A stretch of 64,000 nucleotides of DNA from the human T2T-CHM13v2.0 reference genome, Homo sapiens. Below the pieces are notes generated by a model. That model had not been told where the DNA came from. It saw nothing but the letters and a program-made list of their open reading frames with translations, and did no database searches. Shown here piece by piece: positions 1 through 64,000 of this stretch; position 1 is the first letter of the stretch, and every line of letters begins with the position of its first letter. The position numbers and the translations under genes were made by a program. Location: the NCBI RefSeq assembly GCF_009914755.1, contig NC_060941.1; one strand, given 5' to 3'.

Positions 1-214
1 GCCTTCCAGGTTCAAGTGATTCTCCTGCCTCAGCCTTCTGAGTGGCTAAGATTACAGGTGTGTGCCACCACACCCAGCTAATTTTTGTATTCCTAGTAAA
101 GATGGGGTTTCACCTTATTACCCAGGCTGATCTCAAATTCCTGGCCTCAAGTGATCCACCTGCCTTGGCCTCCCAAACTGCTGGAATTACAGGTATGAGC
201 CATCGTGCCTGGCC
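1..214 (-). mobile_element. Alu (partial, cut by window edge)
   Basis: Reverse-complement Alu sequence ending ...gcctggcc. Confidence 0.95.
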
Positions 215-689
215 TTGTCCCTCTTAAATAATGGCTATGAGCATCAGCCTGTGGAGCCTGAGACCAAAGCAGACAGTTGGGCAGGGACCCAGGCAGAGGC
301 CAGAGATGAGAAAAGACATGGAGTGAAGAGAATTCAGACGGGCACACCCTGGCCAAGGGAATCTGACCTCCTGCCATATGTATGCACTCCTTCCCTGCTG
401 CTCTCCATCCTCAGTCCCCTCACAGATTGCATTCTGATATGGCCTGGAAGCCCCTTCTCACTTACGGGAGGTGTCAGAAGAGGCAGTTTGGAAAAGCAGC
501 GTCGTGGTGCCCCAGAATGTTTAGAGATGGAAGCCAGATTATGAGGTTGCACAACTCCAATGATGCCCTTCCCATTGCAGTCTCTGTAAATGGTGCCACC
601 TGCCTGCAAAAGTGCTGTGCATGGCCTGTGTACTCATATAAAGCTGCCCTGGATGGAAGAGGTCTTGGAATACTGGTCAACTTCTCAAT

Positions 690-790
690 TTTGTAGGTGA
701 GGAAACTGAGGCGCAGGAGTGAACTGACTTGCTCAAGGTTCCATGGTAGTGTCAAGTGGGGACCTCCAGTCCAGGCCACGTTTTAAACCA
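690..790. mobile_element. MIR fragment
   Basis: MIR core gaggaaactgaggc...gacttgctcaagg. Confidence 0.65.
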
Positions 791-845
791 TAGTTTTCCT
801 GGTTTGTTCAAAAGGCCAAGATACATCCATAGAGAAAGCAATCTC

Positions 846-1031
846 CGCTAACAAATACGGTAGCCACTAGGAACATGTGGCTGTTTAAATTTAAATTAAT
901 TCAAATGAAATCCCATTAAAAATTCATTTTCTGAGTTGCATCAGCCACATTTTGAGTAGTCAGTAGCTACCTGTGGTTGGTGGCTGGTGTGTTGCAATTC
1001 CCATCATCTCAGAAAGTGCTATTGGACATAG
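846..1031. mobile_element. MER3-like hAT-Charlie DNA transposon
   Basis: ggtagccactag...catgtggct...tttaaatttaaattaatt...ccatcatc.cagaaag.gctattggaca matches the MER3 layout. Confidence 0.8.
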
Positions 1032-1104
1032 ATGGATTATGGATTATACTTGGGTCTACAGGGAAACTGGAAGGCAAGGCAGAAAGGTTGTTTTTTCCCA
1101 AAGC

Positions 1105-1305
1105 ATAGTGTGCCAGGTACTGTGGTAAGCACTTTGCATGTAGGACCCCATTCAGTCTTTACAAGTGCTGTAAGTGGTGTCATGAGTCCCTTCTTACACA
1201 CGAAACTGCAGCTCAGCAAAACTAAGCAACTTGCCATGAATACATAGCCTGTAAGTGGACTTGAACTCAGATCTGTTTGACTTCAGAGGCCAGGTGCTTA
1301 ATTAT
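1105..1305. mobile_element. MIR
   Basis: gtgccaggtactgtggtaagcacttt...cttgaactcagatctgtttgacttcagag. Confidence 0.7.
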
Positions 1306-1315
1306 TAATCTCTAA

Positions 1316-1605
<290 letters not shown>

Positions 1606-2340
1606 TCCAACAAATTTTTAAAAGTATATAGACCAAAGTGCTGCTGGAGAGCCAAGCAAACAGATGCTATTTTCAAGACAACAAAGATTATGAAGTGGCT
1701 AAAACCAATTACAGGAATTAAGGAGGTTTTTTTAGTACTAGAAGAAAAGACCAAGGCATGACTTAATCCCATTTCTAGGAATGGGAGGCTGCTGGGCAGG
1801 CAGTTGGGCCTCCATAGGTGCTAGAGGCCAGCAATGAGAAAAGACATGGAGCGATGAGAATTCAGATGGCCACAAAGTGGTGCTTCTTGAGCATGGGCAA
1901 CAGAGAAGACAGAGAGAGAGAGAGACAGAGAGAGAAAGAGAGATATGAGTGCTGCCACCCAGAGATATTTAGAGAAAAAGAGCCTCCGGTGACACACTCC
2001 CCAGGGTGCCAGTGGTACCCTGCCTGCAGATAGACAAGGACAAGAGAGCTCTTGTTCTCTCTCCTAATATAGTGGAAAAGGAGAGAAAAGGGCAGGAGAG
2101 ATGGACAGAGATGGTGGAGGTATTACTGTATCCTCTGGCAAATGCTTTGCTAGGAAGCGGACAATTCCTTGATAACAAATTCCTTTGTTTTTCCCTTTTT
2201 CAACTTTGGGTTTATTTGAGGTTCCTCTACCTGGGCTTTAGGAACAAAGAGAAAGGCTGAAATGTTTGAAACTCATACCCACAGAAATTCAGTCTAACCA
2301 CACTGCCATATACCATTGCAGAGGGTTAAGACTAAAAACA

Positions 2341-3048
<708 letters not shown>

Positions 3049-3324
3049 TTACTCTTGATTCTCAGAAGTCTGCCATGAACAGAACAGTAGGCAGCCTTTT
3101 TGGATGGGTTTGGGCACAGAGCTGGGTCTCAAGCTGTCTAATTCCTTGATTAATTTCAGGGTCGGGTCTTTGGAGATTACTGTGGGGTAGGGGTAGAAGG
3201 ATGGTTGGAAAACTGGATTACCTTTGATCAACCATGTACTTTTTCTTTTATTTCTCCTTCAGAAAAAGATGCTAGTAAAACTCACCTGAATTTCCCTCTG
3301 TAAGAGCTGCAAGGGTTCTAGAGG

Positions 3325-3470
3325 TCATCTAGAGGTCATCTAGTCCTCATATAACAGATGAAGAAACTGAGGCCCAGAGAGGTTAAGTGACTTGACTGAG
3401 ATCGCTGAGCTAGCTGATTGCAGAGCCAGGAATAGAACCCATGGCTGACAGCACAGAGGCTTTGAAGGCA
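3325..3470. mobile_element. MIR
   Basis: acagatgaagaaactgaggcccagagaggttaagtgacttg core. Confidence 0.75.
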
Positions 3471-3821
3471 GTTCTTACCATGCAGAGGTGACGTCCTTTG
3501 CCTATTATCTGCCTGCGAAAACTTAGCCACCAAATATAACTTAAACGAAGCAAAAACAGGCTCCCCTTCGGTCATTTGCAATCTCTGGATATTTCCAGCA
3601 AGGCTGGAGAGTGGAGGTGGGGGTGGGGCTGAGGGTCTGGACAGAGCCCCGCCCAGCCACAGAGAAGCACTTTTGATTGTCTTGATGTCACTAAGATTCT
3701 TGAAAAATGCTGTCCCATTGTCCATACTGACTCCTGCTGGTTGTTCCCACTTCTCAGCCTGACAGTCGGTTTCCTCCCCTCTTTATCTTTGTGGTCATTG
3801 CTGGCTTCTTCCTGCCCTCAG

Positions 3822-4210
3822 AGACCAGCCTCAGAGACCGTTTTGAAAAGCTCTTGGAGGTTCCCTAGACCTTTTGCCCCTTGGAGATGTAATAAGGCTT
3901 TGTATATTGTTGTCGTCAAATGTAACACAAATGGCTGGATTTTCATGGATGATGTTTATCAATTGACATCTGCTGTCTGTATCCTATGCTGTTTCATATA
4001 GGAATGTATACCAGATGTAGCCGGCGCTACTGTGGCTGTTGTCTGTATTGTATGTGTATTTGTATGCTCTGTCAGTCTCTCTGTACTCCTTCTCTATGTA
4101 CAAGTGTGTTAATGTGTATGCTCTCTGCAGCCTTCTGCTGTCTGTCTCTGTGTGTAATTAACCTTGTACCAATGTTCACAATGTAATAAAAGCAGAACTA
4201 AAATAACACA
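3822..4210 (+). other. Candidate alternative terminal exon of SHISA6 (coding 3822-3868, then 3'UTR; AATAAA 4185-4190)
   Basis: 54-nt AG-free pyrimidine-rich stretch ending cttcttcctgccctcag. Phase-1 reading gives (E)TSLRDRFEKLLEVP*. 16 TGTA in ~300 nt, then AATAAA. Confidence 0.5.
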
Positions 4211-7035
4211 ATGCCTTCTGGCGATTTTTAAACCTAGGGGAGATGCTCACTTATCTGGGATGGATGCATGAGTTATTACCAAAAAGCAGTGGGTTGTATA
4301 TAAAATGACTTCTTGATGACCTTGGAAGGGTCCATGAGTCCTTTGGCCCTCTGCTGAGGGTAGGCAGGTAAGAAAGTGCTTGTATATGAGGAGGAAGAGG
4401 GAAGGCTGGCTTCATGGGCTTTGCAGGTGAATCACTGCAATCCAGAGTGTCCTGTGTGAAATCTCAAAGTGCAGAGCAGAAATCAAACAGCTCTTAGTGG
4501 ACTGTTTGTTAGTATCCGTGAAAGCTCCATGGCCCCAATCTTTGCTAAACTTTTAAAGCACTCTGCAAAATTTCACCTTGAGAAATGCTCTTTCATCATG
4601 AGGAGGAGGTGAAGCATCCCTCCCATGCTGCCCTCTCTGTCCTGATCGTAGGAGCCCAGGGAACTGAACTCATTTAGAAGAGACTTGTCTCAAGGTTTTG
4701 ACATGATCCTATTGTTAAGAAGTGAAACCAGCATTCCTAGCCTTGGCCAGAGAATAGAAGGCATAGAGTAGGAAAGTATCTATCAAATCACATGCATCAG
4801 CCCAGGCAGAAAAGAAGTGGGGGGTATTGCAAGAAAAAGGAATGGAAAGTTTATTTACAACTTAATCCAAGGACCTTGTAGCTTACAGTGAGCTGGAACA
4901 TCAGGGTCAACTCAGCAGGGATGCCACGAATAACACACTGATGGGAGAAGGGGAAGGACACACACTCCCTCAGATTCCTCATGGGAAGGGGACTTATTCT
5001 AAGGAGCTGGAGATGTTAGGACTGAAAAGGAGCTTCAGGTCTCAGGTATGTAATACCATTAGCCCTTACCATGGGCCAGAAAACCCTGATAAAAGAGGTA
5101 AGCACAGCACCTGTGTCCCAAGAGGCAACTGGGGTTTCATGAAGATGTTCAGTCACTATGTGTCTGACACTGCTGTGGAGCTGTTCTTGTCCTCACTGGC
5201 CAGTTCCCATCTGGAATTCCTGAGACTGAACTTCCACATCTCTTCTTTAACTGGGACTTGAATGTTTTAGCAAAGCCTCATTATTCAGAGGCTGGAACTA
5301 CCTGGCCAGGACCAGATATTGTCCAGATACTGTCTTTTTATTTTGTTGGGAGAAAAGTTCCAGTACTTTTAGAAAGTCCAGCGATCGCTGTCTCTCTCCT
5401 TTCTTTTCCAAAAAGGAGTTTATAATTATTACCTCTCCTCTAAGTAGGAGGTGGAAGTATGGCTTATCTCCCAGGATTCTGGGTTCACACACTATAGTCA
5501 TTTGGATAAGTTCTTCCCAGCAGCATCCTTCTTGGACTTTCTTGGGTTCATGGATGGGTTCCAGAAATGGGAATTTTCCTGTCTGTTAACCTTGTAGGGA
5601 TAGACATGGAGTGGGATGTAGCTGTGTGGACTGCAGAATCATGCTTTAGTGCAGGAAAATCCCACAGTGCCTCTCTGTTCTTTCTTAAGAGCCTACCTAC
5701 TCTTAAGTCTGGCTACTGTAAACATAGTCTAGAATACACTGAAAACACTGTTCTGGGAACCCGTCCTTTCCTTCATGAAGACCCTGATCAGTGACTTCCA
5801 GGCTCAAGGGGCTTCCCAGAGCTTTGGCATGGATTGCAGAGCAGTGGAATGAACAAAGACTGAACCAGGAGTCAGATAAGGTAACTGGGTTCATTCATGG
5901 CTATCTCACTTTTATAAAATTAAGTCCCAGATGCATCCTAAAAATATTTTCAACTAGAAACGGTTATTCATTTAAACAAAACTGAGTACCTTCTTTGTGA
6001 ACCTATGTGCTTTGTGCTATGGGAAGCCAGAGAATCAACAACAATAGGATAAAACCCTGCCATTCAAAGGTAATGCAAGAGGAAATGGAGAAGAAAGGCA
6101 TATACTGTATACCACAAGGCAGTCCACGATGCGTATTGGAATAGCAGTAGAATGAGGAAAGAAGAGGGTGGGGGAGTATTCATGGACCTTGAGGGATGAT
6201 GGAATTAGGAAGAGAGTTTGGTTCTTAATTTGTAGTTAAGATACAGCAACTGACCACTCCTAATGCAGATTTCCACTGAAATAGGAGATAGGGAACAATG
6301 CATATCCACGGGATTATGTTCTCAAGTGAAACGTTGATATTCATGAAGCTGATGAAAATTCATTCTCTGAGTGACAGACACTTGAGGAGATGGTCAGAGC
6401 ATTCTCTTCCCTCACCCCAACATATCTGCACCTTTCTTCCTTTTATTTTCTGGCCTCCCTGCATCTCTTCTTCTTTTGCCTCTTTCTGTCTCTCTTTACT
6501 TCCTCTTTTTCTCTCTCCCTTCCTCTTTCCTTAATTACTGTCTGCAATTACTTTGGGGAGATGACATAGAAGAGCAAAAGAGTTTTCAATCCAGGTTGAA
6601 TGACCCTGGGTATCACACACAAGTAATTTAACATCAGACAAATCCTTTGTCATGGTCTTTTTTCTCCACTGGAAAATAGAAATATTTTCCTTGTTTGCCC
6701 TAACCCCACAAAACCCATCAGTTATAATCAATCATATGAGAACTGACAGAGGATTGAGCTCCAGGAAGTTAAACTGTGTGTTGACCCACGCTATTATGAT
6801 GAGGTCTAGCAGTTGCACTCAACTAGTCCCCTGGGACCATTTTTAGCCCAGAGGAGTACAAAGTTGGGGTGGAACATTTATCTGGGAGCTTCTGGACTGG
6901 TTACTACCTGAAAAAGCAGTGATTCCATGCCACATAAAGCATGTAACTGCTGTGAGCTTTTTATAAATGAGCTTAAAACGTGACTCAGACCCTTCCTTTT
7001 ATGCCCACTCACACTTCAAGTTTTAGAAAACAAAG

Positions 7036-7056
7036 TTCAGGACCTAGGACAGCACC
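7036..7056 (+). promoter_or_regulatory. RE1/NRSE (REST-binding) site candidate TTCAGGACCTAGGACAGCACC
   Basis: One mismatch to TTCAGCACCnnGGACAGCnCC, with the canonical 2-nt spacer. Confidence 0.65.
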
Positions 7057-7209
7057 GTCGCCCCAACTGACTCCCAGGCTATTATGTAGGGAGATTGACA
7101 GGAAGGAACACCAGTGTGAATCAGGCTGGGCATGAGTAGAGAGGAGAACCAGTTTAATAGTCAAGGCTGTCTGCTAGTGAAGAGATGATCTTAGAGTCTA
7201 GGCACGTTG

Positions 7210-7430
7210 AGGCCATGTAGTTCAACAGTCCAGTGTGGAGGTTTAAGTCTTCACCCTGCCACCCACTAACTGCATCTTCAGAAAGTTACTCGGCCTGTCC
7301 TACCCTCAGTTTCCTAATCTACAAAATGAGGAAGACAATGACATCCACCACATTAGTATCTCATAAAGAGCCAATAAACTAATGTGTATAAAATGCCTTG
7401 TAGTATAAATTGCTCAATTAATATTGGTTT
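7210..7430. mobile_element. MIR
   Basis: cctcagtttcctaatctacaaaatgagg core. Confidence 0.65.
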
Positions 7431-8404
7431 TTAAATTTTCAGTATTATTGAAGGAAGGTGAATTGGACAGGCAGGCTGGGGAACAGAATGTCTATCTTTT
7501 CCTTACAAGGAGCACATAAGACCTGCCACCTACGTCAAGCACAGGCTTTCTTGGCCCCGATGATGTATGGAGCAGAGCACCTCCCCACCCTCCGCCCTAC
7601 CTGCCTTCTGCTCAGAGCTTTCCTCTCCACCCAGCCTCTGAGCATCCCTTCTCATCCTTCATGAACCACCCAGGCAGATCTCAGTCTGCATTGCCTTGGG
7701 CAATAAGAGATGTCTTATGTTTCCCACCCGCTGAGGAAAGTAACCCATTCTCTTACTTTGCCACCCTGCATTAAACAGATGTATTCCCCCCTTTCCTCTT
7801 TCCCTGGATCTCTGAGAAATGATGCTTTCCTACAGTCCAGAAGAGGTCTTCCCACCTCTCCAACATTATTACTTGAGAAGAGCATTTGGAGGAAGTGAGT
7901 GTAGTGCAAATCTGCCTGCTGTTCACTGACACCCTGACTTCAACATCATTGTTTTAATGTGTCTCTTGCCACTAACTTGAAAGTATCTCTCTCCTTTAAA
8001 ACAATAAGATTATTTCATTTCTAATCTTTAGCACTCCCTCCGATTGCATAACATCCTCATCCTTTGTGTATTTCTCATTGAAACATCTGTTCAAATTCCA
8101 TTTAGTGTGAGACTGGCGAGCTTAAGACATATGTCCCCTCCCACACACAGGAGACATGAGGTCAAAGGGAGTGAGCTAGCCCAAGGACTCCAGTGCTAAC
8201 CACTAGCCAGTTGCCTACATTTCCACAATGAGGAAACTACTTTCAGACACACCAAGGACCATCTCTAAGCCTTCTGCTAAAGCAGCTTTATTCTTCTCTA
8301 CTCCAAGGTTTTGGAGGCAGCAAGCTTGATGCAGTGAGAAAACCCTGGACTGGAAGTCAAGGTCTGATTCAAACTCTTGCTTTGAAATCTACTAGCTGTG
8401 TGAC

Positions 8405-8686
8405 TGTCTTAGTCATTCGTGCTGCTGTAACAAAATACCACAGTCTGGGTAACTGACACAGAACACAGATTTATTTCTCACTGTTCTGGAGTTTGGAAGT
8501 CCAAGATCAAAGCACCAGCATCTGGTGTCTGGTGAGGGCTACACCTCACATGGCAGAAGACAGAAGGGTAAAAAGGGACAACTCCAATGTCAAGCCCCTT
8601 TATAAAGGCACCTAGCCCCATTCACCAAAGAGGAGCCCTCATAGCCTAATCACCTCTTAAAGGACCTACCACTTCATACCATCATA
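8405..8686. mobile_element. MaLR LTR (MST family, MSTC/D-like)
   Basis: tgtcttagtc...gctgctgtaacaaaataccac...ggaagtccaagatcaa...ctaatcacctcttaaagg. Confidence 0.85.
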
Positions 8687-8752
8687 TCCTGAGGACCTCT
8701 AAAGCTCAGGAACCAGTGGCCAAATCCTCAAATTCACTCATGGTTGAATCAG

Positions 8753-8807
8753 CCCCTCCCCTCCTCTCCCCTCCCCTCCCCTCCCCTTCCTTTCCCACCT
8801 CTCCCCT
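8753..8807. repeat. (CCCTC)n-like polypyrimidine tract
   Basis: ccctcccctcctctcccctcccctcccctccccttcc. Confidence 0.85.
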
Positions 8808-8935
8808 GCCAGTGCTCCCAGGTCATTTCTCCTTGGGGGTGCCCACAGGTGGGTGCTTCATGCAATATGGCAGACAGAGGTGAGAAGGCTTTCTCCTTCT
8901 CTGCCTTCTTCCTTGGCTATACAATTTTGTGGCTT

Positions 8936-9220
8936 CCTTTTATTCATCTAGCAAATATTTATGAAGTTAGTGACTCTGTACCATGCACTCCTTTAGGTAT
9001 TAGGGCTATAATCAGTGAACAAGACAAGTATGGTCCCTCTGTCCAAGAAGATATCTACCAGTGGCAACCAATGAGCAAACACACAAATAAGACAGATGCA
9101 AGTTGTGATGGGGGCCACAAAGCAATAGGATACAAAAGAGGAACATGGCACACACTTGAGACAGGGGGTCAGAGAAACCCTCCTGAGGAAGAAAAACCTG
9201 TGACAAGAGCTTGTATCTGA
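8936..9220. mobile_element. L2 3' fragment
   Basis: tttattcat...caaatatttat...cagtgaacaagacaag...ggtccct. Confidence 0.65.
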
Positions 9221-11300
9221 GTGACATAATAGCACCAGCTGATTATAAAATCCTCCCTGGAAGGTTTCACTGCATAAAGCATGGATGGGCTCTCAGAATC
9301 ATCAGGGAGAAGGAATTCAGACTTCATGCCTGCACAGCCTTAGTCTCTTGGATAGTCCAGGTGAAAGAAGTGTCGGAAGGCCCAACTCTCCAGCTCATGG
9401 TTTAGGCCAACCCTGGGCATGGGCAGAAGTTGCTTCTTAGCTACCATTGGAGCCCCCTCCTTAGATTGTATTCGCAAGTCCATGAACAATCTTGGGGAAC
9501 ACAGTCTGAGGAGATCCACTCAAAAAGTACCTATGCATAGTCAACGACAGCATCACACATGGTCCTCTATGCACGCAGGGCTTTACCATTTATGAAGCAC
9601 TTTCAACATCTATTATTTCATTTGAGGCTCAGCACAACTGTATGATGCAGGAAGGAAACTGAGCTTCAGAGAGCTGGAGGAAATGCCTGAGGTCACCTCC
9701 CTCCTTGGTGGTGTAACCAGCACGAACACTTTCCATGAACTGTGGAGAGCTGTTTACTGGATACTCACAGATATACTTTGGCAGCTGCAGCCTTGACCTC
9801 CGAACCACCTTGGCCTCCCAGTCTCTCCAAAACTCCTGCCCTAACTGAAGGTCTTTTGAGTTGCCTATAAGACAGACTAGAGCAAATGAATTAACCTCTG
9901 CAACAGCAAGAAACACAAGGCTAGACTTTCCTCGGAGGAAATGGAGTGAGTTGGGCGGCAGTGTCCCACTCTGGGATAGAAGAGAGAAAGCAAGCTAAGG
10001 TGGCAGAGGGCAGGATGAAAAGAGATGCTCATCCTCTTAATACTCTATTGTCTAGTGTGCTTTGTGCACCCTGCCCTGCAAGGAGGAACATCTATGGTCT
10101 TATTGACCACTTGCATCTTGGGAAAGAGAGGCTTTGGAAACACAGGTCCATAAAGAAAGAAGCAGACTCAAGGTCTGAGATGGGAGAGGTAAGAAGGCAA
10201 ACCTGCAAGGAGCTAAAGGCACCTAAGGGAAAACCGAGGAAGAAGAAAGCACACACTTTCCTGCCTGCAGCTTTGCACAGAGCTGGCTTCTTGAGAGACA
10301 ATACCAGTAACTTGGTATTGTCCCTTCCTCTTGGTGGTCCCAGGCTGGAGAGTCCTTTCCCTCAGCTATATTACTCACTGACCCCTTCCCGAAGCTCACT
10401 CCTCTCATTTTCATGATGTCACAGATTATATGTCACTTTCTTCAGGGAGCCTCCTCTGATGCCTAACCACTCGAAAAGGTCTGTGTTCCCACAGTGCTCC
10501 ACTGCAGAGCCACCATGTCCTTACCTGTCTGCCAAGTAAACTGAGTGCCTGAGTGGTCCTGGGTCCTGGGTAGGGGGAGAAGAACATTAGCCTGTATCGT
10601 TGCTTCAGTTAAAGCCTTTCCAAGTTGGACAAGGATTTCCACAGTTGCAAAATGCAGGAACAGCCACCCAATGGACCTTGCCAAGTGATGGGGTTGTCCC
10701 ACATTAAAGAAAATATCCACACCCCAGGACTGTCTAGGTAGTGCTTAAGCCACAAACCCTGGGATCTGTTTGAAAGGTGAGTAAAATCCTTGTTCTAGCT
10801 GGTTCCTATGCAAAGGTTCACAATATGCCCTAATGTGGCAGTCTTTTTTCCTGTCTGTGGCATGGTAGAAACAGCACAGACATTTGAGAGAATGAATTTC
10901 AAGCCAAGTTTCACCACTTACCAGCTGTCTTGGATTTGGGTAAATAACATCAGTCTCTAAATCAAATGCAAGCAGTACTATGTAATGAGCAGTATGTTAC
11001 AATTAACAGAGCTCAGTGCCTGGTCCATAAAAATGTCTCACTAAATGGTAGGCATTAGTGTTCTTGTTAGTGCAGAAGAGTCAGCATCGTTTGTAGCTAA
11101 GGATCCAGACTCTAAAACCCTGAGGTCAGCCTGGGTTCAGACCCCAGTTCTGCCATCTTCTATTAGATGAAGTTATTTTCCTGCACTGTGGCTCAGTGTT
11201 CTCTTCTGTTAAATGGAGCTAGGAAGAGCACCCACCTCATAAATTTGTGACTATGAAATGAGATGACATATGAACAGGGCTTAGAAACATGCCTGGTTCG

Positions 11301-11700
11301 CATGGAATGCTACGCAGCCATAAAAAAGAATGAATTCATGTCCTTTACAGGGACATGGATGAAGCTGGAAGCCATCATTCTCAGCAAACTAACACAGGAA
11401 CAGAAAACCAAACACCCCATGTTCTCACTCATAAGTGGGAGTTGAACGATGAGAACACATGGACACAGGGAGGGCAGCATCACACACTGGGGCCTGTCAA
11501 GGGGTGAGGGGGCAAGGGGAGGGAGAGCATTAGGACAAATACCTAACGCATGAGGGACTTAAAACCTAGATGATGGGTTAAAGGTGCAGCAAACCACCAT
11601 GGCACATGTATACCTGTGTAACAAGCCTGCACATTCTCCACATGTATCCCAGAACTTAAAGTAAATTTTTAAAAAATAAATAAACTGAATGAATAAATAA
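11301..11700 (+). mobile_element. 5'-truncated L1PA (L1PA8-10-like) 3' end inserted in a MIR
   Basis: ORF2 C-terminus (YAAIKKNEFMSFTGTWMKLEAIILSKL), L1 3'UTR and A-rich tail; TSD atgcctggttc. Confidence 0.92.
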
Positions 11701-12729
11701 CTTTAAGCTTCCCCCCACAAAAAAACAGTAGAAAAAAATCAAAATGTTCATCAATTGATGAATAGAGAAAATGTGGTATAGCCCCCACCCCCCAAAAAAA
11801 TGCCTGGTTCAGTTAGTACTATCATGCTTGTTATTATCAATCTTTAATGTTATCTACATTTTCAAAGCTATAGAAAATGAAGTTGTAAAAAAGCAAAATT
11901 ATCATAGCACTTTCATCTTCTGCATCACTCCCTTATTGATTGCAAATCAGTAAACCCACTCCACCACGTTCCTTCTGTGTGCAAAGCACTATGCAGCTGG
12001 TGAAGGAGATAAACAAGGTTCCTGCATTAGAGAAGACAGTAATCTGGAGTCTGGGTCAGACACATCTGACACATGGCTGCTAACAGCCAGCCCAGCCCTG
12101 GATGTGTACACAAGCCAGAAGCATGCAGGACGGAGACCTTGGGCGTGTGGTACAAAGGGCCTTGGGCCAGGATTCAAGAGACTCGGATTCTAGTGCCACT
12201 TTTTCAGCACACTGAGCAAACTACCTCACCACTGTGACCCTTAGTTTCTCCTTTGGTAAATGAATTGGATTCCCAAGGTTCCTGTCTTCCAATTTGAACA
12301 TTCAAGAGATTTCTTAAGTACAATTTCATGTCGGCACCCTTTGATTTTGAAGAAAGTTCCATTCAAAAATCACCTCCTTGAATGAGGTTTTGATGACCTA
12401 TGTAATTTTTTAAACAGCATTATCTACACATAAAGCATCTTTATATCTGGAGGAATGTGCCTGGGCAGGTGAATCTGTTTGCCTTTCCTTTCAGGAAAAT
12501 GAAAACAGTCTCACCTCCTGTGGTTCCTTTTTGCCTTAGCTCCCCGTACAGGACACTTATAGACAAGTACACCACCCAGTTACTGTTAATTAATCTGTTC
12601 AACTCACACACCCAGAAACAGCTCATTCTTCCACTCTCTGTGGTGAATCCTGTTCTTTGTTAACTTGCATATATCACTTTGTAACTGTATGTTTACACCT
12701 CTTGAGTCAAAACAAGTCAACTTCTTTTT

Positions 12730-13600
12730 TTTGAAATTGTATTTCAAATTGAATTTTTTTTAAACTGAAAAAAGTTGTCACTTTAATTTTTTAATTATAA
12801 GTAACTTTATATTATTGCAACAAAACAAGTAGGTTGTAGACAAATTAGAAAATGTAAATTAGCCAAAAAAGCAAGTAAAAATGTCAATAATCCTATCACT
12901 CAAAAATAACCATTTATTATATATCCTTCTAGATTATGTACATCCAAACAATTAATATAATTAAGAGAGTGTTATAGTATAATATACTGTTTCCAGCTTC
13001 CTTTTTTCACTTAACTTGCATAAATTTGTTAATGATCTACATTATGAGTTGTAAAGGCTGAGGGATCGTCTATTGCTTGGCATTCTATATTTTATTCAAC
13101 TCATCTACTATTGTTGAACACAGATTATTTTCAATTTTTTGGTATTATCCACAATTTTGCAGTGAATTTTCTCAATTATTTCCTTAGGATCTATTGCCTT
13201 TTAATGAAACGGCTGGGTGAAATGGTCTATGTATTTTTAAGATTTTGAATACATATTACTTAATTTATTTTCAGAAATTTTATAGTGATTGTATGAGTAC
13301 CTATTTTTCTTTCCGTTTCCCAAGAAGCATGTGCTATTTTCTTTATTTATGATATCTACATATATAAAGTAGCACATGTAAGTTTATATATGTTTATTAC
13401 ACACATATATATGTATGTGTTATATATATATATAGTATATATACATACGTATATATGCACATAAGATACATACATATATATATACACATACTTTTCCAGT
13501 CTGAGAGGGGTGAAGTGGTATCTCATTGTTTTAACAGGCATTTCTTTGATCACTGAGGCTGGATTATTTTCATGTGTTCATTGGCCAAGTATATTTCATT
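12730..13600 (-). mobile_element. Old L1M (L1ME-like) fragments with embedded (TA)n-type microsatellite at ~13355-13490
   Basis: AT-rich; gtggtatctcattgttttaa...catttctttgat...ttttcatgtgttcattggcc. Confidence 0.7.
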
Positions 13601-15390
13601 CATTCAATAAATATTTATCACCTAAGTGTCAACTCTTCGAATATTTCTTCTATGAATTTCTGTGGAGAAAGATGTAACTTTTAAATGAGCAGTTGCTTTT
13701 TAAATCTCTTCATTTTCAACCTATGTCACATCTCTGGGTAACAGATTCTGGAAGCTGACTTGCATAAATCCTTTCCCATCTTCCACGGAATGATATGCTT
13801 GAGAACTTGTTATTGACTCTTCCTAGCCTGTTTTTCTCCTGCCTTTTCACTAAATAAGTATAGAAACTTGCAGACAAGATCCCAGCTAGGATGCCAGCTA
13901 GCTGTGCAATCTATCTGAACTCATTCCCTTCACAAGTCGAGCATTGGTCTTCCATGTCCAGAAACTCAATCTTTTAGTGCCCTGGAGCTGATCCTGAGTG
14001 GCTAACTCACCGTGAACAAACTCACAGGAGACCGAGTATATAAACCAGAGAGCCAACTTATTTATTTGAGATGAGAATTATAACTGTCAGGCAGACCAGA
14101 CAATTGCTGGACTCTCCAGTACAATTTATCTCAGGCAAGCTACAGAAGCAGCCCAACATCTCAAAAGGGTGCTTCATGAGTGGGAGATGCAGGATGAGGG
14201 GAGTAGGTGATAGGTTTGAAACTTTGCTAGCAGCATGCTCTGACAGTCTGGTGCTCCATTTCCCATGCTCTTCCCTAGACAGTGCCTAGGGAGAGGCAGT
14301 TCTGACTCTGCTTTGTGGCCGACTGGCACCCTCTCCTCTTCGTGGACGGCCCTATTGTACCTTAGCTGTGATCACAGTTCCAGGCAGAACACCATCTAGC
14401 TTGACTGTCCTGCCAGTCCTGTCTTTTAATGGTGATTTGACTCTTGCCTAACATGCTGACTTAATGTTTAAATTTTTGTTTTGTTTTGTCTTCCCATGTT
14501 CAATGCATGTATGCTGAGGACTTCCTATGTTTCAAGTATTGTGCTGGTATTGGGCATAAGGCTTGGGCTTCTGTTGGTGCCCGAGATAGCATGTTTGTAA
14601 GGCATGATGGTATTGGTCATCAAGTTTTTTCAGGGGAAGCAATTCTAAGTCAATCCTTCTTCATAGAATTGCCATTTTAGCCGCTCTGAAATGATGGGGA
14701 AGGTAACTGCAGCAGACCTCTCTGTGGCCTGCATTGCATCCATCTCTGCTTTCAGCCTCATCTGCAGTGGATGGTTCCATATGACCTCAGCCTTCCTCAC
14801 ATGGGCAGCATCCCCCTGTGAAGCACATCTTTGTGCTTTGTGCTCAAGGGCAATGTCTTATGTGGCTGAAGCCCAGAAAGGCGAGAGAGTTAATGCACCC
14901 AGAGGAACTCTTGGCCCTTGTGGGATGGGAGCCAACACAGAGGTGCTCTAGGCTCCCTTCCTTCGGGTGACCAATGCCAGGAGGCACCTGTTCATTTCTC
15001 AGGAGGTTCTTGCACAGGGCACATGTCCTATTGTATAGCAGCAGCCTCAACTAAAAATCCTTGTAGTGGCTTCTTTTCCTCTCTTATCTCCATTCCAGGG
15101 GTCATGCCCCAAATAAATAATACACACCCATATCCTTGTCTCTAACTGTGCCTTTGAGGGGGTGGCATGGAGGCCAGGAACAGTGGTCTTCCCAGGGGTA
15201 CAAGGGGCTGCAAAGGCAGCTCATGAAGCCCTGTGGACTTCCTTTAGAGACCACAGTGGGTGATGATGCCACTGTCAGGGAGCATGTGGTCTCTTCAGGA
15301 GGACCCAGGATTCCCCTAAATCCTTCTATCAGTGTGTCATTGGGAAGGAGGGTGACAATACCAGAAGAACCCTTAGAAAATGCTCCATAT

Positions 15391-15571
15391 AGCTGGGATT
15401 GCACAACTGCACTACAGTCTGGGTGACAGGGCAAGACTCTTTCTCAAAAAAAAAAAAAAAAGAAAAAAGAAAATAGAGAAAGAAAAGAAAAGAAGAAAGA
15501 GGAAGGAAGAAAGAAAAAGGAAGGAAGGAAGGAAGGAAGGAAGGAAGGAAGGAAGGAAGGAAGGAAGGGAG
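15391..15571 (+). mobile_element. Severely 5'-truncated Alu with tail expanded to GAAA/(GGAA)12
   Basis: Last ~55 nt of an Alu, A tail, (GGAA)12 at 15519-15566, TSD agaaaatgctcca (15375-15387 / 15572-15584). Confidence 0.9.
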
Positions 15572-15633
15572 AGAAAATGCTCCAAATAACCACTAAGACT
15601 TTACTTATTGGATCCCCTGAATAGAGGAATTTC

Positions 15634-16030
15634 CTGTCTCGGGTCGGGTTTCTTAGAAGTTGAGCCTGAGACAAGATTCTTGGGCAACTGTGTTATTGAG
15701 GGAGTTTTCTCAGGAGATGGGGAGAAAAGAAAGAAGGGTGGGGCAGGGTAGAAAGCTAAGCAAGGTGTGGTCTCAGCTGGTGACTGGCTCCTGCGTGATC
15801 CTACGAAGAGCTCTGGGGCACAGAGTGTGTAGCAATGTTGATCAGACTTTGAGGCAGAATGTACCCTTTGTGCCTCCATGTGGGTCAGACGCTGACCAAA
15901 GCCTGCCTCCCTCCTCACAACACTGTCCTAGCAAGGTGGCTCAGATTCTGAGCAGGGAACTCTTCCCAGGAGCGCAAGGGTAGATGCATCAACTCAACCA
16001 AGGAGACCTGGGCAGGGCACAAGCACCTAT
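15634..16030. mobile_element. Ancient ERVL/MaLR-class solo LTR (LTR33-like)
   Basis: tgtctcgggtcgggtttcttagaag...gagcctgagacaagattc...ttattgagggag. Confidence 0.6.
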
Positions 16031-16706
16031 GTTTCCCTGTGTGAGGAGCTCCTAAGGAGCAAAAGAGACCACTTTTCCTTCAAGTTGTCACAATGCAGAC
16101 TTCTGCTCTGGCTGTGAGCTTTGAAGCTTCCCTCGCCCACAGTTCTCTGCTTAATCTTTACAAGCATCTCTCTCTCCATCCAAAACAAAATTCCAACTGA
16201 GAGCTCAGGGGAGTGCCAGGGATTCTCTCCACATAAAGATAGGTGGCAGATTTTTTAATGTTGTGACATCATCCTAGTCATTAGCATGAAAATTCTCATA
16301 AATCTCCATCATTCCCTCCAGGGTTGCAAGCTGATAATTAGGAATCTTTTTTATAAGCTGAACACCAGAGCATTTCCTCAAGCATTCCATTGCCTCAGAA
16401 GAGAAACATCTAGCGCTACATAAGGATTGGTGACAGGAAGCTCAGGAGGTATCCACCCTGCCTAACCGTTGGGGGCAGATGCCAAGGCAACTCCTTGCAG
16501 CAATACCTCAGAGTCTAATTCCACAGTCATCAGATCTTCCATTGAAAACACTAGGTCCAATTCTAGTCCTGCTGCTCACCAGAGTAGGGGCCCTTGACAA
16601 CACACCTAACTTCCTTCAACCTTGGTGAGCTCATTCACAGGGGCAGAATAAAGATTAGATTCCAAATGAACATAACAGCACCTTATGAAAAGACACTAAA
16701 TCACTG

Positions 16707-16906
16707 ATGTGCTGGTAGACAAGCTGAAGGAGGGGGATCTCAGGGAGGAGGACCCCAATATATAGCATGTTCCAATCCCCATGGTGTAAATATTCCCACT
16801 GTGGCAGACTTCAAACTACCTATGGTTTAACACCAGCTCAAGAAATCCCTGAATGTTTGAAACTCTGCTCAATGGAGCCAGTAGAAGGCAGCTACAGCAC
16901 ACTACC
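16707..16906. mobile_element. ORSL-like hAT DNA transposon relic
   Basis: ccatggtgtaaatattcccactgtggcagacttcaaactacc motif; gtgtgctg...cagcacac ends. Confidence 0.65.
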
Positions 16907-17312
16907 AGTAAATCCATCAAAGTGGTAGTCACTGGTACCTTCTCAGATAGATAAATGGTTAGAAAAGGGGACAACTAGGACTGTTCCTGGCCATGGATAG
17001 TCTCTGCAGTGACTTCTGAAAGAGTCTTGGTATAATACTCATTCCAAATCTTCACACACATGGATTAAAAAATCCCCAAAGCTACACCACTTGCTGCAGC
17101 CAAGCCCAACCCAAATTCAGCACCTTCTGGTACAAGTATTGTGCGCAGACATCATGCTGAGAATTCAAGTCTTTGAGACTGAGGGACCTGGTACCCCTGG
17201 TAGAAGTCTAGAAATCAGAAAGTGGATTAGGGAGATAATTCTGGGTTTAATGAGCATATAGATCATAATGGTGTAAGTATCCAGGAGACTGTCAAAACTT
17301 TAAACTTCTAAA

Positions 17313-18125
<813 letters not shown>

Positions 18126-18646
18126 TGAGATGCTGTGCCCTCTTGGTTTCTATGAACCTCTGTAGGGTTTTCTGCTTGCCAGAGGGTTTATCAAAGTATT
18201 TCTTCCAACCCCATCAAATATCCTCCACCACCAATAGAACTATGGTTCTTTGTGTCTTAGGAAGGGCAGGGCTGGACACACACATTTTAGGCCACACATG
18301 CAGAGGTGGCGTGGTGCCGTGGTCGAGAGCACAGGTCTAGATTTCCTGGTCTCAGGTCCCACTGCCATTTTGCATTAACTGTAAGTGTTGGCAGCTGCCT
18401 GGTTTTATTTTTGTGCCTTATTTTCTTCTTTGTAAAATTAACATGTTGACTATGGTTCAGACTGAAGGAATCGATAAGTAAGATGCTTAGAACTATGCTG
18501 GGCACATAGTGACATTAGCTTTTACTATAATTGATAGAGGTCAGTGATAAGAAACAGATGGGCTCTCAAATGATAGTTTTTTTGCTTTGTTTTGTTTAAA
18601 AGGCTGGGGACAGAGATTTGCTGAACTTTAACATGTTGGGCCAGGA

Positions 18647-18696
18647 AACACACACACACACACAAACACATACACACATACACACATACACACACA
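18647..18696. repeat. Imperfect (CA)n microsatellite
   Basis: acacacacacacacacaaacacatacacacatac. Confidence 0.9.
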
Positions 18697-18828
18697 AATG
18701 TCCACACCCTGTGATCTGTACTGGCTTATTTCACTTGAAATTTATGATTCCAAATCTCAGATTGGGGTTTGACACTCCCAGGTATCTTATTGTTTTTCTC
18801 TAACATGTTTGTTTTTCTGTGGTAAGAC

Positions 18829-19013
18829 AGTCATCCTCAACCCATGTGGCCAGTAGAATCACCTAGAGAGTTTTTAAAACTACAGATGCCCAGACCCCAT
18901 CCAAGACCAATTGAATCACTATAGGAATGCTGGGGAAAGGAGGCACCCATTGGAATATTTTGAAAGTTCTGCATTCAGGTGATTCTGACGTGCAGCCAAG
19001 ACAGAGAAACATT
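18829..19013. mobile_element. MER5-family DNA transposon
   Basis: tagaatcacctagagag...cagatgcccagacccc...caggtgattctgacgtgcagccaag. Confidence 0.8.
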
Positions 19014-19399
19014 CCTTTAAGAGGATTATTTTGTACCTTCTGTTTCCTCTAATCCTCCTACTCTCCCTTCTCCTTTCAACTCCCAGCTGATGAACTTGTC
19101 TCATGCTTCACTGAGGAAATTGAAGCTGTCTGAAGGAAACTTCCCTATCCACCCATGGTCAAAACCATTGAAGTATCTCTGTCTGGAGCCATAGCCTCTC
19201 CCTTCTCCTCTACAGAGGAAGTGTGTTTCCCCAACTCCCACTTCCTCACGTGTTATTGGAAAGCTTGTCCTCTTCCCCTCTCCCTCCTTCACCAGTCCCT
19301 CTTTCTGCTCAGACTTTGCCTCTTCTCCTCCGCTGCCAAAGGTGCTCTAGTTTCTCTTAGCTTGGAGAACAGTAACAAAAGCAAACCCTTTCCCTTGAC

Positions 19400-19890
19400 T
19401 ACACAAACACTATTCACAATAGCCAGGAGGTAGAAGCGGCCCCAGCATCCGTCAGCAGACAAATGGACAAATAAAGTGTGTCCATCTCTACAATGGGATA
19501 TCATTCAGCCTGAAAAAGGAAGGACACTGACCCATGATCCAACATGGACAGGCCCTGAGGACATTATGCTGAATGAAATAAGCCAGTCACAAAAGAACAA
19601 AAATTCAACAATTTCACTTATGTGATGTATCTAGAGTAAGCAACTTCGTGGAGAGAGAAAATAAAACAGAGGTTACCAAGTGCTGCAGTGAGGAGGGAGG
19701 AATGAAGAGTTGTTGTTTATTGGGGACAGAGTTTCAGCTAGGGAAGGTGAAAAAGTTCTGGAGACGGAGGGTGGTAATAGTAGGACAACTACGAACGTAC
19801 TTAACGCCACTGACCTGTACATAAAAAATGGTTAATGTGGTAAATTTTATGTTATATATATTTTTTCACGATTAAAAACAATAATAACAG
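19400..19890 (+). mobile_element. L1MB-like 3' end
   Basis: attcacaatagcca...acattatgctgaatgaaataagccagtcacaaaag...aatggttaatgtggtaaattttatg. Confidence 0.85.
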
Positions 19891-19949
19891 CTGTAAATAC
19901 CTGCCCCCCACCAAACTCCCATATGTTTCTCAGCCCATAACCAGTCTGG

Positions 19950-21245
19950 TTTCCACCTCCCCCACGCCAACAAGCCTGCTCCAGCTGAGGTCACCTTGAC
20001 ACACATGTATGCAAATCCAGTAAATACCTTCTTTCTTTCCTTCATTTAACCTAGCTGAAGCATTCAGCTGTCCTCCTGAGATGCTGTGCCCTCTTGGTTT
20101 CCATGACATCGTGCTTTCTCATTTTTAACTCCTAACTGCTTTCCTCTGTCATTGGCCCCAAGCTTTAGGTTTTAGGTTGAAGGGCTTCCTCTGTTCTCTC
20201 CTAGACCTTTTCTCTCTCCTCTCTGTGTACACACTGTTCTTTTATCTAGGGTAATTCATCTAGTCTCATAGTTTTAAATACAGTCTCCATGTGGATGATT
20301 CTCAAAATTACATCTCGAGCCTCGACTTTTTCTCTGAACTCCAGAATCATAAATTCTACTGCCTACTTGACATCAACACTTAGATGTTCCACAAGCATCT
20401 CACACTTAATGTGTTCAAAATGGAACTTCTGACTTTACATTCCCCACCTGTCTCACCACCACCAACTGTGCGCCCAACAAATTTTTCCCCATCTCAGCAA
20501 AGGATGAATTGTTTGAATCTCAGTAGCATCCCTAATTTCCTTACACCCCATATATAATGCATTAGTAAATCCTGACAGTCCTACCTTGAAAATATGTCTT
20601 AGATCCATCCACTTTTCTGCACATCCACTCTGTATTTAGTCTAAGTCACCAACTTTCCTTAGACTGTTAGAGAAGCCTCCTTACTGGCCCGGGGTCTTGA
20701 ATGATTCTTCTTCTTCAATGGTATCTCAAGCCTCTCTCCTTCTTGCTCTAAGCTGTGATCATCCAGCTACACTGATCATTTCAGTGTTGCAACTATGCTT
20801 ATGCTCAGCTTAGCTCATCTCTTTCCTACGTCAGGGGCCTTTGCACATACAGTATGCACACGTGCACACACACATCCCATGCACACATTTCCCTCTCTCG
20901 CTCCTCTAACCCAATGTCCATTTGCATGGCTGGCCCCTTCTCATCCATGAGACCTCTGCATAAATATCACTTCCTCAGAGAAAACTACCTCGATCACCCT
21001 AATAGACACCACCTCCTGTTTTTATCTGTTCCTTATGTCTAATTGTCATCTTTTCAGCCTTATCACTATGAGCAATTCTTTCTGTGTATTTAACTTATTA
21101 TTGCCTATCTCTTCCAATACATTCTTAACACCATGAGTACAAGAACTCTGTCTGTTTGGTTCACCACTGTATTTGTAGAAACCCCTGAGAGAGTTTTCAC
21201 CTGGGACAATGGACGCGCAATAAATACTTGCTTGACAGAATGGGG
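19950..21245. mobile_element. L2 (long 3' portion)
   Basis: ctctgaactccaga...ctgcctacttgacatc...aagcatctcacacttaa...ggttcaccactgtat...caataaatacttgcttga. Confidence 0.85.
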
Positions 21246-21707
21246 AACATTGTCATCATGGAACATGGTGCTTTGGATTTAAAGCTTGGGTTCAAATTAA
21301 GATAGACTTTTCTGGTCATGTTCTAGAAATTTATAACTCTGAATGTTCCCTCATTTTTATTTGCTAACAAAAATTTCTTTATTAAGATAACTGATCTTAA
21401 ACACTATTAACCAGTGGATTATATTGTTCTTTAAAGCAAGGTTTTGAAGACAATAATTAAATATATATTTTGCAATTAAAGCAAGATTTTAGTAAAATGT
21501 AGTATGTATTTGGTATCTTTTTCATAAATTCCCAATGTCAATTCATCCTTATTCTAAGTTTGGTCAAAATCCTCTTAGGACTTGAGGCTTCAGGTCAATC
21601 TGACTTCAAAAATACTTGCAGCTCATCTTAGGGTTGCTGGCTATAAAGTTTTAGAAACTCTTCATTGTGATGGCCACCTATCAAATACTAGTGATGAAGA
21701 AACTGAA

Positions 21708-21998
21708 GGCAGGCGCAGTGGTTCACGCCTGTAATCTCAGCACTTTGGGAAGCCAAGTTGGGAGGACTGCTTGAGATCAGGAGTTCGAGACCAGCCTGGA
21801 CAACATAGTGAGACCCCATCTCTACAAAAAACAAAAATTAGCCAGGCAGAATGGCACGCACCTGTAGTCCCAGCTATCCAGGAGGCTGAGATGAGAGGAT
21901 TTCTTGAACCCAGGAGTTCAAAAGTGCAGTGAGCTAGGATCACGCCTCTGCATTCCAGCTTGGGTGACAGAGCAAGACCCTGTCTCTTAAAAACAAGA
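21708..21998 (+). mobile_element. AluJ
   Basis: Full dimer with J-type diagnostics (gtgagaccccatctctacaaaaa). Confidence 0.92.
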
Positions 21999-22068
21999 TA
22001 AACTAGCTAGACTATATCTCTTATCTCTCAGCTTATCTTTTCTCTCTTTGAAGAAACAGGAGTAGTGA

Positions 22069-22448
<380 letters not shown>

Positions 22449-22450
22449 CT

Positions 22451-22922
22451 ATTATTATTATTATTTAGTTACAGGGTCGCTTTGTCGCCCAGACTGGAGT
22501 GCAGTTGCATGATCTTGGCTCACTACAGCCTCAACCTCCTGGGCTTCAGTGATCGTTCAGCCTCAGCCTCCTGAGTAGCTGGGACTACAGACACGCAACA
22601 GCACGCCTGGGTATTTGGTTTTTTAATTTTGTATAGAGAAGTTGTAGTTTGGGATATCAGGGGGATTTGGACACCAAAGAGTCAGGCTGTTTCTGACTAA
22701 TTAGGATAGTCTAAGGGTGTGTGTTGGGGATGCCTGCTATGAAAATGGTGTGCTTTGATATTTATTTAAAATGTGCCTATGTTCATCTCCTTTATTCTCC
22801 ATGTAGCTATTTACTGGAAAGTAAAGTAAATATCAGTTAAAGGTTCTCTATGTTGCCCAGGCTGGCCTTGAAGTCCTGGCCTCAAGCGATCCTCCCGCCT
22901 TGGTGTGAGCCACTGTGTTTGT
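22451..22922 (-). mobile_element. AluJ split by a ~200 bp non-Alu insert (22640-22842)
   Basis: Alu sequence stops at gtatagaga and resumes at ggttctctatgttgcccaggctgg. Confidence 0.85.
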
Positions 22923-23897
22923 CCAACATTGTTTTAAGAAACCCAAACCCATGACCAGGATCTATCTCAGTAGACAGTGTATTTCATATTATTTGTTCCT
23001 TATCACACTGAAGCATTTTCAACAAGAAATATTTTATACTGACTTGCATGCAATAATACTTTACACGTAGGCTTCCAGAAGTTTCTTTGCCTTCCCAAGT
23101 TTCCAGACATGCCTTGAGGCTTCCTCTAGAGTCACTATCTCCAGAGCTGCTTTTCCAAAACAACTTGTACCATTGCTTAAGCAGACGTTTTTGAAGATTT
23201 TTCTTCTTTTGCCAACGTTTATGCCCGGTTTCTTAGCAGATGTTTAGTCTTGTTTCATCCAGGATACGGATGCTGAGCTCTCTCTGAGCCTCTAAAAAAA
23301 TCCCATGGTAAGTTTTTAGGAACCACCAACTAAGCCTCTTGGTTAACAAGCAAGGACTATGTAAAGGCACGTTCTAGGGCTGAGCAGAGAAGTTGGAGAG
23401 ATCTCCTGCTCAAAAGAAATAAAAGGCAGAAAACCCCCCGTTGGCTCCGATCGGATTTGCTGCTGTAGTTTCACTGTAGTCATTTCTAGCAATTTATTCC
23501 TCTCCTTGTCTGTGGGAGGATTAGAGTCTGCAAAAGGAATCTGACAAAACACCAAAAAGTGTAGCTGAATGAAAATGCTGAAATATCACTGCAGAGGCAG
23601 GCAGATGTCTCTCTGTGAGCCAGGGAGATAGATATGCCTGAGAGAGGAGAAAAGAGCATTTGTACAAAGCTGGAGCCAGAAGTCAAAGTGGGAGCTTGAG
23701 ATGTGAGGGGGATTTGGCCACTGAAGAGTTGGGCTGATTCTGACTAACAAGGATAGTCTAGGGCTCTGCCTGTGTGGGCGCCTGGCTGTGAAAATGGCAT
23801 GCTTTGATATTTATTTAAAATGTATCCATGTTTATCTCCCTGATACTTCATACAGCTATTTACTGGGGAGTAAAGAGCTATAATCTTGAACTCTTTA

Positions 23898-24300
<403 letters not shown>

Positions 24301-24656
24301 AATACACATACTTTTCAGCTTGAATTAGAGGACAAGGTCACACTTCTGCCATCTGGTAATAGGGCCCCGAAACTACTGAGAAAGGGACTGCACCCCACTT
24401 CTTCAGTTATGAAAAGATAACACCAAAAATCATAAGAGAGCAACTTGTTTCAAAGGGAGACAGAAAACAGGTATTCTAGAAAGACAAGTTGCTTTTATTT
24501 TTCTTCTATAGGTTAATATGGTCCATAATTATGAAAGAAAGTGTCCCAGAAGAGGTAGATTGAACTCATAGATAAAAAATTAGCAGCATGTTTTTAAAAA
24601 CCAAGGTATTTATCTAGGTAGTGGGCTTATAGATAATTTTATTTATTTTTCCATAA

Positions 24657-24981
<325 letters not shown>

Positions 24982-25521
24982 CTATTTCTCTATAATTTCT
25001 GAATGTTTTGCAGCATCAGTCACTTCTATAATCTGACACTTGAAAATAAATAAAACTGTCCTATTTTAAACATCAAGCAGTTAGAGATTATCTCGCTGTA
25101 CTTTTTAGAAAAGTAATTCCTACACAGTTGAAACCCTGAGATGACGGGGGGGTAGATGATCCTTTCATGTCTAACAAATGAAAGGCCAGCAGGGTTTTGT
25201 GGTTACAAGTTTGATTTTTGTTTTTGTTTGTATATCTTTTATCTTGTTTCAGAAAGGAATTCAAAGAGCCTTTCAAAGGCAAAAGAGGATTTAAAAGGTG
25301 GAGTAAGTGAAACACGTGGAGGGGATAGAATTAAGCTGAATTATGTGGCCCAGGCATCTACTCACCTGCATATTTGATCTGGCCATTCCAACAGCCAGCC
25401 AGAGAAATGGAATCTTCTCAGTTATACGATTCATCATGCCCACAAGAAGAACACAACCAGTCGTAGGGGAGATGTACACTTATTGGTACAAAGATGAGGC
25501 ATTCTCCCAGTAGTCCTCTTA

Positions 25522-25848
<327 letters not shown>

Positions 25849-25912
25849 TTATAATAAACAAGATTATCACAAATGATAAATTTTAAGGGTTGTTTTATAT
25901 AACAGTCTTTAT

Positions 25913-26205
<293 letters not shown>

Positions 26206-26919
26206 CCTGTCTTCAATAAACTAAGGGTATCACTCCGAAGTGAAGGTCAGTAAAAGCACACATGATGGTGGCATGACCCTACCAAGGGGACCCCCCCCCC
26301 CGCTCTCTGCTGATTTGGTGTGGCCCAAATATGGTTTCAATTATCAGGATGAGTAAATGGCCTATATTCCTTTTCTAAAGTTCTCTCTGGATATCATTTC
26401 TTTCAGCTAAACTGTTGGTAAATACTGCATGGGAGGGAGCTGGAGATTGCATTCCTGGGCAGTGCAAATCCTCTGTTTTGTAATAAACAATGAATCTGAA
26501 AGAAGGTCTCATCTGCTTATGAAAACTAAGAAGCCTGGCAAGAGTCCTTGCCTAGTTTGACAGCAGACCTGAGTCAAAGATGTGCCTGCAGACTGTCCCC
26601 ACAGACACACTACTATTTTCTACCTGCTCCACACGTGTACAGGTGGTCCCCAGAGCATCGCACTTGTACTCTATGTAGCAGAGACAAAATCATTTTACCC
26701 TGCACAGCTTTGTAGAGCACATGCAGCCACATGCCCACACTCTGAATGATACCAGGAGGTATGACTTGTCTCTCTAACTCCTGTTAACTTCCCCGATGGT
26801 TCATCTGGGGGTCTTTTCTACTTAGAACCCAATGATAGTTCCACGTTATACAGCTGAGTTTTAAAAACAAACCAGAATGGAGCATTTAAGCATTTTGCTG
26901 AAGCATTTTGCTTCTTGGG

Positions 26920-27252
26920 TTGCTTAAGAACCATTCTGCATGGTGGCTCTGATCCTTACTAGCTTTTTGTTTTTATAATTATTTTGTATTCATACATATA
27001 CAATATTTGTATATATTTCTGGGGTACATGTGATATCTTGATGCCTCAAGCTATCTATCATCATATATTATAATGATCAAATCAGGGTATTTAGGCTATC
27101 CATCGCCTTGATAGCTTCTTGACTTTAATAAGCACTCCAGATGAGATCCTGCCTACCTGGACCAAGTGGAAAGTGAATCCCATCTTCCAAAAGGGAAACC
27201 CTTTACCACCCAAGAATACAGACCTATTTCTTTCCTGGACATTTTTCCCAAA
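26920..27252 (+). mobile_element. Ancient non-L1 LINE ORF2/RT fossil (L4/RTE-X- or CR1-like) interrupted by a small L1MA-like fragment (~26970-27111, - strand)
   Basis: Reconstructed peptide ...ILPTWTKWKVNPIFQKGNPLPPKN(Y)RPISFLDIFPK. Confidence 0.7.
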
Positions 27253-27748
27253 GAATAGGCCAGCTTCTGGCTTGATTAACCATGGGTTTGGGTTCCCCAG
27301 GTGAACATTCCTCACCATTCATATGAAGAATGATGGATGAGTCTTGGCTATTCCATAAAGAGCTCTGTAATATGTACTCCTGCCCCGTGAGGAGAACCAT
27401 TAAATAATATAGTAGATCACACATAAATATGATGGGAGTTTCCTTGAACTTTGGTTCATGGACAGGAGTCAAAGGTTAAGCTATAATCATTCCACATAGA
27501 TTCTTTGTTTGGATTGAAATATAGAAATTGGAGTCTAGTATTACTATAAGAGTTGGTAAAAATGTTGCTTTCTTACTGAGTCTACTGCTGGATGATGTGT
27601 ATGCCTTTCCAGCCATATAAGGATGAGAAGGATAATCATTCTTTTTATATTCAGTTAGTATTATTTATTAGATAATTAAATTAGAAATAACCTCATGAAA
27701 AAACTGGTTTGTCTGGGTAATTACTGCCACAAAAAATGACATAGTTTA

Positions 27749-27962
27749 AGGGTTGGCACTATGAGAGTGGGTCAAATCTGGCCTGCTATCTGTTTTTGTA
27801 AATAAAGTTTTATTGGAATACAGTTTCACTTCACTCGTATATGTATCATCTACGATTCTAGAATGGTAGAATTAAGTAGTTACAAGAGAGACCGTACAGC
27901 CTACAAATCCTAAAATATTTACTCACTGCCTCTTTACACACACAAAAAATTGTCAACTCTTG
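27749..27962. mobile_element. MER58A DNA transposon
   Basis: caaatctggcc...tgtttttgtaaataaagttttattggaa...cctaaaatatttact. Confidence 0.85.
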
Positions 27963-28299
27963 ATACAGAACACCTAAAAATCTGAAGTTATTGTTTTTGG
28001 TAGGTAGTCCCTAGTTTTTATTCACTTACACAAAATCTCCCTAATATCCCTGAATCAGACCACCTTGTATGATCCAATTGCCATATCTATCAACCAGTCT
28101 GTTCTCTCAAGGTTTACTGGTAATTATGTACTCATTGGTATATTAATTGTGTTTTTAAGGCAAAGAACTTTACAATAAACTTTAAATGTTATAAAATCCT
28201 AGAGAGTTCCTTCCAAATTTGGGGGGTTGGGGGTACTTTATAACTGCCTTCATTTGTTTTTGGCTACTCAATAGTATTTACCAAACTAAGCAGTTGTAT

Positions 28300-30640
<2,341 letters not shown>

Positions 30641-31338
30641 AGTTTTTAGACATTAAAACCAGCAACAGCCAGAGTTGTTTTTAGCGAGGACACAGAGATA
30701 CTCAGCTGCTCCCAGAAGCCCAGCACATGAGCAGAGAAATGGCATGCTTCCTTCAGACATCCCCCGCTTGATCACAGTTGAAGGAATGTCTCAGAACACC
30801 ATGTTATAAAGTTCTAGCAGCATCCCTGACATGTCTGTTGTCAAGGTTAGTCGTTTATTTAAGATGTTCTTCTTTGTGGAAGGTTTTCCATACTCATGAG
30901 GAAAAGAAGGCACAGTGTGTAAATTTTTCACAAACAAAGCTAGCATATGTTTCAGAGCGAGGCAGCTGACCTCTGTAATGATGGCCGACGTTTCTCACGC
31001 TAACAAGCTAACTTTCTTCACCATGGATGGAACTGCACGGCAAATGGTGAACTTCTTAATTGTTCTTTCTTCCCCATAGGCAGTATCAGCTGATGTTTGG
31101 TAGGTTACTGCAGTATTCGTAGGGATAGGATTCCCAGTGGACCAATAAAGTTTTTTCAGTTGTCTTTGAAACTGATTTGAGTAGAATGCCACCAAGACAA
31201 GGTCAACTGTGCAGTATTGATAAACAAAGAAACAGCTCAGATACCGTTAGTGAGGGTTAATATGGTGGCTCTGTGGCCAGTCGGTCTGGGTCATCAGCTG
31301 GTGCCATTACCCATAGCTGTGTGAGCTGGACAGGTTAC

Positions 31339-31343
<5 letters not shown>

Positions 31344-31377
<34 letters not shown>
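31344..31377. repeat. (TG)17 microsatellite
   Basis: Pure TG run. Confidence 0.95.
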
Positions 31378-31380
<3 letters not shown>

Positions 31381-31839
31381 GTGTGTAAATGTCTTTCCCC
31401 CAAATTACTTTTTTGGGACATTTTTCTATGATGCCATTGTCCTCCCCCTGATGAGCATTTCAGTTTAAACACACGATTCTCAGAGCAGGTTAGCTACAGA
31501 TGGGGGTTTTCCACAGTCTTGGAATTAGTACTGATAAACAAAGAAACAGCTCAGATACAGTTAGTGAGGGTTAGGATGGCAGCTCTTCTGTTGGTCTGTC
31601 TGGTTCATCATTACGCACAGCCAGTACCCACAGCTGTGTGACCTGGACAGGCCACTGCACCATGCCTTAGTTTTCTCACCTATAAAATGGGGCTACTACT
31701 AGTTTCTACCTCTTAGAGTTGCTATAAAGATTAAATACAGCAATATATGTAAAGAACCTAGTTGGCCCCTAAAGTTTATCGAGTCCTTCACATTTATAAC
31801 ATTGACAGTAATCAGTGGCTCCATGCATGGATTCAGAAG

Positions 31840-32112
31840 CAATGCCTTAGACGGGAGGAATAAGCTTTAGTGATCCACTGCACAGAATCGTGACTATAAT
31901 TAACAGCCATGCATTGTATATTTCAAAATTGCTTAAAGATTAGATTTTAAATGTTCTCAACACACAGTATTGATGCATATATGAGGTGATGGATAGGTTA
32001 ATTAGCTTGATTTAATCATTCCACAATGTACACATGTATCAAAACACTTTGTGCCAAATAAATATATCCAGTTTATTATTTGTCAAATACAAATAAAATT
32101 TGTAAAATAAAA
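31840..32112 (+). mobile_element. L1MA 3' end
   Basis: ggaggaataagc...gtgactataattaaca...gaggtgatggataggttaattagcttgattt. Confidence 0.85.
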
Positions 32113-33654
32113 TGCCTCATGAAATCCACGCAGAGGAAATATGAAAAACTAGGAGATGTGAGAAGAAATTCAGTCAGAAGTCAGATGACAGAAGATAATG
32201 ATGTAGAACAGAAAATTTCATAGGGTGGAGAGAAAATTGAAGCAGGAGAAGTTTGGAGTGACACATGTTGTCACTTGACCAGCGCCAGCCGATGGCTCTG
32301 AACTGCGGTGTAAGTGGTGCAAGAATTAGGGAAGAAATAGGCACCGGGATCTTCCCTAGGGGACAGCAGGCAGATCAAGCCACGTATACCATATTCCACT
32401 CCCAGCCAAGACATGGAGAAGGAGTGTCTGATGAGGCAGCAAAGTGTTAACAGTGGGTATCAGAAAGAGCATGTGTGAGCTCTGAGATGTTGGTGCCTGG
32501 TGCCCAGGGAGCATAGATCCTTGTTTCTTTCCCTTCCTTATCTCTCTCAGAGTGTCCAACCAAAAGGGGAGAAAGCAAAATAGGCTGTGCGCGCGCGTGT
32601 GTGTGTGTGCGCGCACGCGCGTATGTGTGTAAATGCCTTTCCCCCAGATTCCTTTTTTGGAACATTTTCCTATGATCCCACATCCTCCCCTCCAGTGAGC
32701 GTTTCAGTTTAAGCATACACAATTCTCAGATCAAGTTAGCTACAGACAGGGATTTTGCTATAGTCTTGGAATTAGAGTTCTGAATTGAATGCAGTCTAAG
32801 GCCCAAGCCTCCCAAAGCAGGAGCCCATGCCTTTCCCCATTCTATCAGGGCTTTTTTTTTTTTTTTTTTTTTTTTCATTTCATTCCAGCTCCTGCAGGCT
32901 TCCTCATGACACATATTCCACCTCTCAGCACACAGTGATCTCCAGGGTCTCCCTGAGGATTAGCAAAGGGAGCTCCACATCCTTTCCACTGGGCATATGG
33001 TTACCTGGAAATAGGCGTGTTGGTGCAAGACACCGCATCCAGTTTCCTCCCTTTCCACTCCCAGAGAACTTCTCAGGGATCTGGCAGACTGCGTGAGTGT
33101 AAACAGCCACTTTGGGTTGTGTTGCCTTTGCTGCTGAGCTGTGCCTGTTAGCTATGAAATCTGCCCAAATGCCTCAGACAAATGCTGTATCCAACAACCA
33201 GCAGGAATGAGTCCTCTGATGAAAAGAAATGGAATCAAATCTTCATTATCAGCCCTCTTTGCTTCTTCTACCTGGCCCTTTGCTCATTAGCCACAAACAC
33301 CATAAGTTATGGAGACCTCAGAGCTGATTCAGCTGCCGTTACCTCCCACTTGCATTTCTATAGTAGCTTGTCAACGCATTTCCCTTCTTCACTCCAATTC
33401 TTCCTACTGGTTAATTCTTAGAAAACAAGACCCTTGCCATGCCGTCAACAGCCTTTCAGGATAAAGTCAAAGTCAATTTGGCGTTAAAGTGCCATAATCT
33501 AACCTCATTCTACCGTCTCTCATCTGCACTCCTACCAACCCTCTATGACTCAGGCCCCATTCTCTCACGTTTTATTCTTGGCCTTTCTTTCTGTGAAAGA
33601 AGTCACCTCCCCTGGCCTCTCTCCCCACCGTCCAAAATCAAGTCTCCTTTATAG

Positions 33655-34002
<348 letters not shown>

Positions 34003-34081
34003 TCATTATTCTTACTCTATTAAAATCTTCAAAATATTTTATGTACTCTCTGCAATTACACAGACTAGTATTTATTCTAAC

Positions 34082-34424
34082 TTTTTTTTGTTTGTTTGTT
34101 TTTGTTTTTTGAGATGGAGTTTCACTCTTGTTGCCCTGGCTGGAGTGCAATGGTGCAATCTCAGCTCACCACAACCTCCTCTCCCGGGTTCAAGCGATTC
34201 TCCTCCTGCTTCAGCTTCCCAAATAGCTGGGATTACAGGCGCCTGCCACCATGCCTTGCTAATCTTTTTTTTCTTTTCTTTTTTTTTTTTTTTTGTATTT
34301 TTAGTAGAGACAGGTTTTCACCATGTTGACCAGGCTGGTCTTGAACTTCTGACTTCAAGTGATCCGCCCACCTTGGCCTCCCAAAGTGCTAGAATTATAC
34401 AGGCATGAGTCACTGCGCCCGGCC
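34082..34424 (-). mobile_element. AluS with expanded middle A-rich linker
   Basis: Reverse Alu; TSD tattctaac. Confidence 0.92.
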
Positions 34425-34964
34425 TATTCTAACATTTTGAAATATTTATTGAGCAATTGAGCACCTACTATGAGCAAGTTGCACTGTGTCAGATCTGCCT
34501 TCATATCTCCCCAAGTGCCCGGCATAATGGCCATATTTATCCACTCAATGGATGCATGTTGAGTGGAAGGGCTATGTTAGACTCCTTGGGAAGCAAAAAG
34601 ATGAATTTTTCATCACCTGCCATCATCAAGAAATTAGTGTGTTAGAAGACACAAGGCATGTACATATGTAATTATAACACAATGTAGAAAGTGGTAAGCA
34701 CCCCCAAGAAATGACAGAGCAGAGGAGAGTTCACAGTAAAGAAAGATTACCTGCAGCTGAAGGAATTGGAGAAAGCTGCCATGGATAAGGTGTTGTTTTA
34801 GAGGGCCTTGAAGGATGAATAAAAATTGAACAAGTGGTAATGTGGGAAAAGACATTCCAGGGAGACAGAAACAAGATTCAGAAAAGTGATGACAGCATAA
34901 AAAAAGAACTCAGTGGAAAGATCAATAAGGGGTTGTGTGCTGAGACTATTCTAGGAAGGCTACG

Positions 34965-35280
34965 GGCCAGGAGCGGTGGCACATGGCTGTAATCCCAGCA
35001 CTTTGGGAGGCCAAGGAGGGTGGATCACGAGGTCAAGAGATTGAGACCATCCTGGCCAACATGGTGAAACCCCATCTCTACTAAAAATACAAAAATTAGC
35101 CATGCGTGGTGGCAGGCACCTGTAACCCCAGCTACTCGGGAGGCTGAAGCAGGAGGATTGCTTGAACCCAGGAGGCAGAGGTTGCGGTGAGGATGAGCCA
35201 AGAGCGCACCACTGCACTCCAGCCTGGCAACAAAGCGAGACTCCATCTCAAAAAAAATAAAATAAAATAGAAATAAAAGA
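34965..35280 (+). mobile_element. AluSc-like
   Basis: Full dimer; TSD gaaggcta(c/t)g. Confidence 0.92.
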
Positions 35281-36002
35281 AGGCTATGGTGCAGGAAAGC
35301 AGGTATAAGATGGCAGAGGACCCCTGGCATGTTCATCCATGTCCATACGGCCAGGAGTCATCACCTGGAAGCAGTGCTATGCATGGAGATTCCCAGAAAA
35401 AGAGCACTCATTGCCCAACTCCTGGTCTTGTGTGTCTAACCAACTTCCCCAGCAGTGTGGCTGGTTTCTGCCAGGCTGCATGTTCCAATAGGATGATGGC
35501 CTTTAGGTGAAGGAAAAGAAGGGCTACAATGTGAAGCTACAAGAATGCTGTCAGCAGGGAGATGCAAGGACAAAGAATAGCTACATTGCTCCGGGCTGAG
35601 TCAGAGGCAGACTCCTTAGGGGGTTTTTAGGGTGAGTGTAAGAACAGATTTCTAGATTAGAAGCAGTGTGAACCTTTGTCCAAGAATCAGCCATTTATTA
35701 CCAGTGTGCAAACCTAGATCCCACTAGAAACCCTGTCCAGCTCAACAGATGAGTCTGTATTTGCACGTTCTGGCAAAACCACATTATAGTGCAGAGATCA
35801 AGAGCATCGTGTTTGGAGTTATTAGATGTGAATTTGAATTCAGGTTCAGCTACTTATTTTTTGTGTGACCTCCTTGGGCAACTCAATGTCATCTATAAAA
35901 TGTAAATGAGCTCACAGACTTGTTGTGAGGTTCAATGGCATGATATTTCCAAATTACTTCAAACAATGTCCAACAAAACAACAGTAGCTGATGGGAAAAC
36001 AA

Positions 36003-36150
36003 TGTGTGTGTGTGTGTGTGTGGTGTGTGTGTATATATCTATATACATATGTACACATATATATACACATATAGACATATATAGATATATAGAGATATTT
36101 ATATCTATATATACAGATAGATAGATAGATAGATATAGAGAGAGAAAGTG
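36003..36150. repeat. Compound (TG)n-(TA)n-(GATA)n-(GA)n microsatellite
   Basis: Read directly from the sequence. Confidence 0.9.
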
Positions 36151-36327
36151 AGACAGAGTCTTTTCCCAAACGTGATAAATAAAGCTCCACTGATACTGGG
36201 ATGGCAATATGTGTGGATTCTTGGGCCAGGCACCAGAGTCAGAATTTCTTCCAGTTGGTATTATAATGGGAAGAACAAATGTGAAAGTTAAACACAGACC
36301 TAGATCACAGAAAATTTCACTACTTAA

Positions 36328-36489
36328 GGGAGCTATGATAGTATGTCAGGTACACTCATAGCATTACTGGGTAGATGCGGGGATAGCTATGATAGTATGC
36401 CAGGAACACTCATAGCATTACTGGGTAGATGCAGGGGGAGCTATGATAGTATGTCAGGTACACGCATAGCATTACTGGGTAGATGCAGG
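36328..36489. repeat. Minisatellite, 3 x 54 bp
   Basis: agctatgatagtatg.cagg.acac.catagcattactgggtagatgc starts at 36331, 36385 and 36439. Confidence 0.95.
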
Positions 36490-38138
36490 TGGTGTGGTGA
36501 TCTACTTTGTATTTGGGATATTTGGGGGTTTCCCAAAAGGTTGCACATTCTCAAAAGAGCAACCATTCTATCATTCCAATATTTCAACTTGAGTTGAGTT
36601 TTGTGATGTTAAGTAGCTATGTCAGGTGCCTAGATTGGAGCTTGACAGATTGTAAGATGGGGTGCCTGCCCATGGGTGGAGGTGAAAAGAATCTGAAATT
36701 TGCAAAAGAATCTCACAGCAATCCCACTTCAGAGGGAATATCATAGGCCTTATGCCTCCATAGGGAGCCCACCTGCAGGCCCGCTTGGCACTGTGTCAGC
36801 AGCCAAGCCCAGCCCACCCTTGCTCATATCCACCTCATCACACATCTGGTGCTCACACCTGATTCCACTCCCAAGCAATTCCAGGGCATTTCAAGGTTGT
36901 CTTCCCATGGGTATGATTTAAATAGCTCTCAGGATATTCCTGAGTTTTCCCTATTACCAGCAAGAGGATTAGTCACCTGGAGCTGAGCAGGGTATGGTAA
37001 ATGTGTCTTTTGTAGTAATTACAATAACTTCAAGCAGAACAAACACAGCTCCAGCATCTCCAGGCTCACACGAGCCAAAGCTGTCCTGAAGACGCGGATC
37101 ACAGCAGGTGGCAGGCAGCTCTCCCAAGAAGACCTAAAGTTTGTCTTTTTAAGTGAATCTGGCAGAAGACACATTGTTTCCCTGTGTGGGCATGACAACC
37201 AATGTGATGCCACTTTTTTTTCAAGCAGAATTGAAAATGAACATCCTTGCCAGAAGTAGGGAAGCAGAGCAGGCTCACTGGAGAGGAGTTCACACAGACC
37301 TGGGCTCTCAAGAAAAAGAGCACTCACTACTCAGCTCCAAGGGGACCCTGAGTCAGGGCTTCTGGGGTAAAGGGACAAGACTGAGAAATAGGGAAAGCAA
37401 GAGAGTGGACAGAAGCACAGGAATCAGTGACCTCATAATGTCATCAGCAACCAACCTGTCTTACTGGGTGGCGGCGGGGGGGATCCCACTTTCTGACACC
37501 AAGAGTCAAAGGCCTGCCTCTGTGCATTGACTTTTTCATGCCACCAAGATCTAAAGAGCTGTGTTGGAATGAATTAGAATGATAACTAATCTTCAAGCCG
37601 AAGTGCCAAGTGTGGGTTGGATTTGAGATTAGGAAGGAGGGGTGCCTTCTTTCCCCCAACACGCTCATACTCAGATATATGTGAAATGCTATGACCCACA
37701 AACCTGGCTACAGGCCCAGAATATCTGCCACTTTGGGCCTTAGGAAGAAGAGAAGAAGAAGAAGGAAGCTCAGATAAGCAATCCAGTATTATCACCATGG
37801 CCTCTTGTTCATTTTCTGCTACCTCAAGAGTTGATTCATTTACTTATTTATTAATCATTCAAAAAACTGCACAAGTACCTCCAAGGAGCCTAAGAAATAT
37901 TGTGCTACGGTAAACACAAAAGCACTGTCATTGAACTCAACCTCCAGAAACATTCAATGTATAAATAGTTGAGGAAGAGAGCCTTACATGCAGAAGTATT
38001 TAATGAACTTTGAAAGAGTGAATGAATGAGACAGAGAAGAAGCAATATATGATGAAGCACCAAAAATGAATGACAGTGGTGACAAATTCTCCAATTATCA
38101 GAAGAGCAAAGAACTCCATTTTGCACTGGAGGACCTGA

Positions 38139-38477
<339 letters not shown>

Positions 38478-39031
38478 TACCTGAGTTTTATCTTCAAGGA
38501 TTGGAAGAGTTTGGGAGAAGTGAGAAGGAGAAGAACAATCAAAGTGGAAGATGTTCTTCCCAAGGCAAGCACCGAGGAATAGGGGTTTTGGGGACAGCAG
38601 AAGGAAACCAGTCCGTGTGAGTCCCTGGCATGTTGAGTGAAATGAAATGGGCCTGGACTATAGGGCAGCCTTGAAAATGAAGTTCCACCTGCAGCATTTC
38701 CCAAAGTGTGGGCCAGTTTCCAGCAGTCACCTAAGATGCTTTTAAAAAGCTGATTCCTAGAGCCTGTGTCGAATCTTCCAAAATCATAATTTATGGGGTG
38801 GAACGAAGGCCCAGAATCTTTTTAATCAGTTCCTCATGTAATTCTTAAGTACACTAGAGTTTAAAACTCGTTGGCCTTAAGCATCTAAACTTTAACCTGG
38901 TGGTAGTTAAAATACTTGCAGGCTCAAGGCCAGGATGACACAGCATTGGAGAAACCAGGTTATCATAGCAATTCTGGAGTGTGGTGATCAGGCCCCAGAC
39001 ATGAGAGTTATAGCCAATATCTATATCACCT

Positions 39032-39485
<454 letters not shown>

Positions 39486-40304
39486 TGAATGATCATGAAG
39501 AATGGCAGACACCAAATCACCCTTCCTCTGTTTCACCTACTGCCCACTCCAAACACACACATAACCAAACACATGCAAACATCAATACATGCAAACACAT
39601 ACATATCCACACAGTGTATTTGTACCACAGAGTCAACTGCCCACCTCCCTTAGCAGATAAACCTGCTACCAAACGTGAGGAAACTCACTGTCAGCTTCTT
39701 CAGCCTTGGCTGCTGAGGCAAGGGTGCATGTGCTGCTTCTAGGAGACCTGCTAACTGCTGCTGGTGGTCCACATGCTCTCAGTGGGCAGAGGGGCCCCAG
39801 CTTGCTTCTCTGCTTCCTGCAAACAGCCTTGGAGCTCAAATGGAGATTGTTTTGTCACTTTGTGGTCTTGTCAGCATATCGATCAATGAGTCCTGAGCGC
39901 TAATTGTTGTTATCCAGCTCAATCCATCAGGAAGGCTGATATCCCTGACTGGGCACTGTGCCAAAGCCCAGGACTCATGAAGAGAGAAGGAGGAGGGACT
40001 GGTAATTGAGGGAGAGGAGATATGATCAGTTGATAAGTCCAGAGAAAGACAGGATGCCAAACTTAACAGACTGCATGCATATCCCCGCAGAGAAGAGCCC
40101 TCGACAAAATCAGAGAATTGTTAGCTTTGCTATTCGGTGTACGTCATGAATTCTGCTGGCCTCCCTTCCACATCAACACATATCTTCCCACACGTTCCAG
40201 ACCTCCACCCATTACATAGAAAACCATCTGCCCGAACCCCCACAGGACATCTTTGGAGTACACTAACGTAGCATTTGTCAAAGCTGGTTAATGAACCTAT
40301 GCTG

Positions 40305-40765
40305 GAAATTTCCATTTGACCCTCTGTATCGACTCTCCACCCTTCTCAGTGCTCCTGGATGCTGACCTGTGGGTATTACTTTGCTAGGTTTCTCATTCTG
40401 TGGCTGCTGGTTGGGTTTGATAAATGGGGAATCCCCAAAAGAGAGCAGAGAGATGGAGGAGAGTGAAGTTGGGACACTTCATTCCCAGGCTACCTTCCTG
40501 TACATTAATGGGAGTCTGGCTATGTCTCTCAACTAAAGATCAGAGGACCCTGTGTACACAGTTCTCCCTGCCTTTGGGTTCCAGAAGCCACTCCTTTCCT
40601 TCATCACTCAGGCCCAGTTTGGCTAAAGCTCTCACTTCTACTAGTCCTGGAGCACTACAGTGTCTCTTGGGGGTTCCATACATCCTGCTAACACTTTTGA
40701 ATGTAGTCCTTTTGTTAAAGTCCCCCCAGAATACCCCAATGGATGTATATGTTTCCTGTCTACAC
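40305..40765. mobile_element. Ancient ERVL-class LTR (LTR33/LTR41-like)
   Basis: ggatgctgacctgt...ctgtggctgctggttgggtttga.aaatgggga...gagagatggaggagagtga. Confidence 0.55.
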
Positions 40766-42019
40766 TCTGTGTTAGGTGAAAAAATTGCTCTATGGTCAAA
40801 TAACTAATAAAATGGGTTATTTATGGTTGGACTTCTCAGTGCCTTTAACATGCATGGTAAATGTCTGAGAGGAAGGATATAGTATGCAGGATTCAAAACT
40901 TACTTAACTCAAAACCACACCCATTCTTACAGAGTTCAGAGAAAGTATTTCATGGAACCCAGATATATACCAACACCCAAGGGCTACAAGCAATGAGATG
41001 CACAGCCACCAGAAAACACAAACCTTCTTGGAGTGTCTTCTGCGGAGCACGGAGAGACTTTGTAAATAGCATGGAAGCTTTCAGACAATGACGCATAATG
41101 AATAAAAGTACAGGCTTGGGAAAGTCCTGTCTCTGCCACCAACTCTCTGATCTTGGACAGGTTACTTCACTTCTCTGAACCTCTTTTCTCACCTATAAAA
41201 TGCAGTAGCTGAACTTGATCAAGAGATTTTAAGTTTATTACCAGAGGAAATGTTTCTTCTAATGAAATCTTAGGTAGAGGCCCAGTACAGAAGACAGATG
41301 GAAACCCAGCTGCTCTGGGTGAGGCGGAGGTCAGATGAGTAGGAGGAATGCTGACACTCCATCCCTTAGACACTATGCTTTAAACAGTGGCTTTTGAGCC
41401 ACATCCACACAACCCTCAGGTCTCTCTGAAGCCAGTTTGGGAAACAGCATCCTAGAGGCACCTTTCAGTGACTGGTTTCATGTGAGCACAAGGTGGTCTT
41501 CATATGGAATCATGTTGGCCCCCACCTGAAGGAGGCAGAGGAAGCCACTGAGCTTATACTTAGAGCAAGAACTGCAAAGAGTCCCATGTGGAATCTTTCT
41601 TTTTTCATTTCTGAAAATGTGTCAGTCTGGTACAACAAATAACTCCCTTTATTTTGAGGCAAAGGAACTTTAGAACCTATTTTCCCCTTCTATGAGATGT
41701 CTTTAATACCAAATGACTCATCCCAGACAATATTCTAACTATTAATATGTATGAATGAGTCTGAAATCTGGACACAGGTATCATTCTCCCAGGATACAAA
41801 ATGTTCAACCTAAAATGTATTCGGAATTTTACTAATACCAAAAGATCTTAAGATGCCTTTAAGCTACCCAGGGAGTGAGGACACAACCAGAGCTTCCCCT
41901 TCATCTCCACTTCCCTCTAACATCTCTTTGGCTGAGCACTGAGGTCTCCAGGGTACTAGGAAGCTAGAGGATGATTGGGGAGACTGTGCCCAGAACTCCA
42001 GTGAAGCTGGTCATGCCCC

Positions 42020-45735
<3,716 letters not shown>

Positions 45736-45744
45736 ATAAAGACA

Positions 45745-46230
45745 ACATTTAGCTTGCTTATATGTCTGTGACTTGGGCCAAGTTCAATAGAGATGGCTCA
45801 TCTCCATTCCAGTTGTTTCAGGTAGGACAGCTAGAAGGCTGTGGGTCAGAACTATCTGAAGTCTTGTCCCCTCACAGGGCTGGCAGTGGATGTTGGCTGT
45901 CAACTGAGACCTCAGCTGGGAATATCAGCCCTTTCATGTATCCTTTTCATGTGGCCTGGATTTCCTTACAACTTGGCAGCTGGAATCTAAGGTTGAGTGT
46001 GCCAAAAGAAAGAGAGCCAGGTGAAAGTCGTAACACTTTTTGCACCCAGCCTCGGAAGTCGTGCAAGGTTACTCCTGCTGTATTCTCTTCATTGAGACAG
46101 TCACACAGGCCTCCAGTTACAAGGAGCAGCAGGAAAATAAGTCCTATCTAATGAGTGGATGGCAAGGTTATGGGAGAGCCTGTGGGACTAGAAATATAAC
46201 TGTAGCCATTTTTGGAAAATACAATATGCC
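45745..46230. mobile_element. MLT1-family MaLR LTR
   Basis: gttggctgtcaactgagacctcagctggg...catgtggcctggatttccttacaacttggcagctgg...cccagcctcggaagtc. Confidence 0.75.
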
Positions 46231-46599
46231 CCGGTCTCTAAAGACTGACTTTATCTCTTCCAAACACACATGACTGCCCATAGCAACCTAGTTTATGTGT
46301 CATGAGTACAGTCATACAGAGACACCAAAACTCTCTCTTATAATGATTTCTAATTTCTGGAGTAGGGACTTGAATTGACTTAGGTTAAGTCAAGCACTCA
46401 TACTTGGTCTAGTAGCCCTGACACCTGGGGTCTGGGCTTTGCGGAGAAGGCATGATCATACTACACAACTATAGCAGAGAGGAGAAGATACTCCAATGAA
46501 GAAAGGACCATTCTATGAGAATGAGGAATCCCTTTTAGCTAATTGGACAACCCATGAAGTACCACATAAGATAGAATACTCTTTCTGTGTCATCAAAAG

Positions 46600-49450
<2,851 letters not shown>

Positions 49451-50121
49451 TCCGCTGTTAATGAAACATTTTAAGTGAGATTCAAACAAAAGGAAAAGCA
49501 CTGTACTTGTAAATCAAGACATATATTGTTTGTGACTTCATCTGTTAAATACAACAAAGATTTCAATTAAGGTGTTTAAAAAGTTCTACATAGTGTCTGG
49601 CAAATGGTAGGCCAATAATATATATTCATTCTACTTCAGTCCTCATTTAAATGAAGATCATTGTGAAGACGAGTTTTTTTAAAATGCCTATGAAAGTGTT
49701 CAGCACAGAGCAAGAAGCCTAATTGGCTATCAGCAATTATTAAGTGAATCTGAGTCATAAATAACCCTTTCCTGGTGATACCTCAACTCTGAGATGGAAG
49801 TCTAGAAGTGTTTCTTACTGACTGCCACTCTCCAGAAACTCCAGACTGAATGACCTGGGTTTCTCCCATTTCTCTGTGATCCTGCCATATTGTTTAAAAA
49901 CGAACAAATAAACCAAACAACAACAACAACAAAACCTCATTGGAACTAGTTTTCTTCTTGCCTCTGGAGGACAAGCAAGAAAAAATGTTTTTTAATCTCT
50001 CTGGATTCTCTCTTCTTGCTTAAATTCAGGTCCAGTGTAGAACTGTTTCAATCTTTGGCAAACAGTTTCTTCCCTGGCTTCAACCTAATCTGTCTTGCGA
50101 AGGGACAGTATCTTCATGTGA

Positions 50122-50470
<349 letters not shown>

Positions 50471-52011
50471 CTGTTGTGCTTGACTATTTAGAGTTCAGCC
50501 TTCACCAAGGGAATGCTGGATGATTCCATTGGTTTGGGAAATTTTGTCTGGTGGGAATTCACAGGATTTGTCTTGGAAATTGAGAGTGGAGCTAAAAGAA
50601 ATCTTGACAAAAAGGTCTATTATGGGCCTGGATTTAGGAGATGGCTACAGGGAAGAGGACTTTGGGATACACTGGATATGGAGAATGACAGGAGGAAAAT
50701 GGTGACGATGATTGAAGTTTCACATTCCAGGCCCACGGAACAACAGTACCATGGACAGAAGCCTGGACACCAGAATAAAATGAGGAGCTCACTTTGGGAC
50801 TTAATGATTTGGGGTGAGGGTAGGAATTTCAAGGGCATGTCCATAAGCATAAAATCTAACCCTACAGATCAAGATGGACCTTGAGCTAGAGTTGTAGATT
50901 TGGGAACTATTAATCTGGGCAAGTGGATGTAAACCTTGGAGTAGAGCTGAAGTCTTCACAAAGATGCCTGAGCATTATGAAGCCCTGGTATTTACAGAAT
51001 AGAAGGGGAAATGGGACATAGTGAAGGAGCTATGGAATGAGTAGCCAGAGTATAAGGCCAAAGGCAGGAAAGAAGGCTTCAGTCACAAGATGTAAAGAAA
51101 TGAAAGCAGATATTCTAGACTGCAAGAAGGACAGGGCTGTAACCTGCGGTTTAGGTAAACTAAAGCAAAGGCCTCATGCCTCCTCTTCCCTTTGCTTTAG
51201 TTGAAATCAGATACATGCAACAATGAAAAACAAGAACATAATGTTCAGTTGAAGCAATCATAGAATGCCAGAGTGCACTGTAGTGGTCAGCCACATTTTC
51301 ATTCAAACAATTTTAAAAGCTTTTGGAACGCCTTGAACTTCAGGGTTTGGCAACTGTAACTGTGTTAATTGTGTGGCTTATTCCATCTAAGTGGAATATT
51401 ATTAATAAAGGAAATGCCTTTGAACTATTAGACTGTGTCATTTAAAGGCAGGACAGAGCCTAGAATCCAGGACTCCTGATCTCAGGCAGTGGACAGCTCA
51501 GGTCATCTTGCTGCATCTCAGGATGCATCCAGACCCTCCTGTATAAAGGCTTAGGGACAAATCAGAGTCCTGTAAAGTGGAAGCGCCTTAAGTCAGGGCA
51601 CCCTCATTTTGGTTAACCACACCCTAATACCCACCACTCAATGAAATCTGCTTCCCCGGCTTAGTTCCCCCACCCTGTCCATGCACGCATGCATGCATAC
51701 CTGCCAAACACTCCCTACTCTCCATCCTTCTCCTCTTCCACCCACCCCTACGAAGCCTCTATAACTAGTTGGCCTCATCCCGAGATGTGGGTGGGTCACC
51801 ATGGTGACAGAGGAAACCCTGTTGCAGAAGGAGAGAGACAGAAACAGCAGGGGACGTTTCTTGGAGCCTCATACAATGACCTCTGCCTTTCTTAGAAGTG
51901 CTTCCTTTAAGTCAGAGAAGCACATTAGAGGTAAAGAGAGATGCTGTTATGTTGGAGAGATAGTGGAATGCCTGAACTCTTCTTTAAAAATTTCTTTTCT
52001 ATGATTTTCAG

Positions 52012-52068
52012 GTGATCATCAATATAACCATCCGATTTTGAGCAGTGTTACCCAGATCCCGCCACATG
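52012..52068 (+). CDS. SHISA6: SHISA6 internal coding exon (57 nt, frame-preserving; (G)DHQYNHPILSSVTQIPPH)
   Basis: Acceptor tttcttttctatgattttcag and donor G|gtgaga. The phase-1 translation matches my recollection of the Shisa6 GDxQYNHPILSS segment and joins the next exon as H-E-K-P-R-M. Too short to appear in the ORF track. Confidence 0.9.
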
Positions 52069-52879
52069 GTGAGAGATGATTGAGAGCACTCTGCATTTCC
52101 TCCTTATTTCGAGTGGCACCATTCTAAGGATGGATGCCTATCAGGGCATCAAACACATGGTCATAAACTCACTGAAGCTAAGGAGGTCCAAGGAGCCACA
52201 GGCTCGCCCTCCTCCAGGGCCACAATGCTCTAATCTCACTTGTAGGCTATTTTCCCCTTGGTGTTTCTGTCTCCGATATCAGAATGATCTCTTGACATAA
52301 ACAGAAAGGGGCTAGACCCATTTCTACTTGCCACCTGTATCACTTCTTACAGTCATAAATTCCATATGTCCACAGCAAGGAGTGGAACACCCTCCTTTGT
52401 TCAAAGCTATTTGTGATATCATTTACGAAAGACATGAGACTTGGTTAAACTTTATGATCCTCCCCAGGCTAATTAAGATTTGATAAAACTCAAAACTGAT
52501 TTGGGCTTTAGCCTCTTGGCAGAAAAAAGAGGCTGAAAATTGTTGAGTGGAGGAGTGTTAGCATAGTGCCCAAGGGTTATAAAACTATGTTTCCCTCTTA
52601 GATTATAATATCCTCCCACCAGATCACAGCTGAACAGAGAAAATCTATTTTTGGCACCTGCTCAAGACTTGATAGAACATAAGACAGCCACATAAATTGC
52701 GAATTATCAGTCATTTTTGTCTCTTTGCTGTGAAAGAGTGAAAACATCATTAAAATTTTAGTGAGAGAGAAACTCAAAACAATGATAAATCCTACAGGCT
52801 ACCTGGTAGAGAGACCTACCACTGTTATGTCAGATTATGGTGTGCCTCAGCACTGAAGTTGAGGGATATTATAATTAGG

Positions 52880-53450
52880 AGGAAGAGATTGGAATATTTT
52901 CATGTGCTATGCTCCAGGTGGAAATAAATGATGAAAGCAATAGTATAATCAGATTTGTCAGGTTGTGGGGTCTAAAAAGTTAGAACTGGGAGAAACTGGG
53001 GAGATCAGTGAAAAGAGGTTGATACCAGTGGTGATGTTGACAGTGGGAAAAGAAAGGACGGTTGAGATATGAAACCTTTTGAAGAAAGAATTGGAGAAAG
53101 TTCCTTACTAACTGAATGTGGCTGATGAGAGCCAATGATGACACTGATTAGAAAAATGAAGGGTTTTATTAACAAAATCTAAGGAATCAGGAAAACAGTC
53201 AGTATGTATGGGGGATGGAGTTGTCAGTGAGTTTGGATCTGGACACCTGGAGTTTGCAAGAAAAAAATATTCAACAGGCAGGAATGCAGACATGAAGTCT
53301 GGAGGAAGGTTAGAGCTGAAGATGTGAGTGAAGCTTTGGAGGCAGTAACAGAAGCCTCAGGAGTGGGGGCACTCTACACTGAAAGAGAAGTGCAGAAGGC
53401 AGAGGCAGGGAGCCTGGGGGATGCCCACAGTGATGAAGCAGCCTCAGGAA
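52880..53450. mobile_element. L2 fragment
   Basis: Purine-rich; gagatatgaaaccttttgaaga...gagtttggatctggacac...gagttt. Confidence 0.55.
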
Positions 53451-55827
53451 GAGCCAGAAAAGGCACGCAAGGAGAGCTCCCACTTGCTCAGTCACACTAC
53501 CCAGCTCATTTTCCTGAGAAGGAGCCAACACAAGCAGACTCCTGAATACAACAGGAGGAGCCATTCTTCCCTCCTTCTCTTCCTGTCTTCTTTTTTCCAA
53601 CTGGTGCAAGGAGATGGGGGTTGATGAGACCTGGTCCCTGCCCTTGAGCAGCTCACAATGTAGTGAGAGAAGAGTTTTCTCTGCATTGCTTTCTTGGATG
53701 TTCCCTTCTTTCCCAGGAGCTGGCAGAGTGACTATCAAGCGAGGAGGGGGCCTGAGTCTACTTAATTAGTGTTCCACAAAGAGCATTAATTGGATCCTTA
53801 TTCTGGGCCAAGCACTATGAAGGATTCAAAAAAAATTGGAAAGCAAGGCCCTGCTGTCAAGGAGATTGCAATATTTGGAGATCCACAATCCCAACTCAAG
53901 TCAAATTATTAGAGATGTTAGATACTAAAGTGGGTGGAACTGACTAGAAGAGCAATACAGGCTTAAAGAACAGATATTGTCGTTGGCTAAAAAGATGGGA
54001 CATTGGCACAGCAAAATGTCTTGAGTGAGGCGGGAATTTCATACAGAAGAGTAAAGGAGGCATTTCTATAGGAGGGAGAGTATCCCATGAAGGCAGAAGG
54101 CAAGGGAGAGCTGGCCTTGGCTCAGGGGTATGTCCTGTAACACAGTGGTGGAACAAGAGTATCCAGAAAGATTGCATTTGGAAGTGGGTGAGCTGAGTGA
54201 TGCCTTGTTGAGAGTATAATGCCAACAGGCAGAAGGAGGTTCCTTCTTCTCCAGCATAGCCAAAGTGAAGAGACAAGTGCTGAGAGATGAGTGGCTATTA
54301 CTCCCTCTGAGGAGCAGCACTCCCAAGTTCCTGCTCACTCCACTTCCTGGCATCTGTCCTGATGCATGCCAAGGAGGCTCTTTCTGTACAGCATGTTCTA
54401 ATGGGGATGTAGAGCACCCTCCACCCCCTCACATATGTCCTGAGCTGGCATGAACACCAGCTCACTGGCTGAGCTTCCCTGGCTCAGTCCCCAGTGTTGG
54501 GGGTGACAATGAAGGCAGGAAGGGGTAGAAAAGTCAGGAGTCCCCGGTGCTTGGGGCTGCCCTTGGACAATGCCTAGGAGGGCTTCTCTGTCTCCCACCT
54601 CTCACACAGTCCACAGAATTCCTGCTTTCCACGTTTCCACACTCTTTTTGCCAAGAGGTGTGGCAGTCCTCCTGCACATTCGACCGAAGTTAGAGCCTGC
54701 CCCCTCTCAGAAATTCTTTGGCCTTGAGGTGTCCCAAACAAAAAGAGGATGGAGGAATGACACAGCGAGACTATAGCCTTCCAACTGCCTCACTTCTGGG
54801 AATGGTACCACCATTTCCCATGGCAGCCACTCATTGACTTGTTGTGGCTTCTCCTCCTCAAGTCTGTGAAGCACTGAGGCATGCTTGTCTTCTTCCCCAG
54901 GATCTCCAGCTCTTTCTGTCCCCTCATCCTCACTGCCTCCCTCACCGGCCCTGCATGCCCCCTCTCCAGATGTCATTCATCTGGCCCTGAGCCCAGCGCA
55001 CACTGCACTGGGCTCCCATCAGCCATCCTCTCATCTCCCTTTCACCTTTTCTCCCACTTTTCCTTCCATTCTTTTCCCCAGCTCTGGCAATGAACAACAC
55101 TCCTTTCCATCTCTTCAGATTCTTGCACCTCAATGCTCTATCTCAGGGGAAGGAAGGAGAAAGTGGGGATGATGTGCTATGCATTTTTGTCTAGATTCTT
55201 TCCTCCAGCAGCTTAGAGATGGCTAAGGGGGCTTCAGAGAAAGGAATTAGAGTAAGATAAAATAGCTCTGTGGCTCACTGTGGCTTGTCAGGTGCAGAGC
55301 TTGGAGAGGAGAAAGGGGCTACATGAGCTGTGGAAGGATGCCATGGACGGAGCATGGGTTGGGTCTCAGTGGAGCTGGGTCCTGGACTCAGTTCTTCTAT
55401 GGGTACATAAATAACATAAGTCACTCCATGTCCTCCAACTCAAGATTTTTCTGAGCCTGAGAGCTAGGTTTGCCTAAAGCTATTAGGAAAAGGACAGCAC
55501 TTTCACACAGAAGTAGATGATTTTTATGATGCCCCTCAGCTCCATCAGGCTTACGTTTTCAGCAGATAACCCAGAGATGTACTGAGAGAGAGAATTCGCT
55601 CCTCAGACTCAAGAGTCGAGTCTCCCATTCACAGAATGGTGAACTGTCTTGGTGGTGGCTAAAACAGCATCTGCCCCTAGGCTTATTGACAACTGGAACT
55701 GAGCATGAGGGAAACTGAGTCAATAGTATCACCTATGTCCAAGCACAGAGGTCCAGGAAAGGAGGATGGGGATTCGAATCAGGGGTGAGGCAGAAAGCAC
55801 ACCTGCCACACACATGGTCCTCATTAA

Positions 55828-56118
<291 letters not shown>

Positions 56119-57554
56119 TAAAGAAGGAGTTGCAGGATGAGAGAAGAGAATAGACAAGCTCTTTGCTTTTGTTCCTTATGGACTGAGCCCATTCTTTCCA
56201 TACATAGAAAGAAGACCATGGAATCCTCAGATTCACATCCCTATAGGAGACGGCCTTCCAATTCATGCACCAGTTTAACTGCGGGAGAAAGCCTTCTCCC
56301 AGTCCCGCACGCAACTGCCTTCTTCAAACCATGGGCCTTCCTTGCTGTATACCCTATACTGGATAGAGGCTAGCAATGGCCAGAACTTTCTCTGAGACCT
56401 CTCCCAGAGGCCCACAAACCAGCTCCTTCTCCAACCCAGCCAACAGTGTCTTGAGGACCTGAGATCCTTCACCTCCCATGCATACACCCCATTTCACCAG
56501 TTCAATCCAGTTTATCCAGTGATGCCAGCTCTGCCTCTTGAGTCTGGGGAGACTCTGGGCATCAATGGGTTAAAGATACAAAAATGTCAAAAAATTTCCC
56601 TAAAGGACAGCTCTTCCTCCCTGGCTTTCTGGCCTTGGACCTTCTCCTCCCATTTTCCCAGGAGTCTCTTTTGATGACCACCCAACTGCAGTTGGAGCCT
56701 CAAGGGCTGAGCATTTGCTTGAAAGCTTCAGGGTAACCTACCCTGACAGAAGTGCAGCCCAAGTCCACATCAGCCACCTCCATGGTGAAACGTGGAGTCT
56801 CTAGCTAGAGACGGGACTATCATAACCTGAGGAATCATCCCGAGGTGATGAAATTTGGCTCAGGAGGAAGGATACCCATCAACGACCCCGCTGCACCAAC
56901 TGAAGAGCAGACAGAATTCCCACACTTTTGCAGAGATCTAGAAGGCCATGTGTAGGAGGCCTCATTTCTGAAATTTGGGGCAATGCAGGTTTGTGTGTAA
57001 CCTGCAAGTTCAAGTAGGTTTGTAGCATGCAAGTCCAAGTAGGCTTGTAGCATGCAAGTTCCAGGCAAATTCAAGGGTACAGAGAGCAGTGTGAGCTTAG
57101 GAGGGCCTGCTGGATAGAGAGAAAGGTGGAGCATCTAAATGAGGCGCACATGTAAGATTACTCCAACCAGCTTGCGTTATGGGCACAGGTGGAGTGTGTG
57201 TAGGCTGATTATGTGGCTGTGTGGGGACTGGAGGCCCATGTATTGGCTTTCTATGCGTTGCCTGTTACTACAGAGAAGGTGTTACGATGTTCCTAAGTTA
57301 CCAGTTAAACATTTTCACAAGTGTTTCCTAGTCTGAGCATCTTACTTTATTCTAGCCGGAGGCTGGCTCTGGACCTCATCAGGAAGCTTCAAGAGCTGCT
57401 ATTTGGATGTTTTAGTAAGACAGATAGTCATTCTGTTTCAGGACCATGGTGTGGTAGATACGGCCCAGGACCAGGCGGAGTTCAGGGACTTGGGCTTGCT
57501 ATCAACTCTGCCCTGAACACACTGGGGATTCTGAGGAAGTCCCTTAACATATCC

Positions 57555-57705
57555 CTACTCAAGGTGGTCTATGTACCAGAGGCTTTTAGCATTACCTGGG
57601 AGCTTGTTAGAGATGCAAACTCTTGGGCCCACCCCAGACCCACTGAATTAGAATCTGCATTTAACAAGCCCCCAGAGAATGGTTTGCACATTCAATGGGA
57701 AAATA
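57555..57705. mobile_element. MER5A
   Basis: gcattacctgggagcttgttagagatgcaaa...ggccccaccccagacccactgaattagaatctgcattttaacaag. Confidence 0.85.
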
Positions 57706-57869
57706 CACCCTTCACCCGTCTGTCCTAATCCATAACTAAAGGAGTTTGACTGTATTATCCCTTAAGGTTGACAGGTCTGTGATGGAGCAGGAGCGGGGCA
57801 GGGTTCTATCTGAGTCCTGGCTGCAGGGTCACCCCAGTTGCCTTCTCTCACTCTGTCTCTCCCCTGCAG

Positions 57870-58420
57870 CCGACAAGGAGGCTGACGAGTATTACATGAG
57901 ACGGCGGCACCTGCCCGACCTGGCTGCCCGCGGCACCCTCCCCCTCAATGTCATCCAGATGTCCCAACAGAAGCCGTTGCCAAGGGAACGACCCCGCCGG
58001 CCCATCCGGGCCATGTCCCAGGACAGGGTCCTGTCCCCGGATCGGGGCCTGCCAGATGAGTTCAGCATGCCCTACGACCGCATCCTGTCCGACGAGCAGC
58101 TGCTCTCCACGGAGCGCCTGCACTCCCAGGACCCGCTGCTGTCCCCGGAGCGGACGGCCTTTCCCGAGCAGTCGCTGTCCAGGGCCATCTCGCACACGGA
58201 CGTCTTTGTGTCCACACCCGTGCTGGACCGCTACCGCATGAGCAAGATGCACTCTCATCCCAGTGCCTCCAATAACTCATACGCCACCCTGGGCCAGAGC
58301 CAGACGGCAGCCAAGCGTCATGCCTTTGCCTCACGCAGACACAACACGGTGGAGCAGCTGCACTACATCCCGGGCCACCACACCTGCTACACAGCCAGCA
58401 AGACCGAAGTGACCGTGTGA
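57870..58420 (+). CDS. SHISA6: SHISA6 last exon, coding part (TDKEADEYYMRRRHLPDLAARG...HTCYTASKTEVTV*), C-terminal PDZ ligand EVTV
   Basis: Acceptor ctctgtctctcccctgcag; A|CC gives Thr. Matches ORF 57746..58420. CpG-rich coding composition. The EVTV end is typical of SHISA6/7/9 and the internal sequence matches SHISA6. TGA at 58418-58420. Confidence 0.97.
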
Positions 58421-61400
58421 CCGGCGGGGCAGGGCCGGGGCTGCTGGGCGTGGCAGAGCAGAGCGGGGGCCGGGAGGGGCCAGGAGCAGAGCTTCTAGCC
58501 TTGCCACTCTCCCTTCCCTTGTCCCCTCTGTAGGAAGTGGGGGTGGGCCACCTTTGCCCAAAAAGCCATACCCCCGGGGACACAGCCCCGATGGCCTGGT
58601 CCAATACACTTAGACCCAGGACCAAGAGCAATCGCTCTTGCTCCTCCAGAAGAATCAGTGGGGAGTGAGGAGGGGGCTAGGCCCCATTCTCACCCCCGAC
58701 CACCTTCACCAACTCCCTTTCCGTCCCGCGCCTCCTTCTCCCCATCCGGGGGACTCAGCTGCAGGTTCTGTCAGCAAAGAGACCCTTGCTTGACTGTGGT
58801 CTGAAGCTGCCTGGGTTTGAAGGGGCCAGCGGGTCCAATCAGTGGGCTGACCGGATAGGCTACTCGGTCTCATTCATTCATCTAGAACCGCATCACAGAA
58901 ATCTCCTAGTGCCTAAAAACTGCCTGCTCGCTCTCTCAGAGCCAGGGAGCTGCTGTGTCCATAAGCACAATAATGATTCTTTTCTTGCCTGCTGGAACTC
59001 TCTGGTCCCCACTGAGTGACCCTTCCTTTGCTGACCCCTGAGGGCCCAACCCTGGCCCTGTGCCCCTCCCCTCAACTCCAGGACCAGGAGGGGTTCCCTT
59101 CCTTCAGCTGCCTCCCCATTGGTGGGAACTCCACCCCCTTCCAGCTGACTGCCCGCCCATAAGGACCCTGGGCCTGTCCTTTCAGCGGGCTGTGCTCCTT
59201 CCCTGGCCCTGAGGATTTCACCCTTGAGTTTTCTGGGGTTTTGGCTGTAGCCTTCGCAGAGGGGAGTAGCAATGGGGTGCTGGCCCTCCCAGACACCCGA
59301 TCATCTCCGCACTCCCTCCAGGCCTCTAGACCTGACCATGACTGCCACTCAGGCTGCCTTCTCCACCCCTGCTCTGCTCCCAGGAGGCACCTGCGGTGGC
59401 CAGAGAGCCAGGGTGGGGAGGGCCACTGTGATGTGCGGGGTCTCGGGCTCAACATTCGCATCCTGCAGGGCTCCACCTGTTCCCACATGCACCTCCGGCA
59501 GGACCTAGACAGAAGTTTCTAGAGAGCAGCTTTTCAGCCCCCAGACAAGGAGGATGAGAGGTGGTTGTCCTGCATCCTCTCCGCTCATCCTTCCTTCCCC
59601 ATCTCTGTCTACCTGCTCAGTTCAGAGATCACTCCTACTGCCTGTGTCCCCTTCCCCCACATCCTCCCTGCAACTTTATTCCTCCTAGCTGATCCTTCAG
59701 ATCCGTGCCTCCTCTGGATCAAAGGGACAAAGACCTATTAGCAAAAGCAAACAAAGGTCCTCCAGGCGACTGGCCTAGGGGCTAACTGGGCAGGTCCCCA
59801 CAGCATCATCCCTTTGTGCAGGCACTGGGGTACCTGGTAGACCATGGTCCTCAGCTCTGTTGGGGGACCGCCACTGCCCGCCCACCTCAGCCTCTTCCCC
59901 GCCTCCAGCCTGGGGGTTGGCATGGTGTGACGGCCTCCTGGGGAGGTGACAGTGAATTCAGCAGCATCCGCTCCCCCAAGACCAGAGAGCCTGGTGGGGG
60001 AAAGAAGGGGTTCCCTCATTCTCAGGGCCAGGGCACCCGCTGGGTTGGGGCTGGGGGAATCAACTCCAGGCTATTGGGTGAAGGTGTGATCCTAAAAACA
60101 GTCAGATCCAACAGCAGTGCCCTTATAAATGGGGTTTTACCTGCCCTCAGTTCTGCACTCATGGCCCTTTAAAAAGGCGAGTGTAGAAGGAGAATTTATT
60201 GGTGTCAGCCCTGGAGATTTTTAATCTAACCAAGTCCACAAACCACAGAGAAAGCAATGGACTGTGTCCTTTCACTGATTTCAAGAGTTCCAAAGCTCTC
60301 ATCTCCTTCTCCCCTCTGCAGGGTGTGCCTCCCAACAGGAACAGGAAACCATCACCCTGGATCTTAGGGGGATGGAGGCTGGGGGTTGTGAAAGCCACTG
60401 TCAGACCCCACACTGGGGATGCATTCCTGGAGTCGTGCGGCTGGAAGGCCAGGGACTACCCTCTCTGCTTTCCTCCCAACAGACACATAAACCTTCTTAA
60501 GGGCTGGTCCCCAGGGGTTTATAAGAGTTTGTTCCAGAAGGTGAGGCTAAGAGGGTTGGAAAGGAAGAAGTGAGTCTGAATAGAGCAGGTGGCTCCCAGC
60601 TGGGCCCCTGAGCCCAGCACCTTTGAATCGTCTAATCTGTGGCCATCCCTTGGAAGGCAGGATGCTGGTGGTGAGGGGAAAGGACCTGAGTGGCTGAGAA
60701 TGCCCTTCCCAGGTGTCTACATGCAGGTATACACCAAACCAGAAAGCTGATCCCATCTCCAGTGTCAAAGCTTCTCAGCACCAAGTTCTCCAGCCCCCAG
60801 GGTGACACTTTTCCCCAGGGGTCCTCCCCAAGCCCTGTCTCTGACAGGGTTTCTGTCTCTCTCAGGGGTTGTTGATGAGTTGATTCCAAGACATTTCTCA
60901 TCCCAGCCTTACCACTGTCTGGCTGAAAGGCTCTGATGTCAGTTGGGTTGGAAAATTCTACTGCAATGCTTACTTCTTTTCAAGGATTTCTTCTGCTTCA
61001 CCTTTGGGTCTAGAAGCAAGGAATGAAGGGAGGGAGAGAGGGAGGGAGGGAGGGAAGGAGGGAAGAAAAAAGAAGTAGAGATAGGTCTACAGACTTGCTC
61101 CAATTCAGTCCCACATTTCAAAATCCAGAAAACTATGTCATAGCTGGGACAGAGAGGTATCCCATTTATTCAGCTGTCCCATCCATCTTCATGGAACAAG
61201 CAAAGCCACATCAATAGGCAAGTTCACGTAGCAGATAAAAGAGGCTTCTGGGGCTGGAACCTAGATGCCATGATTTCTAGCCCAACCAGGCTGGTGGCCT
61301 CTACCATACATAGAAGTACCATCCACCCTTACAGTAAAAGCCTCCCTCCTGCTCACAAAGGAAGCCTAAAGCCCAAGATTTCCCTCTCCTTGTTTTATTC

Positions 61401-62679
61401 ATTTTTGCACATCTCTGTTGCTCTAACAGAAATGAACTGGAATCTGCACAGGTTCTCTCCTGCCCTGAAAGTTCTGCCTGGTTTCCTTGGCCTCTGATGG
61501 CATTGAAGCTTTCACAATCCCTCCTGCATCTCCACCTTCCCTGTCTTGCTCCAGGCTCCTGGCTCCATGCCTTCCTGTGTCAAAAAGGCTTTGCCAAGAA
61601 TTACTTCACCTCCTAACCAGGCTTCTGCCCTCAGGGCTCCCCCAGTGTCTTGGGAGTGTCTTGGGCCACACGACTGCCTCTTAGAAAGTTCCAACCTTGC
61701 CCCCAATTCAAATTTCTCCTCCCCTCTTTCCACTCTCCCTCCCAGAAACTCCTGATTTCCAGAAAACCTCAGATTTCCAGGCCAGGTCACTCATTCCTTC
61801 CTCTCATCTCCCTCTTCCTCCATCTACCTTCCTCCATTCACCTTCCTCCATTCCTAATTTCTTTTCCCTGGTCTTGCTATAATCTCCAGCTCTAAAAATC
61901 AGAGCTCTCAATGAAAACAATGGAAGAATAAGACATTCTTTCGGTCTTCTGTTTGCCTCACTGGTGTATCCTTCATCTCCTGCCCCTGTGAGTTGATACC
62001 CCAGTGCACGGAGCCAAGGGCTTTTCCCCTCTGAGCTCTGGGAGGGAAGGGAATGGAGCTCTGGGTTTGAGATGTCATGGCCTGTGATAGTCAGTTTGGT
62101 TCCTGCCACTAGCAAGTCCCCTGAAGCTCCCAACCCAGCCTGATGTTAGCCCAGAAGCTCCTGCTCTGGCCAAAGACTCCTATCCTTGAGGGCTCTCAGC
62201 CACTGCTCCAACACACTTGCCCCCTTCCTGCTTGTGTATGTCACTTATCCTCCTTTGTCCACAAAGACTTGAGGGCCTCCTGAGTCTCCAAGCATGGAGG
62301 AATATCCATGCCAACATCCCTGCCATCAAACTCAATCCATTTTCTTCAGAGATACCTTGTCTGTCACCAGCCTCCAACTTCATATTCCTTCCACAGGCAA
62401 CTGTGCACTTGACCCAAGGTAAAATGAAAGGGCTGCCAATCACTCGGACTCCAGAAGGTGCCTGCCCTGAGAAGAGCTGGCATGTTACCTCCCACATACA
62501 TTTCCTGTCATCCTGTCCGAATCTGGGAAATTTTGCTCTGGAGTATTTTCAAGAAAGCGCATTGTGTTTTAATGAAGTATTTTTCAGGGTTCCAATGTTA
62601 TTTTTTATAAATGCAGCATTTTAATGGCAGATTCAATATGAAGGACATGTCTTCCTGGGCTCTATATTTGATTTTGGAA

Positions 62680-62850
62680 GGCAGCATACTCTAGGAGAAA
62701 AAAAGCATAGGGCTGAGGCTCTGAAGACACAGCTTCCAGCCCTGGCTTTGTCTCCGAGGGGGAGTCATGTTCCCCACTCAGTGCCTCAGTTTCCCCATCT
62801 GTAAAATGAGGGGCTTTGACTAGATGAGCTCTGAAGTTTCATCCAGCTCT
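62680..62850. mobile_element. MIR within the 3'UTR
   Basis: gtgcctcagtttccccatctgtaaaatgaggg...gactagatga. Confidence 0.8.
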
Positions 62851-63811
62851 TACACTGTAGGGCTTTCATTCCCTGCCAGCACCTGCTCTCCCCGTTCCTC
62901 CCCACCTCCACTGAGCTGCACACATCCCACAATGCCTGCCCCACAGCGATGTCCTCAGATGTCCTGGACAGCCACCGCACTCCTCACTAGAGCCTGGGGT
63001 GGGCCTGATGGGCTCGGCCACCCAGGGATGCCCTCGTACCTGAAGTTTAAGGGCCTAACCATTCAATAGGTCACCAACTGTGTGCCATGGAAGCCCTCTT
63101 GTAAAGACACACCTAAACCATCCTAAGTGACTGTGGAATTCTGGGGAATTCTGAGTTTGGAGTTTCCATTTGGATACGGTCCTTATAGCTGGAGGGAGGC
63201 GGTTCCAATTTCAGAGAGGGAGCTGGCTGGAGAGAAAGGTCTGGAGGTTGGCCCATAAGGGCATGAAGTTTGTACTTGAGGGCAGCTGGGAAATTCATTT
63301 CAAGCTGCAGAGGAACGTGTTCACAGGCTGTTGTGTGGCAATGAATGTCATGATAACCCACTCTGGAATATGTGTCCTGAAGACCAAGTCTGGACACTGA
63401 GGCTCCATTCCAACTGGAGGAGGAGGCATCTCCATCTGGGCTGCTAGGAAGGGGCACTCATCCCATCCTAGTACCTTTGTAGCCCTTCGTCATGACACTA
63501 CCGTCCTCCCGGTGAAGGCTTGTGAAGCAAGAATGGAGAGTCCAAGTTTGTGATATTCAAACCCATCTTGTAAATCAGCAAACACATTAACCTTCCATCA
63601 GTCAGAGAAATAATGTTGTGGCTGTGTGTTTCCTTAATGCTCTCCCTCCTGAGGGAGGAGAAGACCCTGCTCAACTTTGCTGCCCACCCTGCAGTGACCC
63701 CTGAATGCCACACCATGGGAGGACTCATTCATTGGCTTTGTAGTGGCAAATATTCCTCTAGTTCTATAACTCAACTAGACATTTTGTAGTAAAGAATTCT
63801 TGAAATTCTCT

Positions 63812-63817
63812 AATAAA
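63812..63817 (+). terminator. AATAAA candidate poly(A) signal in the distal 3'UTR
   Basis: Canonical hexamer in AU-rich context, with TGTA upstream and U-rich sequence downstream. Confidence 0.45.
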
Positions 63818-64000
63818 AAGCAATTCTTACTGTAATATTTTTAGTTTGGGGACACAATTTCCTAAGGGGGGATTAATGAACATTTTTATGCATTAGCCCA
63901 ATTTATGAATTCCATGTTTATTATATGGTAGTACTGATGAAAAGTACCTTTCTATCTGTATCTTTGCAGTTTCTTCGTTACTCATATGTAAGCCTCATGG

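What the first reader, a model, noticed from the sequence alone, without database searches (positions are those of the whole stretch)
3766..4230. Candidate alternative last exon giving a short SHISA6 without the PDZ ligand or PPxY motif
Seen: a repeat-free island that reads like an mRNA 3' end. A 54-nt AG-free pyrimidine-rich stretch (3766-3819) ends at cag|3822. In phase 1, the phase of every SHISA6 junction in this window, it reads (E)TSLRDRFEKLLEVP-TAG (3866-3868). Then come 16 TGTA tetramers between 3888 and 4185 (about 1-2 expected by chance), AATAAA at 4185-4190 and U-rich sequence beyond. Established: UGUA arrays are CFIm (NUDT21) sites upstream of functional poly(A) signals, and SHISA6 anchors AMPA receptors to PSD-95-family scaffolds through EVTV. 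Inference: splicing the upstream exon here would yield a membrane SHISA6 isoform that keeps the extracellular and TM parts but cannot bind PDZ or WW proteins. That would be an intronic-polyadenylation switch between trapped and mobile AMPARs, and would also skip ~60 kb of transcription. The first residue (E) assumes the upstream exon ends in G, which is from recall. I do not recall this exon being annotated but cannot check.
Basis: partly seen in the sequence, partly recalled or inferred. Interest (0 to 1): 0.8.

Follow-up and report, generated by a model that had tools for sequence, protein, structure and literature searches.

The report
Unproven poly(A)-like module in SHISA6 intron
A stretch deep inside a long SHISA6 intron carries all the sequence signals of an mRNA end, including an unusually dense run of UGUA motifs, but nothing available here shows that cells use it to make a shortened SHISA6 protein.

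Summary
- There is a 54-nt AG-free, 80% pyrimidine tract, then AG at 3820-3821.
- The phase-1 reading is (E)TSLRDRFEKLLEVP-TAG.
- There are 16 sense-strand TGTA between 3888 and 4185, one AATAAA at 4185, then CA and a U-rich stretch.
- I confirmed from the genome that upstream exons 2 and 3 both end in G in phase 1. PPSY lies in exon 5 and EVTV in exon 6.

Only the UGUA array is beyond chance. It has 16 copies against 6.2 +/- 2.0 in local dinucleotide shuffles. It is the densest 298-nt frame in 264 kb of the locus on both strands. It is not a microsatellite, and the segment is single-copy in the genome.

The acceptor is good but ordinary, about one equally good site per 1.5 kb on the non-genic strand. 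A 15-codon ORF carries no weight.

Use of the exon could not be tested, because no RNA-seq, poly(A)-site or cross-species data were available. The weak evidence is negative: none of 120 short Shisa6 protein models carries the tail, and the papers consulted describe only cassette-exon variants. A very strong donor at 4367/4368 offers rival readings.

Verdict: a real, odd, poly(A)-competent-looking module. The short isoform remains an untested hypothesis.

The parts
3461..3962 (.). RefSeq 'enhancer' functional element. It overlaps the acceptor, the short ORF and the start of the UGUA array.
   Evidence: Hub annotation given with the finding; not tested here. 3600-3699 is 57% GC with a GC-box-like CCCCGCCC. 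There is no CpG island: 0-3 CpG per 100 nt.
3766..3819 (+). AG-exclusion zone and polypyrimidine tract. Its only two A residues are 3785 (in TTTAT, 36 nt before the AG) and 3797, the possible branch points.
   Evidence: 54 nt, no AG, 79.6% C+T. Branch-point reading is direct against the yUnAy consensus, which is recalled.
3820..3821 (+). Candidate 3' splice site AG (ccctcAG|AGACC). A second AG at 3822-3823 makes a NAGNAG-like pair.
   Evidence: Crude PWM score 6.87, rank 45 of 4945 + strand AGs. True exons 4, 5 and 6 rank 25, 14 and 29. 40 antisense sites score as high. The 3824 alternative scores 2.25.
3822..3868 (+). Candidate coding tail: G|AG ACC ... CCC TAG = ETSLRDRFEKLLEVP*.
   Evidence: The stop-to-stop ORF in this frame is only 45 codons (3731-3865).
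3888..4185 (+). Array of 16 UGUA. 8 are UGUAU, 4 UGUAA, 3 UGUAC and 1 UGUAG. None is a Pumilio UGUANAUA.
   Evidence: After TGT the next base is A in 16 of 34 cases. TRF finds only TGTATG x4 at 4044-4066. Short CTGCTGTCTGTAT-like repeats occur 3 times.
4185..4190 (+). AAUAAA hexamer, overlapping the last UGUA (UGUAAUAAA).
   Evidence: 1 of 56 AATAAA (88 with ATTAAA) on the + strand. It has the most UGUA within -100 (5) and within -300 (16; the next best has 6).
4207..4229 (+). Likely cleavage zone (CA at 4207-4208 and 4209-4210, 17-20 nt after the hexamer) and a U/GU-rich downstream element (4213-4229).
   Evidence: Read. The best 10-nt frame downstream has 5 T and 8 G+T.
4365..4373 (+). Strong 5' splice site CAG|GTAAGA (exon end 4367), 178 nt after the hexamer.
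   Evidence: Crude PWM score 7.0, rank 4 of 3124 + strand GTs in the window. With acceptor 3822 it would bound a 546-nt exon carrying the TAG.

Best explanation
The segment is a sense-strand module able to direct cleavage and polyadenylation, of the CFIm-enhanced type. It has a UGUA array, AAUAAA, CA and a U-rich downstream element. A usable 3' splice site sits 364 nt ahead of the hexamer.

It lies in the 172-kb intron between cassette exon 3 and exon 4 of SHISA6, 124 kb after exon 3 and 48 kb before exon 4. That makes it a candidate 'skipped terminal exon' for intronic polyadenylation.

If exon 2 or exon 3 is spliced to 3822, the mRNA ends near 4207-4210. It would encode a 281- or 313-aa type I membrane protein. 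That protein keeps the signal peptide, cysteine-rich domain, transmembrane helix and the juxtamembrane AMPAR-binding stretch. It then ends in ETSLRDRFEKLLEVP, without PPSY or EVTV.

Shown: the motif anatomy, the phase, the junction base G, single-copy status, and the statistical oddity of the UGUA array.

Inferred: that CFIm binds, that the site is cleaved, that 3822 is spliced to SHISA6 exons, and that the protein is made and stable.

My odds:
- About 0.45 that the site is cleaved at a detectable level in some tissue.
- About 0.25 that such RNAs are joined to SHISA6 exons at 3822.
- About 0.1-0.15 that a functional short protein results.

The confidence given (0.35) is for the module being a real, used RNA 3'-end element of SHISA6 transcripts.
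For: - Motif set and coordinates are verified.
- The UGUA density is beyond local composition: 16 against 6.2 +/- 2.0, with 0 of 5000 shuffles reaching 16. It is the highest in 264 kb on both strands.
- A is specifically favoured after TGT, in 16 of 34 cases.
- Among 88 + strand hexamers, this one has by far the richest UGUA context.
- The acceptor scores in the range of the true SHISA6 acceptors and has an AG-exclusion zone of 54 nt, against 46, 56 and 30 for the true ones.
- Exons 2 and 3 end in G in phase 1.
- The segment matches only itself in the 3.1-Gb genome, so it is not a recent retrocopy or repeat. It is not a tandem repeat and has no Rfam match.
- CFIm favours sites with upstream UGUA, and intronic polyadenylation is prevalent (PMC7614891, passages). 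IPA is enriched in large introns of long genes (PMC6428223, abstract only).
- SHISA6 is named among the top genes with cell-type-specific use of two poly(A) sites in human brain nuclei (PMC7349645, passages). No coordinates were seen, so this is a lead only.
Against: - No transcript evidence of any kind was available.
- The hub's RefSeq table lists 3 transcripts and shows exons for one, with none here. From the protein lengths seen (500 and 554 aa) and recall, the three differ only by cassette exons 3 and 4.
- 0 of 120 listed short Shisa6-like proteins (of 155 hits, lengths 116-371 aa, including NCBI models and contig-derived ORFs) carry the tail. Clustering at 90% identity could hide one.
- 0 of 34 short models whose tails go beyond exon 2 map to 3700-4300. 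They map to exon 3 or to read-through of exon 2.
- Equally good acceptor-like sites occur about every 1.5 kb on the non-genic strand, so the acceptor may be a coincidence.
- The array sits in T/G-rich, (TN)n-like sequence with small internal repeats.
- A top-ranked donor 178 nt downstream could recruit U1 snRNP, which inhibits intronic sites (PMC7614891).
- The papers consulted report only cassette variants (PMC6470934, PMC4733035, PMC4778035; passages). Their start-to-stop or Ex1-Ex6 PCR designs could not have found an alternative 3' end.
Confidence: 0.35

Rival explanations
1. No RNA-processing role. The segment is a T/G-rich, low-complexity patch beside or inside an intronic enhancer. The acceptor-like site, the short ORF and the AATAAA are coincidences. 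The hexamer could also be a cryptic site kept silent by U1 telescripting.
For: - RefSeq marks 3461-3962 as an enhancer (hub).
- TGT makes up 34 trinucleotides of 298 nt. The sequence has a T-every-second-base look and small CTGCTGTCTGTAT repeats.
- The second-densest TGTA cluster in the locus is plain microsatellite, showing how such clusters usually arise.
- Acceptor-like sites of this quality are common: 45 sense and 40 antisense in 64 kb.
- There is a strong U1 site at 4367/4368.
- No annotated or modelled protein carries the tail.
Against: - TGTA is enriched 2.6-fold over what the local dinucleotides predict, while TGTG is depleted.
- TRF finds tandem structure in only 23 nt.
- The array is strictly on the sense strand and ends exactly on the hexamer, with a canonical CA and U-rich arrangement after it.
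Confidence: 0.35
2. It is the 3' end of an independent, unannotated non-coding transcript. This could be an enhancer RNA or short lncRNA that starts in the enhancer near 3600-3700 and runs unspliced to the poly(A) site, with no link to SHISA6 exons.
For: - The enhancer annotation covers 3461-3962 (hub).
- A GC-box-like element lies about 550 nt upstream of the hexamer.
- The poly(A) signals are complete.
Against: - There is no CpG island.
- No RefSeq gene other than SHISA6 is listed in the window (hub).
- There is no transcript evidence either way.
Confidence: 0.12
3. It is a poison cassette exon. Acceptor 3822 and donor 4367 define a 546-nt internal exon whose in-frame TAG (3866) sends the mRNA to nonsense-mediated decay. 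This lowers SHISA6 output and makes no short protein.
For: - The donor CAG|GTAAGA ranks 4 of 3124 and the acceptor ranks 45 of 4945.
- 546 is a multiple of 3, and the stop comes 15 codons in.
Against: - 546 nt is long for an internal exon (general knowledge).
- A complete poly(A) signal lies inside it.
- There is no transcript evidence.
Confidence: 0.06

Closest known systems
Intronic polyadenylation through a skipped terminal exon (alternative last exon), as catalogued for many long genes
   Same: A 3' splice site, a short in-frame tail with a stop, then a complete poly(A) signal inside a very large intron of a long, neuron-expressed gene. The product would lose C-terminal interaction motifs.
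   Different: Membership requires observed junction and 3'-end reads, and none could be checked. The UGUA load (16 in 298 nt) is far above the few copies usually discussed for CFIm sites (general knowledge, not measured here).
Known SHISA6/CKAMP52 splice variants (cassette exon 3, 32 aa; also the 19-aa exon 4)
   Same: Same gene and the same phase-1 junction system. Exons 3 and 4 are frame-preserving cassettes in the cytoplasmic tail.
   Different: All described variants keep EVTV (PMC6470934 passages). The candidate would replace the whole distal tail.
Experimental Shisa6 and CKAMP44 delta-EVTV mutants
   Same: Loss of the PDZ ligand. Per PMC6470934, the effect of CKAMP52 on AMPAR lateral mobility depends on EVTV. 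CKAMP44 without EVTV still promotes surface trafficking but not synaptic accumulation.
   Different: Those are engineered 4-residue deletions. The candidate would also remove about 235-285 residues, including PPSY, so its behaviour cannot be read off directly.
Read-through of the exon 3 donor (tail GTVETIF[Y/C]*), seen in several gene models
   Same: It would also give a PDZ-less SHISA6. It recurs in 5 of the listed models, from mammal, turtle and bird sources (P0122, P0134, P0139, P0143, P0150). One is a spliced exon 1-2-3 ORF from an unnamed 2.2-kb contig.
   Different: It is a composite-exon or intron-retention form 124 kb upstream, not this module. It may only reflect unspliced pre-mRNA or truncated gene models.

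Membership tests
Alternative last exon / intronic polyadenylation isoform | Competent 3' splice site (polypyrimidine tract, branch point, YAG) | tested here: met
   Score is within the range of the true SHISA6 acceptors, the AG-exclusion zone is 54 nt, and TTTAT lies at -36. This is sequence level only, with a PWM recalled from memory.
Alternative last exon / intronic polyadenylation isoform | Reading frame compatible with the upstream exons, with a stop inside the terminal exon | tested here: met
   Exons 2 and 3 end in G in phase 1. The tail is 15 residues, then TAG at 3866-3868.
Alternative last exon / intronic polyadenylation isoform | Poly(A) signal hexamer with a cleavage site and downstream U/GU-rich element | tested here: met
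   AATAAA at 4185, CA at 4207-4210, T-rich stretch at 4213-4229.
Alternative last exon / intronic polyadenylation isoform | Observed splice junction from an upstream exon and observed poly(A) 3' ends | not testable with these tools
   No RNA-seq, EST or poly(A)-site resource is held.
Alternative last exon / intronic polyadenylation isoform | Presence of the tail in annotated or modelled proteins of any vertebrate | tested here: not met
   0 of 120 listed short Shisa6-like proteins. 0 of 34 model tails map here. This is weak: cluster representatives only, and the direct ORF search was blind to a 16-aa match.
CFIm (NUDT21)-enhanced poly(A) site | UGUA motifs upstream of the hexamer | tested here: met
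   5 within 100 nt and 16 within 300 nt, the highest of 88 + strand hexamers.
CFIm (NUDT21)-enhanced poly(A) site | CFIm binding, and dependence of cleavage on CFIm | not testable with these tools
   Needs CLIP and knock-down 3'-seq.
Microsatellite / simple repeat | Head-to-tail copies of a short unit over most of the segment | tested here: not met
   TRF at minimum score 30 finds only TGTATG x4 (23 nt). TGTA spacings are irregular.
Retrocopied 3' UTR or dispersed repeat | A second copy elsewhere in the genome | tested here: not met
   A search of the genome with 3766-4230 returns only the segment itself. Very old repeats could be missed.
Pumilio-response-element cluster | UGUANAUA octamers | tested here: not met
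   0 of 16 UGUA contexts fit (contexts listed; the motif is recalled).
Known structured RNA (Rfam) | Match to a covariance model | tested here: not met
   0 matches at E <= 1 in 3000-5200.

The most novel reading that the evidence does not exclude
The 16-copy UGUA array is a CFIm 'super-enhancer' of cleavage. In a cell-type-dependent way (for instance excitatory versus inhibitory neurons), it ends SHISA6 transcription 60 kb early. The result is a natural PDZ-less, PPxY-less auxiliary subunit that binds AMPA receptors but cannot trap them at PSD-95 scaffolds. The strong donor at 4367 (U1) would act as the off-switch.
Probability: 0.1. Interest if true: 0.7.

Novelty: new member of a known kind. 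Interest (0 to 1): 0.35.

Why it matters
SHISA6 holds AMPA receptors at synapses through its EVTV tail. The engineered tail-less form no longer slows receptor diffusion (PMC6470934).

A natural isoform without the tail would give neurons a way to set the ratio of trapped to mobile receptors through 3'-end choice. All work so far would have missed it, because cloning used primers at the start and stop codons or in exons 1 and 6.

Independently of SHISA6, a 16-copy non-repetitive UGUA array ending on an AAUAAA is a useful test case for how CFIm dosage and U1 telescripting compete in very long introns.

If the site is unused, the finding is only a sequence curiosity next to an enhancer.

Tried and rejected
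- The direct protein search with the 45-aa stop-to-stop ORF (window 3731-3865) found 46 word-sharing candidates, none at E <= 10. My calibration shows that an exact 16-residue tail would score about E = 4e2 at that database size. This search therefore says nothing either way.
- One fish partial model (P0163) ends ...VTSLRD and shares 5 residues with the tail. I estimated, without a computed test, that about 0.2 such matches are expected by chance among the 241 proteins fetched. I rejected it as evidence.
- The alternative N-terminus of mouse 'variant b' (P0018) was tested as a possible explanation for the enhancer/promoter-like region. It maps to window 39759-39998, not here.
- Retrocopy, tandem repeat, Rfam RNA and Pumilio cluster were each tested and not met.
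The last 60 kb before the window and the region after it were not scanned.
- Cross-species conservation could not be tested, because no vertebrate genome collection is held.
- Literature searches found no natural PDZ-less SHISA6 form. The searches paired SHISA6 with isoform, splice variant, polyadenylation, last exon or APA, and SHISA9 with isoform, PDZ and lacking. Listings were read, and passages only for the papers cited.
- One look-up failed on a too-short term and was not repeated.
Full report
WHAT IS THERE

The window is T2T chr17:11408001-11472000 (hub; confirmed). The finding's sequence facts all hold.
- 3766-3819 is a 54-nt stretch without AG and is 79.6% pyrimidine.
- AG sits at 3820-3821, and the previous AG ends at 3765.
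- Read with one base carried over from an upstream exon, 3822 onward gives X-AG ACC AGC ... CCC TAG. That is (E/K/Q)TSLRDRFEKLLEVP, with the stop at 3866-3868.
- Sixteen TGTA lie on the + strand between 3888 and 4182, against one on the - strand.
- The only AATAAA or ATTAAA on the + strand between 3000 and 5500 is at 4185-4190, and it overlaps the last TGTA.
- CA dinucleotides follow at 4207-4210, and a T-rich stretch at 4213-4229.

WHERE IT SITS IN THE GENE

I used a 554-aa Shisa6 orthologue found with the last-exon translation to search the window's own genome. I then read the exon ends in the fetched loci. The map on chr17 is:
- Exon 1: coding sequence ends at 11150265, phase 2.
- Exon 2: 11171572-11171732.
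- Cassette exon 3: 96 nt, 11287638-11287733.
- Exon 4: 57 nt, window 52012-52068.
- Exon 5: 153 nt, window 55856-56008. It holds LPPSY.
- Exon 6: starts at window 57870 and ends in EVTV*.

Exon 2 ends ..CCA G|gtaagt and exon 3 ends ..AAG G|gtacag.

The candidate lies in the 172-kb intron, 124 kb after exon 3 and 48 kb before exon 4. The product would be 266 + 15 = 281 aa, or 313 aa with exon 3. It would keep everything through the juxtamembrane region and lose PPSY and EVTV.

IS IT MORE THAN CHANCE?

The UGUA array is.
- The window averages 1.32 TGTA per 298-nt frame, and the next best frame has 7.
- With the segment's own dinucleotide content kept, shuffles give 6.2 +/- 2.0 with a maximum of 14. 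0 of 5000 shuffles reach 16.
- After TGT, A follows in 16 of 34 cases. TGTG is under-represented, so the excess is specific to TGTA and is not just T/G richness.
- I added 200 kb of upstream gene sequence. On both strands, 16 stays the maximum. The runner-up (11) is an obvious (TA/TG)n microsatellite 150-440 nt upstream of cassette exon 3.
- The candidate array is not tandem. TRF finds only TGTATG x4 at 4044-4066, and a CTGCTGTCTGTAT-like 15-mer occurs three times.

Among the 88 + strand AATAAA/ATTAAA hexamers in the window, the one at 4185 has the most UGUA within 100 nt (5). It also has the most within 300 nt (16; the next best has 6).

The other features are not beyond chance.
- I scored acceptors with a crude position weight matrix whose numbers I recalled. 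Under it, the acceptor ranks 45 of 4945 + strand AGs. The true exon 4, 5 and 6 acceptors rank 25, 14 and 29.
- Forty sites on the antisense strand, where no gene is annotated, score as high. That is about one per 1.5 kb. The chance of such a site within about 370 nt upstream of any given hexamer is roughly one in four.
- A 15-codon open stretch before a stop is what random sequence gives. The stop-to-stop ORF is 45 codons.

WHAT IT IS NOT
- The 465-nt segment matches only itself in the 3.1-Gb genome.
- There is no Rfam match at E <= 1 in 3000-5200.
- None of the 16 UGUA contexts fits the Pumilio octamer (the motif is recalled).
- There is no CpG island.

IS THE EXON USED?

This could not be tested. 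No RNA-seq, EST, poly(A)-site or vertebrate genome resource is reachable. Three indirect looks were possible.

(a) The protein database holds vertebrate NCBI and UniRef models and ORFs from unnamed assembled contigs.
- I searched with the exon 1 translation for proteins of 116-371 aa. This gave 155 hits, of which the best 120 are listed.
- None of the 120 carries any 5-residue word of the tail, except one partial fish model ending ..VTSLRD. I treat that as chance, on my own rough estimate of about 0.2 such matches expected (not computed by a tool).
- Of the 34 models that run more than 12 residues past the exon 2 peptide NHYTPV, none maps to 3700-4300. They map to exon 3 or to read-through after exon 2.
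- Only cluster representatives at 90% identity are listed, so a rare isoform could be hidden.

(b) A direct search with the 45-aa ORF found nothing at E <= 10. My calibration shows that even an exact tail would score about E = 4e2. This search is uninformative.

(c) Literature.
- The CKAMP review (PMC6470934) and the two primary papers (PMC4733035, PMC4778035) describe only cassette variants, all with EVTV (passages read).
- They cloned full ORFs or used Ex1-Ex6 primers, which cannot detect an alternative 3' end.
- One snRNA-seq study names SHISA6 among the top genes with different use of its two main poly(A) sites in excitatory versus inhibitory neurons. It called sites gene-wide (PMC7349645, passages). 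The coordinates are in a supplement I could not open.
- The 5.6 kb of annotated 3' UTR inside the window holds only one canonical hexamer, at 63812. A second major site elsewhere in the gene is therefore not excluded. This is a lead, not evidence.

COMPLICATIONS
- A very strong donor, CAG|GTAAGA with exon end 4367, lies 178 nt after the hexamer. It ranks 4 of 3124 GTs under a recalled matrix.
- It allows a 546-nt poison exon (3822-4367) carrying the TAG.
- It could also recruit U1 snRNP, which is known to inhibit intronic cleavage sites (PMC7614891, passages).
- RefSeq marks 3461-3962 as an enhancer (hub). The poly(A) signal could therefore end an enhancer-derived RNA and have nothing to do with SHISA6 splicing.
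- The 2-kb neighbourhood holds several other acceptor- and donor-like sites on both strands. Splice-like motifs are cheap here.

VERDICT

The UGUA array ending on an AAUAAA is a real statistical oddity, single-copy and on the sense strand. The best reading is a CFIm-type module able to direct polyadenylation, with a plausible acceptor ahead of it: a candidate skipped terminal exon.

My odds are:
- About 0.45 that the site is cleaved detectably.
- About 0.25 that it is spliced to SHISA6 exons.
- About 0.1-0.15 that it yields a functional short protein.
- About 0.35 that it is a functionless or silenced coincidence in a T/G-rich patch by an enhancer.

If real, it would be a new member of a well-known kind (intronic polyadenylation isoforms), with a clear and testable consequence for AMPA-receptor anchoring. 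It is worth a five-minute look in junction and poly(A) databases.

Noticed in passing
L009:1601-1625 (G000 C17:11287734 onward) and L009:2533: Reading through the exon 3 donor gives GTVETIFY*. The same tail, GTVETIF[Y/C], ends 5 listed short Shisa6 models from mammal, turtle and bird sources (P0122, P0134, P0139, P0143, P0150). P0122 is a spliced exon 1-2-3 ORF, 100% identical to human exon 1, from an unnamed 2.2-kb contig. An AATAAA with 3 upstream UGUA lies 933 nt after exon 3. This is another possible PDZ-less form, or just unspliced pre-mRNA and truncated models.
   Followed up: partly
window 39759-39998 (+): The alternative N-terminus of the mouse protein named 'CKAMP52 transcript variant b' (P0018, 379 aa, no signal peptide or TM) has a human counterpart here. 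tblastn gives 48% identity over 83 aa, E 2e-17, with two in-frame stops. This suggests a conserved alternative first exon or internal promoter about 12 kb upstream of exon 4 whose ORF is not kept in human.
   Followed up: partly
window 4365-4373 (+): CAG|GTAAGA is one of the four best donor-like sites in the whole window, and it has no annotated exon.
   Followed up: partly
G000 C17:11287202-11287500 (L027): A (TA)n/(TG)n microsatellite sits 150-440 nt upstream of the alternatively spliced cassette exon 3. It is the second-densest sense-strand TGTA cluster in 264 kb.
   Followed up: no
window 58421-64000 (+): The 5.6 kb of annotated SHISA6 3' UTR inside the window holds only one AATAAA/ATTAAA hexamer (63812), about 350 nt before the annotated end at 64179.
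   Followed up: no
window 3263 (+): An acceptor-like site (ttttcttttatttctccttcag|AAAAAG) scores higher than every true SHISA6 acceptor in the window and has a 61-nt AG-free zone. It lies 560 nt upstream of the candidate, with no annotated exon.
   Followed up: no
P0163 (fish partial Shisa6-like model): The model diverges after the exon 2 equivalent and ends ...FMSSVTSLRD, sharing TSLRD with the candidate tail. By my rough estimate this is chance level for the number of words compared.
   Followed up: partly
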